39,056 nt of DNA from a virus. The stretch is taken from the IMG/VR virus record IMGVR_UViG_3300032893_000157, positions 1 through 39,056 of that record, one strand, 5' to 3'. Position numbers and translations under genes: made by a program. Below, in pieces: positions 1 through 39,056 of this stretch. The notes under the pieces were generated by a model. The model worked only from the letters and a program-made list of their open reading frames with translations, was not told where the DNA came from and made no database searches. Every line of letters begins with the position of its first letter. Position 1 is the first letter of the stretch.

Positions 1-127
1 TTTTGCGACTAACTGAGGCCCTTATGACCACACATATTATACCATTAAGCAACAGCATGTCCAATATGTCCTATCTTGATTGTTGGATTACACCAGATCT
101 CAAAACCGGCTTTATCTGCTTTAATAC
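1..127. repeat. Terminal direct repeat, copy 1 (exact copy of 38930-39056); circular-contig overlap
   Basis: Compared base by base: the first 127 nt (ttttgcgactaactgagg...tctgctttaatac) equal the last 127 nt of the window. The repeat cuts through the 3' end of the 45-647 ORF. Confidence 0.9.
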
Positions 128-647
128 AAAACTCCACATCTTCAGTGTGAAATTCACCGTCAACCGGTGATTCATAAGTAGCAAAGTAGGGTTTATCAAG
201 CTTCTCAAAGACCGACATCTTGATCAGTGTAAAGCCGAGTCCTAGCGAACCACACTGGAAAGTCGTCTTTGGTACCTGAGCGGCCGGCATATCAATAAAC
301 TTACCGTCCTTACCCTTAATCTTAGCGGTCGATAGCAGTTCGTTATATTGAGGTGTAAATCGTTGATTGTAGTTCGCGCCAATAATATCTTTGTCAGCGT
401 CGAGCAAGCGTAGTATGCCAGAGTGCGGAAAAGTCATGTCGCAATCAATTGACATGTAGTGTGAGGCTCCAGCTTCTTGAGCGGTTTTAACCAGATAATT
501 AACATTAAACGGTTTATAACCGCCATTCTGAAAAGCCACAGCATACTGAACATTATTGTCAGCTAGTGTCTTTAAGGCCGGCAGTAAGCACGACACAGTT
601 TCAGTCTGCATCGTGCCACCACTAGCTACCCCTATAAAGACTAACAT
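45..647 (-). CDS. GT-A fold (family-2-like) glycosyltransferase
   Basis: 200-aa ORF with N-terminal strand LVFIGVASGG, a DxD-type motif in YMSIDCDMTFP and EDVEFCIKADKAGFEIW, as in GT2-like enzymes. It is the last gene of the capsid block, and a terminator hairpin follows it across the circular junction. Confidence 0.65.
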   Translation of the reverse strand: MLVFIGVASGGTMQTETVSCLLPALKTLADNNVQYAVAFQNGGYKPFNVNYLVKTAQEAGASHYMSIDCDMTFPHSGILRLLDADKDIIGANYNQRFTPQYNELLSTAKIKGKDGKFIDMPAAQVPKTTFQCGSLGLGFTLIKMSVFEKLDKPYFATYESPVDGEFHTEDVEFCIKADKAGFEIWCNPTIKIGHIGHAVA

Positions 648-658
648 TAAGTCTTATT

Positions 659-1354
659 CTAGTAGGTGTCGGCGACAGGCGCAATAGCAGTTGTGAAAGT
701 CGTAGTCGAGTAACTGGCGGTAGTCAAGAATGTACCGTAAGTTTCGCTAGTGACTTTAAAGGCTCCAAAGTTACCGATCGTGTGAGCAATGTAGCGTCCG
801 CTAGTGTTGTCACCCTGTAACAAGATGAAGTATTTGGCGGGACCAACTGCTGAGTAAGTTGCCGTAAACGGTACTTGCTGATAGGCAGTCGAACCTGAAG
901 CCGATACATTTGTTGCGCTTTTTGCAACAACCGTACCACTGGAGTTAGCTAGTCCCACATTAATGTGACCAGCTACCGCTGTACCGTTCAAGATCGCAAT
1001 GCCTGTTAAGACAGCGTTGACCGGTATAAACACTTCACAAGAATAGGTTTCAGTTGTAACAATTGAGGCGTTTGTAGCGCCTGAGCTTGCGGCGGCGGCG
1101 GCTGTTGGTTGTACGCCACCTGAGTGAAACACTGTTGGGCTGCTAAAGCCACCGGCTGAGGCAAGACCGCCAGTTGGCGTAAAGACGCCAGTAACCGATT
1201 GTGCACCAGTGTTAGTAACCGCCGAAGCAGTTAGTCCACCGTTGGCTGTCACCGCACCGGTAACCGTCAATGTTCCCTCAAAAGACACATTCTTTTTCGT
1301 ATTTAAGCCTGCGCTTTGAATAGGGGGATGGTTGTCTTCTATATATTGAGTCAT
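659..1354 (-). CDS. Thr/Ser/Ala/Gly-rich capsid-module protein (decoration or fibre-like), function unknown
   Basis: 231-aa ORF, second gene downstream of the major capsid gene. Strongly T/S/A/G-rich (TVTGAVTANGGLTASAVTNTGAQSVTG...). Opposite-frame ORFs at this locus are low-complexity shadows. Confidence 0.6.
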   Translation of the reverse strand: MTQYIEDNHPPIQSAGLNTKKNVSFEGTLTVTGAVTANGGLTASAVTNTGAQSVTGVFTPTGGLASAGGFSSPTVFHSGGVQPTAAAAASSGATNASIVTTETYSCEVFIPVNAVLTGIAILNGTAVAGHINVGLANSSGTVVAKSATNVSASGSTAYQQVPFTATYSAVGPAKYFILLQGDNTSGRYIAHTIGNFGAFKVTSETYGTFLTTASYSTTTFTTAIAPVADTY

Positions 1355-1367
1355 ATTAACCCTCCTA

Positions 1368-2117
1368 TTAAATTAGCGACATGTAAAATGCGTAGTATTT
1401 TGTGTCAACTGTGGCTTCTGGTGCCCATCCTACACGCTGAGTAACTGTTGATGTGCCCTCAGTTAAGAGTGCTCCAGCTACAGCGTTTGAGGTTAGGATA
1501 CCGCCAGCGGCCTTGGCAATGATACCATCAGACAAAACTGAGGTAACGCCGCGAACTTTAGACCAGAAGTAGTAGTTAATTGCTACTGCTGTCTCATTGA
1601 CCCCAGCGCAAACATAGCTGGAGCTAGAGCCTGGATGAACAACCACGTTGTATTGTGGATTGTAGACCAGTTCTACTTTGGTGTCACTCAAACTTAAAGC
1701 GGCTGGTAGCGAGTCGTGGATGTAGACATCGATAGCGTGAGTGTCAGAACCGCTAGAGTAGTCAACGGAGTTACCGCTGATCTCCAACACTTGACCCTTA
1801 CCAGTACCATCATTGATGACTGCGTAACCACCGGCGTATTGATTGGCCGTGACTGTACCACCACCGGAAACGGTGATTTTAGTCGAACCGGCAGCAATGT
1901 TGCTGACTGCGGCCAAGCTGCGGTTAGTATCGTTAGATACTTTAGCAGCCGCGATGTTAGCTAGACCTGTAGCCAGTGCTACTGCACCGTTATAAGTCCA
2001 AGCGTAAAGTCCGCCGCGACGAGTAGCGCCCAGTGTGCCTAGAGCTACATCGTTACTAGTTGAATAGGTTTGATTGACTTGTGCTGTTGTGATTTGTGTG
2101 AATCCTGTGAAACTCAT
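1368..2117 (-). CDS. Putative capsid decoration/auxiliary protein
   Basis: 249-aa ORF starting 10 nt after the major capsid gene stop. Assigned by position only; no catalytic motif seen. Confidence 0.5.
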   Translation of the reverse strand: MSFTGFTQITTAQVNQTYSTSNDVALGTLGATRRGGLYAWTYNGAVALATGLANIAAAKVSNDTNRSLAAVSNIAAGSTKITVSGGGTVTANQYAGGYAVINDGTGKGQVLEISGNSVDYSSGSDTHAIDVYIHDSLPAALSLSDTKVELVYNPQYNVVVHPGSSSSYVCAGVNETAVAINYYFWSKVRGVTSVLSDGIIAKAAGGILTSNAVAGALLTEGTSTVTQRVGWAPEATVDTKYYAFYMSLI

Positions 2118-2126
2118 AGCTACCTC

Positions 2127-3191
2127 CTAAGTAGTTGTTACACCAGTTATGACGCCAGATCGCTTTGGATTGCGGTTGACGTAGTTGCCGTAAATGGCTA
2201 TTTGTCGAACATCGCCAAGGCCGTTGACCGGCTTGGCTTCTTTGCTAACTTGCCAAGCAGTTGTAACTACTTCCTCTAACGCACCCTTGGTGACTTCCTC
2301 ACCCATTTGGATGTTGTCACAGTAGGCGATAGAAGAGCTAACAAATTCCAAGTGGTTTTCGTTAAGTGTGTAGACCAGACCGCTTGGGCATTGGTCATCC
2401 TTAACTACAGGGATGCCACGGAAATATTGAGACTCGTAACCAGCCATGCCTACTAGCTGTGCATCGACAGCTACACCCATTGGAGTGTAAGGAGTGACAC
2501 GTAAGTTACCGCGTGAGGTGTCGTAATTACCGCGCGACTTAGCTTCCATCAATTTTTCAATTAATGTCCAGCAAGTCTTAGTAGTTAGAATCAAGTTGGT
2601 TGACTCTAGCTTACTTGCAGCGGCGCTACATAGATCGATCTGAGCGGCTAGCGAGCTGAATGAAATCACACCGCTCGAAGCAGCCGTTACTTGACCGTTA
2701 ATGTAGGTACCATAGGTTGTACGGCTTAAACCACCGTAGCTCGAACTGTAGGTTGCGTTGTCAGTGGACAACTGAAGTCCATCGATAGCGGAGCCTTGAC
2801 CAAGACCGTAGAAGCGAGAACCAGCGGCAGCAATCAAGCTGTTGCGGATAACATCAAACTTCCTTTTAACCAAGTTAATGACCTGTGCTTTGGTCTGGTT
2901 CAAACCAAGTTCGGCGTAACCTATAATTACTGAGTCGCCAAGACCTTTGGCTTCCCATTGCAGATTCACATCTGTCGTGTTGTCTGCTGTATTAAAGTTG
3001 CCAATACCTTGGAAGTCGATAGCTGTAGATACTTCGCTAACCTGAATAGGTTGCTTTTCGTACACACCCATTTCCCAAGGAGTTACCTTACCGGTTGCGC
3101 GTCCAACAAGGACACTCGAACCGTGTACGGCATCTACAACAAAGCTGGCAATGCGCTGTGATGTAGTCGTAATTAGACGGCTATAGTCCAA
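2127..3191 (-). CDS. Major capsid protein (HK97-fold type inferred)
   Basis: 354-aa ORF after portal and scaffold, with typical size and composition. The only start behind the in-frame upstream TAA is TTG at 3191, preceded by GAGGGGAG with a 6-nt spacer. The next in-frame ATG is at codon 41. Confidence 0.7.
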   Translation of the reverse strand: MDYSRLITTTSQRIASFVVDAVHGSSVLVGRATGKVTPWEMGVYEKQPIQVSEVSTAIDFQGIGNFNTADNTTDVNLQWEAKGLGDSVIIGYAELGLNQTKAQVINLVKRKFDVIRNSLIAAAGSRFYGLGQGSAIDGLQLSTDNATYSSSYGGLSRTTYGTYINGQVTAASSGVISFSSLAAQIDLCSAAASKLESTNLILTTKTCWTLIEKLMEAKSRGNYDTSRGNLRVTPYTPMGVAVDAQLVGMAGYESQYFRGIPVVKDDQCPSGLVYTLNENHLEFVSSSIAYCDNIQMGEEVTKGALEEVVTTAWQVSKEAKPVNGLGDVRQIAIYGNYVNRNPKRSGVITGVTTT

Positions 3192-3212
3192 TTTATGCTC
3201 CCCTCTTTAGTT

Positions 3213-3244
3213 AAATAAAAAAGCCCTCACATAGCTGTGAGAGC
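3213..3244 (-). terminator. Conserved stem-loop + U-tract element H1 (intrinsic-terminator-like), upstream of the capsid gene
   Basis: Minus strand reads GCTCTCACA-gcta-TGTGAGGGC then TTTTTTATTTA. The single plus-strand C/A mismatch becomes a G-U pair in the minus-strand RNA. Related to H2-H4. Confidence 0.65.
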
Positions 3245-3317
3245 TGACGTTTTTAACATACCACAAACCTGTGAAAAATACAACTACTCGTTCACAACCG
3301 CAGCCCAAGCGGTTAAA

Positions 3318-3560
3318 TTAAAGCTCTATGTTATCTAAGAGATACTGCAATGAATCTCCTAGCCTATTTATTCTAGCGGTAACGGTATTTGATGACGGGG
3401 CATCAGAGTCAGAACTTGGTGCATGATTGGTAATTGGATCGAGTCTCATCACGATAGCCGAAGTAAGTTCCTCAAGTCGTGACAGACTTTGTAGTAAGGG
3501 TATTACCCTTTCAGATTTGGTAATATTTGGATTAGCTAAAGTCGCGTTGTCAGTGTTCAT
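3318..3560 (-). CDS. Hypothetical protein (80 aa) between scaffold and capsid genes
   Basis: ORF in the co-directional array; no motif recognised. Confidence 0.5.
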   Translation of the reverse strand: MNTDNATLANPNITKSERVIPLLQSLSRLEELTSAIVMRLDPITNHAPSSDSDAPSSNTVTARINRLGDSLQYLLDNIEL

Positions 3561-3609
3561 GTCTACTCGCTTTCCCTTGGGCTGCGAATGTTAAGGAGCT
3601 ATGGAAAAG

Positions 3610-3679
3610 CCCCTCTATCATTCAAGCCGTCGAATGTACCTATCTGGCCAGATGATACGAGAGAATGATATTTGTGGGG
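3610..3679 (-). other. Long imperfect hairpin with an apical 12-bp perfect palindrome ATCTGGCCAGAT
   Basis: CCCC(3610-13)/GGGG(3676-79) and TATCATTC(3616-23)/GAATGATA(3663-70) pair around the palindrome at 3642-3653. On the minus strand the element is followed by CTTTTCC. Confidence 0.4.
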
Positions 3680-3716
3680 CTTTGGCGTTTGGGACGGTCC
3701 CCAATTAAGTATAGTC

Positions 3717-4676
3717 TTAGAGATCGGACGTATCAACTGCCCAAATACTTTTAGCTGAACCAGCTTTGTAGACTTTAGGCTTATCGCTACCACCACCGCT
3801 AACACTTGAGCCACCACCTACCATACCACCGCGTTTCTTAACTAAATCAGCTTCGGCTTTAGCCTTAGCCTCGGCTTCAGCCGCGCCTTTTTCTTTATTA
3901 TATAGAGCAAAGATTGTGCCAAACGAGCGGATAGCTGGCTTACCGGCCTTAACGAGTTTGTCGTTGTGCTCGATCATGTATTTAAAGACATCATCGACTA
4001 ACTTAACTGATGGATCTTCTCTAAAGTTAGGATCAGTCGCTTTAGCTTTCGGTGCCTCGATTAAACCGGCTTCGATTAACTGGGCAATCTCTGCATCCCA
4101 AGCATCCATTTGCTCTTTTTGGCTGGCAGCTGTCGCTTCTTGCTCTTGCTGAGCTTCAATTGCTTCATCATATTCAGCCTGGCGGTCAGCTTTTAGGCCG
4201 CGCATTTCATTTAAAGCGTCCAAAACTTCAGCTAGCTGCTTATCATTCTTAAAGCGCATCTCATCAGGAATACCGCCGTCAACGGTTATTTTAAATGGCT
4301 GTGGTGTGGCATTGCCTTCATCGTCAACCACCATGCCTTCAACTTCGATCCAAAGGTCAGAAAAGTCCGGTGCCTCAATTTGCACTGGCTTTTCTTCTTG
4401 CTCCATTACTTCGTCGGTTGATTTCGCTTCAGATTCTTCTTTAACTTCAGCAACTTGCTCCTCTTCTTTTGTTTCTTCTGTTTCCTTAGCAGCATTTTCG
4501 TCGTTAGCATCTGCTTCCTTTGCTTGACCGGCACCACCATCACCGAAGTTAGTTTTAACGGTTGGCTGTTTGCCTAGAATCCGATCAACATAAGCAAGCT
4601 CTTCAGCCTCGCTCAATTCTGTTGTTAATTCGTCAGCATTAGCTGTACTAGTTTGAGCTGTAGAGCTGTCGTCCAT
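3717..4676 (-). CDS. Putative scaffolding protein
   Basis: 319 aa, very acidic, Glu/Ala/Lys-rich and helix-prone (EETKEEEQVAEVKEESEAK..., AEAEAKAKAEADLVKK). Located between portal and capsid genes. Confidence 0.6.
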   Translation of the reverse strand: MDDSSTAQTSTANADELTTELSEAEELAYVDRILGKQPTVKTNFGDGGAGQAKEADANDENAAKETEETKEEEQVAEVKEESEAKSTDEVMEQEEKPVQIEAPDFSDLWIEVEGMVVDDEGNATPQPFKITVDGGIPDEMRFKNDKQLAEVLDALNEMRGLKADRQAEYDEAIEAQQEQEATAASQKEQMDAWDAEIAQLIEAGLIEAPKAKATDPNFREDPSVKLVDDVFKYMIEHNDKLVKAGKPAIRSFGTIFALYNKEKGAAEAEAKAKAEADLVKKRGGMVGGGSSVSGGGSDKPKVYKAGSAKSIWAVDTSDL

Positions 4677-4709
4677 CTTGTACCCCTTTAATTACTTAAA
4701 GTATATCAC

Positions 4710-6845
4710 CTACTGTTGTGGTGGCAATGCTTGTTGTGCAGACGGTGCTGCTTGTGCCATCGGTGGCGTCGGTGCTAATTCTTGAACTTGATTATTAGGA
4801 TTGATTAAGGTTGAGGTGTTAGTGCCAACGTGAGCCATGCCAGCTTGCATTTCAAGATCATGTAAAGCTGACGGCTGTAAGCCTTGGTTAATTTCCATCT
4901 GAGCTTGAACATCTGGCGGTGCGTCGCGGTAGTTAAAGGTTTCTTTGGCTCGGATTGGCGGCATCATCGTATTCGGGTTGGTTGGCTGCTGATCTTGCAT
5001 TTTAGCCATCTTCAGTTTAGCCTGACCAATAATTTGCTGTATGAAGTTCTGAATATTCTTTTGCTCGTCAGGTTGTAGCATATGATATTTATTAGTTAAT
5101 AGGTAGGCGTTCAAGTGCTTGAGATAGTCATCTTCAATGTCGTCACGCTCAACCGGCTTCTTGCCAGCGATGACGGCTTGCAAGTCTTCTTCAGCTTCAC
5201 GGTTCTGAATATCTTTTTCAGCGTCATCCATAGCACCGAATGGTAATAATTGCTCTTTAACGAATTGCTGGTAAGCTTCTTCAGGATCGTCGAACAGACC
5301 AAGTTCGCGGTAAGCAATTAAGGTTGAAACTTTATTCATTCTCATAAGATCCATAATCGCCATACGCTTTTGCTGGCGGTCAATCGGCAGGCTAGTGCCG
5401 GCTTTGACGTTGATCTTAATGCCTAAGTTCTGAGCGATCTTTGGCTTACTAATAACAATCGAGACAAAGTTACCATCATCACCTTGATAATTAAAGTAAT
5501 GTTCGTCAGTGAAATAACGGTACATCATTTGAGCTTCTAGCTGGTAGAAGCGCGTCATACCGATTTCAATACAGTCAAGTAGATCAGCCTGCCGGCCTTG
5601 GCCTTGGTTCTTTAGAATCAGATCTTGAGTGGCTGTGTTCTGATTAGTGGCGTGGCCTTGCATAACTTGATTAGCGCCCCAAGTGTCCTCAATCGATGCT
5701 TTAAGATCTTGCTTGTCCTCAATAATATAAACTGGCATGTTTTGTTGCTGCCAAACGGTGAAAGCCTTATTAACATCTGGCGTGTCGAGCAGTACGCGTT
5801 GGATCGGCGAAAAGTGAATTTTAGAAACATCTTTTTGGGTAATTGTGCCCTTAGCAAAGATCGGTACACCGGTGCCACCATACTTAGCTGACTCGGCAAT
5901 AACCTGACCGCGCTTGTTGTAGTTCTGCTGCAAGTATTTAGACTGCTCCATAAATGACGTGTGGTCGATATGGCTTGAGCCGTCATTTAATAGATTCCAA
6001 AAGACATACGGCATCATTTGGAATTCGGTTAAGTTCTTGCCGCCTTCATCCCAGTTCGGATCGTCAATCACTCCAAAACAATGATCTTTGTAATGCCAGC
6101 CAACAACTAGCTTTTTCTCGTCCTCAGCGTCAATAAATAGCCAATCTTCTTTAACTGTGTACTGAGTTTCACTCAATGAAACTGGATTATCTGCCACGCC
6201 AAAAAGCTCTAAAATCTTGTCTTTTTGGTCAGGAAACTGCTTAATTAGGTCGCCAGGCGTCTTTTTTAGCTTTTCTGATACATAATCCGGCTCTTCATAG
6301 AGTGTTGAGCGCTTGCCTATTGTCACGGCGTCAGGATTGATATGCTCAAACACAATCGTATCTCTAGCCGCATCGTAGCGCCATTTACCAATCCCTACCC
6401 GTTCACCAACCAATAGATCCTGTACAATCAACCTAATCTTATGCTTAGCGTGCTGATTCTCGGCGTGCATTTGTAAGACGTTCTCAAAGTCTTGCGCGAA
6501 TAGCTTGGACATCATGTCTTTATTAGCCGGCGTAAGCTCTGGTGCGGTGATCTGCTCGGTTACAAACGGCACGATAGTTCTAACAGCGATAAATTGTCGA
6601 TTGTCGGCAAAGACTTCCTGATACCGGTCATCGACTAACTGCTCTTCAACATAGCCGGCTAGATAGTTTTTGCGGTTGTCATCGCGGATAGCTTTTAATC
6701 CACGTTTCTTGTTTGTACTTTTATTAAAAAAGGTTTCGGCTTCGTTATGACGCTTCTTAACGATCTCCAAAAACTCGCTAGGCTCGATTAAATCTGTATA
6801 AATTTGTTCTAAATCTGGTGTCATTGTATATAAAAAGCTCTCCAA
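4710..6845 (-). CDS. Portal protein
   Basis: 711-aa ORF, the first large gene downstream of the terminase and upstream of the scaffold. Assigned by size and position; Pro/Gln-rich C-terminal tail. Confidence 0.65.
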   Translation of the reverse strand: MESFLYTMTPDLEQIYTDLIEPSEFLEIVKKRHNEAETFFNKSTNKKRGLKAIRDDNRKNYLAGYVEEQLVDDRYQEVFADNRQFIAVRTIVPFVTEQITAPELTPANKDMMSKLFAQDFENVLQMHAENQHAKHKIRLIVQDLLVGERVGIGKWRYDAARDTIVFEHINPDAVTIGKRSTLYEEPDYVSEKLKKTPGDLIKQFPDQKDKILELFGVADNPVSLSETQYTVKEDWLFIDAEDEKKLVVGWHYKDHCFGVIDDPNWDEGGKNLTEFQMMPYVFWNLLNDGSSHIDHTSFMEQSKYLQQNYNKRGQVIAESAKYGGTGVPIFAKGTITQKDVSKIHFSPIQRVLLDTPDVNKAFTVWQQQNMPVYIIEDKQDLKASIEDTWGANQVMQGHATNQNTATQDLILKNQGQGRQADLLDCIEIGMTRFYQLEAQMMYRYFTDEHYFNYQGDDGNFVSIVISKPKIAQNLGIKINVKAGTSLPIDRQQKRMAIMDLMRMNKVSTLIAYRELGLFDDPEEAYQQFVKEQLLPFGAMDDAEKDIQNREAEEDLQAVIAGKKPVERDDIEDDYLKHLNAYLLTNKYHMLQPDEQKNIQNFIQQIIGQAKLKMAKMQDQQPTNPNTMMPPIRAKETFNYRDAPPDVQAQMEINQGLQPSALHDLEMQAGMAHVGTNTSTLINPNNQVQELAPTPPMAQAAPSAQQALPPQQ

Positions 6846-6877
6846 TTAAGCTGAAGAGCTGATATTTACATAATACT

Positions 6878-7204
6878 TCACATCATTGCCTTTCGCAATT
6901 GGTCTGGTGTAAAGAGAGCCTTGGCTTGTTCGGGGTACAATCTAGCGAAGCGAACATTGATTGAGCCATCGGCATTATATGGTTGTTGGATTTCATGCTC
7001 ATGATCCTCAAGATCTATTGTGCGCTGCCAACGAGCATCGCCTGAGCTAGTAATAATCGGTGCAAGTTTATAGCGGCACTCACTACAGATCTTCGGGTAG
7101 TATTTCCCCTGTACCACTAGGCTTGTCACCGCCGGTCGTATCTTGCAAACTTCGCAAGTATTGCTTACGTCTGGCTCGGCCGATACTGACAATTGGTGGC
7201 TCAC
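6878..7204 (-). CDS. Small zinc-ribbon-like protein
   Basis: 108-aa ORF with CEVC...CSEC (two CxxC pairs). GTG start at 7204 with GGAG 9 nt upstream. Overlaps the 7083-7319 ORF by 122 nt in the +1 frame. Confidence 0.5.
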   Translation of the reverse strand: MSHQLSVSAEPDVSNTCEVCKIRPAVTSLVVQGKYYPKICSECRYKLAPIITSSGDARWQRTIDLEDHEHEIQQPYNADGSINVRFARLYPEQAKALFTPDQLRKAMM

Positions 7205-7319
7205 TTATAACGACTCCATCATCTTTATCATACTCTGGCTGAAAGCCTGGCTCCTCGGTATCTGCCTCAACTACCTGAGAATTCTCGTCATCGTCGATCA
7301 GTTCGTCCCACTGTGGCAT
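7083..7319 (-). CDS. Small acidic protein (C-terminal third uncertain)
   Basis: 78-aa ORF with an acidic N-terminus (MPQWDELIDDDENSQVVEADTEEPGF). Its 3' 122 nt overlap the next ORF. Confidence 0.4.
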   Translation of the reverse strand: MPQWDELIDDDENSQVVEADTEEPGFQPEYDKDDGVVISEPPIVSIGRARRKQYLRSLQDTTGGDKPSGTGEILPEDL

Positions 7320-7515
7320 TGTAGCCTTTCACTAGTGGTTTATCTGGTGGCGGTAAGTTTACGCTATAAGTACCTTTAGTAAAGCCATCTACTTCTATTG
7401 TTGCTGTAGAATTGTCAACAATATCTTTTAGGCCATCGTACTTTTCCACCAGTAGTTTATCGATGTCTTGCTCAAGCGCTGAAATACCCAGCCATCGTTT
7501 TAATAGTCTTTTCAT
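7288..7515 (-). CDS. Hypothetical protein (75 aa)
   Basis: ORF whose start overlaps the chaperonin gene stop by 4 nt. Confidence 0.5.
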   Translation of the reverse strand: MKRLLKRWLGISALEQDIDKLLVEKYDGLKDIVDNSTATIEVDGFTKGTYSVNLPPPDKPLVKGYNATVGRTDRR

Positions 7516-9104
7516 GGATCACCGTTTGCCTTATCCCAAGTTGGCCCGTCTTGGTCAATTGGATCAACAATCGCGCCAACAGTCAGGAGTTGACCAGCGG
7601 CACTAACAGCGTTCTCGATTGTTTGAATAACTGCCCTGGTAGCGTCGTAAATGCCAGCTTTTTCTAAATCTATTGGTTCGTCAGTCATAGCTCTAAGATT
7701 AAAGCCAAAACCAGGCTGAGCGTGTTTAATTTGCTCTAAGCGGTAATCAGCTGACTCAGCGGCATTTTCCATTAACTTGCGGAATGTATCTTGTAAAGCG
7801 CCTTTAAACATTGGTGAAATGTCTTGCTGTGAAGCACGAACTAACATCGTGCCACCGCCAGGCAGCACACCATCAGATACTGCACTCTTAGCAGCTTCGA
7901 TTGAATCCTCAACGCGGTAGCGTAACTCTTCCATCTCTACCGGTGTTGAGCCACCAACATTAACAATCGCAATCTTGCCGGTTAGTTTAGAATATCTTTG
8001 CTCTAACTGATCCTTACGGTGTGAGCTGGTTTCAGTTTTCATCAGCTTACGAATAGTGGCTGCACGATCAGTAATGGCTTCAGCTGAGCCAGAGCCTCTG
8101 AATATTACCGCACGATCTTGATTAGCTTGCACGCGTTCAGCGGTACCAAAATACTGAGGATTGAGTTTGCCCTGCTTGTCTAAGACTTCTTTAATATCTT
8201 GAGCAGCCGTAAAAGGTGTACAACCAACGTAAGTCGCGATGTCATCTATAAAGTGAACTGCATCATCACCGTAAGCTGGCGTTGGGATAACGACTGCATT
8301 GAGTTTGCCTTGTAGTACGTTCAACAACAAAGTATTGAGGGCATCGCTGTTCATTTGCACATCACCAACTATAATCAAGTTCTTGTTGTCAGAGTTAATC
8401 ACGCCGGATAGCAGCGGAATAATGTCTGAATTGCTAGCCAGTCGTTTGCTGGTGACAAAGATTTGAGGCTTAGCATACTCAACTTGCTGATTGAGCGCGA
8501 AAAACCCTTTGTCAAAGTAATAACCATTGACCTTCTCAACATCTAGCGTAGGGTAGTTTTGCTCGCGGATCGTAATGCCACCTTCGTTGCCAACCTCTTT
8601 AATCGTATCTGATATAAGAGCGCCGATAGCCGGATCACCAGCGCTAACCGTGGCGACTTCAAGTAGTTTGTCTTTGCCATTTTTACTTTCCTTTTTTAAA
8701 AACTCAATCACTTTTTGACTATCATCCACCAGCTGTTTCTTAATCAACATGCCATTCTCGCCAGCAGCCACTAGTCGATGACCACGTTTGTATAAGTTAT
8801 AGCCTAAGACTACTGTCGCGGTCGTGCCATCACCAGCACTGCGGTTAGTCTTTTCACTAGCTTGACGCAAGATTGCGGCCGCGTTATCCTCTGTGCGATC
8901 CGGCAGCACTACACGTTTAGCCACAGTTACGCCATCGCGCGTAATTGTCGGATCGCCAAAAGGCATACCAAGGATGACATTATTACCGGCTGGCCCAAAG
9001 GTTGAGCCAACTGTCTCGTAGATCTTCTCAGCGCCGGCTAGCACCCTTGCTCTAGCGTCGTCACCATGTAAAATTGTTTTAATTTCTCGCTTAGGTAGAT
9101 CCAT
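7512..9104 (-). CDS. groEL: GroEL-like (Cpn60) chaperonin
   Basis: 530 aa, alignable by eye to bacterial GroEL along its whole length: GPAGNNV, PTITRDGVTVAK, SAGDGTTATVVL, VEDSIEAAKSAVSDGVLPGGG, GIYDATRAV. It lacks the C-terminal GGM repeat tail. Confidence 0.9.
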   Translation of the reverse strand: MDLPKREIKTILHGDDARARVLAGAEKIYETVGSTFGPAGNNVILGMPFGDPTITRDGVTVAKRVVLPDRTEDNAAAILRQASEKTNRSAGDGTTATVVLGYNLYKRGHRLVAAGENGMLIKKQLVDDSQKVIEFLKKESKNGKDKLLEVATVSAGDPAIGALISDTIKEVGNEGGITIREQNYPTLDVEKVNGYYFDKGFFALNQQVEYAKPQIFVTSKRLASNSDIIPLLSGVINSDNKNLIIVGDVQMNSDALNTLLLNVLQGKLNAVVIPTPAYGDDAVHFIDDIATYVGCTPFTAAQDIKEVLDKQGKLNPQYFGTAERVQANQDRAVIFRGSGSAEAITDRAATIRKLMKTETSSHRKDQLEQRYSKLTGKIAIVNVGGSTPVEMEELRYRVEDSIEAAKSAVSDGVLPGGGTMLVRASQQDISPMFKGALQDTFRKLMENAAESADYRLEQIKHAQPGFGFNLRAMTDEPIDLEKAGIYDATRAVIQTIENAVSAAGQLLTVGAIVDPIDQDGPTWDKANGDP

Positions 9105-9355
9105 TATGAAACTGCAACCTCCTCTTTAGGCTCTTCTTTAGGTGGCTCAACTTCTTCAATAATCAGATTGCCATCTTGAATTTCATACTTAGTGTTCTGC
9201 GTGACGGTATAGGCCAACCGTTCAAGCGCAATAAAACTTAGAAAATTAGATAGCTGATTAAAATAACTATCTTGCAAAACTCTGAGCATTTGTTGCTCGA
9301 TTGGTTTTAGGGCAAACTTTTTAACTGACTTGTCGCGGCTTGGTTCTTTACTCAT
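9104..9355 (-). CDS. Hypothetical 83-aa protein between the GroES-like and GroEL-like genes
   Basis: ORF coupled at both ends: ATGA overlap at 9352-9355 and TAATG overlap at 9104. Ends in a Glu/Pro/Lys-rich tail. Confidence 0.55.
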   Translation of the reverse strand: MSKEPSRDKSVKKFALKPIEQQMLRVLQDSYFNQLSNFLSFIALERLAYTVTQNTKYEIQDGNLIIEEVEPPKEEPKEEVAVS

Positions 9356-9681
9356 TTATTATTCTCCGTTACTGATATTAGTCTCCACCATGGTACTAGA
9401 GCATAAGTTTTACCATCCTCAATAAATGTTTGGCCGCCTTCAGCATATTGTTCCCAACGCACTTCTTTGCCAATCAAGGTATCGAGTTCAGCAACTAATT
9501 TCATTATGTCTTCGTCATTAAATCTGAGGCCAGAGCTAGCGGTTAGATGGTATTTATAAACTGAAGCGTCGCGCAAAATACCCGTGCTTTTATCCTCATT
9601 CTCGTCAGCGCGGCTAACGCCATCGTATTCTTTAATAACCTCGATCAAACAATTATTCCCCAGAGGTCGAGTTTTAATCAT
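9352..9681 (-). CDS. Putative GroES/gp31-like co-chaperonin
   Basis: 109 aa. IKTRPLGNNCLIEV resembles GroES IRPLHDRVIVK. A KSTG-containing stretch sits at the mobile-loop position, and IGKEVRWEQYAEGG...YALVPWWRLISV resembles the GroES C-terminal strands. By-eye alignment only. Confidence 0.5.
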   Translation of the reverse strand: MIKTRPLGNNCLIEVIKEYDGVSRADENEDKSTGILRDASVYKYHLTASSGLRFNDEDIMKLVAELDTLIGKEVRWEQYAEGGQTFIEDGKTYALVPWWRLISVTENNK

Positions 9682-10144
9682 TTATTAACTCCAATTTATT
9701 TAGATAAGAAAATTCACCAAACAGCATTTTTGCCGCTTTATTGTATGCTTCAGCGGCTTGGCGTTTAGTTTGGAAATATCCTAAGTGTTTTTGTTTTATT
9801 CGTGCCTGATAAACTCCAAAAGTTTTCTGCCTAGGCACAAACCTGACACCTTTTATTTTAAGTTTACTATCGCAACGAACACCTCTATTAACTCGGTTCT
9901 GATAATCTGTTGCGAACCTGAGATTACTTCGGCGGTTATCCAATTTATCTAAATTTACATGATCTACTTGTTGGCCGGCTATTGGCTTCATTATTTCTCG
10001 GTGCATATATACGGTACTTCTCTTTTTGTTGTTCCTAACAGCGTACCCATAATTATTTAAGCACCACTTATAGCGATACAATGCTTTATAATCTTCATAA
10101 TCAACTATTGCAAATTTGCCTTTAGTTAATTGTATTAGCGGCAT
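9674..10144 (-). mobile_element. Free-standing HNH homing endonuclease with AP2-type DNA-binding domain
   Basis: 156 aa. GKFAIVDYEDYKAL...W...GYA...MHREIM...VDHVNLDKLDNRRSNLRFAT..QN is the HNH_3-type signature. IKGVRF...YQARI...HLGYFQTKRQAAEAYNKAAKMLFGEFSYLN is AP2-like. Confidence 0.8.
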
Positions 10145-10182
10145 CGCTGACTATCCCTCTTAATTACTCTGATTGTAGCATA

Positions 10183-10436
10183 TCAAACTTCAACTCGGTA
10201 ATACTGTTTACAATAGTGGTTTTTACAACGTGCTTCAAGTACAGCTTGCTCAGCTCGTAGCAAGTCAATTGGCACGCCGCCATCATGAATTGCCACAAAT
10301 TTATCGCTGATGCTCATAAACGGATGGCCGCACTCAATACAATATTGATCACGGTACAACTTGCGGTCAGTTGCCTTATATATAAGAGCGATTGGTAATT
10401 GGTTGTATGGTGTTCTAATTGAGACACTAATTTGCA
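10183..10436 (-). CDS. Small Cys4 zinc-ribbon protein (84 aa)
   Basis: Start moved to the ATG at 10436, which overlaps the TerL stop (ATGCAAATTAG). Contains CIECGHPF...CKNHYC. Confidence 0.5.
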
Positions 10437-11122
10437 TACTCTTCACCAGCGTACAGCACGCCAGCCTCTTTGTACATTTGTCTCGGTTGTATGGTTTCCA
10501 CCACGCCAGAATCGCTATCAGGATTGATCGGCTTCTCGCTCTGATATAACTGCCAAGCACCAGCCAGAGCCATCACTAGATCGTCGTGTGCGCCTTGCTC
10601 AGCTTCAGCCTTACCACTTGGTTTGATAACGAAACTAAACAGCTCATTGACTGTCTGACGGTGGTACAGATGTAATAAACCGCCCTCAATGGCGTCCTTA
10701 AGCTCCTGAAGCATTTTAGGTCGCGTGGCCATTGTTGTGTCCCAACCTAGTTTGCCGGTATCAATCATTCGTCCAGTCGGGTCAATATTCTTCATTGAGT
10801 AAATCCGATAGTCTCCATAACGATTAAGCCTGGCTAGGCGATCCATTTCGTATGAGCCGCCGTTTTGACGTTCAAAGGCCACAATCGGGGCAACACCAGT
10901 TGTTTGAGATATTTTAATCAGCTCTTCATGGATCAGCGGTGTGACAAATGAGCCAGTCACGTTAGCATGGTAAACCTCTGGCACATCTAACCATTTATGG
11001 GATAAGAATTGAGCCGCACAATTATCCTCACCGCCAGCAGCCATATCAACAAAGCAGATAACAAACTCGCCATGCTGCCATTCACGAAATCGTTTGAAGC
11101 TCATGTGTTCGTTCCCAAGCAT
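10427..11122 (-). CDS. terL: Terminase large subunit, C-terminal nuclease part (separate ORF)
   Basis: 231 aa. FVICFVDMAAGGEDN and GAHDDLVMALAGAW match the RNase-H-like terminase nuclease acidic motifs. In the +1 frame relative to 11082-11909, with a 41-nt overlap. Confidence 0.75.
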   Translation of the reverse strand: MLGNEHMSFKRFREWQHGEFVICFVDMAAGGEDNCAAQFLSHKWLDVPEVYHANVTGSFVTPLIHEELIKISQTTGVAPIVAFERQNGGSYEMDRLARLNRYGDYRIYSMKNIDPTGRMIDTGKLGWDTTMATRPKMLQELKDAIEGGLLHLYHRQTVNELFSFVIKPSGKAEAEQGAHDDLVMALAGAWQLYQSEKPINPDSDSGVVETIQPRQMYKEAGVLYAGEEYAN

Positions 11123-11909
11123 CCACTTCTTTTAATAATCTAGCCAGCGCTAAGTTTTCTATATATGTTGAACCGGATGTAATAAAGGCTTCTTCAGGTG
11201 ATTCTGGGTATTCCTGCATGAATAGTCGTTCGCCTAGTTCGCCACGCTTTTTACCCAAAAACTCAGCGTCGTACATTAATGAAGCCGGCAAGAATAACGG
11301 TTTAAAGCCAGTCTTGCCCATAACCGTGTCATCCCAAAATGTTTTGCCTTCGTTAAATCCGTTGGCCGTTGATTCAATCATAACTTTACCGTCCGGTACG
11401 ACTGCTTGAAGCAGCGAAGCTAGTAGTTTTTGGAAGTGTGGATAAAAACAAGCTTCAGATAAGTGAGCATTGGTAATAGTTCGTGACCGGCCAAACTCTA
11501 CATTTTGAGCCGTACCAATAATATATTTAGAGTTTCTAGCTGCGTTGTGTAATTCATACTTGGAATCATATTTTAACGGCACTTTGGTATTTAAAGCGCG
11601 TTCATAGCTAGCGATATACCATTTAACCCGTTCCAGTAATCCCTGAGCGTTATCGGCATTGTCGGCTACAATTACGCTAATTGAGTTTTCCCTGAGTAAA
11701 AAGTCTAAGGCAAAGACAGCTAACATAAATGCTGACACACCTTCTTGTCGAGCCTTGAGTGTAAAATCATGGCCGGTAGCATTTGCCACAATATAGTTTT
11801 GGGCAATGTTTAGTTTAAAGGGTACTTCAGTACCGGTCTTGTCTATGATTGTTAGGCGTTTTTCAATTAGGTTTTTGTACGGTTCATAAATTGAGGGCAT
11901 TTTGATCAT
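11082..11909 (-). CDS. terL: Terminase large subunit, N-terminal ATPase part (separate ORF)
   Basis: 275 aa. LKARQEGVS is a Walker-A variant of the KxRQxGxS type, ITNAHLSE is Walker B, ESTANG is the coupling motif, and MQEYPESPEEAF is present. Confidence 0.8.
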   Translation of the reverse strand: MIKMPSIYEPYKNLIEKRLTIIDKTGTEVPFKLNIAQNYIVANATGHDFTLKARQEGVSAFMLAVFALDFLLRENSISVIVADNADNAQGLLERVKWYIASYERALNTKVPLKYDSKYELHNAARNSKYIIGTAQNVEFGRSRTITNAHLSEACFYPHFQKLLASLLQAVVPDGKVMIESTANGFNEGKTFWDDTVMGKTGFKPLFLPASLMYDAEFLGKKRGELGERLFMQEYPESPEEAFITSGSTYIENLALARLLKEVDAWERTHELQTIS

Positions 11910-12222
11910 CCCTCGATATGTTTATAAAATTATTCGTTATGGTACCGCCGATATTAGACTGTTCAGCTTTGCCCTCAAGTCTATCAATTATCTCTTTGTA
12001 GCTGGCTAAGTCACCTTTTCGTGCTTTAATTATTTGTTGTAAGTCTAATTGCTCTAAAACTGTAAAGCCTTCTACTTCGCCCGTTATCGGATTAGTTAAA
12101 TTTTGGGTGATCGTTAAAAGGCGTTTAAGCCTAGTCCGTGTATTTGGGATACCTGCAGGCTTCCCTTTTGGATTTCGGACTTCACCTTTTTTAGCCGGTA
12201 TTAAATTCTTTTCGTTAGCCAT
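11884..12222 (-). CDS. terS: Putative terminase small subunit
   Basis: 112 aa directly upstream of and overlapping terL. The basic N-terminus EVRNPKGKPAGIPN resembles the NPxGRPKG motif of small terminases. Confidence 0.5.
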   Translation of the reverse strand: MANEKNLIPAKKGEVRNPKGKPAGIPNTRTRLKRLLTITQNLTNPITGEVEGFTVLEQLDLQQIIKARKGDLASYKEIIDRLEGKAEQSNIGGTITNNFINISRDDQNALNL

Positions 12223-12229
12223 TGTCTAA

Positions 12230-13396
12230 TCATTCTCTAATCATAGATGTTAATTCTGCCCAATTGTCAGGTAGTTGATTATTGTTTATGAACTTGGCAT
12301 AGCGTTTTCTAATTACGTCTACATATTTAGGGTCTAGCTCCATCATATAACAAGTGCGGTCTAGTTGTTCGCAAGCTATAAGGGTAGAGCCAGAACCACC
12401 GAATAAATCTAAAACTATATCGCCTGATTTGGAGCTATTATTTATTGCCCTCGCCATTAGTGCCAAAGGCTTCATAGTAGGGTGTTCACGACTAGCCGTA
12501 GGGCGGTCTATCTCCCATAATGTAGTTTGAGTTCTGTCACCATAGAATTTATGTGTCCCCTCTTTATTCCAGCCGTAAAGTATAGGTTCATGTTTATAGT
12601 GATAGTCCCCATGACCCATAACTAAGGTATTTTTGGCCCATATTATAGTTGCGGACTGATAACAATACTTTTCAAAAGGTAATAGAAAGTCCTTAAAATT
12701 GTTGCCCGGCGGGCAACAGACATAGAACGCCGCACCAGCTTTTGTGTTTGGTATAAAGTTAGGCAATACTTCGGCCCATATATTTGTGGTCTTATCATTC
12801 TCAATTTTAAGTTTACTTTTTGTTTTGCCCTCATAATCTACACCGTAAGGGGGGTCGGTGAATACCATATCGGCGGCCACGCCATCCATCAAATCACTAA
12901 CTTGCCCAAAATCCGTACTATCTCCACACATAACCCTATGCCGTCCTAATTGATAAATCTCACCTAATTTACTAATAGGTGGTTCGCTAGATACTTCTGG
13001 CGCTTCATCTTCTTCGACTTCGGCTTCTTCTTTAAAACTGTCTGGTAAATCCATGCCCCATGCGTCAAGCTGCTCAGTATCCCACTCGTTAGCTAAGATA
13101 TCCCAATCCCACTCGCCACCAGAAATATTATCTTTAATAATAAATTCACGCTGTTTGTCAAGCGGTAGATCAACTACTTTGACTGGTATCTCTTTCCAAC
13201 CAGCCTCTTGCATAGCCTTGTATCTCATATTGCCACCGAGTATCATGTGATCCTTATTGACTACTACCTCTCTAATCTCAGCCATTTCAGGAAAGTCTTT
13301 TAAGCTTTGGACTAACTTTTTGAATTTGTCATCTTTAATTAGTCGAGGATTATTAGGGTTGGGCTTAATTTTAGTGAGCGGCAAGCGCTGTATCAT
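12230..13396 (-). CDS. ParB-like N-terminal domain fused to a beta-class DNA methyltransferase (N6A or N4C)
   Basis: 388 aa. The N-terminus LPLTKIKPNPNNPR...ILGGNMRYKA is ParB-like. FTDPPYG (motif IV) precedes DLFGGSGSTLIA (motif I). Confidence 0.8.
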   Translation of the reverse strand: MIQRLPLTKIKPNPNNPRLIKDDKFKKLVQSLKDFPEMAEIREVVVNKDHMILGGNMRYKAMQEAGWKEIPVKVVDLPLDKQREFIIKDNISGGEWDWDILANEWDTEQLDAWGMDLPDSFKEEAEVEEDEAPEVSSEPPISKLGEIYQLGRHRVMCGDSTDFGQVSDLMDGVAADMVFTDPPYGVDYEGKTKSKLKIENDKTTNIWAEVLPNFIPNTKAGAAFYVCCPPGNNFKDFLLPFEKYCYQSATIIWAKNTLVMGHGDYHYKHEPILYGWNKEGTHKFYGDRTQTTLWEIDRPTASREHPTMKPLALMARAINNSSKSGDIVLDLFGGSGSTLIACEQLDRTCYMMELDPKYVDVIRKRYAKFINNNQLPDNWAELTSMIRE

Positions 13397-13400
13397 AACT

Positions 13401-13727
13401 TTATTCTAGCAGATGTGGGTAGTATTCCCTGACAAAGCTTTCGTAGTCTCTTGATCCCCTAAGATAGTTGTCCTTATGACAACAAGGTACTAGGTTGCTT
13501 AACTCATAGCGTAGTTCTGGGTAGTGTGATCTGATTTTTAAATGATCTAGCGTACACTCGGCTCTGGTCATGGCCTTACCGCAATAATGGCAATAGTAGT
13601 AGCCGGCATGATCTGGTGGGTTTTGTTCGTACCAGAGTCTTTTAGCAGCTGCCCATTTTAGCTGATGCTTGGTACTCCGCCTGCCATGATCTTCTAAGTT
13701 TCTTAAAGAGTCGGTGATACGATTCAC
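13401..13727 (-). CDS. HNH endonuclease (packaging-associated type)
   Basis: 108 aa; YYCHYCGKAM...LDHLKIRS...NLVPCCHKDN; GTG start. Confidence 0.7.
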   Translation of the reverse strand: MNRITDSLRNLEDHGRRSTKHQLKWAAAKRLWYEQNPPDHAGYYYCHYCGKAMTRAECTLDHLKIRSHYPELRYELSNLVPCCHKDNYLRGSRDYESFVREYYPHLLE

Positions 13728-13888
13728 TCTTTAATTATATCAATTATTCGTGATTAACCTAAGTCTAATTCTTTTTTAGACATTAGTGCTTCAAGTCTTG
13801 ATTTTAGTTCGTCAAATTCTGAATAAGTAAGTACTGGCGGTGCGGCTCGGCTAACTCTATCGCAATGCCCATATATTCACCAACTTTT

Positions 13889-14140
13889 TTACTCATCTTT
13901 ACCTTTCTTGTTAGGTTGGCTCATTTGTAGGTTTTTCAACCATTGCTTATATTCTTTTGTCTGGCGTTCATGATAAAGCTGGTAACGCCCAAAATGTCTT
14001 TTTTCGGCTGTCATAATTCTGCGTTCCGCTGCAATCTCTGCTTCTGTAGGTTGATAATATTTAACCTTGTCGACTTGCCAGTAAACATATGCAATAAAAC
14101 TCAGAAAAGCCACGACTAAAATGCTCGCAATCCAAATCAT
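13889..14140 (-). CDS. Small membrane protein (N-terminal TM helix)
   Basis: 83 aa; MIWIASILVVAFLSFIAYVYW followed by a basic tail. Confidence 0.55.
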   Translation of the reverse strand: MIWIASILVVAFLSFIAYVYWQVDKVKYYQPTEAEIAAERRIMTAEKRHFGRYQLYHERQTKEYKQWLKNLQMSQPNKKGKDE

Positions 14141-14448
14141 ATCGTAAACCCCCTTTTCTTTAGTTCAGCTTTGGCTCGTTGGCGTTGCTCTTGACGCAAT
14201 TGGTTACGGGGTACGATAAACTCGTAACCAGCAATAGAATATCTTACTTTACTACCATCGGATGCAGTTTGCTTTTCGCCAAAGGTTTGTTCATCATCAC
14301 CAATTATTACTCGCTGCATATTTTCTACTAATGTAGTGAGGGCTGGAGCAAATTCTTCTGTTGGTATTATCAAGCAAGAACCTTTATCGCCAACTGTGCC
14401 ACCGTATTTTTCTATTAAGCTATCTACTGTTAAATCAGCTTTACTCAT
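14137..14448 (-). CDS. Hypothetical protein (103 aa)
   Basis: ORF coupled to both neighbours by short overlaps. Confidence 0.55.
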   Translation of the reverse strand: MSKADLTVDSLIEKYGGTVGDKGSCLIIPTEEFAPALTTLVENMQRVIIGDDEQTFGEKQTASDGSKVRYSIAGYEFIVPRNQLRQEQRQRAKAELKKRGFTI

Positions 14449-14827
14449 TGTCTTGCTCTCTTTCCCGTGTCAACGCTATGCGTTTTTTAATGGCGTTTTG
14501 GGCATCGTAGAAAGCTTTGTGGCTGCCCGCAACATAACCTTCTATATAATCATCACTTCGATTAGTGTTAAAACTGTTGGGAATTACGCTACCATTTCTA
14601 CTTAGCTTAGTTTTCTTGGCTGGGCTGGGCATAGGTATTGTGTATAAGGCTCTTAGTACTTCCTCATCTGCGTAACCCTGGATAGCTTTTAGTAGGGTGG
14701 TTTTGCCCTTGACTAAAGTAGCGTTATCTTTATTTAGATATTTGTAGCCTTTTACGCCATGACGAATACCCATTTTGTAAATCTTGTCTAGCAAATCTTC
14801 AATAGTCTGCTCTAGGTCGTTAGTCAT
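14441..14827 (-). CDS. Hypothetical protein (128 aa)
   Basis: Start moved to the ATG at 14827, in an ATGA overlap with the upstream stop. N-terminus MTNDLEQTIEDLL resembles that of the upstream gene. Confidence 0.55.
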   Translation of the reverse strand: MTNDLEQTIEDLLDKIYKMGIRHGVKGYKYLNKDNATLVKGKTTLLKAIQGYADEEVLRALYTIPMPSPAKKTKLSRNGSVIPNSFNTNRSDDYIEGYVAGSHKAFYDAQNAIKKRIALTREREQDNE

Positions 14828-15024
14828 CTGTATATCTCCATACCAGCTTTTGCACCAGCTTGCCACGCCTCAATTATTGCCGTACTTACCAAGCTGTCAT
14901 TCCATAGATGCTCAAGTTCGTACTTGCTCAAAATGTTCATTACGTCTTTTGTACACTGGTCTACTGTCCGTTTTTTAAGAGCCTCTAGTTCTTCGTCTAC
15001 TGTTTGGTCTAGTGAGTTAGTCAT
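14824..15024 (-). CDS. Hypothetical protein (66 aa)
   Basis: Start moved to the ATG at 15024, in an ATGA overlap with the methyltransferase stop. N-terminus MTNSLDQTVDEEL. Confidence 0.5.
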   Translation of the reverse strand: MTNSLDQTVDEELEALKKRTVDQCTKDVMNILSKYELEHLWNDSLVSTAIIEAWQAGAKAGMEIYR

Positions 15025-15818
15025 GCCGCTCCCGAACAAACAAACATATGCCGGCCCACGCCTTCCCAAAAATAGCCATTTAGCTTTATTTCCTTTAGAA
15101 TATTCGGTTTTATTACTTCGTCGGCTTTTTCAGCCCACTGACGCTCATATAATTGTGGAGAGTAGCTATTTATTGAAGCCATGTATTTATCTAAATTCTC
15201 AAGATCGATGTGCACTTTTGAGTTTTGTTTTACATGCTTGTTGATAGCAAAGTACTTCGGCAGCATTTCCAAGGCTTTAATGTTGTCAAAGGCAGCCGTA
15301 AAAGGCTTAACATGCGGTATGTCGAGTAGATAAGTGATCTTGTGGATAAATCCATTGCGGCGCATTGCGTGACCAGCACCGCTAGTTGTGATTATTAATT
15401 CGCCGGCTGGCTTTAGAATCCGCTGGAATTCTTTTAAAGCTTTGTCTTGATCCGGCACATGGTACATCATAAAAAGAGCCAGTATACAGTCCACTGATTG
15501 ATCCGGTATAAAGCTAAGATCCTGGGCAGAGCCTTTAAAAAATTCAATCTCGGCTGGTAAATTGCGTTCAGTTATATCGACGGCTATTAATTTGGCTTCA
15601 GTTTGATCCTGTAAGGCCGCCAGACAAGCTCCGTCACCGCAACCAACATCTAAGATCACGCCATGTGGAAATCTGCTGCTAACATATTCGACAACCTCTT
15701 GGTGCATGTCACGGCCGTCAATAGTGTTTTTATAAATACTAAACCTTGACTTGTATTTATCCAGGGATTTGTATTGGTGCTTCAAATTTACCCCTTGGCT
15801 ATCCAATAATGTTTTCAT
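15021..15818 (-). CDS. Class I SAM-dependent methyltransferase (small-molecule type, not an obvious DNA MTase)
   Basis: 265 aa. Motif I is VILDVGCGDGACL, post-I is LIAVDI, and ILKPAGELIITT follows. No DPPY or NPPY motif. Confidence 0.7.
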   Translation of the reverse strand: MKTLLDSQGVNLKHQYKSLDKYKSRFSIYKNTIDGRDMHQEVVEYVSSRFPHGVILDVGCGDGACLAALQDQTEAKLIAVDITERNLPAEIEFFKGSAQDLSFIPDQSVDCILALFMMYHVPDQDKALKEFQRILKPAGELIITTSGAGHAMRRNGFIHKITYLLDIPHVKPFTAAFDNIKALEMLPKYFAINKHVKQNSKVHIDLENLDKYMASINSYSPQLYERQWAEKADEVIKPNILKEIKLNGYFWEGVGRHMFVCSGAA

Positions 15819-16210
15819 AGTTTTCGATCCTTACGATCCATGTAGAACCTCTTTAAGTGTATGTGGTAATGGCCCTTTACGCTGCGGCGAACTTCAGTAT
15901 TTTCAGTAATTTCATGGTAATGCGTATCTAATTCTTTTAAAATCGACTCTTTTTCAATCAGCTCATCGAGCGTCATTTCACCGCGTAGGGCAAAAATTCG
16001 CTTCGGGACTAACATATCGTGAGTATCGTATAGAGTATCGCCTGGGTAACGATTCTCAATTAAACGCCAATAGCGGTAATCAATGATGCTAGGCTCTTCA
16101 CTCAGAGGTATAGTCTCGCCCTTTAGCTTGGCCGTTTGGTAAATCCTCTCGCCGGCGTCAGACCGGTAGGACATTGGCGTTCTAATTCTTTTTACTCTTG
16201 ATTGCTTCAT
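15815..16210 (-). CDS. HIT-superfamily-like protein (histidine-triad motif)
   Basis: 131 aa. GHYHIHL fits the H-phi-H-phi-H-phi-phi triad. IENRYPGDTLYDTHDMLVPKR resembles the upstream HIT/GalT-type strand. ATGA overlap with the methyltransferase gene. Confidence 0.5.
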   Translation of the reverse strand: MKQSRVKRIRTPMSYRSDAGERIYQTAKLKGETIPLSEEPSIIDYRYWRLIENRYPGDTLYDTHDMLVPKRIFALRGEMTLDELIEKESILKELDTHYHEITENTEVRRSVKGHYHIHLKRFYMDRKDRKL

Positions 16211-16382
16211 AGAAATTTTCCGCGCTTAATTGCAATTCTTGCAGTATCCGTTTTAAATCCTTGTGAGTAGCATAGGCTCTTAACAGATTAACGAAAGCCA
16301 AAATTGTCAGTACCAGCCAGAGAATTATCAGCAGGAAAGCAATCTCAGTTTCTCTGTCGTAAGAAATAACTAATTGGTGCAT
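16182..16382 (-). CDS. Small membrane protein (66 aa)
   Basis: One hydrophobic helix, IAFLLIILWLVLTILAFVNLL. Confidence 0.5.
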   Translation of the reverse strand: MHQLVISYDRETEIAFLLIILWLVLTILAFVNLLRAYATHKDLKRILQELQLSAENFYEAIKSKKN

Positions 16383-17098
16383 CAGAATAGCCTTACTACA
16401 TCTTTAGCAGCATAATTGTAAATATCTTCAAAAGCTCTTAACATATCCCGCTCGCGTGAAAACTGCTGCAACTGTTCACCATAGTTTTTTAATTTATATA
16501 GCATCCGTTCATGGCTGTAATCTGGGTGACTAATGAAAGTCAGTATAGCATAGGCTCCTGGCCGATTAAGGTCTGGTACTAGCTCGCGAATATCGGCTAA
16601 TTTTTCCAAGCGCTCGCGGACTTTTATTAAATCATCGATCTTTAAATCGCCATTTTTAAAATCTCTAGCAAAGCTATTGTGACCAGAAGTGCTAGTACCA
16701 CAAACTTGCTTCATTATATTAAACTGTTCGCCGTAGTCCTCAACTAGCTGTAAAAACTTTTCATATTCTTTGTTACCTAATTCGGCATAGCTGGTGGCGT
16801 AATCAATCCAGTTCCAGTTTCTTTGAGCTTGGTTAATATTTCTGACCGTATCAATAGTTAAATTTGGCTGTAGGGTGTAAAAGACCGGCCAACCAAGTAT
16901 CTCTAAAGCCGCAATCCGGTGCTGACCGTCAATAATTTCCCAGTTTTCATTGATAATAACTGGAAAGTTCTGAGTCAAATTACCATGATTAGTCAAATGT
17001 CTGACCAATTCTTTAACGTGCTTTTTATCAACACCTCTGTTACCAGGCATTTGTTTAAACTTTGTGTATTCCTTAGTCTTTTTAATCTGTAAATCCAT
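16382..17098 (-). CDS. ParB-like / DGQHR-motif domain protein
   Basis: 238 aa. IIDGQHRIAALEILGW is the DGQHR/ParB-N signature. Confidence 0.6.
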   Translation of the reverse strand: MDLQIKKTKEYTKFKQMPGNRGVDKKHVKELVRHLTNHGNLTQNFPVIINENWEIIDGQHRIAALEILGWPVFYTLQPNLTIDTVRNINQAQRNWNWIDYATSYAELGNKEYEKFLQLVEDYGEQFNIMKQVCGTSTSGHNSFARDFKNGDLKIDDLIKVRERLEKLADIRELVPDLNRPGAYAILTFISHPDYSHERMLYKLKNYGEQLQQFSRERDMLRAFEDIYNYAAKDVVRLF

Positions 17099-17114
17099 GC
17101 TATCCTCTCCTTAA

Positions 17115-17462
17115 TTATGCCTTGTGCGGCCTAAACTCACCTAAATCGTAGTCCCAGATATAGACGTTACCATCTTGACCTAAACCAAAAACATTATTCT
17201 TGTAGACGCTGATAGAAGTTATCCGTATGAATTCATATTCTGCTGGGATCAGAGGCGCATCTACAATATTCAAACTGTTCGTAACATACCTCATACGCTC
17301 CTTACGAATATTCTCACGGTAGTTTTCTAGGCTGTCAGACTGCCAGATCCGTTTAACGGTTGACTTACTGCGGCCCAGTACATTAGCCAGTTTGCCGATC
17401 GATACGCCACTATCTTTAAAACTTATGATCTGATCGTATTCCTTTTGTGTGATATTACGCAT
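17115..17462 (-). CDS. Helix-turn-helix DNA-binding protein
   Basis: 115 aa. DSGVSIGKLANVLGRSKSTVKRIW looks like a resolvase/terminase-type HTH. Confidence 0.55.
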   Translation of the reverse strand: MRNITQKEYDQIISFKDSGVSIGKLANVLGRSKSTVKRIWQSDSLENYRENIRKERMRYVTNSLNIVDAPLIPAEYEFIRITSISVYKNNVFGLGQDGNVYIWDYDLGEFRPHKA

Positions 17463-17705
17463 TTAGTTCTCCTTTAACCTTAATAATTTACGTTGATATT
17501 GAGCGTCGTAATATTTCGCTCCAAAACTTCTTAAAACCGTATATATAGTCTGAACTGACACGCCATAGTGGTCGGCTATTGAAACTGCCGTCTTACCATT
17601 CTTGTACATGCTCATAACTTTTTGACGTTCTTTGTGTGGCCGTTCTAACCGCATAAGGTCGTCAACATCTTTAACAGACCAGTCATGGCCGATAGGTTTA
17701 CTCAT
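17463..17705 (-). CDS. Helix-turn-helix DNA-binding protein
   Basis: 80 aa. KNGKTAVSIADHYGVSVQTIYTVLRSFG looks like an HTH. Confidence 0.55.
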   Translation of the reverse strand: MSKPIGHDWSVKDVDDLMRLERPHKERQKVMSMYKNGKTAVSIADHYGVSVQTIYTVLRSFGAKYYDAQYQRKLLRLKEN

Positions 17706-18396
17706 TTAGTGCCGCCAAAATCATATTAGCTTCTTCAATCGTATTGATAACTCTCTTGCCGGTGATGCTTTCAATATAGTCAAGCATTTCGGTAGCATCT
17801 GTAATGCCATTGCTCATTAAAGCCTCCATGACTTTTTGCTTAGTTTTAGATAGGTCGGCTTCCATAGCATCACGATCTATTTCCTCTACAGGAGTTGGCT
17901 CATAGCCAGCCATTTTGATGATCCAGGCTAGGAAATTCCGGTAAGCTTTACCTATAGCCCTGGTTTGAGCCATAGAAGCTACAGCATACTCCTCAAAACT
18001 AGTTTTCTTTTTCTCTTTATTGGAGGCGTAAGCTATACCTCTTGAAATAACTGTGCCGTTTTGATTGATAATCTCGACTTCAGCGCGGTATTTAATCTCG
18101 TTAGGCTGTAGTTGCTCGGCTTCAGTGATCCTAAAACAAGACTTAACGATATCTGTCAAGCCATTCAGGGTACCGACAAACTGCCAGCCTTCAACTTGCA
18201 TATATTGCTTGCCGGCAATATCGACAGATAGGTTATTAGCTTTGGCAAAGTCAGCCAACTGCCGGCCTTGTGACTTGGCTTGAGCTAAAGTAATTTTCTT
18301 GTATAGAATCGGCGCTTTATCTAAGCCCACGCTTGTTCGGGACTTGCTGGATCGTTGTCGCTTGCTTCTTGTTTCGCCTTTAACTTCTTCAGCCAT
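17698..18396 (-). CDS. Possible Rad52/Sak-like single-strand annealing protein
   Basis: 232 aa. GKQYMQVEGWQF, RAEVEIINQNGTVISRGIAYAS and AVASMAQTRAIGKAYRNFL line up by eye with the Rad52-fold core. Weak call. Confidence 0.35.
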   Translation of the reverse strand: MAEEVKGETRSKRQRSSKSRTSVGLDKAPILYKKITLAQAKSQGRQLADFAKANNLSVDIAGKQYMQVEGWQFVGTLNGLTDIVKSCFRITEAEQLQPNEIKYRAEVEIINQNGTVISRGIAYASNKEKKKTSFEEYAVASMAQTRAIGKAYRNFLAWIIKMAGYEPTPVEEIDRDAMEADLSKTKQKVMEALMSNGITDATEMLDYIESITGKRVINTIEEANMILAALNE

Positions 18397-18605
18397 CGTA
18401 GCGTTTCATCCTTCCTCTTGGGTACTAAGCTCCAAGTTTCAATATCTATATCCATATCAAAGAGCATAGCTTTGACTTCAAGCTCATCTAAAGCTTTTTG
18501 GATGTCTTCAGGTATCAAACCTTTAGGTAATCTATACATCGTAATACTCCCAACAAACAACACAGCCGTCGTTTGGATCGATGTGACAGTCATGATCAGG
18601 TACAT
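18321..18605 (-). CDS. Hypothetical protein (94 aa or shorter)
   Basis: ORF; its 3' end overlaps the next gene by 76 nt. An internal Met (MYRLPKG) is an alternative start. Confidence 0.45.
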   Translation of the reverse strand: MYLIMTVTSIQTTAVLFVGSITMYRLPKGLIPEDIQKALDELEVKAMLFDMDIDIETWSLVPKRKDETLRWLKKLKAKQEASDNDPASPEQAWA

Positions 18606-18745
18606 TATTCATCGTCTACTTCCCCGCTCAAAGAAGCTGCTAAGTCGTCTAGGCTATCTATAAGGTTTTCAATAGCTTGGTTTTGAGCTTCCAAAGCTTC
18701 AGCCAATTTATTGATTAGTTCTGTAAGTTTCTCAAGTTCTGTCAT
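18605..18745 (-). CDS. Small coiled-coil protein (46 aa), absent from the ORF track
   Basis: ATG at 18745 in an ATGA overlap with the upstream stop. Its TAA overlaps the next ATG (TAATG). Sequence MTELEKLTELINKLAEALEAQNQAIENLIDSLDDLAASLSGEVDDE. Confidence 0.5.
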   Translation of the reverse strand: MTELEKLTELINKLAEALEAQNQAIENLIDSLDDLAASLSGEVDDE

Positions 18746-18981
18746 AGTAAGCTCGCTTCTTTAAGCTTGTCAGTCAAGTAGCTATTGGCGGCTGAAATTA
18801 ATGTCGCTGAGCTAGAGAAAATCACCACATTAGTCAGATCCTCTAGGTTGTGCTTAATGTATTTCTTCAGTTCGTCAACATCTTTAAATTGAGCTATCTG
18901 CTTCTTATTAGTCCATGCATAAGGTACGCCGTCGTTACGGCGACTAATATCCGCTGCTTCCCACAATTCAACATTAAACAT
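18742..18981 (-). CDS. First gene of the minus-strand early operon, hypothetical (79 aa)
   Basis: ORF immediately downstream of the predicted minus-strand promoter, with AAGGA upstream. Confidence 0.55.
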   Translation of the reverse strand: MFNVELWEAADISRRNDGVPYAWTNKKQIAQFKDVDELKKYIKHNLEDLTNVVIFSSSATLISAANSYLTDKLKEASLL

Positions 18982-19007
18982 TAGGTGCTATCCTTATTAA
19001 CGTGCTT

Positions 19008-19036
19008 ATGATAACACAAAAACAGTACTTATGCAA
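19008..19036 (-). promoter_or_regulatory. Putative sigma70-type promoter for the minus-strand early operon
   Basis: Minus strand reads TTGCAT, a 17-nt spacer, then TATCAT, about 27 nt upstream of the ATG at 18981. Confidence 0.45.
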
Positions 19037-19063
19037 GCACTTTTTTCATATTAAATAATGTTC

Positions 19064-19092
19064 TTGACATGGTTACGCTTATGTCGTATAAT
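19064..19092 (+). promoter_or_regulatory. Consensus sigma70-type promoter for the plus-strand operon
   Basis: TTGACA (19064-69), an exact 17-nt spacer, then TATAAT (19087-92). AGGAG lies 6 nt before the ATG at 19125. Confidence 0.75.
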
Positions 19093-19124
19093 CTGCTGCT
19101 ATTAACTAATTTTAGGAGTTTGTA

Positions 19125-19364
19125 ATGGGTATTGAAAACTATTACGCGTTTGTTATTGAGGATGCTTCTACCCGTGCTCAGATCTATCGTGAAAAGCGGC
19201 AACAGCTTGAACAGGTAGATCCACCTACTGAAGCTATAGCTGAACAACTTGGTCGGCTAAGTGTTGGTGAAGAGCATTGGACTCATCGAGCTGAGGTAGC
19301 TGGCCGCTTACTTAATGTTATTTTAGAATCCGAAGGCGATAGACAACTTATCGATTCAATGTAA
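19125..19364 (+). CDS. Small plus-strand protein A (79 aa), unknown function
   Basis: ORF with a good SD. N-terminus YYAFVIEDASTRAQIYREKRQQLEQ resembles protein C. Confidence 0.65.
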   Translation: MGIENYYAFVIEDASTRAQIYREKRQQLEQVDPPTEAIAEQLGRLSVGEEHWTHRAEVAGRLLNVILESEGDRQLIDSM

Positions 19365-19606
19365 TGGCTGACACATATGTTTACAACGAGTGGCGCATGA
19401 GTAAAGTTGAGACACCAGTGCCGCAAGATCTACTTTTGAGGCAGATTGAGCTAGAGGCTGACATCCAGGAAACTCAAGCACAGATTGCTGACCTAGTTGA
19501 CCACCTGACTAACTTACTAGATGCTAAAGAGTCGCTGGATTTCCACATTTCAGTAGCCAGACATCTGATCTACAAGGATAACCAGGGGCCGGACACATGG
19601 AAATAA
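19364..19606 (+). CDS. Small plus-strand protein B (80 aa), unknown function
   Basis: ORF whose ATG overlaps the upstream TAA (TAATG). Confidence 0.6.
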   Translation: MADTYVYNEWRMSKVETPVPQDLLLRQIELEADIQETQAQIADLVDHLTNLLDAKESLDFHISVARHLIYKDNQGPDTWK

Positions 19607-19824
19607 TCCCATCCCATATGTACGATGTCTACATTTTTGAAGCAACCGGCCGGCTAACCGAACTAGCTGAACAAAAAGCTCAGCTTGAGCAGCAACCGGT
19701 AAGCTTTGATAATGTCTTAAGGATTGGTAATATTGACCGCGAAACTCGGACTTTAGAGTGCAATATATTCTTAGCCGAGCATGGCTTTGACCCAATCCTT
19801 GACGACGAACAGGCAAAGTCTTAG
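19597..19824 (+). CDS. Small plus-strand protein C (75 aa), unknown function
   Basis: ORF overlapping B by 10 nt. YDVYIFEATGRLTELAEQKAQLEQ is similar to protein A. Confidence 0.6.
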   Translation: MEIIPSHMYDVYIFEATGRLTELAEQKAQLEQQPVSFDNVLRIGNIDRETRTLECNIFLAEHGFDPILDDEQAKS

Positions 19825-19840
19825 ACTTAGAAATACTATT

Positions 19841-19900
19841 TGCTGTTCATGGTAAATAGAAAACCGCCCTTGCGGACGGTCTTGCTATTCATGGTATATG
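19841..19900 (+). repeat. Imperfect 18-nt direct repeat pair flanking a hairpin
   Basis: tgctGttcatggtaAatA (19841-58) and tgctAttcatggtaTatG (19883-900) match at 15 of 18 positions. Between them lies ACCGCCC-ttgc-GGACGGT (19863-80), a stem with one mismatch. Confidence 0.6.
19863..19880 (+). terminator. Weak candidate terminator of the plus-strand operon
   Basis: 7-bp stem with one mismatch and a TTGC loop, 39 nt after the stop at 19824. The downstream T-tract is poor (cttgctattc). Confidence 0.3.
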
Positions 19901-20283
19901 CACTAAATATAGCGCATTAACACTAATTGTCAACACTAGCAAGCAAGCACTTTAACTTTGCACGACTACCTCATAGTGGGTATAACCCTGGCTCTGATAA
20001 TATAGCGCCTAAATGACCATTATCGACACATGTCGAATATGGTCTGTACGTCAACCAGGTCTATTGCTGAGGGTATTGGTCTAGCTAAAGCGGAGTTTGC
20101 AACTCGACTACCAGCTTGCTGGTCGCTTAACTAGGTAAATAGGCAAAGCCAAGGATAAGTCCTAGCCAACACTCTCTGCAATGCTCATTATGAGATGCCA
20201 CCGTCATCGTTATAAGTCTTAATGAGGGTTGTTTACTGTAAACATAGCTACAGTAAAAGGCGCTGCTATGGTAAGATTTTCTT

Positions 20284-20424
20284 ATGACTGAGCTTGATAG
20301 GGACTGTCTGATGGTTGAAGCAATGTTAGAAATAAACCGTATGCCCTGGCAAGTTAGAATTGCCTTGCAAAACCTGTTGACGGTTCTAAATATTTGGCGG
20401 CAACGTGATAAGCTTAATGAATGA
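20284..20424 (+). CDS. Candidate small ORF (46 aa), absent from the ORF track
   Basis: Reads MTELDRDCLMVEAMLEINRMPWQVRIALQNLLTVLNIWRQRDKLNE. Its TGA overlaps the next ATG (ATGA). No clear SD. Confidence 0.3.
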   Translation: MTELDRDCLMVEAMLEINRMPWQVRIALQNLLTVLNIWRQRDKLNE

Positions 20425-20519
20425 AGATCTTTGCGTGGGCATTAATTATTGTTTCTATATTAATTTTGATCCTACTGGCTATCTTTAAAAAGCCAGACGA
20501 TCATCCTGACGACTATTGA
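20421..20519 (+). CDS. Candidate small membrane peptide (32 aa), absent from the ORF track
   Basis: MKIFAWALIIVSILILILLAIFKKPDDHPDDY: one hydrophobic helix plus an acidic tail. ATGA coupling to the preceding ORF. Confidence 0.3.
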   Translation: MKIFAWALIIVSILILILLAIFKKPDDHPDDY

Positions 20520-20676
20520 CAGCTAGCAAAATCAGAGTAGGCTGAAGTTACTGAGCATTGACCAATTCTCACTCAGTCCCTAACTATGAATATATTTAAA
20601 CGATTTAGAGGCCCTACAAGCCTTTATAAATGCAACTTCAAGCTACCATTCAGGTCTGTACCGAAAAAGCTGCTGG

Positions 20677-20722
20677 AGGCGGATAATTCGCGCCCAAAAA
20701 AGCACGAATTGCCCGTCCGCCT
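20677..20722. terminator. Compound stem-loop at the convergence point (candidate terminator of the long minus-strand unit)
   Basis: AGGCGG(20677-82)/CCGCCT(20717-22) enclose AATTCG(20685-90)/CGAATT(20705-10). It begins 8 nt beyond the stop at 20730 on the minus strand. A TTTTT run follows 8 nt later on the minus strand, and AAAAA precedes it on the plus strand. Confidence 0.35.
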
Positions 20723-20729
20723 GTACTAT

Positions 20730-20957
20730 TCACTTTAGATTCTGGTCATGGAATAGCTTCATTTCGGTTTCTTTTTCAGCCACGGTCAGGAAGCCGGCTC
20801 TGACTGCTTTGTCCAAGCCACTTAATACAACCCCTTCAGTAGCCATTAACCTGTCCTCAGCATCTCGCTGTTCTCTGTAAGCGTCATAAGAAGCTAGACC
20901 CTCGTCAATAATGTCTAGGATTTCATCAACGCTATGTTTATGCTCATGCGACTTCAT
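20730..20957 (-). CDS. Hypothetical protein (75 aa), last gene of the minus-strand unit
   Basis: ORF. Start moved to the third Met (MKSHEHKH) to limit overlap with the upstream gene. Confidence 0.5.
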   Translation of the reverse strand: MKSHEHKHSVDEILDIIDEGLASYDAYREQRDAEDRLMATEGVVLSGLDKAVRAGFLTVAEKETEMKLFHDQNLK

Positions 20958-21171
20958 CGCTCCCACCCACAGGTAATTCAACCACATTATCATATAAGGC
21001 TTCGTCGAGCTGGTTAGCCGCGCCCCTGAAATGATCGCTGACCTGGCGCGGTTCGTATCTGATTTGCTGGAGCGATGTACTTAAGCCATGTAATACCATC
21101 GCACCTACACCCTTAGCAATATCGTACCAGTCGATAATTTTATCTAGCTTAAAGCCCTCGCGTTCACTCAT
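20944..21171 (-). CDS. Hypothetical protein (75 aa)
   Basis: ORF whose start overlaps the peptidase gene stop by 4 nt. Confidence 0.5.
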   Translation of the reverse strand: MSEREGFKLDKIIDWYDIAKGVGAMVLHGLSTSLQQIRYEPRQVSDHFRGAANQLDEALYDNVVELPVGGSDEVA

Positions 21172-21917
21172 AACTGGCTCAGATCGTTATTAAGGCTGGC
21201 GAGATCAAAACCTTCGGGACTTTTACCGGCGGTTAAGAATTCCGGCGATAGATAAACTAGCGCTTCGTCACAGTACGTTAGTATAAAGCCCCAGGATGCC
21301 TTGACAACTTGACCCCAGGTAACAACATGGACATATCTTGAATCGTAAGCTACAGCCGGCACATAATGGCCGCCGATGATCTTTGAACTTCTTACTATTG
21401 TCCAGTTTTTATCAGTATTAAACTGCTGCATAGCTGAAGCTGGAAATTGTAGACCAATAGCGACATTAGAGAATAAATACATGGCTCTTTTAAGTTCATC
21501 TTTAGAGCCTGGTGTGATAGCTAAATAAGCGCCAACTTTATGCCGGTGGCCTTGAGCGTCAATTACACCGGTCTTACGGCGGTAGGAGGCAGCAACTTGC
21601 ATATCTGTACCTTGATCAGTTGACGGATCATTAGGATCAAAACCTGTGACAGCACTGTAATCGCTCAATACAGCTTTATCGTCAAAAACGATGTTTTTAT
21701 CAGCTTCTTTGTTCCAAAGCATCGTTTCGTGGCCTGCACCAGCCCACACACAATCGCCGTACTGATCATTGCCGAGCATATCCCAAGTGTTGATAAGTTT
21801 ATCATGGCCGTAAGTTTTAGGCGTCGCGACAGTTAATAAATAATGACTTAGTTTGAATTTAACGGCGTCCGTTCTAGCAGGAGTTTTGCCTAACTTATTC
21901 ATAATTTCACTATACAC
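21168..21917 (-). CDS. Putative papain-like cysteine peptidase
   Basis: 249 aa. The candidate catalytic Cys is in NDQYGDCVWAGAGH and the candidate His is in KIIGGHYVPAVAYD, with spacing compatible with a papain-like fold. Confidence 0.45.
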   Translation of the reverse strand: MYSEIMNKLGKTPARTDAVKFKLSHYLLTVATPKTYGHDKLINTWDMLGNDQYGDCVWAGAGHETMLWNKEADKNIVFDDKAVLSDYSAVTGFDPNDPSTDQGTDMQVAASYRRKTGVIDAQGHRHKVGAYLAITPGSKDELKRAMYLFSNVAIGLQFPASAMQQFNTDKNWTIVRSSKIIGGHYVPAVAYDSRYVHVVTWGQVVKASWGFILTYCDEALVYLSPEFLTAGKSPEGFDLASLNNDLSQL

Positions 21918-22014
21918 TAGAGTGCTTTTGAGGGTTATTGTACACTTTACAACGCTGCCAGCGGATAGCGGCCGGCCCTAACCCAAAGGGGTTAATATTC
22001 CAGCGTCTACTGAG

Positions 22015-22179
22015 CTAGAAAACTACTAGATTGTGGTTATAGACTAAGAAGGCCACTACCACAGCAATAGCTACTGCTATGACTAGTTTTAGTGGGTCTT
22101 TAACGGTTGCCCTGCCTAGCCAGTAGTCGGCTAGAAAACCTACAAAAGCTCCGAATACGATTGAATTAAATAATTGCAT
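22015..22179 (-). CDS. Small two-helix membrane protein (54 aa), absent from the ORF track
   Basis: ATG at 22179 overlaps the upstream TAA (TAATG). Sequence MQLFNSIVFGAFVGFLADYWLGRATVKDPLKLVIAVAIAVVVAFLVYNHNLVVF. Confidence 0.5.
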   Translation of the reverse strand: MQLFNSIVFGAFVGFLADYWLGRATVKDPLKLVIAVAIAVVVAFLVYNHNLVVF

Positions 22180-22385
22180 TATTGACTCGCTGTTCTGTTA
22201 GTAGTGAAGTAAACCAATATATGTGTAGCCACCCCGACTAAAAGTGAATAAAAACCACTTCTTGACCAGATGTCTTTTACAGTTAAACCATTCTGAGCTA
22301 AGTAAGAGCCAACTGCACCGGCCAAAAAGCCGATCACAGCCTTTTCTTTACCAGTTAGCACAAAATCTTTGATTTTATTAAACAT
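22179..22385 (-). CDS. Holin-like small membrane protein (68 aa)
   Basis: Two hydrophobic segments (AVIGFLAGAVGSYLA and FYSLLVGVATHILVYF). Immediately downstream of the endolysin. Confidence 0.5.
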   Translation of the reverse strand: MFNKIKDFVLTGKEKAVIGFLAGAVGSYLAQNGLTVKDIWSRSGFYSLLVGVATHILVYFTTNRTASQ

Positions 22386-22454
22386 TGCATCCTCTTTTCT
22401 TAAAATTAAATACTACTGATAACGACGATCCGCACTTTTTGCCATGTGCACTCC

Positions 22455-23102
22455 TTAAATATCCTTACAGTTACCAGACCAAACATAGTTGCCCATCGCC
22501 GAATGATACCAGATGTTAGTGTGGACTCCGTTTTGATTAACATCTTGACCAAACACCTTGGCCGTATATTTGAAGGTGTCGCCAGTATTAAGCAGCTGTG
22601 AGCCACCTAGCCTGGCCGTCGTGGTAGGCGCGACACGGACATAAGCCGGCCTGATCGCTTCAGCCGTTCCGCCGCCTTGCGGTACTGATGGTTTTGGCCG
22701 AAGCACACCAACTATTCGAGATTTGGGGATAGCTCGCCATACACCAATAGCGCTCTTGCCCAGACCGTCGCCGGTGCCTAAAGCGTTCTGTTCTAATAGA
22801 TAGCCATTACTAGCGTCCTCATGGTCACAGATCCCGATATGCCCATACGGATTGCCTGGATTGCCGTAGAGCACTACTATATCACCTTGCTGACAGTCAG
22901 TTGTCGAGATACGGTCAAACTTCGGTAGCAGAATACCAGGCGTCTTGTACCAGTAATCTATGGCATTTCCATAAACACCACTGGCAATACCAAAACACTC
23001 TTTTACATATTCTAAAATTAGGTCAACACATTGGAATCCGTAAACATGATCATAGTCTACTCGGCGGCCATTCCACTCCGCTTTAAAATCTTGGTAAGAC
23101 AT
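22455..23102 (-). CDS. Endolysin: CHAP domain plus C-terminal SH3b-like cell-wall-binding domain
   Basis: YGFQCVDLILEYV carries the CHAP Cys and PYGHIGICD the CHAP His. The C-terminus AYVRVAPTTTARLGG...NIWYHSAMGNYVWSG is SH3b-like. Start set at the ATG at 23102, behind AAGGAGGG. Confidence 0.8.
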   Translation of the reverse strand: MSYQDFKAEWNGRRVDYDHVYGFQCVDLILEYVKECFGIASGVYGNAIDYWYKTPGILLPKFDRISTTDCQQGDIVVLYGNPGNPYGHIGICDHEDASNGYLLEQNALGTGDGLGKSAIGVWRAIPKSRIVGVLRPKPSVPQGGGTAEAIRPAYVRVAPTTTARLGGSQLLNTGDTFKYTAKVFGQDVNQNGVHTNIWYHSAMGNYVWSGNCKDI

Positions 23103-23112
23103 GCTACCCTCC

Positions 23113-23376
23113 TTATTTAAGTCCACTACGGCCTAGTATAAAGTACGCCGCCAAATAAGTAACTATGGCCGTTAAGACGGCCGTCAAGGTATGAGACAAC
23201 CAGTACTGCCTCTTAAAGGCTGCAAACTCATTACGGGTTATATAGTGGCCATCCATAGCCTGCATAAAGCCCTTGATTTCCTTAATGTCGCCCTTGATTT
23301 CGGTAATATCTAACTGAGTACTTGACATTTGATTTTGAAGCACGGCTATCTCCACACTCTCTTGTTTAGTTGCCAT
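23113..23376 (-). CDS. Coiled-coil protein with C-terminal TM anchor (lysis-cassette membrane protein)
   Basis: 87 aa; C-terminal LSHTLTAVLTAIVTYLAAYFIL. Confidence 0.5.
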   Translation of the reverse strand: MATKQESVEIAVLQNQMSSTQLDITEIKGDIKEIKGFMQAMDGHYITRNEFAAFKRQYWLSHTLTAVLTAIVTYLAAYFILGRSGLK

Positions 23377-23377
23377 A

Positions 23378-23560
23378 TCACTTTAGCCCCAGGTGTTTAT
23401 GAATTTCGCTTATCTTGCGTTGGTGTTCCTCGTGACGACGTAACCAAGCGCGGCCTTTCCAAAAATACAGAGCTACCGAAGCTATTATACCAGCCACCCA
23501 ATTCGGCCAGACCGGTACATAAATATCTTGATAGATCCAGTGATGTAAAAACTGCATCAT
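23378..23560 (-). CDS. Small membrane protein (60 aa)
   Basis: Hydrophobic WPNWVAGIIASVALYFW followed by a basic tail. Confidence 0.5.
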   Translation of the reverse strand: MMQFLHHWIYQDIYVPVWPNWVAGIIASVALYFWKGRAWLRRHEEHQRKISEIHKHLGLK

Positions 23561-23817
23561 TTATAGCCCTTCGCCATAGCTGCTACTTTACCCCTCAAGT
23601 TATCCATCTGGTTAGCGGCACTATTAGCTAGTGCCTTAGCCTTCTTAGGATTAACCATCTTGACTCGCTTTAAACTAGTGACCGCGCCCATAGCGTGATC
23701 AGTAAAGTGAGACATGTTATAAGTAACAGATTGCGAAGCGTGCTTATCAGTCATCTTAGCATCCATAGGTGTTGGTGGTACGTCTGCGCCTTTAGCGCCA
23801 GAATACATCTTAGCCAT
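23557..23817 (-). CDS. Small basic protein ending in KGYK
   Basis: 86-aa ORF with C-terminus AAMAKGYK. Confidence 0.55.
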   Translation of the reverse strand: MAKMYSGAKGADVPPTPMDAKMTDKHASQSVTYNMSHFTDHAMGAVTSLKRVKMVNPKKAKALANSAANQMDNLRGKVAAMAKGYK

Positions 23818-23986
23818 TTTTCTTTTTCCTTAAATTCTTAGCAGCTTGCTTGGCCGAATTTAAATGAGCCGGCAAGCTCTTAATATTAGGAGTCTCAGCT
23901 GCCCACGTTTGAGCCTTAGCCTTCATTGTTGGCCCTAGATAACCGCCGAAGGCGGCTCTCATTTGTGCCTGGCTTTTAAATGGCAT
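23810..23986 (-). CDS. Small basic protein (58 aa), absent from the ORF track
   Basis: ATG at 23986 overlaps the upstream TAA (TAATG), and its stop overlaps the next start. Sequence MPFKSQAQMRAAFGGYLGPTMKAKAQTWAAETPNIKSLPAHLNSAKQAAKNLRKKKNG. Confidence 0.5.
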   Translation of the reverse strand: MPFKSQAQMRAAFGGYLGPTMKAKAQTWAAETPNIKSLPAHLNSAKQAAKNLRKKKNG

Positions 23987-24189
23987 TAGCGGCCTGCCTT
24001 TGACATTGCTGCCATCCGCTTAGCACCATGCGCGGCTCGGCCGGCGTTAGCAGCTACCGCTGCACCAATCTGCTTAGCCTTCTTAGCCGAATAGCCTTTT
24101 TTAATATATTGTGAGGCCACACTACCACTGACATTATCAAAACGTGTGCCCGTCCCTAATTTACCCTTTGGCTGATAACCTTTATTCAT
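23986..24189 (-). CDS. Small basic protein with two KGY motifs
   Basis: 67 aa; MNKGYQPKG... and ...YIKKGYSAKKAKQ; Lys/Ala/Gly-rich. Confidence 0.55.
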   Translation of the reverse strand: MNKGYQPKGKLGTGTRFDNVSGSVASQYIKKGYSAKKAKQIGAAVAANAGRAAHGAKRMAAMSKAGR

Positions 24190-24191
24190 AA

Positions 24192-24395
24192 CTAAACCTC
24201 TTGCTCCTCTTCTTGTAAGCTAGAGTCTTGCGGTAAGTAACCCGAAGTTCTGACTGCATGATCAAGCTTCATTTTCTTAAATTTCTTACTGCGGCTATTT
24301 TTTTTATGAGCCGCTGTATAGCCTTTGGCTATGATCTTATCAACTGGGACTGGTGCTCTCGGAGTCTGATAACCCTTAGTTATTGTCGTCGCCAT
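24192..24395 (-). CDS. Small basic protein with two KGY motifs
   Basis: Start taken at the second ATG (GGAG 8 nt upstream); the track start is 24410. Contains TITKGYQTPR and IIAKGYTAAHKK. Confidence 0.5.
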   Translation of the reverse strand: MATTITKGYQTPRAPVPVDKIIAKGYTAAHKKNSRSKKFKKMKLDHAVRTSGYLPQDSSLQEEEQEV

Positions 24396-24633
24396 TGTCT
24401 TCTCCGTCATCGACGCTTACATCTTGTATTTCAAAGCTAGCATGATAGGATCCGTCAGGATCTTGGTGCATCGAAGTCTGCTTAACGGTCATTTCAAGAT
24501 CATAGGTTCCACCAACTTTCCAGTTCTTGATGTCTTTAAGATCGTCGCTGCTTAAGCTGAGAGTAGATGGCATTTTCACATCACCGTCGTAAGCCTTTAA
24601 GATAGTTTTATTCTTAGAATACCCCTTGATCAC
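24376..24633 (-). CDS. Small protein with N-terminal KGY motif and acidic tail
   Basis: 85 aa; MIKGYSKNK...; ends DDGEDNGDDNN. Confidence 0.55.
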   Translation of the reverse strand: MIKGYSKNKTILKAYDGDVKMPSTLSLSSDDLKDIKNWKVGGTYDLEMTVKQTSMHQDPDGSYHASFEIQDVSVDDGEDNGDDNN

Positions 24634-27362
24634 TGTGTTGCTCCTGACAAATCAAGACCACTAATCCCATTACTCAGTAAATCTTGTACGTTATTGTTAT
24701 TCGGCTGAACATAGTTAGCCTCGATGCTTAAGTATTGCTGCATGAAATCCTGAATACGTTGTGCGATTCGGCTTAGTTTAACTTGAGCTGACTTCTGGGT
24801 ATCCGAAGTATTAGGCATTTGATCTAATAAAGCAGACAACTCGGCTTTAGAAGTGCCATAGCCTAGAGCCTTAGCTATATCCGGTAGGACTTCCTGTATA
24901 GAGGCGTTGACATTTTGCACACCCTGGCCGCCAGGCAGACTTACGCCTAAAGGCTTCATGCTTAGAATCTTGCTAAATAAACCCTCACCGGTCGAATGTG
25001 TGCTATTAAAGGCCGCTTGGATTGCGTTTAGACCGCTCATAGCTTGCTGTGCGCTCTGAACTTGTGAAGCAGCGGTGGCTGTTAAGGGTTTGTTGCCGGC
25101 ATTTGCAGCTGTTTCGGCCTGTTTCTCTTGAGCATTGAAAATCGAATAAAGAGTATTCAGTTTGCTGAGATTCTTACCACCAGTCTGTTGCAGATCAAGA
25201 ATCATAGCGTCCTGAATTCTTTGAGTAGTGGCCTTTAGGCTCTCAGCTTCTTTGGCGGCTTGAGCCTGATCAGGCGTTAGCTGGCTAGCTAACTGGGCAT
25301 TAGCGTCAGTTGGTTGTGGCGCTTGAGCTACAGGCGGTTGTGCTGGTTGAGGTTGTGCCACAGCAGCGCCCGTAGCGCCAGCAATCGGCCCCACTACATG
25401 CGGTGCAGCAGCAGCTATCGCTTGATTAACCGGCTCCGGTAGCTGATTAGCAACAGCTGCGCCAGTTTTACCTATAACGTTACCTACATTGCCTAGGCTG
25501 CGGCCGATCAGACCTGGCTGACCATTATTTCTGTCTAAGAATCTGACTACCTTATCCTGAGCAGCTTCGGCCATCGAATTAACGGCCTGACTGTGATAGG
25601 AAATTGGAATACCTGTCATGTGGACTCTCGCCATTGTCTGACCACCGGCGTTAGCTAACATCTTAATCGAATCGAGATGCGTAGAAGCTTGATCTAATAG
25701 TTTACCAACATCAGGATTGTTGGCTTTGAGTGTGTCATTTATAGCGGTGTATAGATCGTGACCGACATCGGTAGCAACCGTATCAGCAGCGCTAGGATTA
25801 GTGATTTTAGTCCAAGGAATATGATCGCCTAACTCACGTTTCAGTTGATTAACCTGTGCGCTCGTTAGGGTTTTGGACTGTCCGGCAATATTCTGTAGAG
25901 CCTTTTTAGCGATATTGACGTAGTTCTTAACGCTGGCACCGGCTTCACCCTCTAATCCCGTTCCAACGGATTTTTGAGCCGTGTCGTCTATAAGTTTATT
26001 TAGATCGGATACTTGGTAAGAGGCTTTGCTAGCCGCTAGCTTAGTCTGTATTTGCTTCTCAGTGTCACTTAGAGCTGGCAACATGTAATTACGGATTTTA
26101 TTCAAGACACTACCTTTAGCACCTGTAGATATTGTATTTTCTACAGCTTTGCTGACTCTCTGCTCACCAAACTTATTAATATTTTGGCCGGTATAACCGT
26201 TGCCTTGCATATTAATTAGATGTCGGCTACTAACTTTAGCAGGCGGTGGCGTGGTTGGTTCCGGTGCGACGCCGGCTTTTACCTTAGCCTGATCCATAAG
26301 AGCTTGTTTTTCATCCGCACTTAACCCAGCATTAGGATTCATGCCCTGATCTGGTAGTTGAGCAATAAGCTTCTGTTCGGTGGCAGTATCACCAGCATTG
26401 TGAGCCGCCTCTATTTGGGTTTGTAGCTCAGCGGCCGGTCGTGGCGGAGTCTTAGGCCCAGCTAGTATATCTGGTTGAGCCGTCCCGATATTACCGCCTG
26501 CCGGCATTATTTTCCCTGCATCACCTTCTAGGACTTGCATAGCTGAGTCTTGAGCAGCCGGATCGTGTAGTTGAGTGATGTATTTGAGAGCAGATCCCCG
26601 ATCATTACTGGCAATCGCAAATTGTATTTTGCTGCGCGTGACCTGATCTTCGGCTAATTGTTCAGGTGTTAGAGTGCGCGAAATAGCGCCTTTTTCAGCA
26701 TCACTTAAGGCCGGTGCAGCTATAGGCTGTTCAGCAGGGGTCGGTACTGTAATAGGGGTAACTTCTTTGTTGCCACTCATAACTGTGACTTCTGGGGTAG
26801 TTGGCTCAGTCTTAGCAGCAATTGATCGGCCAACTCCAGCTCCGACTTTGCTTAATACTCCGCCAGCTGCGCCACCAATCAATGCGCCCTTTATAATATC
26901 GCCAGGTGTTGCACCAGGCTGTGCAGCCGTTCCTAAACCACCAAAAGCTGCGCCTTGACCTATTGTTCGTCTAGTGATGACGCTTGCCAGTGCTTTTTCT
27001 GCCGCTTGTTGAGCTGCAATATCGCCAGTCTCTTTGGCTGCCAGAGCACCAGCTTTGGCAGCATCAAAAGTTGCTCCGCTAGCAGGGTTAATAAGGTAAA
27101 GCGGTAGCTGAGCGCCAGCCAGTAATGTGCCTCTGTAGCCAATTTTTCCTTGCGCCGCGGCAGCATTTTCTAAAGCTTGACGGTTGCCTGTTAATAAAGC
27201 TGCGCCGGCTTTAATAGGGTTTTCAAAAACGTCAGTAATAGGCTTAACTGCGCCACCAATAATCCGCTGGAGTAATCCTTGTGGCTGCGGGTTAGCCTGA
27301 GCTTGTTGAGCTTGTTGAGTATTGTAATTACTCGCTACATCCATTAAGTCAGAAAACGACAT
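24630..27362 (-). CDS. Large Ala/Gln/Gly-rich virion protein (internal/ejection protein or tape-measure-like)
   Basis: 910 aa with low-complexity Ala/Gln/Gly/Pro stretches and no enzymatic motif seen. Position after the nozzle-like and fibre genes resembles podovirus internal core proteins. Confidence 0.35.
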   Translation of the reverse strand: MSFSDLMDVASNYNTQQAQQAQANPQPQGLLQRIIGGAVKPITDVFENPIKAGAALLTGNRQALENAAAAQGKIGYRGTLLAGAQLPLYLINPASGATFDAAKAGALAAKETGDIAAQQAAEKALASVITRRTIGQGAAFGGLGTAAQPGATPGDIIKGALIGGAAGGVLSKVGAGVGRSIAAKTEPTTPEVTVMSGNKEVTPITVPTPAEQPIAAPALSDAEKGAISRTLTPEQLAEDQVTRSKIQFAIASNDRGSALKYITQLHDPAAQDSAMQVLEGDAGKIMPAGGNIGTAQPDILAGPKTPPRPAAELQTQIEAAHNAGDTATEQKLIAQLPDQGMNPNAGLSADEKQALMDQAKVKAGVAPEPTTPPPAKVSSRHLINMQGNGYTGQNINKFGEQRVSKAVENTISTGAKGSVLNKIRNYMLPALSDTEKQIQTKLAASKASYQVSDLNKLIDDTAQKSVGTGLEGEAGASVKNYVNIAKKALQNIAGQSKTLTSAQVNQLKRELGDHIPWTKITNPSAADTVATDVGHDLYTAINDTLKANNPDVGKLLDQASTHLDSIKMLANAGGQTMARVHMTGIPISYHSQAVNSMAEAAQDKVVRFLDRNNGQPGLIGRSLGNVGNVIGKTGAAVANQLPEPVNQAIAAAAPHVVGPIAGATGAAVAQPQPAQPPVAQAPQPTDANAQLASQLTPDQAQAAKEAESLKATTQRIQDAMILDLQQTGGKNLSKLNTLYSIFNAQEKQAETAANAGNKPLTATAASQVQSAQQAMSGLNAIQAAFNSTHSTGEGLFSKILSMKPLGVSLPGGQGVQNVNASIQEVLPDIAKALGYGTSKAELSALLDQMPNTSDTQKSAQVKLSRIAQRIQDFMQQYLSIEANYVQPNNNNVQDLLSNGISGLDLSGATQ

Positions 27363-28321
27363 TATCTACCACCGTAGTGTTGAACCGGCGTAGGCAATAG
27401 GCTAACCAAGTAATTACCCAGCTTGCCAGGATCGGCCAACGCGCCTTTACGATTCTTGTTATCCATAAGCTGCTGTACCACACTCTTATAGTTATTATCA
27501 AACAAATGGTACTTATCATTAGCGAAGTAGGCTGCAATTTTAGCCTGATCACCAGTATTACCTCTGACGGCGCTTTGTAGAGTAGCTTTAAAGTCGCTAA
27601 GCACAGAATTAGCGTTACCCATAAACTTTTGAATAGCCATATTAGCATCACTGACAGCGGCGACATTTTGAAGATGTTGGACTTGCTGCGGTGTGGCTTT
27701 TGGCTTAACTGCTACGCCTGGTTTATTAGTAACCGCTCCTTGAGTCGATGGCCCAAAGAGGCTAGATAGATCAAGGCCGCCACTACTACCTCTAGGCGTA
27801 AGATTAAATTCTCTTTGCCTTTCAGCCAGATCGGCGTTAAATTGCCTCTGTTGCTCGGCCAGTGAAGCCGCTTGAGCCTTCTGTTGAGCTTGAAACTGCT
27901 CAGCGGCGCTAGCAGCATTGTACTGGTCAAGTAAGGATTGGTACTTCTGAGCATCGCCTTGCATAAGTGCTGAGGCCATCTGATTAGCTAGATTCTCACT
28001 TGTGGATAATTGTTGCTGAGCATTAGCCAGACCAGTTTGTTGCTGGCCTAAGTTAGTTAGGATAGGTTGCTGCTCACGACTAACTAAAGCTTGTCGCTGC
28101 GCTTCGGTGGTAAATGTGCCTGAAGTTCGGCCAGTAACAGATGGATCAACCGCGGCGGCTGAATTCTGTAAGTTGTTAACAAGGCTCTCTAGGTTAGAGA
28201 CATTACTTTCCGCACCAGTTACATTGTATTTCTGGTTAGCCTGGGTAATATAGTCACTGGCCTGCGGTCTGTTAGCCGAGAAACTTTGTAATGCTGAGTA
28301 TGCGGCTGATGCTGGAGGCAT
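27362..28321 (-). CDS. Gln/Ala-rich virion protein (internal-protein-like)
   Basis: 319 aa with coiled-coil-prone Q/A-rich sequence. Preceded by stem-loop element H3, and 1-nt overlap with the 910-aa gene. Confidence 0.35.
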   Translation of the reverse strand: MPPASAAYSALQSFSANRPQASDYITQANQKYNVTGAESNVSNLESLVNNLQNSAAAVDPSVTGRTSGTFTTEAQRQALVSREQQPILTNLGQQQTGLANAQQQLSTSENLANQMASALMQGDAQKYQSLLDQYNAASAAEQFQAQQKAQAASLAEQQRQFNADLAERQREFNLTPRGSSGGLDLSSLFGPSTQGAVTNKPGVAVKPKATPQQVQHLQNVAAVSDANMAIQKFMGNANSVLSDFKATLQSAVRGNTGDQAKIAAYFANDKYHLFDNNYKSVVQQLMDNKNRKGALADPGKLGNYLVSLLPTPVQHYGGR

Positions 28322-28332
28322 TGTACTTTCCT

Positions 28333-28362
28333 AATAAAAAAACTCCACAATTAGCTGCGGAG
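28333..28362 (-). terminator. Conserved stem-loop + U-tract element H3
   Basis: Minus strand reads CTCCGCA-gctaat-TGTGGAG then TTTTTTTATTA, followed by GGAAAG and the ATG at 28321. The plus-strand A/C mismatch becomes G-U in the minus-strand RNA. Confidence 0.6.
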
Positions 28363-28404
28363 CCGTTAAGTTTATTGTAGTATAAGTAACCATACAACTC
28401 AAGG

Positions 28405-29166
28405 CTAGAAGGGACTGCTTAAATATTTTGCTACTGTAACATATATAGCGGTCTTGCCAGCTATCGCTGCGTCACCTGAGCCACCAGGGATTATATTCCT
28501 TGCACAAAACGGCTTTGAGTTATCTTGGATTAGCCAAGGGCCGCGCGGTATGCTATTTGCGCCTACTCCAGTTAGAACTCTATAAGGAAAAGCTAGCCGT
28601 GTACCGTTATCGGGGGCCGGCAAAGCGTAATTGACAGTACCGCCGTTATTGTAAGCCGCTCCGTTATTACCTGACAAAACATGGAAATCTAAGCTAAACA
28701 TGGCCGCATTTTGAAATTGGCTAGCACCTTCAGCAATTATTCCCATATTTATGCCTGCCCAGATGCCGGAACCAGTCCCAGGAAAACTCCACGCTTTCAA
28801 GTTTATGTTTGTGCAATCGAAAATAATGTCACCAACCGACGGCGTAAATAGAGGATAGCCATCACCATAATTAAGGCCAGGTGAATCATAACTGACTATA
28901 AATGGCCCCAGTATAGTGACGTATGGTTTGTTTTGGTTTAGATTGACGGTTGTGCCGCCAATTGTAATGCCACCGCCAGTTATAGATATGTTACCGGCTG
29001 TTATTTGATTATTACCAGGATCAAGCACTGGGCCGTCAGTACCGACTTTGACTGGCCCCAGTAAAGTGCCACTTTCAATCTTATTAGGATTAACTAGATC
29101 GGCTGCGCCGCCACCAGTATCAAAGAATTGTTTAGGGTAAGAATCGTTAGAATTTATTGTCGCCAT
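28405..29166 (-). CDS. Putative tail fibre/spike-associated protein
   Basis: 253 aa, Gly/Asn-rich and beta-type (ITAGNISITGGGITIGGTTVNL). Lies in the tail block. Confidence 0.4.
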   Translation of the reverse strand: MATINSNDSYPKQFFDTGGGAADLVNPNKIESGTLLGPVKVGTDGPVLDPGNNQITAGNISITGGGITIGGTTVNLNQNKPYVTILGPFIVSYDSPGLNYGDGYPLFTPSVGDIIFDCTNINLKAWSFPGTGSGIWAGINMGIIAEGASQFQNAAMFSLDFHVLSGNNGAAYNNGGTVNYALPAPDNGTRLAFPYRVLTGVGANSIPRGPWLIQDNSKPFCARNIIPGGSGDAAIAGKTAIYVTVAKYLSSPF

Positions 29167-31095
29167 CTAACCTCCTACTGGGCGCTCAGCAACCAGAGGA
29201 TCAACCCAGATGAATAGAGAGGTGATATAAGGTGTTGTTGCGCCAGCTGTGCCATCTAAACCGTAAGTTATCGTTCTAAAGCGTCGATCAATCGCAAAGA
29301 CTAAATATTGACTGTTAGCTGTCACCGCCTCAGTTGAATAAGTGTAATTAGAGTCGTCATCGATCTTATATTTGAGCGTAATTGTGCAATCCGAAGGTGC
29401 TGGATCAAAGGTGCAGATCATATAACCGGCGTTCTTGTAATCATAAGGCCGTTTGTCATCAAAAATTAGGTTGGTCAGCGAGAATGTAGAGGCCGGACTT
29501 GAAGTATTATCTACAACATCAACACCGTAACTAGGTGAGTTGCCGTCATCGCGCCAGGACATATATAAAGTGTCGCCATAGCTCTGTATCATGCCTAATT
29601 TCAGGTTGTTAGAGCCATTATTAAGCTTTGTGCCGGTAGAAATTGAATATGAATAACCCCAGGACAGCGGATATTCTCTTGAAATTACGCCGTAAGAGTA
29701 AATACCATGCTTTAAACTCTGATTAGTGGTGTAACTGGGGTAGCCAACCAGCAAAATACCGCGGTGAACCGTCGTCATGTTTGGGTAAACATGTGTTGTA
29801 TCTTGTACACCAGAGAATGAACTGTCAGTATTTCTAATAGTTCTGATCTTAACTGGCTGATCAGTGCCTTTAATTTGATATAGTGCGCCATTAGAGGTGT
29901 GAGTGACAGTGTTAAGTGATGAAAATAGGGTTTCGGGACTACCTTCTGGCACCGGCCACCAGTCTACATAGGTAGTTGAATAGCCATCCCAAAAGAATAA
30001 TGCACCTTCCTGAAATTGGCCGGTAGTGCTGCGTTTTTCACAACCAATTACAATCATCAAGTTTTTCTGAGCAAAGCCGCACACTTCAAAGCCAGGCGGA
30101 AAAGTTAGACGGTGTCTATTAAAGTCGGCCGTCGTTGGATTGTTTTGCAACGGTTCGTAAGCAGCCAGATAACGGCCATTACCTATTAAAGTGAACTGTA
30201 CAAAATTGCCAACTGGGTGAAGCCCATTCTGCGTACTGACTAGCGCATTGGCCCATAATTCCATGTCACAATCCGATAATTGACTGGCCGTAGTTGTGCC
30301 GGCTGTGCCGTCAGCTACCGTCGAAGTTAAGTGGAAATGATAGGTTAAAGCTGAGCCTGCACCGCTATCACCTCTTTGAATTCGTATCGGACTTGAAAAC
30401 ACAAAATAATTAATCGCATTATTAGTCAGGTTGGCGTTAGTAATCGTGACTGAGCCGAGTGAATTGTTAGCATCGTCATGTAGTGTCAGCGTCCAGTTAC
30501 CAGTACCTCTTGAAACTACTTTTACGCCTATTTGGTAAATTGGCTCAATATCTGAGGTAAAAGTCCGCTTGCTGCTGTTATTTTCAGCAATGGTGGTTTG
30601 TAAGGCGTAGGTTTGGGTACCGCCAGTCTTATAGCAAGTCGTTGAAGTGCTTATACCGTTTTGAAACCAGTTAGGCTCAAATGTCGCACTACCCGATACT
30701 TGCTTAATCCGAGCCACCTTATTTTGCCCAGAAATGTAGAGATGATCAACGTCAGACCGGTAAGCCAGTCCTGCACCGCCATTTTCACCCAGCTCACCAA
30801 CAGCTGACCAAGTACCGCCAGTCGATACCTGATATACCCAGCCAGCATCACCAGCCGCGTAACGTATACCTGAAGTCACTTGATCCATCGCTAAGACTAG
30901 ATCCTTGACTACACCGCCAGTCGTTTCTCTAGTGCCAGGCAGTACCGAAGCTTTGCTAGGATTAGAGCGAAAATCTATGTGTTCGTCATCATAAAACTGA
31001 GCCTGAGTACCTAAACGAGTATCAACTGACTGTCCGCCAAAGAAGTTATTTAATCCAACTGGTACAAAGTTATCGCCAGTAGCTTTTTGAGCCAT
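29167..31095 (-). CDS. Large tail protein (nozzle / tubular-protein-B-like by position)
   Basis: 642 aa, directly after the adaptor-like gene. Beta-rich with repeated W/Y-G patterns. Positional inference only. Confidence 0.3.
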   Translation of the reverse strand: MAQKATGDNFVPVGLNNFFGGQSVDTRLGTQAQFYDDEHIDFRSNPSKASVLPGTRETTGGVVKDLVLAMDQVTSGIRYAAGDAGWVYQVSTGGTWSAVGELGENGGAGLAYRSDVDHLYISGQNKVARIKQVSGSATFEPNWFQNGISTSTTCYKTGGTQTYALQTTIAENNSSKRTFTSDIEPIYQIGVKVVSRGTGNWTLTLHDDANNSLGSVTITNANLTNNAINYFVFSSPIRIQRGDSGAGSALTYHFHLTSTVADGTAGTTTASQLSDCDMELWANALVSTQNGLHPVGNFVQFTLIGNGRYLAAYEPLQNNPTTADFNRHRLTFPPGFEVCGFAQKNLMIVIGCEKRSTTGQFQEGALFFWDGYSTTYVDWWPVPEGSPETLFSSLNTVTHTSNGALYQIKGTDQPVKIRTIRNTDSSFSGVQDTTHVYPNMTTVHRGILLVGYPSYTTNQSLKHGIYSYGVISREYPLSWGYSYSISTGTKLNNGSNNLKLGMIQSYGDTLYMSWRDDGNSPSYGVDVVDNTSSPASTFSLTNLIFDDKRPYDYKNAGYMICTFDPAPSDCTITLKYKIDDDSNYTYSTEAVTANSQYLVFAIDRRFRTITYGLDGTAGATTPYITSLFIWVDPLVAERPVGG

Positions 31096-31098
31096 GAG

Positions 31099-31995
31099 CT
31101 ACCCCGTTATACTTGCCGGAGGATCACCACGCCAAGGATTGTAAACTCTAAATCGTGGCTCCGCGCTTATTACTTGACTTTCGGTAGTGTTGCCATATTC
31201 ATCTTTAGCGCCATCAATTGCCCCTTGGAAAAGACTCAAGAATTCAGAAGCGCGATTGTCGTTACCGCGCTTTAGGTAGTGTCGGTACATAGCATAATCA
31301 ACCGGCCCTTCAAGATATTCTTCTGGCAGATCCATAACCTGACCTATCCGATAAGCTGAGTTACTAGCCGTTGGCCCTTGGTAAAAGTTCTCTAATTCTA
31401 AAGATGTGGCGCTAGTATAAGAAGCAATCCGGTAAAAGTTTTCATCAGTGCCATCAGTGTTTTGTAGCCATTGTCCAGCCATTTTAGCGGTAAAAGTTGT
31501 GCCTGTGCCAGTTACAGTCGTTGTGTTGGTAGTTATTGAGATTGTGCCAGTTGTATAATCATCCTCTGTCATTTGGATATGCTTTGGTGAGAAAACCATC
31601 GTAATTCCATCTGTGACTGAGTTAGCTGGTGTTGGATAAAGCCCAAACTCGTTATTACCTCTAACAAAGTAGTGCGTTGGCCGGCCTTGGATATTTAACA
31701 TATTCATCATGCCCCAAGCCATTTCATCAGGTATCTGCTCCATCGGCGGATTATAGTTGCCGGTGCTTACATAAACTTCCTTTAATTTGAACATGTCAGC
31801 CGCGTACTGATAATACTGCTGTCCAGCTACCAAGTTTGTTGTCCTAGAGTGACGGTTATATTCCCTACCTAGAGCCGCCAGGAATTTAGAGGCTCCAATA
31901 TTCATATCACGTTTAAACTTGATCAGAGAGGTAGCGTCAGTTAGCCCCGATATTTGTTGTGCTAAGGATTGCTGGTCTGACCATGTTATTTTCAT
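31099..31995 (-). CDS. Putative head-tail adaptor / tail tubular-A-like protein
   Basis: 298 aa. Assigned from position ahead of the large tail protein and from overall pattern. Weak call. Confidence 0.3.
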   Translation of the reverse strand: MKITWSDQQSLAQQISGLTDATSLIKFKRDMNIGASKFLAALGREYNRHSRTTNLVAGQQYYQYAADMFKLKEVYVSTGNYNPPMEQIPDEMAWGMMNMLNIQGRPTHYFVRGNNEFGLYPTPANSVTDGITMVFSPKHIQMTEDDYTTGTISITTNTTTVTGTGTTFTAKMAGQWLQNTDGTDENFYRIASYTSATSLELENFYQGPTASNSAYRIGQVMDLPEEYLEGPVDYAMYRHYLKRGNDNRASEFLSLFQGAIDGAKDEYGNTTESQVISAEPRFRVYNPWRGDPPASITG

Positions 31996-32948
31996 TAAGC
32001 CGCCTCGTAACGAAACTCCACTGTTAGGGTATCACTAGTGGCCCAAGTCATCGGTACGCTTGAGCTAGCGGCCACATCTTTAACATTAGTGGCAACTTGT
32101 TGCGTCCAAGCTTTTGCAGTCGTAGTCGAAGCCCATAATGCCCTAATTGTAAAAGCGGTGGTAGCCGAGTCATCATAAGCCACCCCATAGCCTATACATT
32201 CACGATCAGCGGTATAGGAAACTGAAGTTACTGGTAGTGTGAAGGTGAGCGCACCGCTGACTGAACTGGTTGAGCCAAAAGTAAAAGCTGCTCGGCCAAA
32301 AACTAACTTACCGATTTGTTGGTAAGCTCCTGCTACTGAACCATTACCAGTTGAGAAGTTAGTCCAGGTAGGTGTATAAGAAGTGCTAGCAAAAGATGAA
32401 TCCGTGCCAATCTTAGTCGCTGTGACTGCACCAGAAGCTAATGCTGACGCACCGATCGTACCGCTAGAAACGGAAATACCATAGACAGTACCAGTGTTAG
32501 CCGAAGTGTGTCCGGCTACTGCGTCAACCGTGACAGTGGAGTTATCAATCGTACCGCCGGTGATAGTTGGCGAAGTTAATGTTTTATTAGTCAAAGTTTG
32601 AGTGGCAGCGGTAAGCACTAATGTACCGCTAGCATCAGGCACCGTTACAGTCCTAGTAGTTGATGTAGTGATGCCGGATAGCTGAAATTTAAGTTGTTTA
32701 GTCGTATCGCCATCGTCTTGCAAGGTGAATAGCGTATCTTTAACGGTAACTGTATTGGTATTATCAAGTGTCTTGTTGGTCAGGCTTTGGCTGTCTGAAG
32801 TCGAGACAACTGAGCCACTTGAAATACCTGAGATGTTATTAGGCGTTATGTAATAGTTAGCACCAGCTGAAGTATCAAGGATCTCTATTTTATCAGCTGT
32901 ACGGTCAACCGCTGGTATTGCCGTTAAATCGGATATTCTGCCTGCCAT
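31995..32948 (-). CDS. Tail fibre protein
   Basis: 317 aa. Repeated SLTNKTL and QTLTNKTLTSP motifs and T/S/G-rich beta repeats typical of phage fibres. Confidence 0.55.
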   Translation of the reverse strand: MAGRISDLTAIPAVDRTADKIEILDTSAGANYYITPNNISGISSGSVVSTSDSQSLTNKTLDNTNTVTVKDTLFTLQDDGDTTKQLKFQLSGITTSTTRTVTVPDASGTLVLTAATQTLTNKTLTSPTITGGTIDNSTVTVDAVAGHTSANTGTVYGISVSSGTIGASALASGAVTATKIGTDSSFASTSYTPTWTNFSTGNGSVAGAYQQIGKLVFGRAAFTFGSTSSVSGALTFTLPVTSVSYTADRECIGYGVAYDDSATTAFTIRALWASTTTAKAWTQQVATNVKDVAASSSVPMTWATSDTLTVEFRYEAA

Positions 32949-32950
32949 TG

Positions 32951-33136
32951 CTACTCCTTACTTGTCCACTGAGTCGGTGTCTTTGTTACAACAACCGAAT
33001 CATCTAGCACTCTGGTCGTACCATCCTCTTCTAGCCTAACCGTGCCATCTTCTAACTTCCTGGTTACACCAGCATTGTTAGTGTTAGTTGTGCCGGAATC
33101 GCTAGGCGTCCAAGTTGTTGCAACTTTATCGCTCAT
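32951..33136 (-). CDS. Small structural-module protein with EDGT-R repeats
   Basis: 61 aa; LEDGTVRLEEDGTTRVLDD. Confidence 0.45.
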   Translation of the reverse strand: MSDKVATTWTPSDSGTTNTNNAGVTRKLEDGTVRLEEDGTTRVLDDSVVVTKTPTQWTSKE

Positions 33137-33669
33137 TGGACTACCACATTAGCATCGAGTGTTAATGGTACCCACCTCAAGAAGTGCTGTAAAACCCCAG
33201 AGGTGGGCGTGTCGGTGGTGGCGTATTGATATTCAATATCGGTGTTAGCGCCAGTTTTCTTCATAACAACAAATGGTGTAAAGATATTAGTTTCTAGGGT
33301 AGTTGGTTCAGATACGCGGCCGGCTGCATTATCTAAGAGTGTTAAAGCAGCAGCGGCCAAACCCTTTTTGAGTATAGTGGTGCCGGCTGCTAGACCAGAG
33401 AGTGTCGCACCACTTGCGGTGATAGCAACCTGAGCCGTCTGGTCGTTGAGTCTGTATAGTCCGCCAGTATGATTAGCGCCTATGACTGTCGTAACTACCG
33501 CGTAAAGTGCGCGAACTTCAACTGTACCTGAGATTCTGAATAAAGGTGTGTTGACAGTTGTGTTATTGCCCGATAGAGTCTGGGATTTTGTACTGGTAAT
33601 CCCATAGTTGGTGTTTGTTATTACGATATTATTTGCGTCAAAATCTTGCGATACTGAGAAATTTGCCAT
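33133..33669 (-). CDS. Structural protein (178 aa), probably abundant
   Basis: Start moved to the ATG at 33669, behind AAGGAG. The track start at 33696 lies inside stem-loop H2. No motif recognised. Confidence 0.5.
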   Translation of the reverse strand: MANFSVSQDFDANNIVITNTNYGITSTKSQTLSGNNTTVNTPLFRISGTVEVRALYAVVTTVIGANHTGGLYRLNDQTAQVAITASGATLSGLAAGTTILKKGLAAAALTLLDNAAGRVSEPTTLETNIFTPFVVMKKTGANTDIEYQYATTDTPTSGVLQHFLRWVPLTLDANVVVQ

Positions 33670-33680
33670 AAAACTCCTTA

Positions 33681-33711
33681 AATAAAAAACTCTCACAAAA
33701 GCTGTGAGAGC
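33681..33711 (-). terminator. Conserved stem-loop + U-tract element H2
   Basis: Minus strand reads CTCTCACA-gcttt-TGTGAGAG (8-bp perfect stem) then TTTTTTATTTA, AAGGAG and ATG. Nearly identical to H1. Confidence 0.65.
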
Positions 33712-33731
33712 TGTTAATCGAATTATAGCAC

Positions 33732-34169
33732 TTATTGGGCGCGGTCTACAACGACAGGATCAATCTGAACCGGATCAACCTGTATCACCGCTGGTGTGGC
33801 TGTGGCTGCGCTAGCTATATCATCGGCCGTAATAATACCTTGGTCAACTAAGGCTTGGAAAAGAACAGCCGTATCGCCACTGAACTGGACTGATGGCGGT
33901 GTGGGCGCAACATAATCTGGCCGTGTAAAAGTATCAGTTTGAGCATCATAGGTGCCACCAGTTTCAGCGAAATTATCATCAACCACATCCTCTGGTACAG
34001 CAATTAACGTACAGTCGCCATAAAGATGTGGATTTCCGTCGTTATCGTAAACCTCACCATTTTTCATTAAGCCCCTAGGGTTAGTATCAGGATCGTACCA
34101 AGTGCCATCCCAAACAATTACACTAACGACGTTGCCATCCGAATCTATAACTGCATAATTTTGTTCCAT
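33732..34169 (-). CDS. Hypothetical protein (possible fibre assembly factor)
   Basis: 145 aa immediately after the Gly-rich fibre gene. N-terminus YAVIDSDGNVVSVIVWDG. Positional guess only. Confidence 0.3.
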   Translation of the reverse strand: MEQNYAVIDSDGNVVSVIVWDGTWYDPDTNPRGLMKNGEVYDNDGNPHLYGDCTLIAVPEDVVDDNFAETGGTYDAQTDTFTRPDYVAPTPPSVQFSGDTAVLFQALVDQGIITADDIASAATATPAVIQVDPVQIDPVVVDRAQ

Positions 34170-34170
34170 A

Positions 34171-35646
34171 CTACCTCCAGGTTATAACAAACACTACACC
34201 CTTACCACCATTGCCACCTTTACCCGATGTGCCAGTTGTGCCATTTGTAGTCCCAGCGCCGCCACCGCCGCCGCCACCGCCCCAAGTACCACCGTTGCCG
34301 CCTGCACCACCACCGGTAGTGTTAGCTCCAGGCGTACCAGCCATACCACCTGCACCACCCGAACCGCCAGTGTAAGAACTGGAGTTACTTGTGCCAGAGT
34401 TAGCTCCAGCGGGGCCGGTTGCACCTACTGTAGAGCTAAATTGACCACCGGTTAGGTTATTGGCACCCGTACTTATAGTGTAACCACCAGCATTACCGCC
34501 ATTGCCGCCAGGTGAACTGACATCAGTAACATTACTACTTGTTATGCCGGCACCTCCGCCACCACCACCAGGGCCATTAAGTGTCGATGAACCACTGCCG
34601 TTATCAGCAACACCGCCTACTCCGCCACTACCACCTAAAGCCGACCCTTGCAAATTACCTTCCAGTGTTAGATAACCGTAGTTATTATTACCACCCGCCC
34701 CTCCGATTGCATTGGTACCTGCACCACCTCCTTGACCGCCCGATACAGTCATATACGAACCTACAGTTGTAGAGGCTGGTGAAGCGCCAGCCGCACCGTT
34801 AATGGCTGCACCTGAGCGTGCTGCGCCACCATTACCACCCGCTGGAATCGTTATAGTTATTGTTGAGGTAAGATCAGACGCATCAAACCAAAGAGTTTGA
34901 GCTTGACCTGGCGCACCACCACCACCAGCGCCGCGTAGCGTGTTTACGGCACCTAATCGTCCTGAACCGCCACCGCCGCCAGAACCAAAGACTATAAATA
35001 ACACAGCCTGAGCATTAGCTGGCATAGTCCATGTACCCGACGATGTGAACTTCTGTACGTCTGTTTCTAGTCCAATTGTGGCTGTAGCGGCTGGCAGAGT
35101 CAGCGTACCGGAAGCTGTGTTGTTAGACTTTAGGGTAGTAGCCCCTGAAGTAGAGCCTTGGAAAGCTATTGCACCTGTTAAGGTACCAGCTAAGCCGATG
35201 TTCATGCCGGCAGCGGTAAACCTAGCTACTTCGTTAGCCGTTAAGAGTCCGCCGGCAGCAAATTTAATAACCTTACCTGGCGTACCGGTGGCTATATTGA
35301 TATTGCCAATATTATTACTGCCGCCCGTAAATATGTAAGGATCGTTAGGCGCGAATAAAGTGTTAAAAGGATTGGCATTATTTGACCCGTTTACTCCGAT
35401 ATCGAAGTAGGCTAAAGCATCCGTTGCGCCATTTACCCAGTCAGTGTTCCTATTACCCATCACTATATCGGTACTGGTGTAGGGTCCATTGCCTAGGTTT
35501 TGTACCCAAGGACCAAAGTAGTCGTTGTGCTCATCAGTTAAGCTAAATATATTCTCTATTGAGGTAGAGATAGTAGTCGGACCAATACTAAGACCGCCCA
35601 TCCTGCCGATCGTGGGCTTAAGACCAGGTATAAGCCCATTATTCAT
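34171..35646 (-). CDS. Glycine-rich tail fibre-like protein
   Basis: 491 aa. The C-terminal roughly 290 aa consist of GGxGG-type runs (GGGGGSG, GGNGGAA, GGSGGVGG, GGGGGGGGAG) and end KGVVFVITWR. Confidence 0.5.
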   Translation of the reverse strand: MNNGLIPGLKPTIGRMGGLSIGPTTISTSIENIFSLTDEHNDYFGPWVQNLGNGPYTSTDIVMGNRNTDWVNGATDALAYFDIGVNGSNNANPFNTLFAPNDPYIFTGGSNNIGNINIATGTPGKVIKFAAGGLLTANEVARFTAAGMNIGLAGTLTGAIAFQGSTSGATTLKSNNTASGTLTLPAATATIGLETDVQKFTSSGTWTMPANAQAVLFIVFGSGGGGGSGRLGAVNTLRGAGGGGAPGQAQTLWFDASDLTSTITITIPAGGNGGAARSGAAINGAAGASPASTTVGSYMTVSGGQGGGAGTNAIGGAGGNNNYGYLTLEGNLQGSALGGSGGVGGVADNGSGSSTLNGPGGGGGGAGITSSNVTDVSSPGGNGGNAGGYTISTGANNLTGGQFSSTVGATGPAGANSGTSNSSSYTGGSGGAGGMAGTPGANTTGGGAGGNGGTWGGGGGGGGAGTTNGTTGTSGKGGNGGKGVVFVITWR

Positions 35647-36039
35647 CTAAAAGTCTGCTCCAAATGCGGTTACTTTAATTAGGGATTGATCGCCCGCCAC
35701 AGTTATGGTCACAACTAGAGTGTCACCACTTTTCAAGAATAGATTGAAGTATCGTTTAGTATTAAAGTAGGCTGTTGCGGTTGTCGAAGAGGTTACAGCC
35801 GAAACTGCAAACTGATCAATTAAATGATAGGTTGCGCCATCATAACGAAAAATATTTAAATTGGCAGCTACCGTTGTGCCGACGCCTATAGCGGTAATCT
35901 CTTCAATCTTAGAACCATTTGCTCCGGCTGTTAAAACAGTTGATACGTGAGTTGGAGCTGTTAATGAAGTATCTAAAGTAGAGGGCACTAAAGCGCTACC
36001 TACATTTACGGTTGTTGCGAAGGCTGGGGTACTAGCCAT
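35647..36039 (-). CDS. Structural-module protein (130 aa)
   Basis: T/A/S-rich beta-type ORF with adjacent stop/start to the fibre gene. Confidence 0.45.
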   Translation of the reverse strand: MASTPAFATTVNVGSALVPSTLDTSLTAPTHVSTVLTAGANGSKIEEITAIGVGTTVAANLNIFRYDGATYHLIDQFAVSAVTSSTTATAYFNTKRYFNLFLKSGDTLVVTITVAGDQSLIKVTAFGADF

Positions 36040-36193
36040 TCTTTTTCTCCTTTAATTTAAGTCTTCTTGCCTTATGATAGTGATACTCACAAATCGTGCC
36101 TCTGGGCCTTGCGGTTTTTTGAATACAAGGCTTATTATCATCGCCGCCGCAGCCAGCGAATTGATCTAAAGGTACTTTATCTATTGCCGCCAT
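36032..36193 (-). CDS. Small Cys/His-containing basic protein (53 aa), absent from the ORF track
   Basis: Sequence MAAIDKVPLDQFAGCGGDDNKPCIQKTARPRGTICEYHYHKARRLKLKEKKNG. Its 3' end overlaps the next ATG at 36039. Confidence 0.45.
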   Translation of the reverse strand: MAAIDKVPLDQFAGCGGDDNKPCIQKTARPRGTICEYHYHKARRLKLKEKKNG

Positions 36194-36195
36194 GA

Positions 36196-36456
36196 TTACC
36201 TCAACTGTTGCCTTAATAATAGCAAATTGTTATATAGCACATTGGTATCGACGTAGTTCTTAGTGGCAGCGTCCTGTGCTGAGGTAGGATTGGTCACAGA
36301 GGTTAGTTTGTGATTGATAGCCGTGTCACCAGATAAATGCAGATTGACTACTTGAGGGCTGGCCGCTGTATTGCCTAAATCGCCAGTTAGTTCAAGCTTG
36401 CCTTTAACTGTGCTGGTTGCATCCGGTGTATTGGAGGTGCCTTGTGTTCTAGCCAT
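36196..36456 (-). CDS. Fibre-related small protein
   Basis: 86 aa. SAQDAATKNYVD is a motif common in phage fibre N-terminal regions. Confidence 0.45.
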   Translation of the reverse strand: MARTQGTSNTPDATSTVKGKLELTGDLGNTAASPQVVNLHLSGDTAINHKLTSVTNPTSAQDAATKNYVDTNVLYNNLLLLRQQLR

Positions 36457-36457
36457 A

Positions 36458-37327
36458 TTAGCCTACCGCAATGTAGCTTACGCCTTCGCCGTTAACTGCT
36501 GAATCAATGTTAACAGTATTCAAATTGGCCACATCCATGCTGATTGAATCGCCAGCCGACAATTGATAACCATTCGATGAAGCCACACTTGAATTGCCAA
36601 CATAAATTAAACCGGTGTTAGAAGATAGCGCTTTAATAGTGACGGATTGGACAGCTTGCGACGAAGCTAAAACTACTCTTGTACCAGCCGTGGTAACAGT
36701 CGTCTTACCGCTATAAATTGACGGCGGTGCGACTGGTGTGTTCTGAACAGCGAATGTACCACCATTGCTTACCGGAAATGTGGTTATCTGATTACCTGTG
36801 CCGTTTACAATTTGAACCGGGGCTGCATATGACTGATTAACAGCTGGCACTACAAAACTATCAATTGTATTACTGTTTTCATCTGCAAGTGCGACAACGC
36901 CAGCATTAGACGTGCCAAAATTTAGCACGCTCATAACAGTGCCAGTACCACCATCGACAATGCCAACTCTTGATGAACCGTCAGCTAATTGCGTACTAAT
37001 AGATTGTAAATAACCACCCGACTCTTTGGCGGCGTTGGTAGGTAGCGTGATCGTACCATTTATATCAGTGATGATCATCGTACTGTCACTAGATACAGAA
37101 ACTCTTTGAGTGCCCAGACCTGCTGTACCAGTCCCGACATCAACAGTGATACCATTAACCTCAGCTAAATTAACATCGCCGACACCACCACCGCTGCTGT
37201 TAGTTATAAGCTCATGTGTCGTTGGATCGGCCCATAATGAAACTGGTGAAACGCCATCAGCATTAGAAACAGCTATCAAACTGAATTGATTGTTGACGTC
37301 GGTTCGTGCTCTATCTGGTGCTGCCAT
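36458..37327 (-). CDS. Structural protein (289 aa), probably abundant
   Basis: Beta-rich G/T/S/V-rich ORF whose ATG directly follows the U-tract of element H4. Confidence 0.5.
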   Translation of the reverse strand: MAAPDRARTDVNNQFSLIAVSNADGVSPVSLWADPTTHELITNSSGGGVGDVNLAEVNGITVDVGTGTAGLGTQRVSVSSDSTMIITDINGTITLPTNAAKESGGYLQSISTQLADGSSRVGIVDGGTGTVMSVLNFGTSNAGVVALADENSNTIDSFVVPAVNQSYAAPVQIVNGTGNQITTFPVSNGGTFAVQNTPVAPPSIYSGKTTVTTAGTRVVLASSQAVQSVTIKALSSNTGLIYVGNSSVASSNGYQLSAGDSISMDVANLNTVNIDSAVNGEGVSYIAVG

Positions 37328-37358
37328 AAATAAAAAAACTGCACTGTTAGCTGTGCAG
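37328..37358 (-). terminator. Conserved stem-loop + U-tract element H4
   Basis: Minus strand reads CTGCAC-agctaaca-GTGCAG then TTTTTTTATTT directly abutting the ATG at 37327. Shares the 5' flank TAACGGCT with H3. Confidence 0.55.
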
Positions 37359-37375
37359 CCGTTACCTCAAGTATA

Positions 37376-38176
37376 TCATTGTGGCGGCAAAAAAGACTTG
37401 ATTGGTGGCTTCATAGCTTCTCGCTCAGCAATATTTTGCTCTCTAGCTTGTAGTTCTTGGTCTTTAGCGCTTAATGCTCGCCAGGCACGCTCTTCATAGT
37501 CTTTAAACGCCTTATTCTGGCGGTGTAAGGCTAGATTTTCGTCAATTAGTTCATTCTTTAGGGCATGTTTACTCGATACTTCGTCATTTAAGCGCTGTAA
37601 TTCGCCTGAGAGCTTAGTTTGTTCAAGTTTAGTCGCTTCTGCCTGGGCAGATAGGACTTGAACTTGCTCAGCTACCTCTGTTTTGCGTTTTTCTAGCTCA
37701 GCATCAATCAATTCACGCTCGTTTCTGGCTTCAGTGATCTTTTTCTTAATCCCGTTAAGCGTTTTGTTGGCTTCAGCTTGCTTACCAACCAGTAAATCGA
37801 TGGCTTCTTTGATCCTAACCATCGCATCAGTCTTGTATTGAGCCATTTCCTGATCAACTTCAGCTTTGCGGTCGTCCAACTGACCCTCAAAGGCTAGTAT
37901 CTGGTTATTGATGTCAGCCAGTTCCTTATTACGGTCGCCAATTTCTCTGGCTAGCGCATTAGCAGATCGTTGTAATAAAGACTGCGACTTCTCTAGCTTA
38001 TCTATCTCGGCTCGGATCTCAGTCGCTCGCTTTTCCCAGATAGAAACCTGTTTAGTCAGCGCAAATTTACGAGCTTCTTTGTTCTGTAAGAAGCGCTGGA
38101 TTGCAGCTTTTTCACTCCGCCAACGAACTTGATCACGTTCAAGCTCGGCACGTTGCTTCTTTAGCTCTTCATTCAC
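37376..38176 (-). CDS. Coiled-coil protein (266 aa)
   Basis: Heptad-like E/K/Q/L/A-rich sequence throughout. Confidence 0.55.
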   Translation of the reverse strand: MNEELKKQRAELERDQVRWRSEKAAIQRFLQNKEARKFALTKQVSIWEKRATEIRAEIDKLEKSQSLLQRSANALAREIGDRNKELADINNQILAFEGQLDDRKAEVDQEMAQYKTDAMVRIKEAIDLLVGKQAEANKTLNGIKKKITEARNERELIDAELEKRKTEVAEQVQVLSAQAEATKLEQTKLSGELQRLNDEVSSKHALKNELIDENLALHRQNKAFKDYEERAWRALSAKDQELQAREQNIAEREAMKPPIKSFLPPQ

Positions 38177-38850
38177 AGCATTGAGGCGGCTTTTTGGTAA
38201 TCAGCCACACTCACAAGCTTGCCGTCCTTGTAATATTGTTTGCCGCCCTTAACATTGGTTATCATCTTGTAATTTGAGCCATCATACTCAAAAGACTTCT
38301 CGCTTGGTTCGGCTACCAAAGGCTTCTCTGGCTCTGGTATTGGTTGTACATCAGGTGCGGCTGGCGGTGCCTGCGGCAAGACATCTCTAGCTCGTTCCAT
38401 ATTCTGTTGCCAAGGTGGTGTTTCGTTATCAGCTGGTTGATAGGTGCCAGGCACAACATTCTTAAGATATTCCGGTACGTTTGGCCCTGTTTCCTGGACT
38501 AGCGATCTGACGCCAACAATTAATTGATCGTAGTAAAGTTTACGAAGCGCTGGATCGGTCATATAGGCTAACTTATCTTCATTCTGAGCCATGATCTTGC
38601 TCATTTGATCTAGGTAAAGATTAGCGATTGGCCCAGGAAATTCAGCCGTTTCACCGGCTCTAATCAAGAAGTGGCGCATCTCTACCATAAATGGAAAGTC
38701 TTTGTTGACCGGCTCACCTTGCCCACCTTCGCGATACCACGGTGGATTGATAACCTCCACCATCTGTAAAGAATTAAACCAATATTGATCGTTAAACTCT
38801 TTATTACTCAATTGCGTAAATTGCACTGAGTTGGCTGGTGTTTGATCCAT
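38173..38850 (-). CDS. Hypothetical protein (225 aa), first gene after the junction terminator
   Basis: ORF with AGAGGG 6 nt upstream of the ATG. Pro-rich linker (QAPPAAPDVQPIPEPEKP). Confidence 0.55.
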   Translation of the reverse strand: MDQTPANSVQFTQLSNKEFNDQYWFNSLQMVEVINPPWYREGGQGEPVNKDFPFMVEMRHFLIRAGETAEFPGPIANLYLDQMSKIMAQNEDKLAYMTDPALRKLYYDQLIVGVRSLVQETGPNVPEYLKNVVPGTYQPADNETPPWQQNMERARDVLPQAPPAAPDVQPIPEPEKPLVAEPSEKSFEYDGSNYKMITNVKGGKQYYKDGKLVSVADYQKAASML

Positions 38851-38879
38851 GACTACCCTCTAGCGGCCGTGCGCTGTTA

Positions 38880-38908
38880 ATTATATGCACATTGTAGCAT
38901 ACAAAAAA
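38880..38908 (-). promoter_or_regulatory. Possible promoter upstream of 38850 (perfect -10 only)
   Basis: Minus strand has TATAAT (38885..38880) but only a T-rich -35 region. Confidence 0.25.
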
Positions 38909-38933
38909 GGCGCGGAGGTGGTGCGCCCTTTTT
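38903..38933. terminator. Bidirectional-looking intrinsic terminator after the glycosyltransferase gene (across the circular junction)
   Basis: AAAAAA, then GGCGC-ggaggtggt-GCGCC, then C and TTTTT. GC-rich 5-6 bp stem flanked by an A-run and a T-run. Confidence 0.55.
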
Positions 38934-39056
38934 GCGACTAACTGAGGCCCTTATGACCACACATATTATACCATTAAGCAACAGCATGTCCAATATGTCC
39001 TATCTTGATTGTTGGATTACACCAGATCTCAAAACCGGCTTTATCTGCTTTAATAC
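38930..39056. repeat. Terminal direct repeat, copy 2 (exact copy of 1-127)
   Basis: Identical to the first 127 nt. Carries a duplicate of the 3' end of the glycosyltransferase gene, not a second gene. Confidence 0.9.

Follow-up and report, generated by a model that had tools for sequence, protein, structure and literature searches.

A divergent Cpn10-like protein and a probable two-component chaperonin in the head-assembly operon of an uncultured phage

Whether a phage with a small genome encodes both a GroEL-type chaperonin and a dedicated co-chaperonin, and whether a third gene placed between the two belongs to the same machine, are the questions raised by a locus in the complete, ~38.9-kb genome of an uncultured phage. 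The locus was examined within the whole stretch of DNA analysed (i.e. the window; 39,056 nt) and comprises three overlapping minus-strand ORFs of 109, 83 and 530 aa at 7512-9681, between the large terminase and portal genes. Inspection of the ORF listing and junction sequences confirmed the coordinates, overlaps and coupling given in the initial annotation. The 109-aa and 83-aa ORFs share a 4-nt ATGA overlap (i.e. AAATGAGT), the 83-aa ORF, termed X below, overlaps the Cpn60 gene at a TAATG junction (i.e. TCATAATGG), and GGAG-type Shine-Dalgarno sequences precede all three starts. The features of the locus and the genes referred to below are as follows.

2127-3191: major head protein, 354 aa (phrog_9953, 3.8e-34)
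4710..6845, minus strand: portal, 711 aa, downstream boundary of the block (Pfam P22_portal, 3.6e-7; phrog_156, 3.2e-14)
7512..9104, minus strand: divergent group I Cpn60/GroEL homologue, 530 aa (Pfam, PHROG, NCBIfam and PDB matches)
9104..9355, minus strand: X, conserved 83-aa protein (at least 139 homologues; present in 16/16 clade genomes)
9352..9681, minus strand: divergent Cpn10/GroES-type co-chaperonin, 109 aa (predicted fold and profile-profile match)
9674..10144, minus strand: HNH endonuclease, 156 aa (Pfam HNH_3, 8.1e-7; phrog_99, 6e-31)
10183..10437, minus strand: conserved CxxC...CxxxxC protein, 84 aa (precedes the Cpn10-like gene in relatives)
10427..11909, minus strand: large terminase in two overlapping ORFs, upstream boundary of the block (ATPase, 11082-11909; nuclease, 10427-11122)

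The position of these genes in a head-morphogenesis block between terminase and portal was as originally described. The trio is also contiguous and coupled, but its description as a three-gene cassette was too narrow, the three genes being a subset of a conserved terminase-to-portal block of ~8 genes. Genes throughout this block are contiguous or overlapping; as overlap is the rule in the operon, translational coupling says little about function. The terminase was identified by matches to phrog_2 (2.1e-12) and phrog_24361 (8.6e-13), and its split is kept in relatives, with an unsplit terminase in L044. The HNH gene immediately precedes the Cpn10-like gene, with whose start it shares 8 nt, and is an insertion specific to the window genome, being absent from the same position in relatives L005, L007 and L027-L029. 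The true start of the CxxC...CxxxxC protein is an ATG within a longer 125-aa ORF, and 84-aa genes in L005 and L007 encode proteins sharing 52-57% identity with it. The podovirus-like nature proposed in the initial annotation was not confirmed: a P22-like portal is present and no sheath, tube or tape-measure matches were found, but most structural genes were unannotatable. No tRNA was found in the window, and a DNA-level search of a phage database with the window produced no match.

The Cpn60 and its divergent Cpn10-like neighbour

The 530-aa protein is, on its sequence, a divergent full-length group I chaperonin. Matches to Pfam Cpn60_TCP1 (6.5e-43; 147.6 bits against a cutoff of 34.3) and phrog_5725 (1.9e-111), together with the GDGTTA, VEDS, GGG and GIYDATRAV motifs, bear out the original reading of this ORF as a full-length GroEL homologue without a GGM tail; the C-terminus is ...DPIDQDGPTWDKANGDP. 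The protein passed the cutoff of the NCBIfam GroEL subfamily model NF009487 (358.4 bits; cutoff, 352) but fell below that of the GroEL equivalog TIGR02348 (361.8 vs 582.1 bits). In searches of PDB sequences, cellular GroELs were the best matches (2e-84 and weaker) and gp146 of phage EL (6tmt) was matched at 2.6e-22; identity to Salmonella GroEL was ~31%. Mapping onto GroEL showed retention of the ATP-site residues D52, D87, T89, T90, D398, G415, G416 and D495 and of GGG 414-416, with T91 replaced by Ala. Hydrophobic residues of helices H and I were also retained (i.e. L234I, L237, L259, V263L and V264L), an assignment that depends on the alignment, as do the substitution of Y199 by Phe and a 7-residue deletion (GroEL 202-208) that removes Y203 and F204. 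The equatorial segments 426-434 and 438-440 of GroEL are deleted and, subject again to the alignment, the R197-E386 and D83-K327 salt bridges are missing and several inter-ring contacts are replaced. With these apical residues, salt bridges and inter-ring contacts lost, the cycle of this Cpn60 may differ from that of GroEL.

The 109-aa protein is a genuine but very divergent Cpn10/GroES, as judged from its predicted fold, profile-profile comparison and transitive homology. Profile searches and structure predictions had been proposed in the initial annotation; the former recovered Cpn60_TCP1 for the Cpn60 but no Cpn10 model for the 109-aa protein, which had no match in Pfam even at E<=10 and none in PHROGs or NCBIfam. 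Among its close relatives only 2 of 46 reached E 0.035 with Pfam Cpn10, an HMM of this close family retrieved only noise from PDB sequences, and the close-family profile alone was aligned to Cpn10 with an hhalign probability of just 56%. These failures of curated models explain the lack of annotation. Homology to Cpn10 became visible only once the family, for which 91 homologues of the 109-aa protein were found, was widened by exhaustive profile search. The wider family aligned with true Cpn10 colinearly from end to end (hhalign, 97.1%; E 7.1e-11), its profile matched solved Cpn20/Cpn10 chains at 3e-8 to 6e-4, and 24 of 45 members matched Pfam Cpn10 (PF00166), the best at 1.4e-11. Proteins of 1,360-4,046 aa that ranked high in the family search were rejected as artefacts, identical tandem repeats of ~5 bits each having been summed. 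No relative of the Cpn10-like protein was present in 185,579 reference genomes, and tblastn of the 109-aa and 83-aa proteins against 50,697 phage records found no match for either.

Structure prediction supported the GroES-like assignment originally made for the 109-aa ORF. The AlphaFold model (pLDDT, 84.3; pTM, 0.77) contains a low-confidence loop at residues 20-26, and in a Foldseek search of the PDB the best 33 matches were all Cpn10 (E from 3.2e-4; probability, 1.00; TM, 0.5-0.68), with a sharp fall to noise beyond this rank. Residues 18-31 form a mobile-loop-like segment (i.e. ..GVSR.D..E) that is conserved yet predicted to be disordered; column entropy was 1.22 bits for this loop as compared to 1.90 for the adjacent strand and 3.14 for an extra helix. 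The loop is shorter than that of GroES, and in the hhalign alignment G21-V22-S23-R24 is the equivalent of GroES GIVL, with one of the three tripeptide positions hydrophobic. The KSTG stretch initially noted as mobile-loop-like does align with the KSTRG of GroES but at the C-terminal edge of the loop, the counterpart of the GroEL-binding tripeptide falling instead at G21-V22-S23-R24. The roof is remodelled, with a hairpin bearing an invariant H45-x-T47-A48-S49 followed by the variable extra helix (residues 56-69).

Gene co-occurrence and a proposed two-component chaperonin

The association of these genes was examined in relatives by portal-based and Cpn10-based locus searches, neither of which found a clade relative missing part of the trio. 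X lay between the Cpn10-like gene and Cpn60 in all 16 clade genomes and, with few exceptions, its stop abutted or overlapped the start of Cpn60, while the gap between X and the Cpn10-like gene can hold extra ORFs. A member of the Cpn10-like family adjoined Cpn60 in 18/18 informative loci, which include the distant L030 and L031, with a different terminase type, and a phage of TM7; in these three the pair occurs without X.

The phage probably has a two-component group I chaperonin of its own, encoded within the head-assembly operon. The 530-aa Cpn60 would act as an ATP-driven ring and the 109-aa protein as its dedicated GroES-type lid; we infer their physical pairing and their oligomeric state. 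In docking, the flexible loop of the lid, with GVSR where GroES has GIVL, would engage the helix H/I groove in the apical domain of Cpn60. The pair would most likely serve to fold structural proteins of the phage during late infection, without recourse to host GroEL/GroES. The best candidate client is the major head protein, whose estimated ~39 kDa should fit the cage; the limit commonly cited for the GroEL/GroES cage is roughly 60 kDa. The portal exceeds the size for encapsulation.

This two-component reading draws on homology and predicted folds for both partners, the strict co-occurrence of the two genes in distant lineages, the contiguous or overlapping gene order between terminase and portal, the retained ATP-site and groove residues of a Cpn60 that is group I-like and not EL-like, and a lid loop that is disordered yet more conserved than the neighbouring strand. 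Group I chaperonins require a co-chaperonin (PMC9598537), and polar substitutions of the mobile-loop tripeptide have been reported in 23% of viral GroES (PMC5649160). On the other side stand the failure of the 109-aa protein in curated Cpn10 models, its single hydrophobic tripeptide position, the remodelled Cpn60 residues, and the action of the EL, OBP and AR9 chaperonins without a co-chaperonin.

Two other explanations of the pair were considered. The genes could be neighbours and not partners, the 109-aa protein serving host GroEL while the phage Cpn60 acts alone. Such an arrangement has precedents in gp31 and CocO, which stand in for GroES on host GroEL, and in EL gp146, OBP gp246 and AR9 gp228, which need no co-chaperonin, and would be consistent with the remodelled allosteric and inter-ring residues of the Cpn60. 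It is nevertheless unlikely: the Cpn10-like family sits beside a phage Cpn60 in every informative locus of distinct lineages, the change of GIVL to GVSR with loss of two of the three hydrophobics argues against docking on ordinary host GroEL, cellular GroELs, which depend on a co-chaperonin, are much nearer to the Cpn60 (2e-84) than is EL gp146 (2.6e-22), and no gp31 chain appeared among the 50 best PDB fold matches of the 109-aa model, in which cellular Cpn10s ranked best. Very improbable is the proposal that the 109-aa protein is a generic small beta-barrel of the GroES-like fold superfamily with no co-chaperonin role. The absence of a curated Cpn10 match and the moderate TM-scores to Cpn10 would fit a generic barrel, but every significant fold match was a Cpn10 chain, the Cpn10 alignment is full-length and colinear, more distant members of the family reach 1.4e-11 with Pfam Cpn10, and a conserved disordered loop occupies the mobile-loop position in a gene constantly linked to Cpn60. 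A dedicated lid for the phage Cpn60 is the preferred reading of the 109-aa protein.

The 83-aa protein X

X is a real, conserved, clade-restricted gene, in agreement with its original description as a gene of no assigned function. At least 139 homologues were found, all of 71-106 aa and unannotated. The AlphaFold model (pLDDT, 74.3; pTM, 0.46) begins with a basic N-terminal stretch predicted to be disordered, followed by a long hydrophobic helix (residues 18-46), a beta-hairpin (residues 55-68) and a Pro/Glu-rich tail. Structure prediction, which yielded a Cpn10 fold for the 109-aa protein, gave no significant fold match for X, with nothing below E 0.4 in the PDB and BFVD. Chance-level resemblances to MazE and prefoldin beta (the latter at E 5.4; probability, 0.10) were rejected. 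Profile searches of PDB sequences, and searches of Pfam (with all 24 members), PHROGs and NCBIfam, produced no significant match. The by-eye likeness of 'LKPIE' and 'TxFxxEDG' to the N-terminus and C-terminal hairpin of Cpn10 was also examined; a degenerate Cpn10 was rejected (hhalign probability, 0.3%), as was a relation to a fragment of Cpn60.

X would be co-transcribed with Cpn60 and almost always translationally coupled to it. The best guess, made with low confidence, is an accessory factor of the folding or assembly pathway; an unrelated role in head morphogenesis is equally possible for X. As X is one gene of the conserved ~8-gene block, position alone is no proof of membership in the folding system, and five other small ORFs of the block match X in positional conservation. 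The small conserved ORFs of the block include 84-aa and ~100-aa CxxC proteins and ORFs of 75 and 78 aa.

Three roles for X were weighed. An ordinary head-morphogenesis or packaging accessory, lying among the chaperonin genes through inherited gene order, is quite plausible, though it falls somewhat short of an even chance; X shares its block with several other small conserved proteins and is clade-specific and not chaperonin-specific, but it adjoins the Cpn60 start more tightly than any other small ORF and was apart from the chaperonin genes in no genome found. That all three proteins form one machine, with X acting for example as a client adaptor or holdase passing capsid protein to Cpn60, or as a regulator of ring closure, is a lesser possibility. 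The constant presence of X in the clade with its stop at the Cpn60 start would suit such a machine, and the low pTM, very hydrophobic helix and disordered tails suggest a partner or oligomer. Against this, neither sequence nor fold comparison linked X to any chaperone or cofactor, the pairs of L030, L031 and the TM7 phage lack it, and the other small ORFs of the block are equally conserved in position within an operon where overlap is general. Rather doubtful is the specific role of a third chaperonin subunit or cofactor, i.e. a small helix-hairpin protein synthesised in concert with Cpn60 that would bring in or retain the capsid protein or another structural protein. With X as a third subunit, the Cpn60/Cpn10 cage, its roof and apical surface remodelled, would form part of a self-contained, three-component, client-dedicated system in a 39-kb phage.

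Relation to known phage and bacterial chaperonins

The initial annotation had held that known phages carry one partner only, which proved incorrect. GroES was also found on 133 of 337 GroEL-bearing viral contigs, in both gene orders (Marine et al. 2017, ISME J, PMC5649160), and among cultured phages an annotated GroES>GroEL arrangement is present in Flavobacterium phage immuto (MW353176) and an adjacent GroES and GroEL pair in Bacteroides phages SJC03/DAC16-23. Phage pairs of this kind are therefore already known, and the window system is an unusual variant of these and not a new kind. Like the virioplankton and cultured-phage pairs, it places a phage-encoded group I chaperonin and a co-chaperonin of its own in a single operon, and both polar substitutions in the mobile-loop tripeptide and altered roof regions have been described for the viral pairs (PMC5649160). 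The co-chaperonins of those pairs are recognisable as Cpn10 by BLAST/CDD, whereas the 109-aa protein goes unrecognised by Pfam, NCBIfam and PHROGs; the window locus differs further in the extra helix after the roof hairpin, the intercalated X, the terminase-portal position and the ~39-kb genome. With bacterial GroES-GroEL the system shares a lid-first gene order, the predicted folds, the ATP-site residues and the helix H/I groove. It departs from bacterial GroEL in its low identity (~31%, Salmonella), sub-cutoff equivalog score, missing GGM tail and apical and equatorial deletions, and from bacterial GroES in the shorter loop, GVSR in place of GIVL, and the third gene between the partners.

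Characterised phage chaperonins and co-chaperonins resemble one or other partner. T4 gp31 and RB49 CocO reportedly combine a Cpn10-type fold with divergent sequence and a remodelled roof. They resemble the 109-aa protein as phage co-chaperonins beyond simple sequence recognition, from phages whose capsids may need a tailored cage to fold, but act on host GroEL in phages without a Cpn60, whereas the window phage has its own. The giant-phage chaperonins EL gp146, OBP gp246 and AR9 gp228, which work without a lid (PMC9598537, PMC7185714), are likewise phage-encoded GroEL homologues with modified ring contacts. The window Cpn60 is far nearer to cellular GroEL than to EL gp146, and in every case a Cpn10-like gene accompanies it. 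Another parallel is provided by TM7 phage DolZOral124_53_65 (MG269973), whose 38.8-kb circular genome carries a Cpn10-like/Cpn60 pair (i.e. CQ476_26 and CQ476_27). The start of this Cpn60 is overlapped by a 100-aa 'hypothetical protein' matched by the divergent Cpn10-like profile at 4e-7 and 2e-7. The TM7 phage lacks X and differs in genome context, and its Cpn60 is only ~29% identical to that of the window. In MW202566, a ~39-kb metagenomic phage, Cpn60 is immediately preceded by a small Cpn10-like ORF, as in the TM7 phage, and an unannotated Cpn10-like co-chaperonin was found in Maribacter phage Panino as well as in the TM7 phage.

The interest of the system rests on its cryptic co-chaperonin family, its third gene and the lidless state of the characterised phage chaperonins of EL, OBP and AR9. 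Given the unannotated examples in Panino and the TM7 phage, lids may be undercounted in viral chaperonin surveys, and some phages scored as 'GroEL only' may hold co-chaperonins missed by standard models. Phage GroES and GroEL pairs have so far been known only from sequence surveys, and in this clade a compact, probably self-sufficient pair is available from a complete genome of small size. If X were a true cofactor, it would represent a new class of chaperonin accessory protein. The short polar loop, His-x-Thr-Ala-Ser roof and extra helix of the lid, together with the deletions in apical and inter-ring regions of Cpn60, constitute a natural experiment in the remodelling of the GroEL/GroES interface and cage.

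Organization of the chaperonin locus

The three ORFs named in the initial annotation were confirmed at their exact coordinates, all on the minus strand, as was their translational coupling through an ATGA overlap between the 109- and 83-aa ORFs and a TAATG overlap between the 83- and 530-aa ORFs. A GGAG-type ribosome-binding site precedes each of the three starts, and the opposite strand contains short, unsupported ORFs only. A small-terminase-like DUF5681 gene, a split large terminase, an 84-aa CxxC protein and an HNH endonuclease lie 5' of the trio, and three small ORFs, a P22-like portal, a 319-aa protein and the major head protein lie 3'.

Features of the chaperonin locus
6878-7204, minus: CxxC protein, ~100 aa, directly before the portal
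7083-7515, minus: 75-aa ORF and acidic 78-aa ORF between Cpn60 and portal, overlapping each other and the next gene
7512-9104, minus: Cpn60 (GroEL homologue), 530 aa
9104-9355, minus: X, 83 aa
9352-9681, minus: Cpn10-like protein, 109 aa
9674-10144, minus: HNH endonuclease, between the 84-aa CxxC gene and the Cpn10-like gene, with an 8-nt overlap with the start of the latter
10183-10437, minus: CxxC protein, 84 aa (an upstream GTG extends the ORF call to 125 aa)
10427-11909, minus: large terminase, two overlapping ORFs (ATPase, 275 aa, 11082-11909; nuclease, 231 aa, 10427-11122)

An exact 127-bp direct repeat is present at positions 1-127 and 38930-39056. This length is typical of the k-mer overlap in a circular assembly and marks circular closure, so the genome is complete at ~38.9 kb. 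No DNA-level relatives were found among 50,697 deposited phage records. The terminase split also occurs in five relatives' loci (L005, L007 and L027-L029); as one unsplit gene of 538 aa takes its place in L044, a more distant relative (L044:2787-4403), the split is derived and conserved. No other relative examined carries the HNH endonuclease at its position, a pattern suggesting that it was inserted recently, in the manner of a homing element. The two cysteine-pair proteins flanking the chaperonin genes share 48-57% identity with the relatives' versions, and neither gave a family match. The 75-aa ORF is weakly similar to L005_70 (E 1e-4), and the 78-aa ORF, judged by eye, resembles acidic 65-aa genes of L005 and L007.

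Additional observations were made outside the trio. Just upstream of the packaging genes, a 388-aa ORF (12230-13396, minus) fuses a ParB_N domain to an N6/N4 DNA methyltransferase. Positions 34001-35000, inside a tail-fibre-like gene (34171-35646), stand apart from the remainder of the genome by a raised GC content (0.523) and a strongly negative GC skew (-0.25). The L027 contig (JGI 3300020047) spans 81,356 bp, about twice the usual genome of the clade (38-45 kb), perhaps because it was assembled as a concatemer, perhaps because this relative is larger.

A GroEL homologue and a cryptic Cpn10

Profile searches, as proposed in the initial annotation, bore out the 530-aa protein as a GroEL homologue (Pfam Cpn60_TCP1, 6.5e-43; PHROG 'chaperonin groEL', 1.9e-111) and gave no direct Pfam Cpn10 match for the 109-aa protein. 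Among solved structures, the 530-aa protein matched cellular GroEL/Hsp60 best (2e-84 to 1e-64), whereas the match to the co-chaperonin-independent gp146 of phage EL was far weaker (2.6e-22). One NCBIfam GroEL subfamily cutoff was cleared (358.4 versus 352) and the GroEL equivalog cutoff was missed (361.8 versus 582.1). Mapping onto Salmonella GroEL indicated retention of D52, D87, T89, T90, D398, G415/G416 and D495, and of the helix H/I hydrophobic positions (L234I, L237, L259, V263L and V264L). In contrast to GroEL, the protein lacks residues 202-208 (including Y203 and F204) and 426-434/438-440 (including E434), the placement of both deletions being alignment-dependent; partners in the R197-E386 and D83-K327 salt bridges and inter-ring residues E461, S463 and V464 are substituted; and the GGM tail is missing, as claimed. 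On sequence grounds, the protein is a divergent group I chaperonin with an active-looking ATPase ring and an apparently retained groove for lid and substrate, in which allostery and ring-ring contacts appear remodelled.

The 109-aa protein has 91 close homologues, all metagenomic and without annotation, many on 38-42-kb contigs. No Pfam, PHROG or NCBIfam model matched it, and the close-family profile found no Cpn10 among PDB sequences. The GroES-likeness claimed for this ORF was upheld by structure prediction: AlphaFold, given the family alignment, produced a model that was confident (pLDDT 84.3, pTM 0.77) except at residues 20-26, and each of the model's best 33 PDB fold matches was a Cpn10/GroES chain (probability 1.00, E from 3.2e-4, TM ≤0.68), with scores falling to noise beyond rank 33. 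An exhaustive profile search with the family retrieved 60 cluster representatives with identities down to ~22%. The wider profile aligned end-to-end with a reference set of ten aligned, bona fide Cpn10s from bacteria and phages (97.1% probability, E 7.1e-11) and matched solved Cpn20/Cpn10 chains (3e-8 to 6e-4), and 24 of 45 wider-family members individually matched Pfam Cpn10 (best 1.4e-11). As the close-family profile alone reached just 56% probability against Cpn10, the sequence evidence is carried by a bridge through distant relatives. Six giant repeat proteins (P0107, P0119, P0127, P0130, P0146 and P0161; 1,360-4,046 aa) retrieved by this profile search were rejected as relatives because each repeat adds ~5 bits, making their high scores an additive artefact. 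Fold and profile matches identify the 109-aa protein as a cryptic Cpn10.

Residues G21-V22-S23-R24 aligned onto G-I-V-L of GroES. This loop is predicted to be disordered and is nevertheless well conserved in the family, with a mean entropy of 1.22 bits against 1.90 in the next strand and 3.14 in an extra helix, a combination to be expected if the loop serves in binding. Whilst GroES has a 15-residue roof hairpin between its barrel halves, the 109-aa protein places there a hairpin in which H45, T47, A48 and S49 are invariant and, after it, a variable helix (56-69).

The conserved gene X

The 83-aa ORF is a genuine gene: its homologues number at least 139, measure 71-106 aa and share core residues that do not vary. 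X lies between the Cpn10-like gene and Cpn60 in all 16 clade genomes, with 0-2 additional ORFs intervening on the Cpn10-like side, and in nearly every one its stop adjoins the Cpn60 start or overlaps it (exceptions: L020, a 127-nt gap; L044, a 62-aa ORF between). Structure prediction, also proposed initially, yielded a moderate-confidence model (pLDDT 74.3, pTM 0.46) with a probable disordered basic N-terminus, long hydrophobic helix, beta-hairpin and Pro/Glu tail, and no match to PDB or BFVD folds. Searches of PDB sequences, PHROGs and NCBIfam, and of Pfam with all family members, gave no match; a relationship of X to Cpn10 or Cpn60 was rejected, neither profile matching.

X is absent from other lineages with related Cpn10-like/Cpn60 pairs, and locus searches found no clade genome with partial loss of the trio. 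The terminase-to-portal stretch is a conserved block in which five further small proteins likewise have no known function, and overlapping genes are the rule across this operon, so position alone is no proof that X belongs to the chaperonin.

Chaperonin pairs in phages

The premise that phages carry one partner only was wrong, although the GroEL and GroES-like identities and the coupling stood. Among 337 viral contigs with GroEL, Marine et al. 2017 (PMC5649160) found 133 that also had GroES, some with one gene first and some with the other, and they reported polar mobile-loop variants and roof deletions in viral GroES. Annotated GroES precedes GroEL in Flavobacterium phage immuto; MW202828 encodes GroEL and then a clear Cpn10; in MW202566 (39 kb), a sub-threshold Cpn10 ('mhsp60') immediately precedes GroEL, near terminase and portal; in Bacteroides phages SJC03/DAC, the two partners are neighbours and labelled hypothetical; and in Maribacter phage Panino, a Cpn10 lacking annotation lies downstream of GroEL. 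Deposited phage genomes hold co-chaperonin genes beside GroEL under 'hypothetical protein' labels.

Co-chaperonin genes beside GroEL annotated as hypothetical
L002:4712-5014: TM7 phage MG269973, CQ476_26 (profile E 4e-7)
L037:4233-4499: Maribacter phage Panino, PANI_CDS0109 (profile E 2.9e-7)
L011:2501-2764: Bacteroides phage SJC03_264 (profile E 9.6e-28)

In 18 of 18 informative loci, 16 clade genomes among them, a Cpn60 has a member of the Cpn10-like family just upstream. These loci also take in two distant lineages (26-27% identity), one with a GpA-type terminase, and the TM7 phage already published, in which CQ476_26 matches the family profile. The 109-aa protein could instead act on host GroEL, as gp31 does, but this strict co-occurrence, the group I character of the window Cpn60 and the loss of the generic hydrophobic tripeptide from the 109-aa protein argue against such action and favour a dedicated Cpn10-like/Cpn60 pair. 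Sequence and model together predict that the phage encodes a group I chaperonin and, dedicated to it, a cryptic lid of the GroES type. Its likely role is the folding of phage structural proteins, with the capsid protein a plausible client.

Phage chaperonins studied experimentally (EL, OBP and AR9) lack co-chaperonins (PMC9598537, PMC7185714), and no biochemical study of a phage GroES/GroEL pair was found in the literature searched. Neither the 109-aa protein nor X had a match by tblastn in the phage database (50,697 records) or in 185,579 reference genomes, and no description of this Cpn10-like family, X or their arrangement was found in the literature and databases searched. Phage GroES/GroEL operons are already in the literature; what appears new is this Cpn10-like family, X and the arrangement. 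The system is noteworthy for a co-chaperonin family undetectable by existing models, a putatively remodelled interface and a strictly conserved gene of unknown function, and the small genome makes it tractable.
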